DNA from: Podarcis liolepis
Taxonomy: Eukaryota
Direction: 5' to 3' (one strand)
DNA length: 64,000 nucleotides
Assembly: GCA_965112155.1 (NCBI GenBank)
Contig: OZ218101.1
The notes below the pieces were generated by a model, which worked only from the letters and a program-made list of their open reading frames with translations, did not search any database and was not told where the DNA came from. Positions 1-64,000 of this stretch are shown piece after piece. Made by a program: the position numbers and the translations under genes. The first letter of the stretch is position 1; every line of letters starts with the position of its first letter.

Positions 1-9
1 GTTTTGTCG

Positions 10-400
10 ATCAGAGAAGTGGCCAAGTTTGTTGATGACACCAAATTATTCAGTGTGCTGAGAACAAAAAGGGATTTGGGGAACTCCAGAAAGATCTATC
101 CAAACTGGGTGAATGGGCACTAAAATGGCAAGTGTACTTTAGTGTAAGAAAGCATACAGTAATCACATTGGGGCAAAATTTTGGAGCACACTTCATAGAT
201 AATCTTTTGGAGTCTGGGCTAGCAGTGAATGACTAGGAAAGAGCTCTTGTAGTCGTGGTGGGAAGCTCCATGGAAATGTCATCCCATTGTGTGGCAACTG
301 TGAAAACTGTAAATTCTTGACTAGGGATCATTAAGAAAGGGATTGAAAATAAAAGTGCTGCTGTTATAGTATTCTATGTACTGTGTACAATTCTGATCAC
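10..400 (+). mobile_element. CR1 LINE fragment (degenerate reverse transcriptase C-terminal region)
   Basis: Translates to KFVDDTKLFSVLRTKRDLGELQKDLSKLGEWALKWQ, the CR1 (F)ADDTKL motif and the W..KWQ thumb region. Frameshifted downstream. Confidence 0.85.
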
Positions 401-914
401 CATGATGTAAGAATTAGAGACCCAGGGTGTAGAGTTTTTATTTTTAAAATGTTTCAATATTAATTGCACTGAACCTTTGGATAGAATGTATTAGGCTTGA
501 TTTTTATGTGCCTGCATTTTGTAACCCTCATGCCACTCTCCTGCACTGTGTAGAGCTGTGCAAACATTGCTTACCACTTTCAGCCTTATCTGACCCTAGA
601 AGGAGGTATGTAACACATACCAAAGAAGTATGTGTTAAGTTAGCATCTGAGTGAGAACTAGCAATTCTCCTTGGAGCTAACTGAGGCCCAGAAAGAGGAG
701 ATGGGAGAAGAATTTATGACCCTCTTCCCTTCTCATGGAACGTCTGGTTGTCTAGACAACTGTCCAACAAGTTGTATGCCGAGACCACATGTTTTGGGAC
801 ACCCCAAGGAAGTTGATGCCAGTGTGGAGTCATGTATCGTTATATCTTAATGTACATTGAAAAATGTTCAAGGGTGATTTGATGGCTTTGTGTGCTGTGT
901 GTTAGTAGCCTATA

Positions 915-1156
915 CAGTGGTACCTCGGGTTACATACGCTTCAGGTTATATACGCTTCAGGTTAGAGACTCTGCTAACCCAGAAATAGTACCTCAGGTTA
1001 AGAACTTTGCTTCAGGATGAGAACAGAAATTGTGCTCCGGCAGCGTGGCAGCAGCAGGAGGCCCCATTAGCTAAAGTGGTGTTTCAGGTTAAGAACAGTT
1101 TCAGGTTAAGTACGGACCTCTGGAACGAATTAAGTACTTAACCCGAGGTACCACTG
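915..1156. mobile_element. Tc1/mariner (Tigger-like) MITE, family A, copy 1
   Basis: TIRs CAGTGGTACCTCGGGTT...AACCCGAGGTACCACTG flanked by TA duplications (913-914, 1157-1158). Near-identical copies at 37507 and 40449. Confidence 0.92.
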
Positions 1157-1529
1157 TATGAGCTGTGTTCTGATATACCTCACAGCAGTCTTTCTAACTA
1201 GCAGTTCTGCTGAGCAGCTGGTTGGCAAGGCTGCCCTATTGCAATAGCTCTAATAAACCGGGTTCCTACAGGATGCCTCATCTTGCTATTCTATTGGGCT
1301 TTTGTTTTATTTAAGGTGTTCCCTCACCTGGTAACAAACTGATGGTGTAGAAGTAAATTCTTGCCACAACTGCACCTCAAAACAGATATTGCAGAGGTGG
1401 AAAAGTTTGGACACGGGTAGACCAAAATGATCAACTCCCCTAAGAAGGAAAGTTACAACATTTGGGGCATTTTGGTTTAGAAAAAAAAATGTATAGGCAG
1501 GCATATGAAAAAGATGCTTACAATTATGC

Positions 1530-1950
1530 ATCATGTGGATAATGTATAGAAGGAAGTTTTTCTCTGTCTCCAGTAATACTAAAACCTAGGCTTACCCACT
1601 GAAGCTGAATGCTGGAAGATTTAGGACAAAAAGAAACACTTCTTTGTCCAGCAGCACATGGATAAATGATAAGATTCACTACCACAAAATATGCTAATAG
1701 CCACCAAGATAGAGGGCTTTAAAGGGGGATTAGATAAGTTCATAGTTCATGAGGCTACTAGTGGGTACTAGCCTTGATTGCTGTGCAGTAGCTCCAGCAT
1801 CAGAGGTGGTATGAACACTGCACAGCACAGAGAGAGTGAGCTGTTGGCCTCAGGTTCCACTCGCAGGTTTCCCACAGGCTTCTGGGTGGCCACTGTGAGA
1901 ACAGCATGGCAGACCAGATGATCCAGCAGAGCTCTATTTGTGTTCTGTAA
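1530..1950 (+). mobile_element. CR1 LINE 3' end, old and degenerate
   Basis: Typical CR1 ORF2 end and 3'UTR words (tttaggacaaaaagaa..ttcttt, ggctttaaagggggattagataagttcat, gatccagcagagctct..tgttct). Confidence 0.7.
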
Positions 1951-4900
1951 GTACTTTCAACATCCTCTTCAAACTATTGTCTGTTGCCAGTATTGCAATC
2001 AGTGCAGAGATCCCTAAGAAGGAGGGGAGCGGAGCCCAGTGCATCTAAGAATCAATGTGTTACAGGCATATTTACTGATAGTAAAATAAAGGCTTCATTT
2101 CAAAAATCAGCAAACTGAGCACGCCACAAGTTTGAAAATGGAAAGTGAGATGGGGAGAAGGAAAGAGATTCTCTCATCATCAACTGCAATCCCAAATTTG
2201 TATTGAAGTGCTAATGCAACGAAGAATATTCATGCCTATGTCTAGCTCATTTCCAAGGAAAACAGACACAAAGCGGAAGCGTCACATGGAATCCCCAAGC
2301 TGATTCTCAGAAGCACAGCAGGTGCATTTTTGAGACATTTTGTAATTGGAAACCAATACAGGAGCACAAAAATTCACATGACTCTAATAATAATGAAGGG
2401 TGGTGCATATATAACTCATGTTTTCTCCATTATATTGTATGGACAAAGGGACCCAAACCTTATGCAGTCATTGCTTAGGAACACTTTACAAGGTAAGGCA
2501 GAACAGCCCAAAAGCTGGTGTAAATTAAGCCAGTCTCAAGTTATACCAGATCCAAACTTCATTCAGCAGCAGGGCTATTCCTGGCTGAGCTGCCCGAAGC
2601 CTGGCAGAGAGAAAACAAGCCTTTAAAAAACGTCTGCCAGCATATGCCAGGTTGCCATACAAAAGTTGGTCCTGGGGTGGAGTAGAGCAGGCTCTGATGT
2701 TGCCTTTGCCTGCTCCCCTCATTCTTCCTATCACAGGACAGACAGTGTCCATTGATCTCAGAGTGGGTCACAGCATGCAACTATACAATCATTTCTTATA
2801 TACATAAAAAAACAACCTATAGGCCGCACAGATAAGATGGGTAGTTTGCCAGTTATCTTACTCTGAAACATACTTTTGTTCATACAGAAGCTTGTTATAA
2901 CAACAGTGTTTTCATCTGGTGCTAAAAGCAGGTTAATGGAGGTACCAGCCTAACTTCAGGGTGTAGAACATCCCAGAGTGTCCAGACAACTGGACTTTAC
3001 TTGATGATATAATAACCTGAAGGGACATCTCAGCGCATCTCAGATCATGGACAGGGCCAGGCCTGGAGAGATGCTCCTTCGGATACCTGGTTTTTAAGCT
3101 GCCTATCAAACAAATATCAAAATTAGCACCTTGAATTTGGCTTAGTAGCAAACAGGCAGCTAGTGTTATATGGTCCCCTTGTACTCAATTGCCTCATAGC
3201 TGCAATCTATTAATAATCTCTAAGGACATTTCAAATACAGTAAGCCTGCAACTTTTGCGGGGGTTATGTTCCAGGGATTGCACCAAAAGCCAAAATCAGG
3301 TACCTATATTCAAAACCCACTGGGTTCAATGGTGGGTGGGGTTGCCAAAGTCGTTTTTCCCAGATTTCCTCCCTCTTTCTGCCCCCCCCTTTTAATGTTT
3401 TTTGCCAAGCGTATAAAACAGAGTGTGCATTCAGTTGTGGGCTTACAATGATAATCAAGGTGGGAATTAACTGCTTTTTTTATAACCACAAGAAGTAATA
3501 CAAAGGAAAATGAGCTCAAAATGAACAAAAGATTTTGGGATAAAAATGAAAATATTTCATCCATGTGGCAACAAAAAGGGAAAGGCTGTGGAACCCCTAT
3601 TACTGTATATTTTGAAAATGACTTTAGCCTGAAGAATAGTTGAGATATGTGAAGTCTAATTGGTCTTGCTTCAGTGCCAGATGATGGACTATTGAACTTT
3701 TAAGATCCTCTTCAGGCCTTGAAATCCTATGATTTGATGCTGCAAAGGTTAGGCAAATCCACTTCAGATGGAAGTGCTGCTATTGGGATAGCACTATGGC
3801 ACTAGCTTGTAGAGGTTGGCAGTCTGTCACTATAAGCTAATCAATCATTCTGAAATTTAAATACTCCGGTACAATCTCATATCATTATACTAGGTTGTAC
3901 ATGTCAGTCAGCGAAGAACTGCATGGAAAATTTCCAAGTCAGTTCAAAAGCCTCAAACATCAAATCTTCTCCCGCCCTCCCTTGTGTGACTGATTTTCAC
4001 AGCCTCCAAGTTTCTATTAAATGTTTTTGTTCCGCTCACAAATAACTGTGGTTTTTTTAATGGTTTTCCTTTTAAAAGAAGTTATTTCGAAAACAGCCTA
4101 CTACAAAATACATCTGCTCCTGCCCAAATTATTTAAAACTAGCCATGCAAACACAAGTGGCTCCACATGTTATAATCCTAGATATGCAGCACCATGTTGA
4201 GCCCCATGCTTTTGTAAGATGTAGTAATATTAAATGTATATATTAATGGACTGACTTCTAAGCAGTTTATCAGCATAAGGTCAATTAAGAAATCCATACA
4301 TAATCAAAATATGCAAGAAAACAATTCCATTGAAACATTAAAAGCATTCATATTTAAAATATACAGTAGAACAAGCCCAATAAAAAGCACAACAATTAAA
4401 ACAGTTAAAAGAGAAAGAAGTTCAAGTTCAGGCAGATGGTTGTCTAACCAGGTGTGTCTTCAGGAGGAAGCAGAGTGCCAATGTGGAGGGGGCATCTCAT
4501 GTTTCAGGAGGGAGGGCATTCTACATCCCTGGTTTAATACTGATTTAATATGGAACACAGTTTGACCCATATTTGAAGTCATAATCCAAACTGCGCAGGC
4601 AGAGGGTGGGTCCAGTGGGAGTTTATGCAGGGTGGGCAGAGGATGGGTCTGGTAGGACCCCACCAAATTACAATTATTTCCTTTCCTGCCTTGTGCACAG
4701 GAAAACTGTGGACAGCAGGTTTGAGTTCCTTTGTCCTTTTATTGAAGAAATTCTTCATGAAGAATTTGGCGAAGCTGGAACTGATGATGTCTCCCGGCCG
4801 CTCCAGGGTGCTGAGGTGGTGGCTCACCTCAAAGGTGTTGCAGAAGTTGAGGTTATGCCCTTGAAGACCAGTGAGGGCAGGCACCCTTCAGGAAGACAGG

Positions 4901-5881
4901 TGCTCGTCCTGGGGTCTTGCTCCTGGATGAGCTCCATTCTTCATTGGGGGGGCTCCATCCCTCACAGCCTGTTCTCTAAGTTGTGTGCTCAATAAGATGA
5001 GCACCAGTGGTACCACTTATGGCAGGTAGCTGCTTATGGCACGTAGTGGGAGGACCTTCCAGGCCAAACACAATAATATGTGGTGACTGCCTCTACAGTT
5101 ACAACCACAGTTTAAGGTAGGTCATCTCATAAAAGCTATTTCTGATAAGTTCCCGTATATCTGTTTCAGTCCAGCTTGATATAATAACCGCGTGGAAGCT
5201 TGCTTCCACTTGCATATTCCTAGATAGATGAACCAATCACCCACAGAAACACATGTCCATTGTATTTCCTTGGCTGATCCAGGAGGGGCTGAGCTAGACC
5301 TTAAAAGACACAAAAGCCATAAGGATGAAATCAGCTGCCCCAGGGGCAGTAGGAGGCTGATCTGATTGGTGGAATTTGAGCTGTATTCTATCCAGTATTT
5401 TTATCTTATGAACTGCTCTGAGATCTTCAGCCAAAGTCCAAAACATGGGATATACATTTTCTAAAAACAGATTGCCACTTTGGTGACAGCCCAGAGTCAT
5501 GTACAATGCACAGGCCCTCCAAACTGACCTGTGCAAAGTCTTGCAACTTGATTGTTGAACTCTGTTGTGGATAAATCCAAAAAAGAAACCAGACAACAAA
5601 AAGATCTCTGCCCTCCAAGAATAGTAAATAATCTCACTTCTGCTCTACTGCTCTACTACACCAAGACACTAAGCCTCTGGAGCAGATTCAGTCTACCTTC
5701 ACTCAACTGCTCTGCTTGAGGCATTGACTGGGAAGACAACCTGACTGTAGCATACACTTTTTATGCCAACTCATTTGCCTCCTTGCCAGAACTGAACTGG
5801 GCAAAAGATTTTTACATTCATTTCCAAACTTGCAATTAATTACAACTTTAAGGTCCTTTCCAAAGCATTAAACACCTCTCT

Positions 5882-5952
<71 letters not shown>
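5882..5952. repeat. Compound (TC)n(AC)n microsatellite
   Basis: Directly visible dinucleotide runs. Confidence 0.95.
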
Positions 5953-5954
<2 letters not shown>

Positions 5955-6520
5955 TTTTCACAATGGTATTCTTGTACAAGCCCAAGATCACCACCACTAG
6001 TGGAATATTTTATATATTTATATTTTATATCAATATTTATAGTCATATTCTCAAGGGCTCCCAAGGTGACTTACACTCCTCAGCATAAAATAACTGATAA
6101 TATAAAACATAATTTAAAAACTTGAGAACTATTAGAGAAGCATGTCTCAGCAACACAGCACCAATTTATGCACCTCAGTCGTGTAATGAAGCACTGAAAT
6201 GTCCAGGAAAATCTGGACGTATGGCAACCCATGACAGAAGTGGAGGTATTTCTCATAAAAATAGCTCAACAACCTTTGTGTCTGGATTTTCACTTTTTGA
6301 AATGTGGCAGCCCTAGTCACAAGGCCTCTGCCTCAAGGGCCTTTTGCAGCAGGAATGTCTTTGTCAACCTTCAGAAGGACAATAGAAAACAGGCTTAAAT
6401 GATCTCTCTGGGGAGGAAATTCCACAAATATGTTCACTATTTTATTTTAATCAAACATGCTGAAGTGGGAGACTGCACAGCCTTAAAAGAAGCAAATAAG
6501 ATCCTTATTGCAATGGTGAG

Positions 6521-6690
6521 CAGGGCCGGACCAAGCCATTTTGGCACCTGAGGCGAATCACAAGAAGGCCACAACCTCCCTGCCGGGGACGAAGGAGTGA
6601 GGGGGAACGGAGGGGGGGGGGTACAGATCTACCTCAGGAGGCAGACTGAGGCAGTTGCCTCACCTTGCCTCATGGTGGGCCAGCCTTTTC
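6521..6690. mobile_element. Short non-autonomous hAT-like MITE, degenerate
   Basis: Starts CAGGGCCGG and ends ...cctcatggtgggccagcc, an imperfect inverted terminus. No clean TSD. Confidence 0.45.
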
Positions 6691-7419
6691 CTGGCATTTC
6701 ACCTTTAGCATGGAATAAATACAAACAGGGCCACAGGGACACCCAAGAGAATGTGGACTGGCCCCTGGCACTTTGCTGCCTGACAAGACCGGCAGCAAAA
6801 TCTTCTTCTTTAACACAGGGAAAGGGACAGTGTCTTCCATTCCCCCTGCAGGGAGGAGGCTAGCAGAGCAGTCACAGAGCAGGAGACGGGAGCACAGACA
6901 ACTCCATCCCCAGACAGATTGGGGAAATTGTGGCCAAGGGGTTCTGCCGTCTCTCCTTCAACATATGCTGCCTGAGGTTGCCTCACTCTGATTAATGGTA
7001 CGGCAGAACTCGAAACAGCATCTGCTAAAGCAGATACAAATGCAATTCAGATCTCCTCTCACCCTGCCCCACATTTTCCCATTTCCCCCATCACCATTGG
7101 AAGAGAGGCATAAAACTAGGCAGTAACTGACAGGTGGGAAAACCATCAACATACTGAGAATTTAGAACATGGAAAAGAGTTGTGTTGCTCACAGCAACTA
7201 AATATTGCCTTGAGTATTAGAATGCCCAGCAACTGCGCAACAGAAACACAGAACTGAAGGAGGATGTTTGTATAACAAATGCACAATTATTGGGCTGAAA
7301 AACCAATGACACATTATTATCTGAAAAATGCTTCAGTTTACTGCAATAAGTGTGCTCAGTTCAAAAACATCACTTCTCACAAAGCACTGCATCAAGGAAG
7401 AACCAAAGACAAAATATGA

Positions 7420-7630
7420 ATATGTATTATATTTTCCCCTCCCCTCCTCCAAGCAGCTCTGGCAATACACAGGTCACTAACCTCATTTATCCTCATAACA
7501 ATCTTGTGAGGCAGGTTATGGCGATATGGGAATGGCTGAACCAAAGTCACTCAATGGACTTTGTAGCTAAGCAAATATTTGACTACCAGGTCTCCCCAGT
7601 CCAAACACACCGTCTACTGCACCACAATGG
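7420..7630 (-). mobile_element. Old MIR/Squam3-like SINE fragment
   Basis: cattt-atcctcataacaatcttgtgaggcaggtt...ccaaagtcactcaa...cacaccgtctactgcacca resembles a reverse-complemented tRNA/CORE SINE. Confidence 0.5.
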
Positions 7631-9406
7631 CTCCTAATTATTTGTGCACAAGTAAGCAATAGGTGTTCATGTGAGAAGACCGTGCAGATCAAATGTACAC
7701 ACCAAGAGGTAGAAGCATATTCCAGCTTCCCTATTATACACACAGAACACGAGAGAAAGTAACCAAGGTATATGATCATGCTAAGCCATCCTAATGTGAA
7801 GCCAGCAGTATTCCAAATTAAACAAATCTTTGATTTAAGTAAGTGTGCAGTTCCCTTTGAGATGCCATTTCAAGCTTTGTCCTTTCTCTTTGCCCAAATG
7901 CCAATTTGATGTCGGTCTTCTCAAATGTCACAACCATCACCATTTAAGTATCAAATAAAAGCCTTCCTTCTGCTCCTATAATTGAGGTAGTTCTCCATCC
8001 CATCCCCCAAATTAAATCGGCCTGAGATGCAACAGTATATTTAACCCAGCCTCAGTGACACCTTTCCTATACATAAATATGCCACAGGTTTAAAGTCCAT
8101 TATCTTGCAACCCTCTATGGCTAGAAACGACAGTTTTATACTATGTGAAAAGGAGTGATTTCCCACCTTCCATTCCAAGAAGGTCCCAAGGTATTGGATG
8201 TTAATGTCATGACATTTTTAGGCATAGAAAAGCTTTTAGGTTATCCAGAGAATGTTTTATGGCTCCCATTGAGCCTTGGTGAGCATTTGAGCCAGTGGTA
8301 AATGGATGTATCTATTTTTACAGGCAAGAACAGCATGAAACGAGAGGGCAGAAAAATACAATGGAAACTAGAAAAGCTTTCCACACTAGCTGAATGCAGT
8401 GCACTTTGCTTGTGCAAAGTACACTTTCCCAGAAGGTTCAAGTACAAAACAAAATGCATTGCAGTAGATATATTTAATCTACATTTTCCAAGCACATAAT
8501 ATCCAGACATCATGAACATATGAAGCTTAGTCATGAAAGGAGTAGGAGCGTTGCTCCACCTCATCCATTATTGTCATTTCTGCTGGCAGTAAGACTAAGG
8601 TCACAGGCCAGGGATTTCTTAGCTCTGCAATGTGAGATCTTTGACAAAGAGATGGCAGGAGATAATCTGGGACTTTTTGCATGGTAATCTTATACTCTAC
8701 CACTGAGCAATGTCCTTCGTCCCCACCAAAGGACAAGCTTCTGTTCTTAACATTTAAGCAGACTGCCCCAACTACTCACTGACCCTTATTATACCCAAGC
8801 AGCGAGGAAATGCAGGGCGGCAGTGCCTACCCAGGTTTGGTTTCCTTTGGAAGGAGGTTAGTGAAGGCTTGTTGTGTTCTGTAATATTTGACTTAATTGA
8901 CTGCGCTGCAGTTCAACATGTGGGGGGCCACAGATTCTTTATCCCTGGCCCACATCAGGTCTCCAGAGAAAGGCAGACAGGCCACCAAAATGTTCCCGCA
9001 GTTGCAGATCCCCACACCCAGCTCTCTGCCTCTTGCTCTGCCCCTCTCTTATTCCTCACTCAAATCTCTGGTTTCCATTTCTTCTTTTCACCCACAGACC
9101 TAGATCACATCTAGGAAGAGCAAGAGCAAGCAAAGGAAAGTAAAAAATACACACACCCTTTCAGGTATTTCCTAGACCAGTGTTTCCCAACCTTTTTTGG
9201 GCAAAGGCACACTTGTTTCATGAAAAAAATCTCGAGGCACACCACCATTAGAAAATGTTTAAAAAATTAACTCTGTGCCTATATTGACTATATATAAAGT
9301 AACTCTCTTTAATAGGAATCAAATAAACACAAAGAAAGTATTTTATAATTACTTTATTATGAAATAGTAAGTAAACAGAAATATGAAAAATTATAAAATA
9401 CTTTAT

Positions 9407-9532
9407 TCAGTGCGCAACCTGGGCCTGTTTGGCTGAACACAAAGCTGATATTCTGGCTGGAATCGAAGAAAGACACACACGTAGCTCTTCGTCAACAGCT
9501 CTCAGTCTCTCTCTGTATTTAGTTTTTATAGC
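9407..9532 (-). pseudogene. C-terminal 41 codons of a Charlie/Buster (ZBED5/SCAND3-like) hAT transposase
   Basis: Minus-strand translation [41 protein letters not shown], matching the Buster-family tail pattern IKTK.R.RL....LRV.LS.I.PRI..LC..KQAQ.SH*. The stop TGA overlaps AATAAA (9402-9407). Not in the ORF track. Confidence 0.88.
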
Positions 9533-9744
9533 AAATGAAGGAAGAGTAAGCAGGCTGGGGTGGGTTAAGTAAGGGCTGAAAGTGCCTAGATGAAGTGGGG
9601 GAAGCTAGAGAGGAGGTACATTCTGACGTTTGAGGATAGACTAGGTTCTTTATGTGAATGATAGGTGAGTTATTTGACAGATCGAACTGAGAGCAAGGTG
9701 GGGCTTGTGTAGCTGGGGTGGACATGAATGTTTGGGGTGCAAAC

Positions 9745-10569
9745 CCCAGGCCGGCCAGGTCCGAGGGGGGGGGGCAGGGAGAGACGGGCCTGCCTGCCTC
9801 TGCCTGCGCTGTGGTGTGTTTTGCCCCGACCGACGGACGGACCGACCTGCCAGCTGTCTCCGCAGTAGCAGCGCGGACTGGAGCTCCGTCATTCTCCCCG
9901 CCGGTGCCCGGGGAGGGGAGTGTGGGGTGGCTGCTGTGGAAGCGACGGCGTGCTCCTCCTCCTCCTCCTCCTCCACTTGCCGGGCTAGAGCCAGCCGGCT
10001 AGCGCTTGCCCCTCCTTGCTCGAGCCGACCCCGCCGCCGGGGGCCTTCCCGTCCTCTCAGCGGCGGCGCCTCACGTCCCTCGTCCGGGGGTTGGGAGGGG
10101 GCTGGGGGGGAGGAAGGGGGCGAGGGGGAGCAGCCGCCGCCGCTCCTGAGGAGATTCTGAGGCGGTGGCGGGCGACGCGTGGCGGAAGAGGAGGGGTCCC
10201 GCCAGCCCCGCGTTTCTCTCTCTCTCTCCCTCACGGAAACCTTCCCCTCAGCTTCTGCCGCTTTTTCTCTTCTTTCCCTCTTCCTTTTTTTTTTTTAAAA
10301 AAAAATGAAAAATCTCTCCTTTCTCTCTTTTCCAGCCCCCCCTCCCCTCTTCACGGAATTTCACTGCACTCGGGCGCCGCGGCGCGCAGGCGCACTGCTC
10401 GCTCCTCTTTCCGCGCAGGTGCCTTCTCTCGCTCTTTCGCCTCCTTTTCTTTCTCTCTCGATGGTCCGCCTACAAAGGAGCGAGGGAGGCGCCCGCCATG
10501 TTTGGATTTGCATCCAGCAGGAGATGCCGCCGCCCCGCCTCTCGCCGCCTGACTCGCCCGCCTCCCTCC
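9745..10569 (-). promoter_or_regulatory. CpG island: captured UBE2G1 promoter/5'UTR/intron-1 start
   Basis: Very GC- and CpG-rich against CpG-poor flanks. NRF1-like GCGCAGGCGCA (10384-10394), YY1-like CGCCATGTT (10494-10502), ETS-like GGCGGAAG (10181-10188), GC boxes and (GAG)n in the 5'UTR. Confidence 0.75.
9847..9892 (-). pseudogene. UBE2G1: Captured coding exon 1 of ubiquitin-conjugating enzyme E2 G1 (46 nt), followed by a GT splice donor
   Basis: ATG at 9892 gives MTELQSALLLRRQLA+G, the N-terminus I recognise from vertebrate UBE2G1 (MTELQSALLLRRQLAELNKNP...). It is followed by GCAG|GTCGGT (phase-1 donor), after which homology stops. No exon 2 in the window. Confidence 0.9.
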
Positions 10570-12506
10570 CACGGCACATCAGCCAACGTCTCACGGCACA
10601 CTAGTGTGCCGCGGAACACCGGTTGGGAAACACTGTCCTAGACATTCAGAAAGCATATCTGGGCTGTGTCACCACCAAGTTCCCAAAACAAAAGGCCTGT
10701 CCAAGCCCTGAATCTCACAACATAACAATGTTTATCCAATATTTAAAGACATTTCTGTATGCCATTGCAAATTCAGGAGCAAATATTCCTTCATAACTTG
10801 CTGTGATGGTAAACATATTATAAAGAGGACCCTAGGCCTAGGACTTTTTTCAGCTAAGCTAGGAGTTGCAGCTGAAGAGCCAAACATGTATACCACTGAA
10901 CTGCATACAGCTAGACAGTCCCATGTTGTGGGGTGGGGGAGAAAGCAAACCTCCCATTTCAGGCGGGGATTTGAAAGAAAAGAGAAAATGGCACAGCTCC
11001 TTCTGTCACTGGCAGCTGGCTTCAGGATACGAGAAGTTATAACCATTTTTCTGTAACTTGACCACTCTTATTCATGCCGGAAGAGCCGCTATGTCTACAA
11101 ATTTCACCCAATTCTGTTAAAATAAAGTTTGAGCCATTTTTTATTTCTAAATACTGACACAGGGGAATTGAACAGATATCAAAAGTACAACAGCTGCCCT
11201 TATGGGGAAAGTACAGCAGCTAGCTGTCTGAAATTTAACTGAGTTCATGCCTCCAGAAGGAGTGACTGCTAATTTAATCAAATTCTGGCCAAAATAATAA
11301 CAAAAACTATAGACAATTCTGGGGTGTGGTTTTTTTTTGGGGGGGTGTCCAGATTAGAGATGGTCGGCTCCCTGGACTATAATTTGATAGGTTTTAGCCA
11401 ATACTCTGTGCAATATTCATCTACTTCTGTCAAAAGTGGAAAGGGTTATCACAGATTTCCAAATAGTGAATGGGGGAAATGAAAGAGACCTGGACTGCGG
11501 AGCCACATCAGACGACCTCCAAATATTGGTCCAGCCCAAATTAAGCTGTTTCACAAAGCACCAAATTGGGGTCCAGACCAATCTTGTGGTCAGCACACTG
11601 ATTTTTAAATCTCTCTGATAAAATTCCACATATAGCATGATTCAGATGTATCCATGTTGGAGATCCTTTGATTCCAATAAGAGTTAAGAACAAGTTTTGA
11701 CTTTTAAGAAGGGCTTTAGCTTGAAATTTAGTATTTGATATTCTGTTGTGCCAGAATATTTATTTTCCTCTGAACCTTCTGTTGCAATAGCCATGGTATT
11801 AATTCAAGGACAAATGCCTGCTTCTTTATAAACTTGAATTAGTAAATTGATCCTCTTTGCCCAGCATGTTTTTAATGAACTCTGAGATAAAATTTGATAA
11901 GTTCATGAAAACAATTACTGGTAAATTAGATAGCACAATGAACAAGAGGCACTAATATAGTAGAAGCTATTCAGTGCATTCAATAAACCCACGTGCACTG
12001 GATTGTGCAAATAAAATTCTACCATACAGTGGCAATTGTATGATGATGCAATGATTAATACTGGATTTGCAATTTTTAAAGGCTTTTATTTGCACCACAT
12101 TCTTGTATGATGTTGCAAGAGGTCAAGAGAACATTCCACTGCAAGGACATATCTGACTACAAATTATCAAAATGAAATTGGGATCAAGGTTCAGGTATCT
12201 GAAATGATGGCAAGTGTAACCACTGGAAAGATATTTCTTTTAAATATATATATGCACATGCCCTGAGACATTTATTATGAGGAGTCATGTCTCAACCTTA
12301 GACACATGGGCTCAAGTCAGCACACTAGGGCTGTCTTCCCACTTACATACAGTCAATTCAATTAATCTGAATGAGGGTCATTTCCATAAATTTGCTTGGA
12401 GTTAAATAGATCCAAGAGAAGGAAAGTATTTTAGAGACTATGCTTAACTTTTAAATAGTCAGTGCTGAAAGTGAAAAAAGCTAGTTCCAATAGATTTATT
12501 ACTTCC

Positions 12507-12578
12507 AATTGGATAGCTCAGTTGGTTAGAGTTGGATCTAGATGATCCACAGGGTCCCTTTCCAATTCTATGATTCTG
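12507..12578 (+). mobile_element. Internally deleted tRNA-head/CR1-tail SINE (Squam2-like)
   Basis: A-box head gatagctcagttggttagag is joined directly to the CR1-type tail ttggatctagatgatcc..ggtcccttt.ccaattctatgattct. Confidence 0.6.
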
Positions 12579-12824
12579 TTTCCTGCCCTGTTTCCTAGGA
12601 GTTCAATGCAGCCATTTTGCCTCAAAGGCCACTCTGTTAAGATAGCCTATGCTGATAAAGACTTGACCAAGGTCACACAGTCTGGCACTCTGACATTCTT
12701 CTAGAATACATTTTTTTCCAGACGAGGTCATTCCTTTTTAACCAGATACCTATTCAGACATGCATACAAATTCAGATGTGCTGTGGTCAAAATCTGACTT
12801 GCAATCAAATGGAATTACCCAAAT

Positions 12825-12971
12825 TTCTTCTTCTTCTTTGACGATCACTCACAGCCAAGTAAGATTGTCTTCCATAAACACAGTTTTAACAATGAGTCCA
12901 TAAGTGACCGTGGAGGCCAATTCTGGATCCACATGTCCTTCCACAGTGGGGACATTGGTTTCCGGGCGGGA
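12825..12971 (-). mobile_element. RTE-clade LINE 3' end with (GAA)n tail
   Basis: Minus strand reads PPGNQCPHCGRTCGSRIGLHGHLWTHC* (the C-terminal C2H2-like motif of RTE ORFs), then a short 3'UTR and a gaagaagaaga tail. Confidence 0.8.
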
Positions 12972-13354
12972 CTCCCCCATAGCTACTGAGGTCCTTTCAC
13001 AAATTCCGCAAAAACAAGTTAGGGATGAGCTTGCAGTATCTCCAAATCTGGGAGAGTTGTGTTCAGCTATTAACCCAAATTTAATCTAGGTCCCAATCAC
13101 AGAACATGTCTGTTTTTTCACAAGAAGCACGTTAATGTCTTGAAGCCCAGAACCACATAGGTGGGACCAATCATATAATTCATTTTCAACTGACCATCAC
13201 CAGATGAGTAGGAAGACAGGGTGACAATCAGGTAAAAGGAACCAGTACTGCTGGTTCTTCCCATATCATTCTGGACTTAATGTACCAGCATGGGGGAAAG
13301 TCATGGACAAACAACTCCTGTGCCACTGAAATAACAGAAGAGCCCCGCTTACAA

Positions 13355-13480
13355 AGCCTTTCTCAACCTTGGGTCCCCATGTGTTATTGAACTACAATAC
13401 CCAACATTGGCCATGTTAGCTAGGAATGGTGGGAGTTGTGGTCCAATAACATCTAGGGACCCAAAGTTGAGAAAGGCAGG
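13355..13480. mobile_element. URR1-like hAT-Charlie MITE
   Basis: Inverted ends gcctttctcaacc / gttgagaaaggc with an internal palindrome aactacaa..ccca...tgggagttgtggtcc. Confidence 0.7.
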
Positions 13481-13492
13481 TGTAGGCTCACC

Positions 13493-13538
13493 TTTTCTTT
13501 TCTTTTCTTTTCTTTTCTTTTCTTTTCTTTTCTTTTTC
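13493..13538. repeat. (TTTTC)n microsatellite
   Basis: Directly visible. Confidence 0.95.
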
Positions 13539-15753
13539 TCCTAGCCTCACCTCACCACTCCCTAAATGATTGACAGCTGTGCAAGCCTTTGCTGGTGCAG
13601 AGAATTCAGCTGGTTTGGCCTCACTTGTGCTGAAGTTCTCGTTGCAGAAGTGCATCTAAACATTTTAAAAGAGATGTAGCATATAACCTGTTTCTAGAGT
13701 GGACACCTATTTATAAATGTTCACACACTATTCAGAGAGTTTCATCCATAAAGAAGTAGAAAAAATGGTTAAGGATAGAATCAAAAGCCTGAAAGATAAG
13801 AGCAAATTTCATATGAATTACAGATCATAGATTATGCATTCACTTTTTGATAAGTAGCCTCTGTAAATATGCCCCTGTGGAGATGCAGTGCAGCTTATCA
13901 ACCCACCTATCCAACTTGATGTTACTTGAATGCAGTGCTGCCAAACTGGGACATGTTTTCCTCCATATATTAAAACTGTTATTATGATTTATCATTGGCA
14001 TTTTTATCCTGCTGTTCTGCTGAAATAGGCTTCCAGAACAGCTTACAAATATCAGTGAGAAGGCAGTCTGTGCCCACAGTAAGAGAGAGGTGACACAAAA
14101 GGAACGGGGAGCAAACGAAAAGCAATACATGCACTTAATGGAGCATTCTTTTCCTTAATTGTTGTATATCACGTCTCCACCCCCACCCCGTTCACATCAT
14201 CATGACTTCATCAGTGCCCCACTTGTTTCCGTTTGTGTACACACCAGGGGACATTGAGAAGGCAGGGGTGTCCTTAGCCTATGCAAATTAGGAATGGCTT
14301 AAGTTTGAGGTTAGTTTGAGTACCAAGGCATCATACAGTCGTATCTTATAATAAAGCACAGGATACATATGCATGTGTGAATGTGGATTAAAAACTCAGC
14401 ACTGGAAAAGCAGTGAGAGTCCAGTAAATGGAAGTGTGAACACATAATTAGTTGCAGAGATCTTGTAGTGAACAGCAAAAATGTAAGCATTTGGGAGATG
14501 AGCCCAAGGTTGCTAGTCTTTCAGTGGTTGAAGTGGTTCTGCCCCATCTTTCTCACTCTCCTATAGCTTGAGCGAAGGTTATTGGTGGCAGTTGAAGGAG
14601 GAGCATGGCGCAACTGGTATTTTGACAGTTACATTTTAAATTAATGAATACATTATTTATATTATATTAATTTGTTAACATTTTGTAACCCAGAAATGCC
14701 TTAATTCTATTGTGGATGCAGTAAAGTCTTTAATGAACGTCTTGCACTGAATGTCTGGAGTCTAGATTGTCCATCATATGTGAGGTTCGAAAGATCACTT
14801 GCAAGCTTATTTGTTTCACGAATGGTAGTGTGAACATAGCAACATGCTTGATTACTTCATACTTTCACAAAGGCAAAGCAGCGTTTAATTTTTTTATTAC
14901 TAATTAAAATGGGGCAATTAACACATTTTCTGTATGTGAAAATGAGGTGATGAGACATGGAAATTACACTACTTCAGAAGCAAACACAAAAGGCCTTTGG
15001 CTACACAATCACAGGTGCTGGCAACTTCCCTCCCCGTCACACTGTTCAGCAGCGCTTACTGTACGAAGAAAGGCTCACACAGCACATGGCCAGCCTCCCT
15101 GCCACTGGCAAGCCTGTGGAGCTTCACAGAAACATTTCATTCCATTTATGATTACCACAAGCAGTGCATTTTCTGTAGAAACAGAAGGTGCCCATACTTG
15201 GATCCTGATAAATTGCTAAATACCTCTCCTCCCCCTCCCCGTTTCTGTTGATTTTGTGATGAACTTTTTTATTAAAAAGTTGATAATAAAATTCAAAATG
15301 TTTACCATTTTATAGATGGTATTTATTACCTTGAATTATATAGAATTAGCAATTAAGACTGCTACCAAAGGCATCAGTCCCAAAATGACCACTGGGAGGT
15401 GTGTGGCACAGCACAGAATTAAGCGAGAGTGGAGTCACTGCTGTTTGCCCCATCCAAACTCGTGCTTAGCATGAGAAGTCGGTGCTGTGCCCTGCTGGTC
15501 CTGTTTGTGACATTCACACATTATTGATTTTCCACACAGAGATGCCAACGCCAACACTGCCTCACCCTCCGTGCGCATACAGTGATGCTGTTATTGCCCA
15601 TTGCAAAAGTTCCATGGGAAATATATGGAGAGGCCATGGCATTCTCTCTAGTACACAAATGGAGCATTCACTTAGCACCCACAAACCTCAGGCACAGAGG
15701 CATCTATCCATCTCACCCACTCAGACTTTACATTTACACAACCACACATATAG

Positions 15754-15756
<3 letters not shown>

Positions 15757-15802
<46 letters not shown>

Positions 15803-15815
15803 AAAACACACACAC
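15757..15815. repeat. Compound (TC)n(AC)n microsatellite
   Basis: Directly visible. Confidence 0.95.
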
Positions 15816-16165
15816 CTTGTATAGATCTCCTCCTCACTATTCAGGTGGACCTCTCCCCCACATACTGTACCTCACATACATATTTCCTTTCCTCTCACAT
15901 GCATACGCACAACTCCCTCCATCGCTCATGCCACAAATAAACCTCTCTATCTCTTACACAAATCTTTAAAGCCACACTTACACATACATTACTTGAGTAT
16001 GTGCACTACTTAAATATGCACAAGTGCGCACACCCCATTCAGAACAGCTCTTCCTTAGGGCCAAGGGAGCACTCGCCACTAGCGTTGCCTGGCTAGAAGA
16101 CCATGGGAGCCTGAATGCAACTGAAAGCCCTGCCACTCCTTCCTTCCCTCCCCAACCTTTAAAGA

Positions 16166-16187
16166 AGCAGCAGCAGCAGCAGCAGCA
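16166..16187. repeat. (CAG)n trinucleotide repeat
   Basis: Directly visible agcagcagcagcagcagcagca. Confidence 0.9.
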
Positions 16188-16690
16188 AGCCCAGTATGGG
16201 GTGAAAGAGGAGCCTGCCAAGCCAGTACATGTGGGGATACCCCTTCTCTCTCTCTCTCCCTCCCTCCCTCCCTCCCCCAATCTCTTTTTTAAAAGCAAGC
16301 CCAGCATGCAACACAGGGGCTCCCTTTTGCTGGCTGGAGCATTAGCCTGGTACCAGAAAGATGGTGCACCTGCCTGAAGAGATCATTCCCAAGGCAGGCA
16401 GCCACTGCAGAAAGGCCCTTTCTTGTGTGGACCCTCTGCACCTCCTTTGGAGGGGGTACCGGAGAAGGAGCTCCAAAGATGGCTGGCCAAGGGTCCAGGC
16501 AGGTTCGTATGGGAAAATACACTATGAAGTAATGGGGTTCCAAGTCATATAAGGCTTAATAGGCTAACACTAGAACCTTGAATTTGAAACCAACTAGCAG
16601 TCAGTGCAGAAGAGCAAGCACCGGTGTTACATGTTTGGACCATCTGGTCTCAGTTATAAGTCTGCACCCTTGTATCTTTATTTTCTAGTA

Positions 16691-16969
16691 CAGTGGTGCC
16701 CCGCAAGACGAATGCCTCGCAAGACGAAAAACTCGCTAGACAAAAGAGTTTTCCGTTTTTTGAGTCGTTCCGCAAGACGAATTTCCCTATGGGCTTGCTT
16801 CGCAAGACGAAACGTCTTGCGAGTTCTTGCGAGTTTGTTTCCTTTTTCTTAAAGCCGCTAAGCCGTTAATAGCCGCTAAGCCGCTAATAACCGTGCTTTG
16901 CAAGACAAAAAAACCGCAAGACAAAGAGACTCGCAGAACGGATTAATTTCGTCTTGCAAGGCACCACTG
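16691..16969. mobile_element. Tc1/mariner MITE, family B
   Basis: TIRs CAGTGGTGCC..GCAAGACGAA / TTCGTCTTGC..GGCACCACTG, TA TSDs (16689-16690, 16970-16971), internal cgcaagacga repeats. Confidence 0.9.
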
Positions 16970-17402
16970 TAGCTACTAAGGAAGAATCTCTAGATTCAAA
17001 ATGCACAAGGCCTTTAATAAACCAATTATTGCGCACTGCTGAGGTTTCTCCCTCTTCCCAGTTCCAGTTCTGCAAATTTCCCAGGAAAGAAACTGGATTC
17101 CTCTTCAACTTTCACACTGTTTACTTCTACGAGAGCTTAAACCTACATGGCCCTGAAATACTCATTTTAGACATGTTGCTTTATAAAATACCAAATTCTT
17201 AAGTGTGCAACTAAAGCAGCTGTCTACATATATTTGCTGATTAAATGCATGCTTTAACTGAACCTCTTACATTGATTCTGGTAGATGCTCAGGTTGCAAC
17301 TTCAGAAAAGATCTGAAAGAAGGAAGTTTCAGAATATTAAGTGTCCGTGCCTTTGAATGTGTTGTGGCAACTTTTCTTTGATGCCTTTAAGGGCACCACA
17401 AA

Positions 17403-17616
17403 GGGCTCATCCACATCTCTGTTTGCCCTGTGGCTTTCCCCTAGGAAAACCAGCAGTTTTGCACTGAGCTGGAACAAATGGCAATTGGCTTTTCCATGGA
17501 TTGCCCTTTGTTCTGATTTAGCGCTAAAGAGCAGGTTTTCTGGGGCAAAGACAAAACCGCTTGGACCAATGCCTAGAAAGCCTGTCTGGAAACCTTTCAG
17601 AAGTGTGGACAAGCCC
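17403..17616. mobile_element. Palindromic PIF/Harbinger-type MITE
   Basis: Ends gggctcatccaca / tgtggacaagccc with a 3-bp AAA flank on both sides and internal dyad symmetry. Related to 42609-42944. Confidence 0.6.
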
Positions 17617-18749
17617 AAAGAGATGTTGAGCTCTGGCGGCATTTAGAATAGGGCAAAATTAGAGAAATGGTAGGTTAATCTGAATAAGAAGTAAAGAAAT
17701 AGGAAATCTGTCCATACCTTAACAGCATCAGGTTCTTTTTCCTTGTGGTCTTTAGAAGTCTTCAGTGTACAGGTCAAATCATTTCTTCTTCAACATATGT
17801 TTAGTAACAGTAACAGATTGACCTGCAATTAAAGAATAAAACATCAATTAAATAATAAAACATTGAATGACTTAACTCATCCAAGCAGTGACCCACATGG
17901 CTGGCTGCTTTTAAGCATGACCATGCGGGGGCGCACTGCAACTGTTTGGGTGGCGCTAATTTCAGCGGTGACTGTGCCCCTTGACACATAGCCTGAATTT
18001 GGCTCTTGCTCTCACTGTGAACACCTGGAGGCCTGTGAAAAGCCCTCCAGCAGCCCCCGACCACAATAGCAATTGTTATTCAGAAGCATATTGCCTGACC
18101 AGGCAGACAGAGCATAGAGGAAAGCATATGCGCAAATCCCCCAGACTTAGAAACCCTTATTCAAAGTAACAAAGGGACATCGGGTGAACTCTGAATTTCC
18201 ATTTCTCTCTAACTTTCCCCACGATGGTCCATCAGTCGCATCCTGTAAGTTCTGACTGGCCAGAGATTGCTTCTGCCGTTGCTGCCACTCTTCAGTAGGA
18301 AAAAAAATGTATTGTGATGTCTTCTGACAGTTCACTCCCTGTGTAGCTAGCCATGTTTTTAGGCTAGAAGACTTTGTGTTAAAGTTAACACCCCTCAAGT
18401 AAGTCTCTTTCTGATGACTGCACCCCTCTCACCCCACCACCTAGTGTGCTCTTTCTCCCCTGAGACTGCTGCAGTCCTCCATGCTCCCCCCCCTTCTTCA
18501 GGCCTGCTCCAATCCTGTGGATGCCCGTGGGAGTTCCTCCTCTTCCCTCCTCACTCTGTATTCCTGCTTCTCAAGTTACGTTTGTTATTTTGCCCTCAGG
18601 GTTAGGATTGCAGGAAGCCAGCATTTTCAAAAGGAAAGGTCTTTTTTCTTTTTTAAATTTTTCTTCAGTAGATTCTGAACACTGCAGGGTTGTGAGTGGA
18701 CTAAGCTCAAAGACAACCTATTAATTCCACGTAGAGCAGCACCCAAAAC

Positions 18750-19125
18750 CTGTAGAGTCTGAAGGGACTCCAAGTGTCATATAGTCTACTCCCCTGCAAT
18801 GCAAGAAACACAACTAAAGAATCCCTTGCAAGCAACCGTCCAACCTGTTTAGAAAACCTCCAATGAAGGAGAGTCAACCACCTTCCAAGATAGTCCCTTC
18901 CATTGTTCAACAGCTCTTGCCATTAGAAACCTATTGCTTATGTTTAGTCAGAATATCCTTTCTTGATTGAAGTCATTGGTTTTCTGTCATTCTGGAGCAG
19001 CAGAGAACAAGCTCGCTCCAACTTCCATTTGTCAGCCCTTTAGATATTTGAAGATGGCTATTATATCACCTCTCAGTCTTCTCTCCTTAAGGCTAAATAT
19101 ACCTCATAAGGCTTGGTCTGGCCTT
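18750..19125 (-). mobile_element. CR1 LINE 3' fragment
   Basis: Closely similar to the CR1 at 36712-37144 (aaaacctcca.tgaaggagagtc, cagccctt.agatatttgaagatggctat.atatc). Confidence 0.85.
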
Positions 19126-20445
19126 TGCCATGATCATTCCTCCCTAGGTCTATCTGGAACACAGGCCATTACTCTCCTTTGGAACTACTAGCAGCTTGCT
19201 CCTCTTTCATGTATTGACCCTTATTTCCCTAATCTCACTGTCTCTGAACCTCCCAATAGTCCAAACCCAAGTAATTTCCATTTCAAGTTTTCCATCTGGT
19301 GTGTTTTAGGCCCATTTCATTTTACCTGGTTGCTTCTTCCCTAGCACTCTGCTACATTCCATATAAGGCAATATCTTCACCTATTCCTATCTCTTTATTC
19401 TTATTGTACAATTCAGACAATGTGGGTGGTTGGGGTATCCTGTAAAACTTACTACTAACCAGCTTACTATTTTATCTTTCTGTAATAGGACTCTAAGCCA
19501 CAATGCTATTTTGCTCTTTGTCTGCCATTTTGTGTAAATAAACTATATTCATTTAAACTGGCATATGTTTGGTTCTTACAGTTGCTGCAAATAAGCAGGG
19601 TATTTCTAAAAGTAATAATGTCCCTTGCAGAAATGTCTGTTGCACACAGTTCTCTCCGGTAAAGTTTCCAAAAATGATTCTTCCACCTACACTTGTGTAA
19701 GATACTGGTTTGTGTGTGTGTATGACACATGAACAGATCTGGTAACAATTGTGAGAACCGGGTGTAGTTTATGGCAAGTTCTGAAATGATGAAAGCATAA
19801 TAACTTCTACACAGACTGGAACTCTCCAGTTGCTCACATTTCCACTTCTAGTCCTGTTTTAATGAATCAGTGTCATTCACAGCCTCTGTTATCACAAAAA
19901 ATCATGTTTGTAGACCTGCTCAAAATTCACACGTGGGTTATACCTCCTTCATAGATTGACATAACCTGCTCAGTAGCAGATATGAGTGACATGTGTCTCT
20001 CCCCCCCCCCCTGCATATACACAAGCCTTTAAGAAAAACTATTGAATTAGTTATTTAACTTTGAAAACAATTTGTATTGTGTTCAATAAATGCAGATAAG
20101 TAATGCATTTGAAAACCTCCCATGCCTCCCTTCCTCTTCATGCTTGTCTGTTAATTTGTTAATTTTTAAAAAGTACTCCTTGCAAAATAATTAGCTCTTA
20201 TGTCTCCTTTAACACTTGAAAGGTTAGAGCAAAAGGAAAAGCAGGGTGCTTTAATTAAAGAATAAATTATTGAATACTTGGTTTTAATTGATGGAGCTCT
20301 TCTGTTATGGTGCATGTTTATAGATATTTTATGGGGATCTGTAATCAAAATCTCTCTCACACAGTGAGCGCCTTTACTGCAGAGGCTAAAAGAAAGAAGG
20401 GGCTCACGTTCAGCCGTTTAATTTCCAAGAACCATGTGAAGTGTG

Positions 20446-20459
20446 GTTGCCATGGCAAC
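20446..20459. promoter_or_regulatory. Perfect palindromic RFX X-box
   Basis: GTTGCCATGGCAAC matches the RFX consensus GTNRCC(N0-3)RGYAAC, within non-repetitive, TAAT-rich sequence. Confidence 0.55.
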
Positions 20460-21639
20460 AAGACACTAATTGCCAACATAAAATCAAAACCAACCTTGAC
20501 TGGATCCAGCAGCTTTGCCAAGACTATAAAATCCTTTTTAAAATATTAAAATTGTGTAACGTTTCCTGCCCAATAAAAATAGGAATTGGTGAAGGGTGTC
20601 CACACCCAGTCTTCCAGCAGAGGAGCCTGCCTGGAAGCCCAGGCTTCGTTTCATGCCATGCTTTGATAGTAGACACCACGCATTATCATGTGAATGGAAA
20701 GAGACTGTCGTTGCTTTCTTAAGGATGTTGGCATCACTGGGAATCGCAAAATACTTTGAAGCAGAATAAAAGGAAGAAACAAAAGACAAAGATGGCAACA
20801 CATTTCCAGAGGGTGGAAGCAAAACAAATCAGGTGGGCATGAGAAAGGGTACTAACATCATGAATACCTCTGGCACTAGCTTGTTAGCGAAGAATCTGAG
20901 ATGCTTCTGGCTAGGAGGACATTAAAGTCCCTTTTGAGAAAGTGGTAAACAGTCAGAAATGCAGCAACACTCTTCAAAACTTTGCAGGTTGACGAGGCCC
21001 TTTTTTCTGTTTTGTTTTGTTTGAATCCTCAGCCCAGATTTTAACTTTCAGAGCCCAGTAGGCCGATTAGGTCACCAGAAGCAAATAACAACATTTTGAT
21101 AATACATTGCCATGGAAACAGAATTTAACTATCAGAAATGGAATCCTTTATGTATTTTTGCATGTTTTCATTCTTCAACCATTTCGTTTCCATGGCTCTT
21201 TTCCAGGACTCTAATTCACCAGGAAATGTTTTCCCTCAGATCAAAGAAATAATTCAGCGGATGCTTCACTCTCTTGTTCCATCTAATGTAAGAGCATGTA
21301 ATCTGTTTTTTCCTTATTGTGTTTTTTGTTTACAGGATAATTAATACAAACAGCTTCCTTGTTGTTCTGCTGTAAACCACTGTTAATGTTCCCTTTTTAC
21401 TCTTATTGCTCATCACTGTATGTGGAATATATTGCAACTTGTGCTAGAGTTGGTTCAAGTATTCCCAAGCAAAAAGGGAATGTGATGACCCCGAGGGACA
21501 AAGGGAAGGTTTATTGGATGCAGTGTATGAATGGAAGCATCTTAAATGGAAGGTCTTTGTTAGCATGAAATTGACTCATCTAAATTTATTTCAAAAGTTG
21601 ACATTTTTTAAAAACAGAAATCCCATTATAATTGGGTGG

Positions 21640-21762
21640 GGGATCTGTGCCCCCCCCAGTGGTTATTGGATGGGAGTTACCCATCAGCCCTAGCCAGCAT
21701 GACCAATGGTCACAGATAATGGGAGCTATAGTCCAACAATATCTAAGGAGCCACAATCCTGC
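21640..21762. mobile_element. Degenerate URR1-like hAT MITE
   Basis: Internal palindrome ..cccatcagccctagccagcat...gataatgggagctatagtccaacaa, similar to 13355-13480. Confidence 0.5.
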
Positions 21763-21901
21763 ATTAGGGATCTTTCCATTGGTTTCCATAACCCCTGTCA
21801 GAGGCAACAAAAGACAAATGATTTGTCTTTCTTCCATCATACAGATGTTCCAAAAAAAGCAAATTACCATGGATCAAGCCCAGCAGAATAGTGGGTTCTT
21901 T

Positions 21902-22585
21902 CGTTGTTGTTTAGTCATTTAGTCGTGTCCGACTCTTCGTGACCCCATGGACCAGAGCACGCCAGGCACTCCTGTCTTCCACTGCCTCCCGCAGTTTGGT
22001 CAAACTCATGCTGGTAGCTTCGACAACACCATCCAACCATCTCATCCTCTGTCGTCCCCTTCTCCTTGTGCCCTCCATCTTTCCCAACATCAGGGTCTTT
22101 TCCAGGGAGTCTTCTCTTCTCATGAGGTGGCCAAAGTATTGGAGCCTCAGCTTCACGATCTGTCCTTCCAATGAGCACTCAGGGCTAATTTCCTTAAGAA
22201 TGGATAGGTTTGTTCTTCTTGCAGTCCATGGGACTCTCAAGAGTCTCCTCCAGCACCATAATTCAAAAGCATCAATTCTTCGGTGATCAGCCTTCTTTAT
22301 GGTCCAGCTCTCACTTCCATACATCACTACTGGGAAAACCATAGCTTTTACTATACGGACCTTTGTTGGCAAGGTGATGTCTCTACTTTTTAAGATGCTG
22401 TCTAGGTTTGTCACTGCATTTCTCCCAAGGGGCAGGCGTCTTTTAATTTCATGGCTGCTGTCACCATCTGCAGTGATCATGGAGCCCAAGAAAGTAAAAT
22501 CTCTCACTGCCTCCATTTCTTCTCCTTCTGTTTGCCAGGAGGTGATGGGACCAGTGGCCATGATCTTCGTTTTCTTGATGTTGAG
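21902..22585 (-). mobile_element. RTE-BovB LINE, 5'-truncated, with an open ORF C-terminus
   Basis: ORF 21911-22561 (FTFLGSMITADGDSSHEIKRR...RIDAFELWCWRRLLRVPW...HGVTKSRTRLND) is the canonical BovB C-terminus, with a (CAA)n tail. No TSD found. Confidence 0.95.
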
Positions 22586-25104
22586 CGTCTGTAACCTAAG
22601 GTACCACTGTACTGTACATGCATTTTTCTCCTTTCACATACCTAAAGTGAATGAAGGAAGTGGCAATTGCAATCTTGATGCACCCCCCCCAAGGGCAGGT
22701 GTGGCTACACCCCCATTGCTGGGGCTGCCGGAACCTGTTTTCAAATGGACACACTGCTTGGGCAGAATCAATCTGCAATGAGCTTTCATTTTCAGAATGA
22801 AACCAGTTTCTCAAGAAATACTTTTCAGGGACAAATGCAACATATATCGATTGTGTGTGGAATATGTAAAACGACAAGAACAAGTACCCAGACTCCACTG
22901 ATTCTAGAATAAGATTTTGTGTATACACAGTCCATGATTCATACAAGAAGCAGGTTCCTCTAGTATTTTGCTCAAAACTGGTCTGAAGTATGTAGCGGAT
23001 GGGAGGCTGTAGCATAGTCACCAAGTCTATGAGTCAATATTTGGTTCAATTCCACATTAGAAGATCGTTGCTGAATTAGACAGATAGCCAATGTAGACTA
23101 CTAGCAGAAAGAAAAAATTCCATAAAAGGAAGACAAATTTCAAAACAAACTCCTACTACTACTGTGCTTACTGATAAGTCCTCCTGCCTCTGACAATTTT
23201 AAAGCTTTCACTTGCCCCCAACTGAAGTAGGTTGCTGAAGAATGTCTTCCTACCTTCACATCCTGCAGACGGGGCTGCAGAAGTGGGAGAACAACCTTTG
23301 CTCACTCTTTTAGCCACACAGCGGCACCAGTTATAGGCATCCCAGTAATTACAGCCATTATCAGAGCTGCAAATGCACATGTTGTTGTTCTAGCACTATT
23401 AGGGGCATAATGTGTACAACAGAAGCTGTTTGCAGTGGAAAATGTAGGTTAGCTGCTCTAATGGACTGCATGTGATGTGCAGAAGGGGGTTCTTTTTTCT
23501 TTTCTTTTTTACACAACCCTCACAATAAAGGCAATGCAGTAAATCAGTCTTGATTTAAAACAGCAAAGGCAGGGAATGTCAGCCACTTGAGTAGATGTGG
23601 ACAAGCATAAACCTAATGACTTCTTTTGTTCATCTGCCATGTGGAACCATTCCAACATTCTTATCTAAGATGTGAATGAGGTGCGCTAATAGCTCTGTGT
23701 GCTTCTACTCCTGGAACTGAGACGCTAATGCAGGTAGCTTGCCCTCAGTCGTTTTGGCATTAATGATGTGAAATGACTCAGCCGGCTGCTCTCGACAAAT
23801 CTGAATTGGCAAGGCCCAGAGTTAGAGAAGGGGCTGCACTGGGCTTCCTTTGCAAACTGGCTGTGACCTTCAGCCAGCTCCAGACGCTAGCTCATGTCAT
23901 TTCTTGTTAAAGTTATCACAGGTGAGATATGGATATAAACAACAGTTGCCTCAGCCCTGCACACTTGCTAATAAGTGTCACAGAATACACAGGGGAACTC
24001 CCGTGCAGATCGTTAGACAAACGGCAAGAATGAAAGGAAGGACAGCTTGTCAATCCATCTTAAGTCAAGCTGGATGCCCTCCTGATCTAGGTTAACCTAG
24101 ATTCCACATATGGCAAATACCACGCATTGAATCCCACACCACCAACCCACCTTGGCATGCTGCTGAGCAAAGGTAGCCAACGTGGCGTCAGGTTAGTGAT
24201 CTCTGCTATACAAACTGTCAAATAACAGGCAGTGGTGCTGACTGACTGTAAAGGAGGAAAATGGTTCTGCGTCCCTCCTCCCAATATCTGATCAGTGCCC
24301 ATTTTGGACAGGTGGTGGGTGCACTATTATTACTACCCATCCAGCCATCTTTAGCAGGCAGTGGCGCTCTCTCCCCTAGGCCTCAGGCAGAGTTCTCCCT
24401 AACCTTGCTACCTTAGCGCACCCAGGCGCAAATGCTGGAGGCAGAACCAGGAATTATTTCCCTACAAAACAAGGGCTCTGTCACTGAGCCACAGCCCCCC
24501 CCCCCCCTCCACAGGCAAGTTCTCAACCTGCTAGGTGTATCACGTAGAAACTTGCCTCCATGTACTGGACTGGGGCCGCAGTGCGGAATAAGAATTGTAT
24601 GCCAAAGTTGTTGGAGCAGTTAGATTTTTAAAAAGGAACACACACACAAATCACTCACAATTTCTTTTTTCTTCTTTTTGCCTAATAAGGGTCTAAATGA
24701 TCTAGCCAAGCACTGTGAACTTTAACTAATCATTTCATGCTCCAGTAATAGCACCTATTATTTGACGTCACTCCTCATATTGGCAGGAAATCCAGACATA
24801 TTCCAGGCAAGAGACATTTTAAGTGACTTGTGATTTCCAAATGTGCTCTCTTTAGTATGCATGGACCAACTTCAAGATATAATAGATCTATATGAGCACA
24901 AGGCTGGTGTCATTTTTACTCTCATCAGTTGTGTTTAAAAGTTCAAGCTACACAAATCATTTAAGTTTACCGCACAGTTACACTTGGACAACCTACAGAG
25001 CTCCCCCTGAAGTAAAGGCACCCAGCAGGCTTCGCGTGCCAATGGCTGACACCCAGAATTTGGAGTCACTGTAGGGACCATTGTGGGTACTTCACTGTTT
25101 GGTG

Positions 25105-25590
25105 GGCATCTGTCTCTCTCGGGAGACAACAGATGTGTGTGCCTTTAGGGGTGAAGTCAAACTGTTGAAAGTTACATCACCAGCTGTGGCTGTAGAGACT
25201 GATACAGGAGAGAGATGTTTTGTTGCAGGTGGGGCAGATGAAGGCGTCCAGTTGTGCTGATGCACATTCACCAAGATGTTTCTTCTCTCTGCACTCCTCC
25301 CAATGGTCATTTGTCCTCTGGTCACTGCTATGGATACACAACCTGACTGTCTCCAGGCATTGCAGGGTTAATGTTGCCAGCCTTCATGTCATGTTTGCAG
25401 ACATCTTCTTAACACAGAGTTCATCTGCCAACAGGCCTGGTTGCCTGAACCTAGCTTCCTGTAGATCACCTACTTGGGGATCCTGCCATCTTCCATTCTG
25501 TGGACATGACCAAGCCAGTGCAGATGTTGCAGAGACAGGATTGTGGACATGCTGGGAATGTGGGCTTGGGAGAGCATGTCTTTGTTTACA
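25105..25590 (-). mobile_element. Old RTE-clade LINE 3' fragment
   Basis: Minus-strand frames give IPSMSTIL..HLHWLGHVHRMEDGRIPK, DVCKHDMK and FICPTCNKT..ISLYSH, with stops and frameshifts. Confidence 0.8.
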
Positions 25591-28500
25591 CAATCTACAC
25601 GCTCCAAATGCATGTTTTAAGCAGCCATTTTGGGATGAGAAATTCGGAATGGAAAATCAGTGGGGAAAGGGCATTGCTCTGCTCCAGTTAAGCCAATACT
25701 TTGCACAAGGGTTCAAAACCCACATCTGTAAGATCAGGCATGCACCTGAAACTGTGGAGAAAAATACCTGCTGAAGGTACAATTTGTAGAAGGGGGGGGG
25801 GAGTGGACAGGGAAAGGGTTAAGCCCCTTTCTCTCTTGCAGTTCTTCATTCTAAATCTCCCCTTTCCCCAAAGGGGCTCTGTTATATATAACATCCAGGG
25901 GATAATACACACTAGCATGTAATATGTAACTAGCCCATTAGCACTACAGAAAAAAGCTGAGAAAGAGAGTTGATTTGAAGGTGTTTTTTAAAACCTTATA
26001 ATTGAAAAGATTGCGTCCTTGGGATGTGCTGAAAACCCATTTTGCCTGTGGGCCTAACCTTCCCCTAAAAACCTATTTCTAAAGAGCATCTGGGCATGCA
26101 GGAGAAAGCAGCCTGTGGGTCCAGGCTGTGGCAGTATGGGCTGGCAACACTGCCCTAGCAGCAGCCGTCATTTCCTTCTGCTGTGTTGGCATTGGGTCTG
26201 CAAATTCTTCTTGATGAAGAGAAGCGGAAAAACAGCCCCAGCCATTGCATGTCACAATAGAAGAGCCTAGGAAGGTATGTGGGGGGCAGCAGGGAGAGAG
26301 GCGGGAGAAGAGGCAAGCAGACAACATCAAGATGGGAAGGAGAACCACCCTTTCTGGATGCATTTTGCTAGAGCCTGAGACAGCCGACATGTCTTTCAGC
26401 AGGAAAGCCCTCCACTTATGGCACCAAGAGGAGCAACACACAAACGCCAGTTGGTGCAATTGCCCATAAGAGGCTCTTGCAGTCAACTCAACTGGCTAAT
26501 TAACCAAAATAACAGCTAGGCTGGCAACTCAGCAGCCAGCTGGCAATTCTAGCAGTAGCTAAATTTCTGACAAAATTCTGGAAATAAAAATGAGCTTGCA
26601 ACAGTGCTGAAGAGGGAGCTCAGGGCTGAAAGAGGGCAAGGCTGCAAAGCTAGGGAAAGGTCGGGGGCTTCATAGCTTCCTGTAAAAGCAGTAAAGGTAC
26701 AGCCTGGATACATGATTCAAAGTCAGTTCTCAAGATTAAAAAGAAGCACCTTGGCAATGTACTTCACAGGATACATGCCTTCAATAATAAATGATGAACT
26801 CATAAATCAAGGTTGTTGCAAAAGTGGACTTCAGGTTTCTTCGAGGTTAATATCAGGCGATAGATTCTGTTTGTCTCTAGCTGGATACAATCCCTTATTA
26901 GCACTGAAATGTGTGGTAGGGGTGTTGTCTTCAGGCTGTTATTTTGTCAGATAAGACTGCGACAAAACAGGTTTTGCAGGCCTGGGAAAGAACACCAAAA
27001 CCTGCAACAGCCTTTTGTAGCCTTTCAATGAATATACTCACTATGGGGAGCAGTACCTCTCATTTAACATCTTCAGCACTTGGATAAAACTATTGTCCAT
27101 CGCTCGCCTCTACTAACTACTACAACAACAGACATCCCTGCTTCCTTGAGGAGGTCTTTATTTCTGGCCAGTACAGCTGGGAGAGCGGGATCTTGTATGA
27201 AGGTGGAATTCTCCCGTACTTCTGTGCAATGGGTCCAGGGCCTGTCAAACCACTGGGTGTGAAGATAAGTCCCAGGGTCCACTTTATTATTATTTTTTAA
27301 AAACTAACATTCACTCCAAAGGAATCAGAAAACCAGATTAGCAGAAAACTGGATAAACTGACAAGCATTTAGCATACACAAAAGGAGCCAGGACACTTCC
27401 AATACAAGACAGAAAATAAAACTGGGATTGGAACCATAAAAACAAGTCAAAACAACTGAGCAGGATCACACACATTCGTTTTGTACATCTATTGTTTGAT
27501 TGCAGTTTTTATATGAGCACCAAAAGGGGGAAGTAAAAATAAATAAATAAATAAATAAAAGTTGAAGCATGCCGAGGAAACTAAGTTTGCTGTTGCAGGC
27601 AGGCTGGAAAACTATCCTACAGGGGTAGCTGGGGAAAGAAAGGAGGTGAGAGCCGACCACCCCCAACACAGCTCCCAGGTAAGCAAGCAAATCCCACTCA
27701 GGAGCTGTTTTAGGACTGGTTCAGAAGAGGGACAATTTTTTATTTGTTTTTTCCACAGATTGTTGTTTGGTCAGATTCAGCGGGTTTTCCCAGGACATTA
27801 CCAACAAAAAAACCCCCTCAGACCCGTGATAATAGACCAATGCAAAATACTAGAAATCGTGGGAGAAATGAAAGTGTGGATGGCACACAATTTAATTCTC
27901 ACAAACCTATGAGAATTTTGCATCATTTCAAAGACATATCAGTTTGTCTTCAGAGAGCTAGAAATCCAGGCAGAACTGGGTGGTTTCCTCCTCCATAACT
28001 GAGGGAAGCAATTTCCCAATGGGTTATGTGCTGAACTTCCTTTTACAGATTAACAAGTTAAATCCTTTCTGATTAAACCATTAAGAAAAATGCACACCCT
28101 TTGAACCATCCCATAAATGCTATTGATGACAAGTACCTCATTCCTTAAGATAAAACATCAGTGCCATCATGACGAGTTCTGCTGTTGCAGAAATTGTGGC
28201 TGAGCTAAAAATAATAAATATAAATATAAATCAGCATCTCTGGCTTCAGTAAACTGGCATCATGTGCTCAGTAATGCCAAAGTCAATAATAGCTCCTCTC
28301 ATGATAGTGTTACAGTCTAAGCACTGCTGCAGGCCTTTGCTATTCTTGAACATGGGGATCAAAGAGATAAAAGGAATGAAACTCTGTGGCTTCCACTTTA
28401 TTTTCTAACACTCTGAGGAGCTTTACATGAATTCAATTGTCAGTGACATTGTGTCATTGATCTCTCTTAATATATCTTTTAAATCAGTAGGGCATCCGTC

Positions 28501-29603
28501 CCCCCCACTTCATTGCCTTCAAGGAAAGACCGGGAATAAAAGCAGTTGAGTGTGTGAGTCTCTTGAAAGAGCCACAAATGAAGTGGGAGTTTTCTTAAGG
28601 AGAGAAAATATCCGAGCTTTGCAGGTGGGATGGAGAAGAACTTTTACTTCCCAACATGCACTGAACCAGTTGAAAAGCAGCCGGTGCCAGAAGCTTCTTC
28701 ATATTCTATTTGTCTTGCTGTATTCATGACATGAACAGTAGGTTTCCTTTCCAATCCTATTTGCTAACCCTAAACAGTCTATAAAAATATACAACCCAAT
28801 GGCAAGAAAGCCATAGATCACTGAATCACTGATACCTTCCAATGGTCCTCCTACCCTCTGTAGAACATTAACATGTGTTTCTCAGTAAGAAAGTCGCCAA
28901 TATATATATTTTTAAAGCTACGAGCTGTTCCTGGTATAAAACTGAGTTATAAACTATTCTGAGGTGGAGGAATGTGACTGAACACCTAACGAGGTTCAAG
29001 TATATTGTAACAATGTCAAGAAATCATTTTTCATGCATTAAATTATTCTACCATCTCTATTCTTCCCTGTGGCTGACAGATGTTTGGAGGAGAAAATACC
29101 TCTAATTCATTCTCACTAAGCTGTCCCACACATCTCTTTTTCATCTAAAAAGAATCCCCTTGTGATTCCACAAATGTGTGTACATTCTGCACAGCCCAAG
29201 GACATACACAAAAATTTGCAAGGGGCAAGTGAGGGAGAACCCAAATCCTATCAGACAGTAAGAAAGGAAAACACCCTTCTGATTTCAATTTGTTTTGCCC
29301 ACATATCTCCATGAGAGGCTCCCGTGCTGGAAATAAATCATAGGAGGCATTTGTGATAACAGAATGTGTCTGCTTTCTCACATCTATCATTACATTAGAG
29401 GCGTTTCTTGCTAAACACCTCTGGAGAAAAATCTACATTTTAAGAAGATTGGGTATTGTAGATTTAGCAACATTGTACAGCTGAAAAAAGTGCACAAAAG
29501 GGCAAAGCAAATGATCAGAAGGCTGGAGCATTTCCCTGTTATGTTACAACATGAGTGGGGAGTTAAATAAATAATGGATGGGGAAATGATACAGATGTAC
29601 ATA

Positions 29604-30414
29604 CTGTATTTTTCGCCCTATAGGACACACTTTTTACCCTCCAAAAATGAAGGGGAAATGTGTGTGCGTCCTATGGGGCGAATGCAGGCTTTCGCTGAAG
29701 CCTGGAGAGCGAGAGGGGTCGGCTCCAGGCTTCAGGAAGCTCTGCGCAACCCTCGGGAGTCCCCGGCTCAGCACAGATCTGCTGCCATCCGGAGCGGGGC
29801 GCTAAGTCCCGCCCCGCTCCAGATGGCGGTGCGGAGCTGCCTGCCATCCCAGGACTGCAGGCAGATCTGCGCTGCCATCCGGAGCGGGGCGCTAAGTCCC
29901 GCCCCGCTCCAGATGGCGGCGCGGAGCTGCCTGCTGTCCCGGGACTGCAGGCAGATCTGCGCCGCCATCCGGAGCAGGGCGCTAAGTCCCGCCCCGCTCC
30001 CGATGGCCACGCAGAGCTGCCTGCAGTTCTGGGATCAGCGCAGCTTTGCGCGGCCACCGGGAGCAGGGCGCTAAGTCCCGCCCCGCTCCGGATGGCGGCG
30101 CAGAGCTGCCTGCAGTCCCGGGATCAGCGCAGCTCTGCGCGGCCACCGGGAGCGGGGCGCTAAGTCCCGCCCCGCTCCGGATGGCGGCGCAGAGCTGCCT
30201 GCAGTCCCGGGATCAGCGCACTTCTCCCCATCGCCAGCCCCACAACCTCGGGGGACAGCAGGGAGGCAGAGAGTGCCTTCCCACTGTTCCCCGACCTGGT
30301 TCTTCCAGCCCCGCACCTGGGGGGAAAATAATTTTTTTTTCTTTATTCCCCCCCCACCCAAAAAAACTAGGTGCGTCCTATGGGCCGGAGCGTCCTATGG
30401 GGCGCAAAATACGG
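29604..30414. mobile_element. TcMar-Tc2-like non-autonomous DNA transposon with internal GC-rich satellite
   Basis: Ends ctgtatttttcgccctataggac / gtcctatggggcgcaaaatacgg, TA TSDs (29602-29603, 30415-30416). Related short element at 52542-52711. Confidence 0.88.
29772..30220. repeat. About 5 tandem copies of an 89-90 bp self-complementary GC-rich unit
   Basis: Unit gcagatctgcgccgccatccggagcggggc-gctaagtccc-gccccgctccggatggcggcgcagagctgc-ctgcagtcccggga...; for example 29861-29950 and 29951-30039. Confidence 0.92.
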
Positions 30415-33400
30415 TAATTATGCATGATTTGGAGAAAGTGAGTAGAAAGATGATTTGCTTCCTGCCCCATAGAAGTTCAGGACAGACAAACAAAGTACTT
30501 GGTCACATGGGACATATTTAAACTATGGAATTAACTTCCACAAGATGATGTGGTGGCCATCACCTTGAGTGGCTTTAAAAGGGATCTGGACAAATGTGTG
30601 AAGGATAAAACCACTACTAGTCACGACAGAGATTATATATGGCCTCCAGGATCATAAGCGGCATGCCTCTGAAGACCAGTCTCTGAACTGCAGTGGAAGA
30701 GGACCATAGGTCTCCTCGGCTGCCTGCAGGCTCCCTGGCGCATCTGGTTTGAGAACAGGGGCCTGGATTAGGTGGGCTGTTGGGCTGGTCAGCAGACCTC
30801 TTATTATGTTCTTATGGCAGGGGAGACGGTGAGTTGTGACTATGTGAATAATACAACTGGAAAATCTCAAAACCAAGCAGGGGAGGAGACAAAGTAGGAG
30901 ACAAAGGGACAAGAACAATGGAAGGTAGGAAACAGGAAGCAGAAGACGGCTTAATAATTTAGAATGGGGAAATTTATCTAATCAGGAAGTGTCATTCAGT
31001 CAGAATCTATTATCAATTCCCCAGCTCTAAACAGATTTAGTCTAAACAGGAACAACATCCTATACTGAATAAACACATTCTACAAAATGTGTATTTTGAA
31101 TCTAGACTTGAAGAAATGCTGCAAAACAGAATGGTACTGTTGAGAAGACCACCCTATATTCTTACACAGCTATAATGGAGAAATTCGCTTAACCAGGATT
31201 TGAAGCTGATAGCAACTCTGGCTAAATGGAAATCTGATGAACTTTCACCTCTGTGAACATCTGCGCTGGAGCAGTAATGCCTCACATTGATTAAGGTGAG
31301 CCAGGAGAGTACCAATCTCATGATAGCCTAACTACAAGTTTGTTGAATCTGCACTGCTCCAACATAACTTGCGATATATTTGCGATGAATGTTGCAGATG
31401 TTCAAAAAGGCCTGAGGTGAAGTGTGGTTTAGCCACCACAGAAGCCACAGCCCAGCTGCTCATGGCGGCTGCAGCAGCTGCAAGTGAGGGGGGACAGGGC
31501 AATTGGGTCCAATCTCTGCACCAGCTCCAAGCCGGTCTGGATCAGGCCCAATGTCATGCAGCAACAGCAGCAACAGCAGTGAGACAGGCCAATATGCTAT
31601 AATTAGCACTAAATGGGGGGATGATGGTGTTGCCGTTGGTGGTGGCTTCCCAACTCCCTACAGTGCTTTTTCCATTTTACTCTTTTTTGCTATCTATTTC
31701 ACTTATTTTCTTCCTCTTTGGAAATGTTTCTTTCTCTCTTCTATAGTTGAACAGTAAGAGCATTTATCAAAAGTGGATTGTCAGACAATCCTTGGGTTCT
31801 TGCTCCTATCTATAAGGTGTCTGTAGGTAATTGTATGCATTACATAGTGCAGAATATAGTCACTGTTAATGAATTAGCAAGTACTAGAGATTGTTTATGC
31901 AGCTTTCCACAAAATTTTCATTATAGCAATAGTCTGTGCACCTCTGACAGCATTCTTGGCAGCAGTTACAGGAACAGCATCTTTGGGGAGAAAGCCATAA
32001 GGAAGAAGCTTATTAAATTTTGTAAATCATCAGGCTTGTCTGCAAATGCATGGCTTTGTAGTTGATTCAGTTGTTGGCTTTGAAAGTCTGCTATTAGGTC
32101 CATTAAACAGGCCCAGAGTTTAACCTGCCTTGTAAATTACAGAGAGAAGAAAAGGAGACACAGCACCTTGTTTTTAAAAGAATACAAGACCTGCATTGCA
32201 GTACACAAAGAAGTATGTTGAGAGCACATGCTGCATACTGTTCTACATGAATGTAAACTGATGGACCTGGAGCCTGGATCTTGATCACCAGGTATGCAGA
32301 CACCCAGTTCTCACTAGTAAAACCGAGCCAGGCTTTGCTATAAGATGGCTAAGAACCAGATCATGTGCTCAGAGCCTAGGCTCAAGTATTTCACCAGGAT
32401 ACAAGGCAATTTCTCTCTGTACTGGAAGTGGGAAATGAAGCATTAGCAACATCTGGGTTCATACCTGTGGAAAGGAAGGTAACATTGAACAATACTGTAC
32501 AAATAATCTGCTTGCATGGGCATAGACAGGATTTATATTGTTACCTGTGACGCGAGTGGTCAGTTTGTGGACTTTCACTCAGTTGGGTTGCCAGGGGCAT
32601 CATCCCCACCAAACTGCCACACCTTTGCAGCCTCCTCCCTTTACACCTGACAAAAACTCCTCCCTCTCCCTTTACAGCACCCCAAACCCCCCTCCCACCA
32701 GAGCTGACCCCAAATCACCCCTCCCTTTGCACCTTGCCAACCCCAAACTCCACCTCCAGTTACACCACTGGCAGGGGAGAGGGGAATGAAGGGGAGAAAC
32801 TCTTTATCCCCTTCACCATCCCTTTGAACTCACACACATGCCGAGAAAGAGAGAGAGAGCGCTGTGGGAGGCTATTGCAGTGAGGAGGGGAGAAAGAAGT
32901 CTGCGTTTCAAAATGTCAACTTTTTCTCTCCTTCCCAAAGCAGCAGCCATGGCTGTGGCAGCAGCGTGGAGGAGAGGAGACCAAGAGCAGACTTTCTCTC
33001 TATCAGCAGTGGCAGAGGGACCGTAGGAAGGCTTGAAATCCCACCCTGCCTGCCTGCCCAACTGCATCCACCTCCAGTTCCTTCCTCCTCACTCACCCGC
33101 TTGGCCGAAGACCAGCCCAAGAAAGAGGAGCTGGCAGGACATGCTGGGGGAGCTCCTCAGAGCAGCCAACCAGAGCTGCTGCCACTTTTCCTCCTTGGCC
33201 TGAGGCTGAAATGGCAGCGCTGGTATGAGGTGGCTGTTTCTCTGAGACCCAACTGGACTGGCCATCACCTGCACCACTTGCCTGGGCCTCCTTTGCCTGC
33301 CCAAACCGCCTGCCTGCTGTTCTGTTGTCATGCTACAATACGTGTGGCCAGAAGTGTGTTGACATTCTTACAATCTTATTATATACTAATATTTACTTAA

Positions 33401-36400
33401 TGTATTTTAGTTAAGCCCACCTGTCATATTAACACAAACAAATGGTCCCAAATATTTTCCGGCCCACTTCAAGAGCTAGTTATGTGCTCTCTGGCTCAGG
33501 CTTGCTAGCTTTTGCATTCCATCAGGGTTCATAGTAGCCCCAAGAAAGGCAGAAGGGGAATAAGAATCATTTTAAGTTGCAATGACAAATGTCACTATAA
33601 TCAAGTTTTGGGAAATGATAACCCCTCTCTGTTTGGGACACACTAGACCTCATTTTGAGAAAGGACTCAGGCGAAGACAACAACATGGCTGATAAGAGGT
33701 GTAAAAAGCAAATAAGACGAAAGTTGTGTGAAGGAACTGAGGGCTACTTCACACACACATTGCTATTGATGGATCAGTTAAGAATACACTTACATGTATA
33801 ACACACCAGTGAGACCCATGTGGAAGTTTGCATGTTTTACAGGGACATGCATAAGAAAAGCAAGAATGGCTGTAGAAGCCACTCCAGTATACACCTGGTG
33901 CCAAATCCATGTCTGTTGCCATGTGCAAAGTGGAACAGTCCTATGTGCCAGTAATTAAACACAAATAAGGCAAGTGCTTTTATATATGCCACAGAAAAGA
34001 GCAGCTAACAAATAACCTAGCACTCCACTTTAGAATTTAAAATCTACAGTTTAACTGCTAGCTTTTAAATCTAATCCATTACCATCACATGGTATTTAGG
34101 ATTTTAGAAAAGATATGTAAACTATTTTAACACCCATCATTTTAGCTCTTTTTATTTTATTTTATTTTATTTTTTGCCCTTAAGCTATTATAAAAAGTAG
34201 TAATTAATTATGCAATTATCCAAGGTTTTATGAAATTTTTACCAAAGTCACCATCCTTCATAAGGAATGCCCCCCTGACATCTTTCATTATAGGCATGAG
34301 AAAGGAGATTGCCCCCCTTCCTCCCAGGGTGAACAGCAGTTTCAGGGGAATAACTTTTGGCATGAAGCGAAATGGTTAAATCCTGCTCATATCCACCACC
34401 ACCCCTTCCAAACAGACTCATCCAATGCATTCATAAATGTAACGTCACAACTAATTTGGCCCGGAATCTTGCACATATTGAACTCAATTGTTTCATTTGT
34501 ATTTTATTCATATTCAGCTCAACTGTTTTCAACATATTGGAGCCTCAAAGCCGCTTGTGAGAAGAACGCACTTGCATTTTGCAACGAGAGGGAATCCAGT
34601 TTCTATGGATGTCTCTCTCACACCAGCTGCCGCCACACAAGCCACATTATATAGTGTTCCGTAGAACCTGTTGACCTTCCAGAGTGGCATTTTAGGAGCC
34701 CAGAGGCTGTCCCATTACAGGGATGGAAAAGAAACACACATAAACACTTCATCTTCCTTATATTTTCTAGGTGAATATATCCAATTTATCCCAGAAAACC
34801 AAGAATTTCACTCATTCAATTGCCAGAAAATAACATTCATAATATTGTCAGTGCTTGACTAGGCACACTCCAGGTAGTAATCTGAACAAAACTTTAAAAC
34901 AAACCCTGAATAAATGTGTGACAGAGGCTATAACTGCTTTACATTTATCACAACATTTCCTCCTTGTTTTTTTAGCAGCTCCCTTTACTCTGACATACAA
35001 CGCAGGCTGTGTTAAAGGGCAGTGTGATTAGGAACCAATCAGGATTGGAGTTTTTCTTGAACAAAGAAAAATAAGATTAGTCACAAGCCCTGGGTTTGCC
35101 TGTGTTGAACCAGCAGGCTAGAACTGGGGAAAATAAACTCAAAGGATTGCTTCGAGGCACTGAAAATAGGTACTTTACATCCTCAGCTGACAACAAGCCC
35201 TTTTGTACTTTAGACAGATAATCACATCATTATGCTAAATTATAATCTATAAGGAAGTAGTACACCTAAATGATGAAAATTCGGCTCCATGCTGAAAATT
35301 GTAAATCATTTTATGCCAACTGTCAGCAGGAAGACTATTAATTCATATTGTTTCCATCTGAGTAGCAGTAACAAGCACCTTCCTTCGAGTCATCTCTGTT
35401 GTGGATTTGCAGGTTTGGTGCCAGGATAATGATCACTCTATAATCCCAAAGTCACAAAACACAACAGAAGTTTTAACAGAAGTTTTTAAAACATAACGAA
35501 ACAGGTATGCACACTTACTTGGAAGGTCTGTATTACAATATTGTGTGTCCCAGAAGAATACTTTTTTAGAGTTCCTATTGAAACAAAGGAAATAGTACTG
35601 AACAGCTAAATGATGGATGGATGGATGGAGGACAGAACAACTATAGCTATATCTTTTAACTCTGTGTAAATGAAATGGTATTAGGCCAAAATATTCATCC
35701 CAAACTTCTTATCTGGGAGGGGAAGACATCCTGGAGGTGTCCCCACCCCACAACCTGCCAGAGCCATCTCTTCACTGGCTCTCCTGGAGCAGATCTGGCA
35801 GCTGAGTGAGGGGAGACCCCACCCAGAGCCCGTGAGCAGCACAGCCGGCTTGCTTGCTTGCCCATGGAAGTGGTGGGAGCGCATCCATCCATGCCCTGCG
35901 GGCCCCTTGAACTCCTTCTCTCACCACCTGCGTGCCCGGAGTCTGCTGCTGCACCACTTGCGGTCCTCTTGGACCATTGTGGCAAGGAGTGAGAAGGGAT
36001 GCTGGCTTGCTGAATGCACCATGGGGTGCCTACCTTGATACTCTGACTTCTTGCCTTCTCCTCCCAGCTGTGGGGACAGTGAAAGAGGAAGGGTTGTATG
36101 CACGCAAGTCCCAAAGCCGGTCAGGGGAGCTGTTCTGCTCTCCCTCTTGTATGGGGCAGTGGTTCTTTAACTGGGAATATGAAGTGTCGTTTAGGTTTTC
36201 TCCTCTGTGGGGAGGACAGCTTGGCAGCTGAAATGATGCTCCCAGACTGGAATACTTACATCTACTTGCCAGAAACTAATCAGGGAGCTACTTCTGCTCC
36301 TCTTTGTGGCCACATCTATGTCCCCCTGCCACCTGAATAGTCAAGCCTGCTGGCAACTGAAAAGCTCAGGCCTCTTTTGCAAAAACCAGCCAAGAACTGT

Positions 36401-36711
36401 GCTCTCTTGGCAGACAGACCATTGGGTAAACACCCTAGAAATTAGACCGGAAAGTAGTACAACCATGCCCCTTTATTTTACTTTTAAAAAGCATATCTGC
36501 TTAACCCCACCCCTCAACCTGCACCCACCACCCTGAGTTGTCTGTCTTCATGCAATGAAACCTTGGGAAGCAGCTGATATACGGGTCCAGGGGTGTAGGA
36601 AGGAGTTGACATGCTGCTAGCAGAAGCATCCTTCTCACAGTCACACTTTGTCGCATCCTGAACAGGGTGGAGGGAGGGGGAATATCAGTAGCTGAAGCAC
36701 AGACAAGATTG

Positions 36712-37144
36712 TCATAGAATCATAGAATGGTAGGGTTGGAAGAGACCCTGAGAGTCCTCTAGTCCAACCCCTGCAATGCAGGGATCTCAGATGAAGTATC
36801 CATGACAGACAGCCATCCAACCTCTGCTTGAAAACCTCCAAGGAAGGAGAGTCCACAACTTCTGGAGGGAAACCATTCCACTGTCAAAAGGCTTTTACTG
36901 CCATAAAGTTATTTCTGATGTTTAGTCGGAATCACCTTTCTTATAACTTGAAGCCATTAGTTCAGGTCCTACCCTCCAGTGCAAGAGAAAACAAGCTTGC
37001 TCCTTCCTCCATGTGACAGCCCTTAAGATATTTGAAGATGGCTATCATATCTCCTCTCAGTCTCCTCTTTTCCAGGCTAAACATACCCAGCTCCTTCAAA
37101 CATTCCTCACAAGGCTTGGTTTCCAGACCCTTGATCATCTTTGT
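36712..37144 (-). mobile_element. CR1 LINE 3' end (young)
   Basis: Reverse complement of the (ATTCTATG)n tail (tcatagaatcatagaat). The minus strand encodes MDSPSLEVFKQRLD. Confidence 0.93.
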
Positions 37145-37506
37145 TTTGATGAGGTGTAAGTCCCATTGGTTTTGATGTTTACTCCTGTGCAGGTGTGTGT
37201 AAAAGTAAAGCCTTCATTTTTTTAACCTCAAGTAAAAGGTGGAGCAGGCACCAGAATTATATGCCTCCAGACAACCTGTTTATTGAGCATCCATCTTAAT
37301 TTGTTTGCAGGGAGATTAAAGGACATTGGCTTTTTAATGAGCATTCATTCTGATTTGTTTTCAGAGAGGTGACATGTCAAAGGTAGGGCTATCACATACT
37401 TTCCAGTGCATTTCCCTGGCATGTTCCCTGTTGCTGAAAGTCTGATCTTTGGGGAAGTGCAAGACATCCCAGTCAACTATAATTGCACAACTTAAATTTT
37501 CTAGTA

Positions 37507-37753
37507 CAGTAGTACCTCTAATTACGAACTTAATTCATTCTGGAGGTCCGTTCTTAACCTGAAACTATTATTAACTAGAGTTGTGCTTTCGCTAATGGGG
37601 CCTCTTGCTGCTGCTGCTGCTGCGCCGCCGGCACACGATTTCCATTCTCATCCTGGGGCAAAGTTCTCAACTTGAGGTAACTCTTCCAGGTTAGCAGAGT
37701 TTGTAACCTGAAGCGTTTGTAACCTGAGGCGTTTGTAACTCGAGGTACCACTG
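37507..37753. mobile_element. Tc1/mariner MITE, family A, copy 2 (inverted relative to 915-1156)
   Basis: CAGTAGTACCTC...GAGGTACCACTG with TA TSDs. The interior is the reverse complement of copy 1. Confidence 0.9.
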
Positions 37754-39329
37754 TATGCTAATGAAAATAGCAAGGAAGCACAGCTAGTCTATTTATCTAT
37801 TTATTGCATTGTCTACAAATACATCTATGCCCTAAGTGGTTTTTCAGGAGCACAGTGGGGCAACGCTGTGCCCCCACCCTCGCAACAGCAGTTACTGGGG
37901 TAGTGCAGAGGAAGGGCAGCAATGAGGTAGGGCTGTGTGGAACGACATTTTAAATGTCCTTAAATGCATTTTACTTTAATGACATCAGTATTTTCTTAAA
38001 ATACCATACATGTGCTTGGCGGTAAGGGGTTCAATACTGGACTGGAAGAAGGGAGTCAGGGAATGCTAACAGTCCATGAGGTTATACAATACAGTCCATG
38101 AGGTTACACAATACTTCCCATTAATACCCACAGTGTAGCAAGTCAGACCATTACTGGAAATTTGAATCCTGGCAAGGAAGACATTCTGTCCACTCACAGA
38201 TCCTGCACAAGCTTTTAGTACTTACCTTCAAAACCCACCAGGGCCTTGGACTAAGGACAAGCAAATCAATATTTTTGGTATATGTCACCTTCATATTTGT
38301 TTACTTCTGGTCTATAACATTTGCATGTTAATATGTGCATTAGAATCTTCATGAAAGTTCACTTTTGAAATGCATTTTATCTCCATATACACATAATATG
38401 TGCAAAATTGAGTGGACAACTGTCTCCATCCCCATATTAATTCAGCAAGGACAGGTCAGCCAAGTGCTTAGCAGAATTCTATTAGCTGCAACAGGAGTTC
38501 TCCTCCATCACCACCACCAGTCTAATTGTGGTGCAGGAGTCACAGTGCATGCGATGGGGAGGATGCGCTGCAAACCCTGCCCCACCAAAATAAAAGCCCC
38601 CTTCACAATAATTAGACTTGAAAAAACATTGCCTATGATCCGATAGAGGGTTTTCCCCCAGCCCCATTTCTGTGAGGGGTGTGGATGAGATGCTGCAGGT
38701 TGGATGGGGAGGCCACAGTGCCTTCATCCAGCCCATGGGGTAGTAGTTCCCCATCCCTCCCATGGCCCCAACTACCCTTTAACCCAACTAAGTTGTTTGC
38801 CCTATGTTGAATTACAGATTACAAATCCCTTGCAATAGGGGGCATCTTGAACCTTTCTGGAAAGCTGCATGTACACAGATTGTAGCAGTAGCAGTAGCTG
38901 CGCATCAAAGCATGTACCAGCCATACCTAATGAATTGCACCTGCACAGAGGGAGGGAGGGAGGGAGGGAGGAGTTTGGGGGCCCTATTGAGTCTTATGCT
39001 GATCTTCTCCCTCTGCAGACGGATGCAGCTACATGAGAATTATGCCATAAATGGTTTTGCCTAATTTGTCTGGTTTATTTAAGCCGCATAATTTCTGTCA
39101 GATGTACATGAAAGTTTTTAGTGCTCATTTTCAGACACTTTTATCTGATTAAAGAAATATTCCTCATAAAATGGAAGGATGCTGAGTAGACAAGATATTG
39201 TACACAGCAGTTTAGGCTTCGGGGGTGAGGGAATAACATTGTAATGTCAAGTGACTAATGCCACAGAGAGTAGGATTTAGCAAACAACACAACAGATTAC
39301 AATTCAGTAAGGCTGCACTGTGTATAAAA

Positions 39330-39790
39330 CCATAAAATATTACACTGAGAAGTATTAACAGGAGTACAGCATGCAAAACAAGCGAGGTAATTATTTTGCT
39401 CTTTTTGACACTGATTAGGCCTCAGCTGGATTACTACATTCATTTGGGGGGGAGCAAAATATGTTTGAGAGGACAGACAAATTGGAGTGAGTTCAGAGGA
39501 CAGCAAGGAAAAAATGATAAAACGTTTGGGAAAATAGGATCTGTGAGGAAAGGGCAAGTGATTTAAACATGTTCCGTCTAGAGACAAGAGGACTGAAAGG
39601 AGACGTGACCCATCTACAAATTCACAGAAGGTTGCCTGAAAGGAGGAGGATAGAGACCAATTATTCTCATTAGTGAATGAGAACAGAACAAAAACTAATA
39701 GGCTTATAGAGCAAAGAAGAATTTCTGAGCGGAAGATGAAGGACAACCGTAAGCCATTAGGAGCAGAACGAACACAGTAGCCAGAGTCTT
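39330..39790 (+). mobile_element. Ancient CR1 (L3-like) fragment
   Basis: gattaggcctcagctggattact, gacaaattggagtgagttcagagga.agcaagg..aatgat, tctagagacaagaggactgaaaggagac. Confidence 0.65.
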
Positions 39791-40448
39791 CCTATACATG
39801 AATCTGGCTGGCTCAAAAGCATGCTAGGGCCATATTGTGCATTACACAGCAAAAACTGGGTTTGTTACCTTGTGTATATTTGATCACAGCCCATCCTAGC
39901 TCTTTTAGCCCTCTGCTGGCAAACAGGTCAAATTCATACCATACATTTTTAGGTGTGCACCTAAAAACATTACAAGTCTGAAAAGGTCTTTAGGAGGGAC
40001 CAAGAGGAAGGGCTGGCACAAATTGCAACTTTTAGGTTCCACACTTCTTGCAGTAAATCATATCATCATGATATTGCAATGTACACTGAACTCTGCAGTA
40101 CTAGTGGGAAACAAGGGTAGGCCACATCAGATGGCAGTTATTTAGCATCAGAATGACAGACCTTTCACTCCACAGGTGTTCACTGGAGAGTCAGGTATAA
40201 ATATTACCAAAAGGTACATATGGAAGCAAGGAAGACAGGGAGAGCAACCAGACTCAAATGGAAACAGTGTTCTATGTAGCTGTGTGGTTTTTGTGGCAAG
40301 TGACTTGCTGGGTCCCTCACCCAAGAACTTCCTGGAGGAGAAATCACTGGGGAAATCCTCTATGTCAGTGGCTGCATAGAATGGATTATTCATTTATAAT
40401 TAAATTTCTATCCCAGATTCTTCCCAGAGGAGCCCAGAATGGCAAATA

Positions 40449-40674
40449 CAGTGGTACCTCAGGTTACATACGCTTCAGGTTACAGACTCCGCTAACCCAG
40501 AAATAATGCTTCAGGTTAAGAACTTTGCTTCAGGATGAGAACAGAAATTGTGCTCCGGCGGCGTGGCAGCAGCAGGAGGCCCCATTAGCTAAAGTGGTCC
40601 TTCAGGTTAAGAACAGTTTCAGGTTACGTACGGACCTCCGGAACGAATTAAGTACTTAACCTGAGGTACCACTG
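40449..40674. mobile_element. Tc1/mariner MITE, family A, copy 3
   Basis: CAGTGGTACCTCAGGTTA...TAACCTGAGGTACCACTG, TA TSDs (40447-40448, 40675-40676). Confidence 0.92.
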
Positions 40675-41884
40675 TACATCGGAGCAATAAAAAATATAAC
40701 AACATCATAGCCAAAAACATCTAAAAGCATCTAAGTGAAGAGAAGCTGTGACTGTGAGCTGTGTCCCACCATTGCTATAACAAAATCTCTTCATGCAGGA
40801 TTTATAAATCAGTGAATCCATACAATCTTGTAGGGAATCTTCCAGCTGTGAACACTTTCATGGTGCTAACGCAGTTATTTTGAATCTTCAGTTCAAAACA
40901 AAAAATATGGAAACTACCCCCCAACCCCCCTTAAAGGATACGCAGAAGGACATGACAGTAGTTCCTATGGTAATAAAACAACTAATGTTATTTTAGTACT
41001 CAAGAGTCACTGGATGACATGGGGGGAAATAGGATGCCACATGAAGTATTTCCTGGCATTATTCATTGCAGAATACATGTTCATCTGGAACTGTAGTTAA
41101 AGCTTTCATAGGTTCATGGGTTTTATTTGCATTTCCCCCCTTCTCTTTAAGCTTTACTGCTTCGCTGACGGCAGTAATAGAAGGGAAGGCGTATTTGTCT
41201 TTCCCAACTGTCACTGATGACACAAGATAAGCAAAATGGATGTGGGTGTTTCTGTTTTGTTTCTTGCTAATGAGGCTTTTCAAGTATTTTTGTAATGAAA
41301 TGAATTTGACATTCAAAGTGTTTATATCCATTTCCCTCAGCAGGGTTGCTTTGCGGGAAGAAAATATCTACAAAGTTTATGCAAAAAAGAAAAAGGAGGA
41401 AGGGGGGGGGGAAAGACAACATATATCTGACAAAGGCAGACAAAGGCCAGCTATAGAATTTGAACCATTAATTACCACCCCCTGCATTAATTTTATATAC
41501 CAGTAACTGTTGAGTCAACAGAGGCTTCAGCTGGGAACCTCGAAGTCTGTGGTTGGGGCCTGACCTCACACACAAAGTTCAGAGTGCCTTTCATGTAGCT
41601 AAAGCAGCAGGGATGGGCATCTTCAGCCCCAGTGGTGGCCAAGAAGTATGAAGGCTCTGACTTTGCAAGATCCAATATTAAATCAGTCCTATATGTGTGG
41701 GAAGTTCCTAGTTTGGGCATGAAGGGGGGGGCTGAGGGGGGGGGAGTTTCCAGAAGGATGCAGGAACACTAGAAGCACAAAGGCATATACCCCATGTGAA
41801 GGCCTGGAATATATTATATTTAATAAATGGATGGGCAGGGAGCACTAGGAGCCTAGTATTTAGCACTTGTCTAATGAAGCAGAG

Positions 41885-42242
41885 GGGACGCAGGTGGCGC
41901 TGTGGGTAAAAGCCTCAGCGCCTAGGGCTTGCCGATCGAAAGGTCGGCAGTTCAAATCCCCGCGGTGGGGTGAGCTCCCGTCGTTCGGTCCCAGCACCTG
42001 CCAACCTAGCAGTTTGAAAGCACTCCCAGGTGCAAGTAGATAAATAGGGACCGCTTACTAGCAGGAAGGTAAATGGTGTTTCCGTGTGTGGCTCTGGCTC
42101 ACCAGAGCAGCGATGTCACGCTGGCCACATGAACCGGAAGTGTCTCCGGACAGCGCTGGCCCCCAGCCTCTTGAGTGAGATGGGCGCACAACCCCAGAGT
42201 CTGTCAAGGCTGGCCTGTACGGACAGGGGTACCTTTACCTTT
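41885..42242 (+). mobile_element. Full-length Sauria SINE (Squam1)
   Basis: GGGACGCAGGTGGCGCTGTGGG A-box head, gttcaaatccc B-box, (ACCTTT)n tail. 12-bp TSD taatgaagcaga (41872-41883) / taatgaggcaga (42243-42254) with 1 mismatch. Confidence 0.93.
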
Positions 42243-42294
42243 TAATGAGGCAGAAGATTCCATGAGCAACAGCACCCAGATTCCACAGCTCAAA

Positions 42295-42547
42295 CACCAG
42301 TGTGGTGTAGTGGTTAGGAGCGGTAGTCACGTAATCTGGGAAACCGGGTTCGTGTCTCCGCTCCTCCACATGCAGCTGCTGGGTGACCTTGGGCCAGTCA
42401 CACTTCTGTGAAGTCTCTCAGCCCCACTCACCTCACAGAGTGTTTGTTGTGGGGGAGGAAGGGAAAGGAGAATGTTAGCCGCTTTGAGACTCCTGAAGGG
42501 GAGTGAAAGGCGGGATATCAAATCCAAACTCTTCTTCTTCTTCTTCT
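42295..42547 (+). mobile_element. tRNA-derived SINE with (CTT)n tail (Squam3-like)
   Basis: Head cagtgtggtgtagtggttagga, B-box-like gggttcgtgtctcc, CORE-like gctgggtgaccttgggccagtcac, tail ctcttcttcttcttcttct. Confidence 0.85.
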
Positions 42548-42608
42548 AAATCGGTGGGTCTGCATTGGGGCCCCAGCCCGGCTTCAGCTGCTGCCGCAGC
42601 CTGACTAC

Positions 42609-42819
42609 GGCCTTATCCACACTTAGTTTTTGTCTCACGCTTTCCAGGCTTTTAAACCTCCAGGCCCAAGCACACTTTGGTTTTGCCTCAGAACTTTTCC
42701 CGTAAAATCCCGCTCCTTAATGCTGAAGCACAACAAATGACAATTCAGGTTTTCTGCATATTGTCATTTGCTCTGATTCCAGAGTGATTTAAAGAGTGGG
42801 CTTTCATGGGGAAAGTGTC

Positions 42820-42865
<46 letters not shown>

Positions 42866-42944
42866 ACGCACTTGGACACGGAGCTTTAAAGCATGGAGGA
42901 TGCCTGGAAAGTAGAGGGAAGATACCGTAAGTGCGGATAAGTCC
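42609..42944. mobile_element. Palindromic Harbinger-type MITE containing a (GA)n microsatellite at 42822-42862
   Basis: TIRs ggccttatccacactta / taagtgcggataagtcc and internal dyad acaaatgacaat...attgtcatttgc. Confidence 0.65.
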
Positions 42945-45257
42945 GCACACATACAGAATTTTACCTGTGAGTCCTGCAAGATCTGCCTCCTGCTTTGCTG
43001 ATTTAACTCTAGAAAGGCAGGAGGCCAAATTGATGATGCCAATGGTAAGGATGTAAAAAGAACCAAAGACCGGTTTAATTCATCATCCTGTGTATGGCCA
43101 GATACACATGGAAAATTCACCAAAATCTTCACTCCCATTTCATCATTTGTGAATGCAATTATGATGGTTTTGAATAACCCTAAAGTTTTCTGGAGAAACG
43201 GACTCTCCCTTCCAGTTTCATTTCCACCTCACTTTTTAGAGCTTTCCTCTTTTGAAGTCAAATGTGACTGTGATGGACTTCCTGGGCCACTTGCAAGTAT
43301 GCTGAATATGATAACACTAAATTTGAATTCAAGATCCATTCCAGACAATGAATGAGAAACATTATGCTTTAAAAAAGAAAAAGCCTCATAATACTCTCTC
43401 AAGGTAACTTTACCGTAGTTGAATTGCTAAAGGAATTATTAGATAGACATCTTTTGATAAAGCAATTCTCAGCAGATTTTAATTTCCTTGGGGGAGGGGA
43501 GGGGAGGAGAAATCTAACTCTCAAAGCTTTTTGTGTCTCTGTAACTGACACTCCAGATGCAAAAGATAAGGAAAAGGCATTATTTTCAGGAACATATTGG
43601 CTCACTTTTGCCTTTATGTTTTTCATTTATGAGGACGAAGAGCTAAGCAAGCTCTCAAGCAAAAAGCAGTGTGGTTTTGTGATTAGAACAAAGTGGGGGC
43701 CAGAGAGAGAGAACCAAAAATAAAGGATGACTTTTAATGTTTTTTCTGGATCTGCTGTGTGACTGTAGAGTTGTTCTACTCTTCTGAGCTTTTCCAAATG
43801 CAAAATGGGATGAGACATAAGCCTTTATTCCTACTGTTTTGAAATTCGTGTTGATAGCAAATCCAACACAAAGAGAAGTCTACATTTATTTCAGCCATGC
43901 TGTTGTGGCCAGGAAAACCTTCATTTTAAAGTAGCTCCTCATATACTCTCTCAGTGCAACACACACGGTTCAAACATCCTTCCTCTTGTCCCACAACTTC
44001 TCCCCAGGAAAACCTGCTCTTTACTGCTGAATGCCAGTCAGGTTTTTTTCTGGATTGACATTTACCCCAATTTAGTGCTAAAGAGTGCATTTTCCAGGAT
44101 AAAGTGGTGGGGCAAAGGCAAAACCAACTGGACCCATGCCAAGCAAGGGAGAAATCACTCTGACCTGTGGCTTCTAGACTCAGGGCAAGCGGAACAGTGG
44201 ATGAGCCCCTGTCCTGGTTCACCTCCAAACAGCAGATACAGAATGCAGCGAGCCATGTTTCACACAGTGGTAAATTAATCAATGCAGTCTTCTTTATGAA
44301 CAGAATAATACTTTTACTTGAAGAAAATAAACTTGTTCATAAACAGCATAGTTAAAGAGCATGCACAGAGTGCTCATAGCAGCTATCTTAGTCTTCAGAG
44401 AGGCACAGATCTTAGTTTCTGAATAACTGGAGCCTGGAGCCACTCTGCCTGCAACTCACATACGTACTGAGCTGAGACTGACTCAGACTCGGAAGTTACA
44501 TTTACAGGGAACCCAAGACGAGTCACAGTGACCTGGCAGTTTACTGCTAACAGTTACTGCTAGCAGGCTTGAAATGATTGTGTAGGACCAGACAGCCCTT
44601 CAAACAGGGTTCTTCTCTGTAAAGAAGGAAGACAAGCCCCCTAGGCCCACCCCAAACATTAAGGTGCAGCTGTTTCTAAGCAGGAGCATTAAGTCAAAGT
44701 GCATTATTTGCCCAAGAGGTGAAGAAATCAATAGTAAAATTCAGAGTGACTTTATAAAAGTAAGGATGTACCTCTTAAGTTACCAATTACAAGAAGTTTT
44801 ACTTTTTTGACAGCCACAAATCATTAATGGAAACATTTAGGGGTCAAAATGATTCACTACAAGCTATGTCTTTAAAAGGGTTTTTTTATGAATTTATGCT
44901 ATTATCACACATTTAAAAGATAAAACCAAAACCATTACTGTTTTGGTTAGTTGGAGGCAGAGTGAGAAAAAGAGTCAAAGTGAGTTTTGCACTTGATGGA
45001 GAAAATTGTTATTGTTATGTATTGAAGTTCTCACCCTGGCCACCAGGAGTGTTGTGTATGTAGTTTTCACTCAGGTCCACATCAGTTATTTTAGGCGGGA
45101 AACCCTGGGTTGTTGTTGCTACATTGTTGACAGCCAGCTGCCTATAAAAGCAGGCCGGCTGAGCTGTTTGCTGTTCAGTTCTGCTCCAGCTTACAAATAA
45201 AGAGCTGCTTTGGAGATATCGCTGCGTCGTCTGCTATGTCTACCCACTATTTAACAC

Positions 45258-45275
45258 TGGCGACGAAGGTGGGAT
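45258..45275 (+). other. Primer-binding site, probably tRNA-Ser(GCU)
   Basis: Starts 2 nt after the LTR end. It is the reverse complement of ...AUCCCACCUUCGUCGCCA, the 3' end pattern I recall for vertebrate tRNA-Ser(GCU). Confidence 0.75.
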
Positions 45276-45437
45276 CAATGGACATCAGAGCACAGCCAGA
45301 CGCGGCCACCCTCTGAGCTGAGCTGAATCATGGAGCTGAAACACTGAGCGAAATCACAGAACGGAACCAATTCAGAGCTGACTGTTCTGGCTAGAGCACT
45401 GTGTTCCATCCACTGCCTCCACATCGGCATCGGAACC

Positions 45438-46100
45438 ATGGCTTCACTCGTGCCTCTACCGCCGTTTGCCCCAGCCTCTGAATCATGGGACTCCTACCTC
45501 GCTCGGTTCGACTGCTACCTCCAAGCAAATGAGCTGACAAGTGGGTCTGAAGAGCAGAAGCGGGGCCTCTTCCTCAGCCTTTGTGGACCTGAGGTGTTCA
45601 AGACGGCCCGAGCATTGGTTGCGCCTTTAGCAGTCCAGGCAGCACCGTGGGACACGATTCAAGAGAAGCTCTGCAACCACTACGCGCCAAAGCCATCCAA
45701 GATTGCTGCCCGCCATGCATTCTACCACCGGAACCAGGCAGAGGGGGAGTCAATCAAGAACTACACCACCGCCCTCCGACAGGATGCAATGCACTGCGAG
45801 TTCCGAGACTTAGACGATGCCCTGATGGATCAAATCGCCTGCAGGGTCCAGGACATCCGTCTGCAACAGCGTCTCCTCGCCAAGCCAGACCTCACACTGC
45901 AGAAAGCCATTGAGGAGGCTGTGGCCTCAGAAGCTGCTGAACGCTCTGCCCAGGAGATCCGCAAGGTCAGCAGCCTGCGTCACATTACCACCGTGCCTGA
46001 CCGTCCACCAAGTCCACTCACGGCAGTTCCTTCGACAGCAGCGGAGCCAGGGAACTCGGGCTCAATGCCACATTTGGTTGCACCACAGTCGCAGCCATAA
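45438..46100 (+). CDS. Gypsy Gag N-terminal/capsid ORF (220 aa) fused to a Pro/Ser-rich pol tail
   Basis: FAPASESWDSYLARFDCYLQAN...FLSLCGPE...RHAFYHRNQAEGESI..Y...LR..A.HCEF...LDDAL.DQ...IQQRLLAKPDLTLQKA is the classical K02A2.6-like Gag. Downstream, after a stop, SRVSKCPAYLKDYV matches the integrase C-terminal end. Confidence 0.8.
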   Translation: MASLVPLPPFAPASESWDSYLARFDCYLQANELTSGSEEQKRGLFLSLCGPEVFKTARALVAPLAVQAAPWDTIQEKLCNHYAPKPSKIAARHAFYHRNQAEGESIKNYTTALRQDAMHCEFRDLDDALMDQIACRVQDIRLQQRLLAKPDLTLQKAIEEAVASEAAERSAQEIRKVSSLRHITTVPDRPPSPLTAVPSTAAEPGNSGSMPHLVAPQSQP

Positions 46101-49100
46101 TCGGAAGGCCACCCGGACTCTGGTACTGGCCCTCGGCAATGCAGCAGGGTTTCCAAGTGCCCAGCATATTTAAAAGACTATGTTCACTGGACAAACTGCA
46201 CATGTAAAGCTGTATGGTGAATAGGGTCAATTAATATGCTTATGTTCCTTACTGAAACCAATAAGGGTATTGCTGTATGTAATGGAACCACTATGATTGT
46301 AACTAATGCCCTATCTCGGTGGGGAAAAGTGTTATGTATTGAAGTTCTCACCCTGGCCACCAGGAGTATCATGTATATAGTTTTCACTCAGGTCCACATC
46401 AGTTACTTTAGGTGGGAAACCCTGGGCTGTTGTTGCTACAATATTGACAGCCGGCTGCCTATAAAAGCAGGCCAGCTGAGCTGTTTGCTGTACAGTTCTG
46501 TTCCAGCTTACAAATAAAGAGCTGCTTTGGAGAAATCGCTGCGTCGTCTGCTATGTCTACCCACTATCCTGGCTCCCAGAAATAGCCTGTAAGATACTTG
46601 GCTGGCTTAAATGGTGAAACTGTCTGTTAACTTCTTTTCTGTCTGTTCGACCTGTGTATATGTCAACAAACTGCTAATTTCAACAGACATTAAAGCCTCC
46701 AGAACCCTTTCCTAAAAAGGGAACAGATTCTGTCAAATGTCACTCCTAGAATATCTTACCATTCACAGTAGGGAGATGCAGGAGAGCCATGAAAAGGTCT
46801 GCGTCGTATCCTTCCCTATGGAGCCAGGGTAGCCTTATCACCAGGAGCCATTAGTAGGATTAAAATGCCCAGGTAGTTCTACAGCATCTGAAGGGTACCA
46901 CATTGGTTTCCCCTGGCCCCTACCTAGAACACAGCTGCAGCCTTGGGAAAGAAACCTAGAGGGAGAATGGACTTTTGTCTACAGCGACGTGAGTGGTTTT
47001 TGTAAGTTGTCTTGTAAGGAGTTCTCCTAAACACTGGGTGAAAATGTTTTAAATAATAATAAGAACTGATTGAGCAAATAAATAAATAAACAACACACAA
47101 TTTGGAGAGTCTTGGCCAGGCAAGAATCATGTAGGAATTTTGAAAGATGTTAAAAGATTAGTGAAATCTCTCAAGGGGGTGTCTCACTGCTAAGCAATTT
47201 TAAGAAATGTAAATCCATCTTGTTTTACTGAGTCTAGTAGGGAGAATATATATTATAAATAAACACCAGCTATTTTTTAAAAAGAAAAAAAACCCACCAA
47301 TGTGACACAAGACATTAGGCAGAGAAAATTGAATGTGGGTGTGGAGACACTGCACACAAACATGCACATGTGTAATTAAACCTTTAAAGTACAGCTGAGT
47401 GATTTTCTTACCCCAGTCCAAGATTTATTAATACACATGTCAATGTCAAATCTAATAAAGGCACTGTGTTAATTGTAATTGTAGAGCCAGCTGCTAACAC
47501 CTGTCAAGGTATTTCTGGCGCAGAATATGCTCATTGTGTGTGAGCCTGGTGACAGCCCTGAGTACAAACAAGGCAGTCTTTTATTTCCACACTCTGTATT
47601 TCAAAAGTTGGTTTAAGTGTCAGATGAGTTGCTTGCTTTGCATCACTAAAACCATGAGATGTGACGCTGTTCTGTGCAAACAGAAATCCAACACTCAAGA
47701 AAGGCCCAAGAGTAAAATAGCATGAGATTTTCTAATAAGCACTAGGTAGAGTTGCCCATGGAATTTGCCTAAAGCAAACTCCGAGGTCAACTTGAAGAGT
47801 CCTGCTGTGGCAAAAAAAATTATTATTAAGGACCTAATGTAACGAAGTGCTGTACAACAGCAGATGCCCACAGGCTTACAGTCAAGAATAGAAGCCATCA
47901 TCTTTTATTCAGAAAATGCTTAAAGTTCAGCACTATACAAAAATACTTAAAACACAGAAACATAAGAGAATGGGAAGCTCGATTCCTGACCTTTGTATCA
48001 GTAACTACAGCAGCCATGTGGGATACCTTGGCTCAAGAACTGATGGATGGCTGTGTTTGGGTTGCTGCTTTTAATGTAGTCCATCACTGGGTTCTGTGGT
48101 TGAGTGGATGGGATTGAAGCCAGCCAATTCAATCTGCTTCCTCCCTCTCTACCAACAAGCAGACCAAACAATGAAACTCTGTGATCCTGTTTTTATTCAC
48201 TAGCCTGTTTCTTGGCATTGGGGAGCCTCCAGACCACGGGCCTAGGCCATTCCCTACAAGCCACACCCACCAGCCCCAAGGCCAACAGCACATCATGTGT
48301 GGAGCAGGTATGGACATGGCGACAGAGGAGCAAGCGGGAACTTAATGTGAGCTCCTGCCTCTTCCTTCACAAGCAGGGCTCCCTTTCACTGACAGGAAGC
48401 CCCAATATGTAGCTGTGGGGGTTCTTTTGCTCCATTTTGAAGACGCTTGCATTCAAATTGCTTCCTAAAATGGAGTGCTCTGAAATGGAGCAAGCTGCTT
48501 TGAAGTTACTCTTCCAGGCAGGGGTGCCAATTTGAATAAAATATGGGAGGGGCAGGTAAGGCCTGACCTGCATAATCAATCACAAGACACAGCACACAAA
48601 CACACCTTTTGAATGGTATTGTTCATCAACTTGGGGGGGGGGGGCAGGATACTGTATTTTCTACAATGTCTGTTGTGGGGTCTTTTAGAACCAGGTGAGG
48701 CAAGCTGATTCAAAACCTGGAATAGGAGACTTTGAAATGTCCCAGCTGTCTTCTGCTAGACTGGGAAATTTTAGAGCTTCAGCAGGAAGCAAGCAGAACT
48801 GGAGCCCAATGCAGTACGCAAAAGATACTGCTTTGCTCAACCCCATTCTAATCACCACACTATCCAGGCACTCATTTCCCCCTAATTTCAGGTAAACTGA
48901 AAATATGCTCCAAATTAGGTACAGATCACAGATACTATTTTCCCAAAGGTATCATCCACCACTCTAATAAAGTAACTTGTAGCAAATTTCTATCTTTTGC
49001 TAATGTAAGGCAGAGCTTTAAACATTCCACTTATGTCTGTGAATATTAATGTTTCCTTAGCAATTAAGGCAATGAGTAGATAGTGATAATGAGGAAATGC

Positions 49101-49659
49101 TATTTGCGTTACATTATTTGATTTTGCCTTACCGTTACCATTGGCTGCTTAATTCAACCAGAAATGTCTTGTCATTTTAAATATTAGTCATGCACATCAA
49201 CCATCAATGACTAGATGAATCAAAGGGATTAGGGTCTCACATTCCCAAGTCAGAGCTGAGCCATTAACAAGGCATGTTGAGGCACATTAGGGAATACCCA
49301 ACCCAACACACAACTTTGCTCTCTCTTCCCCCAAGAAACAAAACCAAGCTAACCAAGCTAATTGGAGAAATGTCCAGAGCTGGAAGAAGGTAGAGAAATG
49401 AGGAGAAATTGTCAGCATGGGAGAGATTTTGTTTTGATGGAGAGGTCATACTGGAAAAAGTGACAAGTGGGGTGCCACAGGGTTCTGTCCTGAGCCCATT
49501 GTTGTTCAGCATCTTTATAAATGACTTGGATGAAGGAATTGAGGGGATATTGAGGGGATATTCATCAAATTTACAGATGACACCAAACTGGGAGGGTTCT
49601 CACAGAAGACACAATCAGGATTCAATATGACCTGAAGAGATTGGAGAACTAGGCCCTAT

Positions 49660-49895
49660 ATGCCTGAAGGAGCGTCTCTGCTCACGTTGACTAGCCCAAA
49701 CACTATCTCAAAGGACCTTCTGGTGGTTTCCATTCCTGTGGAATGCCCACCCATCAGATGTCAAACTGACAAATAACTATATGACTTTTAGAAGACATTT
49801 GAAGGCAGCCCTGGACAGGGAAGTTTTAAATGGTTGGTGCTTTATTGTATTTTTAATATTTTGTTGGGAGCCAACCCAGTCAGATAATTATTATT
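49660..49895 (+). mobile_element. L2-like LINE 3' fragment nested in CR1
   Basis: ctgtggaatgcc..cccatcagatgtca...gacttttagaagaca.ttgaaggcagccctg...gttgggagcc..ccag and an (att)n tail. Confidence 0.6.
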
Positions 49896-50127
49896 TTTTT
49901 ATTATTTACAAAATGAATTTCAACAGGGACAAACATAAGGTTCTCTACTTTGGCAGGAATACCCACCTACACATATATAAGATGAAGGACACCTGGCTTA
50001 CCAGATTTAGGGGTCTTAGTAGACCACAAGCTTAACTTGAGTCAACAGTGTGCTTCAGAAGCAAAAAAAGCTCATGCTATTCTAGGCTACATCAACAGAA
50101 GTATAGAGTTCCAATCAAGGGAGTAAT

Positions 50128-51325
50128 TGTTGTTGTTGTTGTTTAGTCGTGCCTGACTCTTCGTGACCCCATGGACCAGAGCACACCAGGCACTCCTGTC
50201 TTCCACTGCCTCCCGCAGTTTGGTCAAACTCATGCTGGTAGCTTCGAGAACACTGTCCAACCATCTCGTCCTCCGTCGTCCCCTTCTCCTTGTGCCTTCC
50301 ATATTTCCCAACATCAGGGTCTTTTCCAGGGAGTCTTCTCTTCTCATGAGGTGGACAAAGTATTGGAGCCTCAGCTTCACAATCTGTCCTTCCAGTGAGC
50401 ACTCAGGGCTGATTTCCTTCAGAATGGATCAGTTTGATCTTCTTGCAGTCCATGGGAGTCTCAAGAGTCTCCTCCAGCACCATAATTCAAAAGCATCAAT
50501 TCTTTGGTGATCAGCCTTCTTTATGGTCCAGCTCTCACTTCCATACATCACTACTGGGAAAACCATAGCTTTTACTATACGGACCTTTGTTGGCAAGGTG
50601 ATGTCTCTACTTTTTAAGATGCTGTCTAGGTTTGTCATTGCTTTTCTTCCAAGAAGCAGGCATCTTTTAATTTCGTGGCTGCTGTCACCATCTACAGTGA
50701 TCATGGAGCCCAAGAAAGTAAAATCTCTCACTGCCTCCATTTTCCCCCTTCTATTTGCCAGGAGGTGATGGGACCAGAGGCCATGATCTTCGTTTTTTTG
50801 ATGTTGAGCTTCAGACCATATTTTGCGCTCTCCTCTTTCACCCTCATTAAAAGGTTCTTTAATTCCTCCTCACTTTCTGTCATCAGTGTTGTGTCATCTG
50901 CATATCTGAGGTTGTTGATATTTCTTCCGGCAATCTTAATTCCGGCTAGGGATTCATCCAGCCCAGCCTTTCGCATGATGAATTCTGCATATAAGTTAAA
51001 TAAGCAGGGAGACAATATACAGCCTTGTCGTACTCCTTTCCCAATTTTGAACCAATCAGTTGTTCCATATCCAGTTCTAACTGTAGCTTCTTGTCCCACA
51101 TAGAGATTTCTCAGGAGACAGATGAGGTGATCAGGCACTCCCATTTCTTTAAGAACTTGCCATAGTTTGCTGTGGTCGACACAGTCAAAGGCTTTTGCAT
51201 AGTCAATGAAGCAGAAGTAGATGTCTTTCTGGAACTCTCTAGCTTTCTCCATAATCCAGCGCATGTTTGCAATTTGGCCTCTGGTTCCTCTGCCTCTTCT
51301 AAATCCAGCTTGCACTTCTGGGAGT
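50128..51325 (-). mobile_element. RTE-BovB LINE, 5'-truncated, RT domain with frameshift and stop
   Basis: ORFs 50728-51315 (QAGFRRGRGT..FIDYAKAFD..GVRQGCILSP..LRYADDTTL), 50429-50740 and 50087-50380. (CAA)n tail. Perfect 13-bp TSD TCAAGGGAGTAAT (50115-50127 / 51326-51338). Confidence 0.96.
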
Positions 51326-52541
51326 TCAAGGGAGTAATAGTCCTGCTCTATTTTGCCTTGACGACCCCTCCTGGAATACCGTGTTCAGTTCTCAGCACCA
51401 CAATTTAAGAAAGATATTGACAAGTTGGAACGTTTACAAAGGAGGGCAACCAAGACGATCAAATTCTGGGAAGCAATCCTTAAGAGAAATGGTTGAGGCA
51501 TTTGGATATGTTTGGTTTCCTATAGGGGCCATCCAGGCCTAACTCATTAGTTCCTGTATCAGACACCTGTGTTTGACCTTACCATCAGCTCCAGGGGGGC
51601 TTAAACAGAAAATCCCACAGTGTTGGAGAGGAAGCCCAGTTCGCCTCACCTTTCCATAGTGAGTCCCTGTGATGCTATTGGTAGTCAAATACAGGGGTTT
51701 GCTATTAGGAACCACTGGATCTGGTCTGGAGGGCCCCTCTAAGAAACCAAACACTTTTGCAGAACCAAAATGCCCTGCAAGAGCATCACAGCTAGAGAAC
51801 CAAGCACATAGCATATGCTAAAATTGCACCACTCACTTTCTACCTGGATAGGTTGTCTGGGTTTATTCTCCCTCTTTGCTAGGGATGGATGCTAAATTGT
51901 TGGGAGTCCAGGGATTCCAGGCCATGGATGAGATTATTCTACAGAAGCATGATAACAGGAGTTTGATTTCATGGCACTGAACACCCATCTTGAAGGGAGC
52001 AGGTTATGCTCCAAGGAACCAAGCTAATTTTGTGTTGCACATAAATCTACATGTGATCTATCACATCTTTGCCCAAGTTTTCCTTCTAAGCGTCTATGGC
52101 ATCCTTAACCCTTCTGTAATTCCATTAATGCCTTGGGTTATGTGCTTTTAAAATCATCCAGCACTGAAATTCTTCCCCCTGCTAAAGAAAGTGGGATTGG
52201 ATTGTAAATGCGCCTAAACAAGCCTGTCACACAAATGACATGCTCATTTTTTACCAGATAATTTACCTCAAATGCACGAATACTCAACTATGCACCAATT
52301 AAAATACATGTTCCCTTGCACTCTGCACCTGAAGATTGTGACTTATCTTCCTAATCCAGCATGGCCCATTAAAAGCCACTTAACTTGCCAGGCTTATCGC
52401 CTTCCAATTAACAACATGTCACAATCCTCCAGAGAAATGTAACAAACTTCACTATTCTGCATGTGCTAGGTGTATCAGTGACAAATAAACATTAACCTTT
52501 TCAGGACAATGCTGTCCTGGGACTAGTCCATCTGCTATATA

Positions 52542-52711
52542 CCCGTATTTTTCGCTCTATAACACGCACCCGACCATAACACGCACGTAGTTTTTAGAGG
52601 AGGAAAACCCGTAGGCATGCCACCCGTAGGCATTCCCTCCATAACATGCACAGACATTTCCCCTTACTTTTTAGGAGGAAAAAAGTGAGTGTTATGGTGC
52701 AAAAAATACGG
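52542..52711. mobile_element. Short TcMar-Tc2-like MITE
   Basis: ccgtatttttcgctctataacac / gtgttatggtgcaaaaaatacgg with TA flanks. Confidence 0.85.
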
Positions 52712-53212
52712 TAATTATCATGGGGATTCACGACCACAACTTGATGGGAAAGAAAGCATTGGCTTGGGGGAGGGGGCAGAGGAGCCAGCCCATAGGGACT
52801 GAGGTCCCTTCACCCCCCATTAAATATTTGAGGGAGGCGGGGCCCCCGTCAGATGGTGTGTGTGCACCATATCTTGTGAATGATTATGTGGGGCGGAGCT
52901 TACCTTCCCCCCTCCATATTTTATTCAAGTTGGCACCCCTGGGCGGAGCCAAATTGTTATGCATGCAGGCTTTGTAGGCCAAACCCATGCTGCGTGCATG
53001 TCATTGCAGGCCTAGCCCTTAATGCCTCCTGGAGCTTCAACTGCATAACAAAAGACAGGGAGGATTCTAAAACGCTCCAATGAGGTTGTCGGTAGCTGGC
53101 AGGCAGCCAATCCCCTGCTGCAAAAGGGCCAGTGTTGTGATTCACTAGTTGCAACACAAGGTGACCTATCACCTATAAGCCTGGGCTGGCTTAAGGTGTC
53201 TATATACTGGGT

Positions 53213-53633
53213 CCGGGGTCGGCAACGTGTGGCCCATGGGCCAGATCCGGCCCACGAAGATGGTTTTACCGGCCCATGAGCTGCCCCTGAACTAAGCCAC
53301 CCACTCGGCGAGTTCCCTGCATGCTGCGCTAAACTGGCACAGCATGGCGCGGTGAAGGGACTCACCGAGCAATGCCAGAAATTGCGTCTGCGCATGCGCA
53401 GATACCGAAAATTGCTTCTGCGCATGCCCAGACGCCAAAAAATGCTTCTGCACAGGTGCAATTTTCGACATCTGGACATGCACAGAAGCGATTTCTGGCG
53501 CCGCGGACATGTGCAGACACAATTTCTGCATGCGCATGTGGTGAAACCTGAAAGTATACACTTCCAGGTTTGCTACATTCGTAACCCGAAAGTTACGTAT
53601 CCAGAACAGTGCGTAACTAGAGGGTCCCCTGTA
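53213..53633. mobile_element. Composite MITE: hAT-like left end, gcgcatgc repeat core, TcMar-like right end
   Basis: The left part (ggggtcggcaac..ggcccatgggcca) aligns with 56708-56981. The right end cgtaactagagggtcccctg-TA resembles the GAGGTACCACTG-TA termini. Confidence 0.6.
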
Positions 53634-54249
53634 TAGCTAATGGGCACCACTGAGCTTTGTTTTATACAAAGTGATTAGAAACCTGAATTGCATATTGAAG
53701 CTGAGAGCTCAGAGCAACTCTTGAAACCGATCATAGACAGATAGATAGATCACATGCAAGGCCAATCCTGGGGCCTATACACACCCCTAGTATTTACATA
53801 TGAGCAAGCCTATGATGATCAAACATGTTCAGACAAGTGGTATTTACACACTGTCCTCACATAGGGACATGGCTGGAGAGAGAAAGGTGCTAGCTGCTTG
53901 AAACTGCGAGAGAGTATTTACCTCCACCAGCCGTCAGAATCTGCAGAGCTGTGTCCACATGCTCCCATTTTAAAGGGAGTACTACCTTTTTATGGAAAGT
54001 AGTCATAAGGGTTGGTTTGTCAGTGGCTGTTAAAAATCCATTATGCCCATGAGTCTGAGACCATTAAAAAGCTGTCAGCAAAAAAAAACCCAGATGGCTC
54101 TATCATCATGTTAATATGTTACAATTAACCTGTGATTAGTCATTTTGCACATTAAGATCAACTCTCTCCTTCATAAAGCATTTTGAAGCACTCTCAATTT
54201 GGGCCTATATAAAGCGGGACTAACCCTTCTCTGCACCCGGCAGCCTAAT

Positions 54250-55430
54250 CTTGAAATGATTTCCCTCCAGCCATGTGACAACATTGCCCAGGCATTCTTG
54301 TTGAGAACGTCAAACTTGGTTCTAATTATAATCAACGTTTATACCCTGCCCCTTGCCTCGACAAGCAAACATTGATGGGCTATTGTAATCAACTTACATC
54401 ATTTTTGGAAAAACTGGAGACCAAATTCCCCAACATCAATCTGCTAAGTGCAAGCAATTTCAACGCAAGAGTGGGAAAGACAATTTTGAGCTTGCAAGAG
54501 AGCTGGGTTTTGAGACCAAGGGTCCCCTGCCTGAGCTTCTCTCTAGCGTGCAGGTATTCCAAAGACACCCATATAAATGAGGCCGGAGTTTGCCTTGCCA
54601 AGTTGTGTGCACGTTTTGACGGTCATCCTGAATGGTTCATTACCAGGTGATTGGCTAGGGGAGTTCACATTTGTCTCTGGGACAGGAAGTAGCATGATCA
54701 ACTACATCTTGGGCTCCTCTGCTCTGATAAACTAGGTTGAAACCTTTCAGGTGGGATACCACAGTGAGAGCGATCACCTCCCTGTGATTCTAACCATCAG
54801 CTCTTCCTTCCCCGTGCACCCTCTTCATGAACCCCCTGCCAATGGAACTGATCTGGCATGAGCCATGAACTTTGCACCAATGGCAATTATTCATCTTTGA
54901 CTCCGGCCACCAAATTTAAAAATCCTCTGCTCACATCTGCATTGCCTCTGACTCCTGAAGCAAGCAAAGATTTCCTGCTTAGAATCCCTTGCACCAGAGA
55001 CTCAACTCACAAACTTCTCCAACAGTCCCAAACTGAGATCATGTTTGTTTCCTGCTTGGCAGGGGGTTGGACTCGATGGCCCTTGTGGTCTATTCCAACT
55101 CTATGATTCTATGTAGAGCTTCTATAATTAACTCAGTAATCCCCCAAGATGCTATTGAATCATTTGAAATCCTAACAACATCTCTGAATGAGTTTCCAAA
55201 ACAACAATTCATAGTGCGAAGCCCTTTGCTGCAATCTGGTTTGATAAGGAATGCAGAGATCTCAAAACACACATCCGGAATATCTTCCAACAACACCGTA
55301 AGGAAGAGGCCACTGCCCCCCCCCCCCAGAATATATCCGATCTAAAAATGTATTACAGCATCTTATTACAAAAAAGAGATCTGAACATACCAACAAACAA
55401 TGGGAAAAGCTCCACTATGCCATAACCTCA
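54250..55430 (+). mobile_element. Degenerate LINE ORF2 fragment with APE endonuclease (RTE-X-like)
   Basis: Motifs NFNARVG, RYSKD.HIN..G, ILNG..PGD..GEFTFVS.TGSSMINYI, SESDHLPV and later WFDKECRDLK. Interrupted by a CR1 tail at about 55048-55113. Confidence 0.75.
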
Positions 55431-55691
55431 AACATTGCATTGTAGAATTCTTCTCTTCAGCAATGCCCCTTTTCAGAGCACTTCATTGCATTCCCACTCC
55501 TCCAAAGTTTTATATTTACACAGAGAATAGCAGTCAAACAATTTGAGATTTATTTTACTTTTTAAAAAGCTTATCCATTCCTTTGGGTTTTCTTAAGCAA
55601 TTAATGTGCATATTAAAAGCGTAGCCTGGCAGCAAGAACACATGAAGTTAGACAACAGATCAACAGAGCCAGACTGATACCCAGAGAGAAC

Positions 55692-56363
55692 TTGCTGCAA
55701 GACAGACCCAAAAAAGAAAATAACAGAACACCTCTAGTCATCACATACAGCTCCCAAGTTAAAACAGTACAACACATCATCAGAGATCTACAACCTCTCC
55801 TGGACAATGACAGTTCTCTTTCTCAAGCTCTGGGAGGAAGACCTTTCATTGCCTACAGACAGCCACCCAATCTTAAACAACTCCTAACCCACAATAATAC
55901 TGCAACCAGACTTAACACGGACACTGGCACCAGAGCCTGCAATAAACCCAGATGCCAACTTTGCTGCCACATACACCCGGACAACATCATTACTGGCCCC
56001 AACAACATCACACATACCATCTCGGGACTATTTAATTGCTCATCATCTAACATTGTGTATGCCATCAAACGCCAACAGTGTCCTTCAGCTCTCTATATTG
56101 GACAAACAGGCCAAACCTTACGCCAAAGAATAAACGGACATAAATCTGACATCAAGAATCACAAAACAGAGAAACCAGTAGGAGAACACTTCAATCTCCC
56201 AGGACATTCTATACAAGATTTCAAAGTAGCTGTTTTACTACAAAGGAATTTCAGAAATAGACTGGAAAGAGAAGCTGCTGAATTGCAACTCATTACCAAA
56301 CTTAAAACCATGGAGAGACATGGTCTGAACAAAGACATTGGATTCTTATCTCATTATACATGA
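55692..56363 (+). CDS. Penelope ORF C-terminus with GIY-YIG endonuclease (partial, no own ATG start)
   Basis: RTPLVITY...IAYRQPPNLKQLL...CNKPRCQLC...CSSSNIVYAI..QQCPSALYIGQTGQTLRQRINGH...VGEHFNLPGH...RLEREAAE..LI..L.T...GLN. Confidence 0.85.
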   Translation: MLQDRPKKENNRTPLVITYSSQVKTVQHIIRDLQPLLDNDSSLSQALGGRPFIAYRQPPNLKQLLTHNNTATRLNTDTGTRACNKPRCQLCCHIHPDNIITGPNNITHTISGLFNCSSSNIVYAIKRQQCPSALYIGQTGQTLRQRINGHKSDIKNHKTEKPVGEHFNLPGHSIQDFKVAVLLQRNFRNRLEREAAELQLITKLKTMERHGLNKDIGFLSHYT

Positions 56364-56543
56364 CTAAGCCATTTTTCACCTTCTCACCCCTTGCCTTTTC
56401 CTGTAAGACCTATTGCAGTCGTTAAGAGTCGTCAACAGGCTCATCTCAGCTATCTGCCAATCACCCATTCCCACCACCCTTCTGAGTAATACCCCTCCCC
56501 ACCTTCTCACTATATAGAAGGATCTGGCAACTTCTGTTTCAGT

Positions 56544-56581
56544 GTATCTGAAGAAGTGTGCATGCACACGAAAGCTCATAC
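56544..56581 (+). ncRNA. Minimal type I hammerhead ribozyme motif in the Penelope pLTR
   Basis: Stem I GUAU(56544-47)/AUAC(56578-81), CUGAAGA core (56548-54), palindromic stem II GUGUGCAUGCACAC (56556-69), GAAA-GC-UC (56570-77). Confidence 0.65.
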
Positions 56582-56707
56582 CAAGAACTAACTTAGTTGG
56601 TCTTTAAGGTGCCACTGGAAGGATTTTTTTTATTTTGACTATGGCAGACCAACACGGCTACCTATCTGTAGCAAGAACACAGTACAGGTAACATAATTCT
56701 TCTAGCC

Positions 56708-56981
56708 CAGGGGTTGGCAACCTAAGGCCCATGGGCCACAAGCGGCCCAGGGGGTCGTTTAACTGGCCCACAAGCCACCCCTGAACCAAGCCGCCTGCTC
56801 AGCGAGTCTCCACACGCTGAGCTAACCCGGCGCAGTGCGGTGTGGGGACTCGCTTCTGCAGCGCCGGAAATGGCGTCTGCACAGAGGCTGGAAATCACGG
56901 GCAGGCACACGCAATCCGGCCCACAGAGGGGTCTCTGCTGGAGTGAACTGGCCCAGGCGAGGTAAACCTTGCCAACCCCTG
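56708..56981. mobile_element. Non-autonomous hAT-Charlie MITE
   Basis: TIRs CAGGGGTTGGCAA / TTGCCAACCCCTG. Degenerate 8-bp TSD ttctagcc / atctagct with a TCTAG core. Confidence 0.85.
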
Positions 56982-58742
56982 ATCTAGCTGGTATCACCTT
57001 TGTCTAGATATTTAAATTACTGGCCTTATTGTCAAGCTTTTTGTTACCCCTCTGCAAGAAGTTTATTTTTCTCTGCTATTCTACCTGAATTACTGCAAAT
57101 CCATATAACCTGTTGAGTACTACAGTCCCCTTTGTGTATGTGAAATGACACACTGGTATTTCAGATGAGAAACAGAGCTGCTTTCTGACGTCAAATCTCT
57201 ACAATCACCAAGCAGACGGTTCTATATTTGCAAGCCTCAAAAGGTTTGGGGTTTAGATGATAAAGGGCACTGCTTTTTATAATCTATTATTAACTGCCAT
57301 GTGTGTGTCTGTATATATTACCACCAGGATTTCTCCAAAGAGAAGCAAGGCACGTTTTAGACGCAGAGTGATTAACTACTTTCCCCATCTCCACCTTTTA
57401 TATATTGTTTACAAGAATAAATTCTTTAAAATACTGCTTCCAGTATTTCCCCATCTCTCAAATATCAGAATCCTACAGAACATTTTGGTTTTAGTACAAG
57501 CAATGTTTTTAATTAAGAAATTTTTTTAGAACAAAAAGAATAGAACTCTTTGGTTGCTTTCAATAGATTCTGTTCAAATGCATTAAAATTTGGTTTTAAA
57601 TGTCTCACCTGAATGATTATTTTATAATTTATTGGGCTATCTACATGCTTTACTGCTGCTTCAGTACAACTTCTGATGGTAAATAAAACCACTATAAACA
57701 TGGGATTACACACACACACAAGCACACACAATTAGTAATGTTGTTGTTGCTGTACTTGGGGGGGGGGGGAGGTATCTCAAAAGTAGGGCCATCACATTTG
57801 AAATAAGCAAACACGCACGTGCACACATCTTTGACCACACACTACTTTTTAAAATATAAGATAAAACACATTTCATTTGGGCAATGAAAAATTAGACAGT
57901 AGCTTTATTAAACAGCCAAATCCAACCAAGTCTACTGGCTCTCCTCCAGCCTAGATACAAGGAGTGGGGTATCAATCTAAGATGGGTCACAACTGTCACC
58001 AGATTCTGCTGCAGAGCTCCCTTTCCCCTTGAAAATAAATAACTTTTCCAAATGATTTATTGAGTTAAGAATCCCTTTTCTCTCATCCTGAAGAACAATT
58101 GCAACAAGCAATATTTTCTTTTGTAAGCCTGAGCTGAGCTAAGGAGGAATCTGCATCCTTTACCCTACAACAACTCCAACACTACTTGTGATCTGTTGCT
58201 TCAGTCTTCTATCCATAACAAAAAGTGCTGATCACAAACCAGCTGTGTTGCTTTTTGTGTTAGCACTCAATCACCGTAGGAAGAAATACCTGAGAGATTA
58301 ATGAGATCTTTTTTCTTCTCATATAGCTCAGTTTATCTCATAAGATCTATTTCCTGTACTTTGATTTCAAGGAATGTCATCTCTCTGTTTCCACATTCCT
58401 CCAATTTTTCATTTTCTTTTGCTGTGCCCTCTCAGCAGTTTCTCAACATTGCCTCATTATGAGACAGAGAAATAATTGTTAACCTCATGTTTTCCCCATA
58501 GGTTCTGAAGTCTAACAGTGCAGTGAATCTGAAAACAGAAAAATACCCATTACCCAAAAAGATACGAAAAGAGAGCCATACACAGAACAAACCCAATTAT
58601 TTGGAGATTGTCTATTCTGATGGGACTTTTCTATCAGACATGGATTATGTATAGAGATCTTCTAATCTGCTTTAATCTGCTTTAACAGCAGCCCAACATC
58701 AGAGTTCATCCAAGGTGGAGCAGAGAATCAGGTGAGAAGTCT

Positions 58743-58842
58743 TAGAATCATAGAATTGTGGATTTGGAAGAACCCCAAGGCCATCTAGCCCAACCCTCTG
58801 CAATGCCAGACTCTCCACTCAAGTATCCATAACAGATGGCTA
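58743..58842 (-). mobile_element. CR1 3' tail fragment
   Basis: tagaatcatagaattgtggatttggaagaacccc...atctagcccaaccctctgcaatgc. Confidence 0.75.
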
Positions 58843-59849
58843 AATATACAGTCTTGATTGACTTATACTACAAATCTTCCAATTCACATTTTAAGCTCAA
58901 ACTGTGATTCCTCAGCCCTTCTGCAGTTTACCTCTGCAAGACAGTAGGAAATGGACTCAAGGGCTACTCTTCAAGAATGAGCATCTGGTAAGTTCAGCTG
59001 CATTGATGCATTGACCAGTTTTGGAATACTGCAGGTATCCAGTCTAGATGGTTCTGGGAAGGAGAAAATTCACTCTAAATCAATGAAGTGACTGAACAAG
59101 ATGAGCAACCATTTATTTTATTATTACATTTATATCTCATCTTATCTCCAAAGAGCTCAAGATGGCAGACATGGCTCTCTCCTCTCCATTGTACCACACA
59201 TGGTTGGTATGTTCTGTTTGGCTTGGTGGGTCACACACTGTGCAGACCCTGCCTTACCTCAGTGCCGCTGCACAAACCCCTTAAGTAGGATATTATTTTG
59301 TATTTTATTTACCACATTTTTAATCAAGGAGCTCAGGGTTGCCAAGGGTCAAATTCTGAGGTTGTGGATTCATTTTCAGGAGGAGCAGTAGGAGAGTTCA
59401 GAATCGGAACTCATAGCTGCATTCACCCCAGTAACTTGGGGATTCCTATGGTAGAAATGCATTTTATAATGATGTCAAGTTCTACCTCTCTGTATTCTGC
59501 AATTTCAGTGGTGTCCAGATGCCATTACAATGTATATCTTTTTTCCTGCATCAGTAGCTCCTGGTGGTGGGGAATTGCAAAACATAACGCCATAAGGACA
59601 TGATTATAGTGAAAGAGAGGGAGAACTCCCCCTAGGCTGCCAGCCCTCCCCACCTTCCTTCCCCCAGGCACTGGAGAATGGTGAAATATTAAACTATCAG
59701 GATAATAACGACAGGCACCTGGCATATTTATATAGAATGGCATATTAAATGAATGAAGTCACTGATTTGAGAGTGGGGCAGGGTTTGTTTGTTTGTTGTA
59801 AAATCTGCTCTTTTCAAGACCACCGTCCTCTCTCTGCAGACCAGAGAAT

Positions 59850-59927
59850 TACAGAATCATGGAATGGTAGAGTTGGGTGGGACCCCAAGGGTCATCTAGT
59901 CCAGCCCCCTGCAATGCAGGAATCTCA
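59850..59927 (-). mobile_element. CR1 3' tail fragment
   Basis: cagaatcatggaatggtagagttggg..gggaccccaagggtcatctagtccagccccctgcaatgcaggaa. Confidence 0.8.
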
Positions 59928-60986
59928 GGGAGGTGGTGGGAAAAACAGTTTCCACTTGCTTTTTTGAGATTTTTCAACTCTGGCTATTTCACACAGTTCT
60001 AGCTGGAACAATTTTGACAGTATGATTCACCTGAAGAAAAACTCCCTGCTCCTTATGATGTATTATTGAGGCTGCAACAAGCTTGATCGGTATTGCTTTC
60101 CACCTGTGCCAACCACTCCAGACATTGCCAGAAACTGGCATATATATGTGTGTGTGTGTTTTTCATTTTCCTGGCCTTCCAAGCATGTCAGGTCAAATGC
60201 TCTTTAGCTCCAAAATTGATTTCTGATATCATATGATAGAAATTCACTACCGTGTATTTTTAAGAGGACTTTAGAAAGGGAATGTGATTGGCCCTGATAG
60301 ACCTTGACACACGGAATGCTTGGAAGCAGCTATCCTTTGACCTTATCCTGCTAAATGCTTTTGTATCAGAGCAGCACTGCAATTGTACACCTATAGAATA
60401 GGTAATGAACTATCTTTCGTTGGACCAGCTGTAGCAGCTGAAATTGATTCCCCCCCCCCTTTTTTTTTTCTTTGCAAGCTGGATTCTGGGAGTCATGGCC
60501 AGCCCAAATCATAAAAAGTTTTAGTATCTGTCAAATGACCACCTTTTGTGCTTGATTGCCTGCTAAGGGTAGTTGATGTGTCTAAAATGAGACTTGATGG
60601 TTCAGAGCTATTACCAGCCAGGTCACAGCTGAGATCAGTATTCCGCCAGTATGTCTTTGGGGCAGAGAGAGAGGGAGAGAGAACAGCTTGGAACTGCAAA
60701 GCAGCCAGATCAGGGAGAAACAAGCCTGGCTATTCCAGCTGGCTGGACCGGTTTGAAGCAGATGCTGCTGGTTGAGGGGAGCTCCCTCCCTCCCTCCCCC
60801 CCCCCCGTGTGTGTGTGTGTCTGCGTGTGCATTGCACATACAAGTATCCCTAACTTTAATCCAAAGATAAATGGACCCCTGTAGGGCTGTTCCTTGAATC
60901 TCTCACTTAAAAGAGAAGGACGGACAGAAGTGGGTATGTTTAGCCAGAAATAGAAAGGGGGTTGGGGGGAGGGTGGCACACGTGTT

Positions 60987-61040
60987 AAAGGTAAAGGGAC
61001 CCCTGACCGTTAGGTCCAGTCACAGACGACTCTGGGGTTG
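60987..61040 (-). mobile_element. Sauria SINE 3' end fragment
   Basis: aaaggtaaagggacccctgaccgttaggtccagtc..agacgactctggggttg is the reverse complement of the 3' end of 41885-42242. Confidence 0.85.
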
Positions 61041-61495
61041 CATGATAGTGCTCTTCAAACACCTAAATGGCTGTCACAAAGGCTGAACACACGTTATACC
61101 CTTAAAGAACTGAAGCACATTATTTTGCTCAAATAATTCTGGGCTATGTGATTTAACCCTCACAACATTCTACTCCCAGCAACCCTTAACAAACTACAGT
61201 GCCCATAATTCTTCAAGTGGAGGATTGTGCTTTGAATGTGCTTTAAAGGTCTGCATGCAGCCAAAGACTTGCTTTCTGCTATCCCCACAGGGAATGACTC
61301 TGCCTAAGGGGCTTGAGAAGTTATGGGAGGCTAGATTTTGACTGGGCATTAGGAGAAACAACTCAACAGTAACAGCAGCTTGACAGTGGGACCACCTTCT
61401 TTATAAGGGTGATATGCTCTTCCTGACTGGAGGCCAGCTATCTGCTGGAGATGCTCTCACTCTGGGTTTCCTGCATCAGCAGAAGGTTGGACTTT
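61041..61495 (+). mobile_element. Old CR1 3' fragment containing a palindromic Harbinger-type MITE (61081-61262)
   Basis: CR1 words catgatagtgctcttcaaa...ggctgtcaca|...|aaagacttgctttctg. The insert has ggctg...cagcc ends, AAA flanks and internal dyad symmetry. Confidence 0.65.
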
Positions 61496-61644
61496 GTGGG
61501 TGGAAAGCTCCCTCCAAATCACAGTGGCAGGAGTGATTTCCTACATGTACATCATGCTACACAATCATCTTCCCAAATTCACCTTAGCAGCTAAGTGGTA
61601 TTTATTTGGTGGGGGCCCTTATGAAGTTGCAAGATTAGAAAACA

Positions 61645-62262
61645 ACAGCCAACAGTGTGATGCAGCAGCAAAAAAAAGCTAATGCCATTCTAGGCTGCAT
61701 CAACAGAAGTATAGTGTCCAGGTAAAGGGAAGTAATAGTATGACTCTCTACTGCCTTGGTCGGACCACACCTGGAATGCCGTGTCCAACTCTGGGCATCA
61801 CAATTTAAGAAGGTTGTTGACAAGCTAGAACATGTGCAGAGGAGGGCGACCAAGATGATCAAGGGTCTGGAAACCAAGCCTGATGAGGAACGGCTGCAGG
61901 AGCTAAGTATGTTTAGATTGGACAAGAGGAGACTGAGAGGAGATAAGAGAGCCATTTTCGAATAACTCAAGAGCTGCCACATGGAAGAGGAAACAAGCTT
62001 GGTTTCTCCCGCTCTGAAGGATAGGACTCAAACCAAGGGCTTCAGGTTACAAGAAAGGAGATTCCAACAAACATCAGGAAGAACTTTCTGACAGTATGAG
62101 CTGTTTGACAATGGAACGGTCTCCCTTGGGAATTCCTTCCTTGGAATTTGTTAAGCAAAGCTTGGGTGGCCATCTGTTATAGTGGAAATTCCTGCATTGT
62201 ATGGGGTCTGACTAGCTGACCCTTGGAGTCCCTTACAACTCTATAATTCTATGATTCTATGA
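61645..62262 (+). mobile_element. CR1 LINE 3' part
   Basis: [36 protein letters not shown]...KRRLRGD, ending in (attctatg)n. Confidence 0.93.
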
Positions 62263-63402
62263 AAAATGAAACAATCAGTCACTAGGTATTTGCAATTCCT
62301 TCCCAATTTTTATGCTTCTTCCAAATCCTGCATCAGAACTGGTGTCCTGGCCCCATTTCCAGTTTATTCTGAACTCAAGAAACGTGCCCAATGCAATGCT
62401 ATATATGTTGAATAAGTACTACTTATTATCTCCCCAAAGACAAAGAAATGGAAAACAGTGTGACACATATGAACTTGATAATGTGATTTACATGTGAAAG
62501 TGCCCCTATGGTTTGATTTGCATATGAAAGAATCCCAAGACACAAAACAAAGGATTAGAAAGCATGGCAAGAGTGCTATTAGCATAGAGAACAGAGATTG
62601 TCCTACAGACCAACCTTTTTAAAGAATTTCGGTATATTTATCACTCACAAGTAGATAGCTCTAGTGGGTTTTTATTGCTGTAAAGGAAGGGGAGGGAAGA
62701 GAAAAAGTTTTTTATCATCTAAAAGGGAGGCACACTCACTGAAGACATAAATGTCTGGATCTGCAGTCAGTTCTCCTTGACTTTTGCTCCGCCACTCCTT
62801 TAATGTGCACATTTCAAGAAATAGCAGGATCTGCCTACCCTGGCTGATGAAAATGTGTGTGAATACGACTTAGCAACCCAAAAGCAGAGTCCATTACAGA
62901 GGTGGTGAAAGATTCGTCTCACTAGTAGAACACAGGATGGCTACGTCTGTCCATCCAGCTGATCCAAACCAAATTGAATTCATTGGCATAGAGAATTCAA
63001 TATTCTAACAGCTCCCCATGCACCAAACCCCATGGAAACAAATGCTCCCTAGCTATACCAGCCTGGTGGTAATAAAACATTATTGGGATATATAGTTGGA
63101 CAGACTGTAAATAATAGAGAGATGGGCTCCCTTTCCATCACTATGGGTGGAGCATCATCTCACAAAAAGCCTGTCACCAAGGAAGAGCATCGAGGTCAAG
63201 GAACACAGGAAAACACGATCCACAGATGTGCTACCTGTCTGCACCTACCTGCCATTAAGAGGGGGTCAGGGAAGGGGGGGAACACCCCACCCTCTTTCAT
63301 GAGCATCCGCAGGTCTCTTGCGAAGCACCTGAGCAGTTCCTGTGGCAGCAAGCTATGATAAAGATCTGCCTTGCACTCTGAGGTTTGAAGGCCAGGATCA
63401 TA

Positions 63403-63842
63403 AGGTATGTTCAGCCTGGATAAGAGATGACTGAGAGGAGATACGACAGCCATCTTCAAATTTCTAAAGGGCTGACCCATGGAAGATGGAGCAATCTTGG
63501 TTTCTCCCGATACAGAGGGGAGGACCTGAACTAATCAAGTTACAAGAAAGGAGATTCTCAGTTTACAAAAGTCCGTGCATTGTAAACCTTTTAAAAATAT
63601 TTTAAAAGAAAGAAAGAAAGGAGATTCCCACTAGACATAGGAAGAACTTTCTGATGCTAAGAGCTGCTGGACAATGGAATGGGCTCCCTTGGGAAGTGGT
63701 GGACTCTCCTTCCTTGGGGGTTTTTAAGAAGAGCTTGGATGGCCATCTGTCATGGAAGATCTAGTTGAGATTCCTGCATTGCAGGGGGGTTGGACTAGTT
63801 GATCCTTAGGGTCCCTCCCAACTCTACAGTTCTGTGATTCTG
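63403..63842 (+). mobile_element. CR1 LINE 3' end with a 56-bp nested insertion
   Basis: ggtatgttcagcctgga.aagaga.gactgagaggagat...ccaactctacagttctgtgattct. Confidence 0.9.
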
Positions 63843-64000
63843 TGTAATCAAGAAGGTGAGGGTCTGGCTACAGAGAAAAACTCTCAGGCTCTGCCAGAGG
63901 AGCACCACATGTTCTAGCATATGGGAACTTTTTTTTTTTACCAATTTCTAGTTTGTCTTCATTGGCTTCAGTGTCCTTCCAACATCAGCACACAAGTGCT

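Follow-up and report, generated by a model that had tools for sequence, protein, structure and literature searches.

A probable Buster/Charlie-type hAT transposon loaded with the 5′ end of UBE2G1 in the wall lizard Podarcis liolepis

Results

The window, that is, the whole stretch of DNA that was analysed (64,000 nt of Podarcis liolepis contig OZ218101.1, assembly GCA_965112155.1), contains a 1,458 bp element between two perfect copies of the 8-bp target-site duplication (TSD) TCCTAGAC. The sense of the element is that of the minus strand, and its parts are as follows.

9170-9177, no strand: left TSD copy TCCTAGAC, from the sequence repeat and the empty-site joint
9178-9192, minus strand: terminal inverted repeat (TIR) at the 3′ end of the element, CAGTGTTTCCCAACC, complementary to 10621-10635 at 15/15 positions
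9193-9406, minus strand: 3′ UTR and subterminal region of the hAT element, GGCACA repeats at 9205-9212, 9235-9242 and 9274
9407-9534, minus strand: transposase gene remnant, comprising the last 41 codons (9532-9410) and the stop codon (9409-9407)
9535-9846, minus strand: cargo that reads as the start of UBE2G1 intron 1, about 312 bp, with the GT donor at 9846-9845
9847-9892, minus strand: cargo, coding part of UBE2G1 exon 1, with the ATG at 9892-9890, reading MTELQSALLLRRQLA
9893-10525, minus strand: cargo, CpG-island DNA, presumed 5′ UTR and promoter (GC 0.65, CpG observed/expected 0.82)
10526-10620, minus strand: hAT 5′ subterminal region, with CACGGCACA repeats at 10572-10578, 10594-10600 and 10605-10611 (direct repeat D6 and motif count)
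10621-10635, minus strand: TIR at the 5′ end of the element, reverse complement of CAGTGTTTCCCAACC
10636-10643, no strand: right TSD copy TCCTAGAC, from the sequence repeat and the empty-site joint

The TIRs begin with CAGTG, and hAT elements have short TIRs (about 10-25 bp) beginning YARNG. Perfect 15-bp TIRs and an 8-bp TSD around 1,458 bp had been reported in an initial annotation of this DNA; both hold, with 15/15 paired end positions and TCCTAGAC on either side of the element and once only in empty alleles. By our own arithmetic, the chance expectation for a perfect 14/14 TIR adjoining a matching 8-mer pair is ~3e-5, and whole-window scans returned no second hAT-like structure of TIRs with an 8-bp duplication anywhere in the 64 kb. 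By motif count, the window has 33 GGCACA sites, of which 6 are no more than about 100 bp away from one or other end of the element.

The two transposon arms differ in how widely they are shared. Region 9193-9406 reaches a word depth thousands of times that of single-copy DNA and is therefore common to a large family of MITEs, of which a short form with 9200 joined to 10572 is present in the contig data. On the left, the deletion or capture junction is 9534/9535, since other elements diverge exactly past 9534 (contig loose ends). On the right, loose ends before 10526 were found in 4/4 runs, and family members have 10526-10635 in common before continuing with differing DNA, so that the junction more likely lies near 10526 than near 10570. 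The two-arm layout of the initial annotation (9178-9535 and 10570-10635) is therefore kept, with both inner limits revised. A composite of two elements (macrotransposon) is ruled out; the left arm stops inside an ORF and has no inner TIR.

The transposase tail that had been read at the left arm, which measures 357 bp, is real: it ends in KQAQVAH, and AATAAA follows at 9407-9402. All 41 residues are identical to the C-terminus of a 674-aa Podarcis muralis protein (P0113, A0A670JTK9) and likewise to that of P0107 (626 aa, from a cluster of 82 members), so an autonomous partner family ending in KQAQVAH, as had been anticipated, exists in a congeneric lizard. The element itself, with the transposase present as a remnant only, is non-autonomous. 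A phmmer search with the tail gave 74 matches, nearly all at the C-termini of proteins; the long matches P0027, P0066 and P0068 carry DUF4371 and Dimer_Tnp_hAT domains, and DUF4371 is on record for P0113 and P0107, which places the remnant among transposases with hAT domains. The source names of these relatives are ZBED5-like, SCAND3-like or FAM200A-like, and a PDB search with P0027 gave no match. Proteins of Xenopus, teleosts, a tunicate and a spider share 80-86% identity with the partner transposase. Read by eye, the loose-end consensus past 9534 gives ..LCEMSFSSMI before AIKTK, resembling ..LCELSFSSMI of P0107. The Buster-type TSD consensus is nnnTAnnn (PMC3517528), which TCCTAGAC, as a single instance, fits with TA at positions 4-5; two further 8-mers adjoining family ends, CACTAGGT and CTCTAGAG, also have a central TA. 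From tail homology and TSD type, the earlier assignment of the element to the Buster/Charlie group of hAT transposons is probably right.

Between the arms lie about 990 bp of cargo (9535-10525) with a GC content of 0.63 and a CpG observed/expected ratio of 0.74, compared with 0.11-0.18 in the flanks of the element, in line with its earlier description as CpG-island DNA. The exon 1 CDS comprises 46 nt, ends at 9847 in phase 1 and begins a split codon with G, which fits Glu16 of UBE2G1. The peptide MTELQSALLLRRQLA, which had been taken for the UBE2G1 N-terminus, is indeed identical at 15/15 positions to residues 2-16 of PDB 6D68_A, ubiquitin-conjugating enzyme E2 G1, the sole PDB match at E≤10 (E 0.011), and the GT donor follows directly. 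Independent contigs (9572-9877 in sample X6, 9505-9876 in X15) carry the intron piece joined directly to exon 1, and in sample X1 the upstream CpG island has the same word depth as the exon (about 450, compared with about 30 for the flanks). We infer that the approximately 630 bp upstream of the ATG are UBE2G1's own promoter. The TIR termini therefore enclose host gene DNA, and this cargo is a gene fragment rather than a copy of the UBE2G1 gene: it holds 15 UBE2G1 codons only, without the catalytic core or active-site cysteine, and the unspliced reading frame from exon 1 stops after 80 residues unrelated to the UBC fold. No protein match was found for the 194-aa ORF that crosses the cargo, and exact-pattern metagenome scans for the 9534/9535 junction and the exon-intron junction were likewise negative. 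Because the cargo retains intron and upstream DNA, capture occurred at the DNA level, as had been proposed, and a retroposition origin is ruled out. Contigs of single-copy depth match 9572-9743 at only about 93% and are candidates for the parental intron; if they are, the capture of UBE2G1 is much older than the insertion at 9170-10643.

Contigs from two other lizard samples, X1 and X6, whose flanks diverge from the window by 0.4-1.4%, carry an exact empty site in which 9169 is joined to 10636. Relative to the window, 1,466 bp are missing at the joint, where 8 letters fit either side, leaving one TCCTAGAC; in X1 the depth of the joint (31.7) equals that of the flanks (28-32), and in X6 both flanks lie on one 2,221-nt contig with a depth of 10.9. 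This is the empty site with a single target that had been predicted for related lizards, and the precise presence or absence is that of cut-and-paste hAT transposition. The insertion either postdates the split from these two samples or is still polymorphic. The flank-to-element joins at the locus come from the source assembly alone, X1 and X6 both carrying the empty site, and independent contigs read across the junctions inside the element (9401-9599, 9505-9876, 10317-10531 and 10317-10586). This copy differs from the family majority by about 7 substitutions per kb. The undecayed CpGs noted earlier are not fully borne out, since in this copy 5 of the 7 substitutions have turned a CpG into TpG/CpA; the youth of the insertion stands. 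Pfam searches of 20 flanking ORFs and an Rfam search of the window revealed no host gene near the insertion.

The cargo contigs have depths of 448-454 against flanks of 28-32 in X1 (about 15 times single copy) and of 494-731 against 10.9-11.7 in X6 (about 45 times single copy). These contig word depths, which are no direct copy number, suggest roughly 15-45 copies of the loaded element per genome, in accordance with the earlier suggestion that it may be multicopy.

In RNA run X23, positions 9328-10297 are covered at a depth of 16-22 with the first mate on the plus strand and at 0-1.8 on the minus strand, a strand assignment that assumes a dUTP-type library; both strands are covered at 10298-10491, and coverage of the flanks is 0. 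The reads cross the cargo unspliced and are a pooled signal, not assignable to particular copies or to the parental UBE2G1. The cargo appears still to act as a promoter, and we infer that transcription begins within the element. There is no support for splicing between exon 1 and the transposase tail, despite an AG at 9458-9457 that would give an in-frame join: X23 contains no such splice joint at a depth of about 20, the transposase reading frame runs on without interruption from 9534, and full-length relatives are called as single ORFs. In run X15 a unitig breaks exactly at 9847, a hint that the exon 1 donor may be spliced to host exons nearby.

Discussion

The locus is best explained as a non-autonomous Buster/Charlie-type hAT element loaded with the 5′ end of UBE2G1, recently moved and present in multiple copies, a reading to which we give a probability of about 0.85. 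We propose the following course of events, in which (i) about 990 bp copied at the DNA level from the 5′ end of UBE2G1 took the place of nearly the whole transposase gene, bringing in the upstream CpG island, the first coding exon up to and including its splice donor, and some 310 bp of the following intron, probably by filler synthesis or template switching while an excision gap was being repaired; (ii) both ends needed by the transposase, with their 15-bp TIRs and subterminal GGCACA motifs, were kept, allowing mobilisation in trans by the intact 626-aa transposase of the same family found in wall lizards; (iii) each jump would have made an 8-bp duplication, this copy landing in single-copy, non-coding DNA; and (iv) the loaded element would then have spread to some 15-45 copies per genome. 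A transcript begun in the island would read through exon 1 and the retained part of intron 1 and on into what is left of the transposase gene, with its stop codon and AATAAA, and such a transcript could encode no more of UBE2G1 than 15 residues, lacking the UBC fold and the catalytic cysteine.

Part of the cargo could have another source. A mosaic, in which exon 1 and the intron derive from UBE2G1 and part of the upstream CpG-rich DNA from the hAT 5′ region or a second template switch, would account for the bin 10298-10491 in X6, where a depth 3-5 times that of the remaining cargo suggests that this segment is common to other elements in that species. In X1, however, contigs 9572-9770, 9769-10270 and 10317-10531 have equal depth, as one unit predicts, and the CpG island runs without a break to the ATG; we regard a mosaic as unlikely. 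We consider it improbable that an autonomous element first captured the cargo or uses it as its 5′ region, the transposase then being expressed from the UBE2G1 promoter and exon 1; this copy would be a later derivative by internal deletion, and 9534/9535 a deletion rather than a capture junction. Cargo and remnant do share their orientation, the AG at 9458-9457 is a possible acceptor, and tail-sharing elements are about four times commoner than the cargo (depth 1,840 versus 450 in X1). Against this, P0107 is a single ORF on contigs of ≤2.4 kb with its own start, MEKFLKRK, and without UBE2G1 residues, the RNA lacks the splice joint, and other elements with 10526-10635 continue into different DNA.

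The two refuting scenarios named in the initial annotation concern the locus itself. Were this the native first exon of UBE2G1 with transposon ends beside it by chance, exon 2 could lie beyond the window, which extends only 9 kb downstream on the minus strand, so that its absence here is uninformative. Nevertheless, the locus in the two related samples lacks precisely these 1,466 bp with the exon inside them, and the segment is multicopy and adjoins a transposase remnant at 9534; a native locus is thereby excluded for practical purposes, and we rate its probability as close to nil. An assembly chimera, in which repeat misassembly placed the element at 9170-10643, would fit the absence of the insertion from both other samples, but a misjoin would not give a perfect 8-bp duplication of a target that is single in empty alleles, and three independent runs show the same internal structure, which makes this scenario very improbable.

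Having weighed these alternatives, we return to the hAT element loaded with UBE2G1 DNA, which is of the Pack-TIR kind already described. The usual model for Pack-MULE- and Ds-type derivatives is abortive gap repair with template switching. Rice and other plant Pack-MULEs and Ac-derived Ds elements with filler DNA are alike in carrying foreign DNA inside a non-autonomous, trans-mobilised element, but belong to another superfamily (Mutator) or kingdom. Pack-TIRs are known from 55 animal genomes, with 208 of 370 being hAT and only 4 of 370 multicopy (Tan et al. 2021, PMC8277862). The view in the initial annotation that gene capture by TIR elements is rarely reported in vertebrates therefore has to be narrowed to multicopy cases, which are rare. 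The lizard element resembles these Pack-hATs as a TIR element without transposase, with a host gene interior and 8-bp TSDs, a copy of which is missing at orthologous sites of relatives. In Xenopus tropicalis, Pack-hAT-N8_XT carries 291 bp of the CAPSL 5′ UTR in 3 copies (PMC8277862), compared with the 15-45 copies suggested by depth for the lizard element; anoCar2, the sole lizard of that survey, had none (supplement file 4, PMC8277862). Compared with the surveyed Pack-hATs, the lizard cargo takes in an entire CpG island together with the first exon and its donor, and the element is transcribed and missing at this site in close relatives. HelibatN3 and other Helitrons of vespertilionid bats show a bias to 5′ gene ends (Pritham and Feschotte 2007; Thomas et al. 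2014, PMC4224331), and those with promoters attain higher copy numbers (PMC4224331). These are rolling-circle elements without TIRs or TSD, present in thousands of copies in mammals, whereas the lizard element is a cut-and-paste hAT with tens of copies. A further possible parallel is hAT-6_XT, a horizontally transferred vertebrate hAT family for which no cargo is described; its species list overlaps, in Syngnathus acus, Thalassophryne amazonica and Xenopus, with the species whose proteins resemble the partner transposase (PMC11008031).

In summary, our study describes a loaded vertebrate element that is demonstrably young, with an exact empty site in close relatives, tens of copies as judged by depth, an intact partner transposase among lizards of the same group, and RNA from the cargo. 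Every loaded copy resembles a UBE2G1 first exon with its promoter and is thus a trap for annotation. Cut-and-paste gene-fragment capture has been well studied in plants, and in vertebrates it is known mostly from old, single-copy relics. The route of capture, the relation between island methylation and spread, and the formation of new transcripts from mobile promoters now become approachable by experiment in a vertebrate. Tentatively, and with considerable doubt, we suggest that this element may be one of many families in wall lizards through which a horizontally spreading hAT repeatedly picks up CpG-island promoters and first exons. Such cargo might be favoured at element level, since an unmethylated, transcribed island could keep the ends open to the transposase. 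If true, the genome would be seeded with dozens of mobile promoters that are active, carry splice donors and can start chimeric transcripts, and the system would represent a still-active cut-and-paste counterpart of the promoter shuffling by bat Helitrons.

An inserted hAT element at an otherwise empty site

The initial annotation had described perfect terminal inverted repeats (TIRs) of 15 bp each and a perfect 8-bp target-site duplication (TSD), and both were found at 9170–9192 and 10621–10643. The features on which the following sections draw are:

9170–9177 and 10636–10643: two copies of the TSD TCCTAGAC, flanking the element
9178–9192, exact reverse complement at 10621–10635: TIR CAGTGTTTCCCAACC, directly inside the TSD copies
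9532–9410 (minus, the element's sense strand): 41-residue transposase tail
9409–9407 (minus): stop codon of the tail
9407–9402 (minus): AATAAA, overlapping the stop
9535 to ~10525: cargo
9892 (minus): ATG beginning MTELQSALLLRRQLA
9847, then 9846–9845 (minus): single G followed by the donor GT

Two scans covered the whole window, one for 8-mer pairs no more than 8 kb apart that adjoin inverted ends and a looser one for hAT-type ends with one TSD mismatch tolerated. Besides tandem-array artefacts and one weak 12/14 pair, the element was the sole structure from both scans; by our own arithmetic, about 3e-5 cases of a perfect 14/14 TIR adjacent to matching 8-mers would be expected by chance. The TSD has TA at its centre, in agreement with the Buster-type target consensus nnnTAnnn (PMC3517528). 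Six copies of GGCACA lie within about 100 bp of the element's two ends, versus 33 on the two strands of the entire 64 kb, a clustering with the pattern of putative subterminal transposase-binding repeats.

Positions 7000–12800 were compared with two DNA runs (X1 and X6) of other lizard samples (organisms A and E) and with a probable RNA assembly (X15) and a raw RNA run (X23). As the initial annotation had anticipated for related lizards, both DNA runs contain an empty site with a single target copy: a contig joins 9169 straight to 10636, skipping 1,466 bp, with eight letters at the joint that fit either side. In X6, a single 2,221-nt contig covers both flanks at a depth of 10.9, equal to that of the surrounding single-copy DNA, and in X1 the junction contig has a depth of 31.7 versus 28–32 in the flanks. 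Because junction-contig depth equals flank depth, both samples look homozygous for the empty site; their flanks diverge from the window by 0.4–0.7% (X1) and 1.2–1.5% (X6). A native UBE2G1 locus framed by transposon ends is ruled out by this finding, since the first exon of an essential gene cannot be absent at its own locus in close relatives. A misjoin as the source of the TSD is likewise ruled out: TCCTAGAC occurs exactly once in the empty allele, and the duplication therefore arose on insertion. The internal junctions are spanned by independent contigs (9401–9599, 9505–9876, 10317–10531 and 10317–10586).

A UBE2G1 fragment within CpG-island DNA

The cargo has a GC content of 0.63 and a CpG observed/expected ratio of 0.74, versus 0.11–0.18 in the flanks and 0.26 in the whole window, which bears out the proposed CpG-island interior. 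A 20-residue query over the exon end gave one match in the whole PDB, 6D68_A (ubiquitin-conjugating enzyme E2 G1), identical at 15/15 residues (E 0.011); the peptide is thus the UBE2G1 N-terminus, as initially proposed. With only 15 UBE2G1 codons present, the sequence represents a gene fragment rather than a copy of the gene. The split codon at the exon end starts with G and agrees with glutamate, the next residue in UBE2G1. Retroposition, already rejected in the initial annotation, is ruled out by the donor, 312 bp of intron-like DNA beyond it and 630 bp of CpG-island DNA upstream. Metagenome exact-pattern scans for the 9534/9535 junction and the exon–intron junction gave no match.

Arms and partner transposase

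Other elements part from this one exactly after 9534, and the 30 letters beyond, read by eye, continue the transposase frame as ..LCEMSFSSMI, where P0107, a full-length transposase, by the same comparison has ..LCELSFSSMI. On the right, 10526–10635 is common to contigs or reads of all four runs, which differ before 10526, so the 5' arm is probably 110 bp and not about 65 bp long. The left cargo limit first placed near 9535 therefore stands, and the right one moves from about 10570 to, probably, about 10526. In a short MITE form, 9200 is joined to 10572.

By tblastn, only the last 41 transposase codons are retained. Compared by phmmer with 1.84 billion representatives, these residues had 74 matches (E<=1e-3), almost all of which fall at the very C-terminal end of the matched protein; long matches bear DUF4371 and a hAT dimerisation domain, and source names include HAT C-terminal dimerisation domain protein, SCAN domain-containing protein 3-like, ZBED5-like and FAM200A-like. 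In a follow-up search, the expected autonomous partner was recovered intact as P0113, a 674-aa Podarcis muralis protein (UniRef A0A670JTK9), and as P0107, a 626-aa protein from the run assemblies (cluster of 82 members). These share 96.8% identity across 626 residues, and in each the C-terminal 41 residues match the tail in the window without a difference; wall lizards thus have an intact partner transposase. In the P. muralis gene model, 48 residues (1–48) precede the MEKFLKRK start of P0107, which may be a gene-model artefact or an upstream exon.

Identity of the lacertid transposase to other proteins is 91–95% for snake and gecko fragments, 85.6% for one from Xenopus laevis, 84% for one from the tunicate Styela clava, 82% for one from a Stegodyphus spider and 80–81% for those of teleosts. 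This patchy distribution at high identity suggests horizontal transfer, and the species overlap with the published hAT-6_XT transfer set (PMC11008031).

Copy number and age

Depth in the two DNA runs
Single-copy flanks: X1, 28–32; X6, 10.9–11.7
Cargo contigs: X1, 448–454; X6, 494–731
Tail, 9353–9534: X1, 1,840
Bins with the two element ends (summed): X1, >2x10^5; X6, ~0.8–1.1x10^5

The suspicion that the cargo is multicopy is supported by word depths of roughly 15 times (X1) and 45–65 times (X6) single copy, rough figures because word depth is not copy number. The extreme ends are common to a very large MITE family. One X1 contig joins the right end (10635) of family members to a left end (9178) with exactly eight letters, CACTAGGT, between; this could be a head-to-tail pair of elements with a single target site in common, or perhaps an end-to-end junction.

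The window copy differs from the family majority (four runs) at 9701, 9928, 9932, 10007, 10066, 10073 and 10420, with an additional 3-base run-length change. Non-CpG divergence is about 0.2%, and this, together with the empty sites, supports the recent insertion initially proposed; the undecayed CpGs adduced for it hold only in part, as five of the seven substitutions turn a CpG of the family into TpG or CpA in this copy. The copy is young but not pristine, with CpG loss under way. In both DNA runs, single-copy-depth contigs (844 and 846 nt) match 9572–9743 at about 93%, and about 670 nt beyond the match do not align. They may represent the parental UBE2G1 intron/locus or an old fixed copy; on either reading, this identity makes the family older than the window insertion.

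Transcription

RNA reads cannot be traced to individual copies or told apart from those of the parental gene. In X23 the flanks are without reads, 9328–10297 has a depth of 16–22 where first mates map to the plus strand versus 0–1.8 on the other, and 10298–10491 is covered on both strands (about 12 each). Assuming the usual dUTP protocol, this means sense (minus-strand) RNA that extends from the island across exon 1 and the piece of intron and reaches into the tail, and divergent antisense RNA upstream, the pattern of a CpG-island promoter. The opposite protocol would place transcript starts within the AT-rich tail, a less coherent picture. With flat coverage over the donor and no splice joint listed in X23, most cargo RNA is unspliced. 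In X15, one unitig begins exactly at 9847, with a 30-base overlap with an intron-containing unitig, a branch point at the donor from which some exon molecules therefore continue elsewhere. This break and the deeper exon contig (204 vs 153 for the intron contig) hint that the donor is used; the continuing molecules may belong to native UBE2G1 mRNA or to chimeric transcripts.

Other features of the window

None of 20 window ORFs tested had host-gene domains. The remaining features are:

29758–30220: CpG-rich tandem array of an 89-bp unit (5.2 copies) within a 900-bp CpG island (29551–30450)
45438–46100 (plus): 220-aa ORF, retroelement-Gag-like by eye, no Pfam match
45006–45200 and 46236–46517: direct repeats, possibly LTRs, enclosing the CpG-rich stretch with this ORF and translating to near-identical peptides
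50728–51315 (minus): reverse-transcriptase fragment (RVT_1, E 1.5e-30)
55692–56363 (plus): GIY-YIG domain ORF (E 3.6e-5)

The last two are retroelement and Penelope-like debris.

Origin of the cargo and comparison with known elements

The two arms represent opposite ends of a single autonomous element, the left cut within the ORF, and the absence of an inner TIR argues against a two-element composite. The best fit for the capture is an internally deleted copy whose gap would have been filled with DNA of the UBE2G1 5' region, copied during repair of an excision break. The gap-repair model has also been applied to Ds derivatives, Pack-MULEs and animal Pack-TIRs (PMC8277862), and Helitrons of vespertilionid bats show a bias to 5' gene ends (PMC4224331).

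Tan et al. examined 100 animal genomes and reported 370 Pack-TIRs, of which 208 belong to hAT; only four of the 370 were multicopy, three from frog and one from alligator, with three copies for the frog example, and none was found in the single lizard surveyed (PMC8277862). Our literature search yielded no publication describing UBE2G1 capture or lacertid Pack elements. A Pack-hAT is thus of a kind already known; the points of note in this element are its number of copies, its mobility at present and a promoter cargo that looks active.
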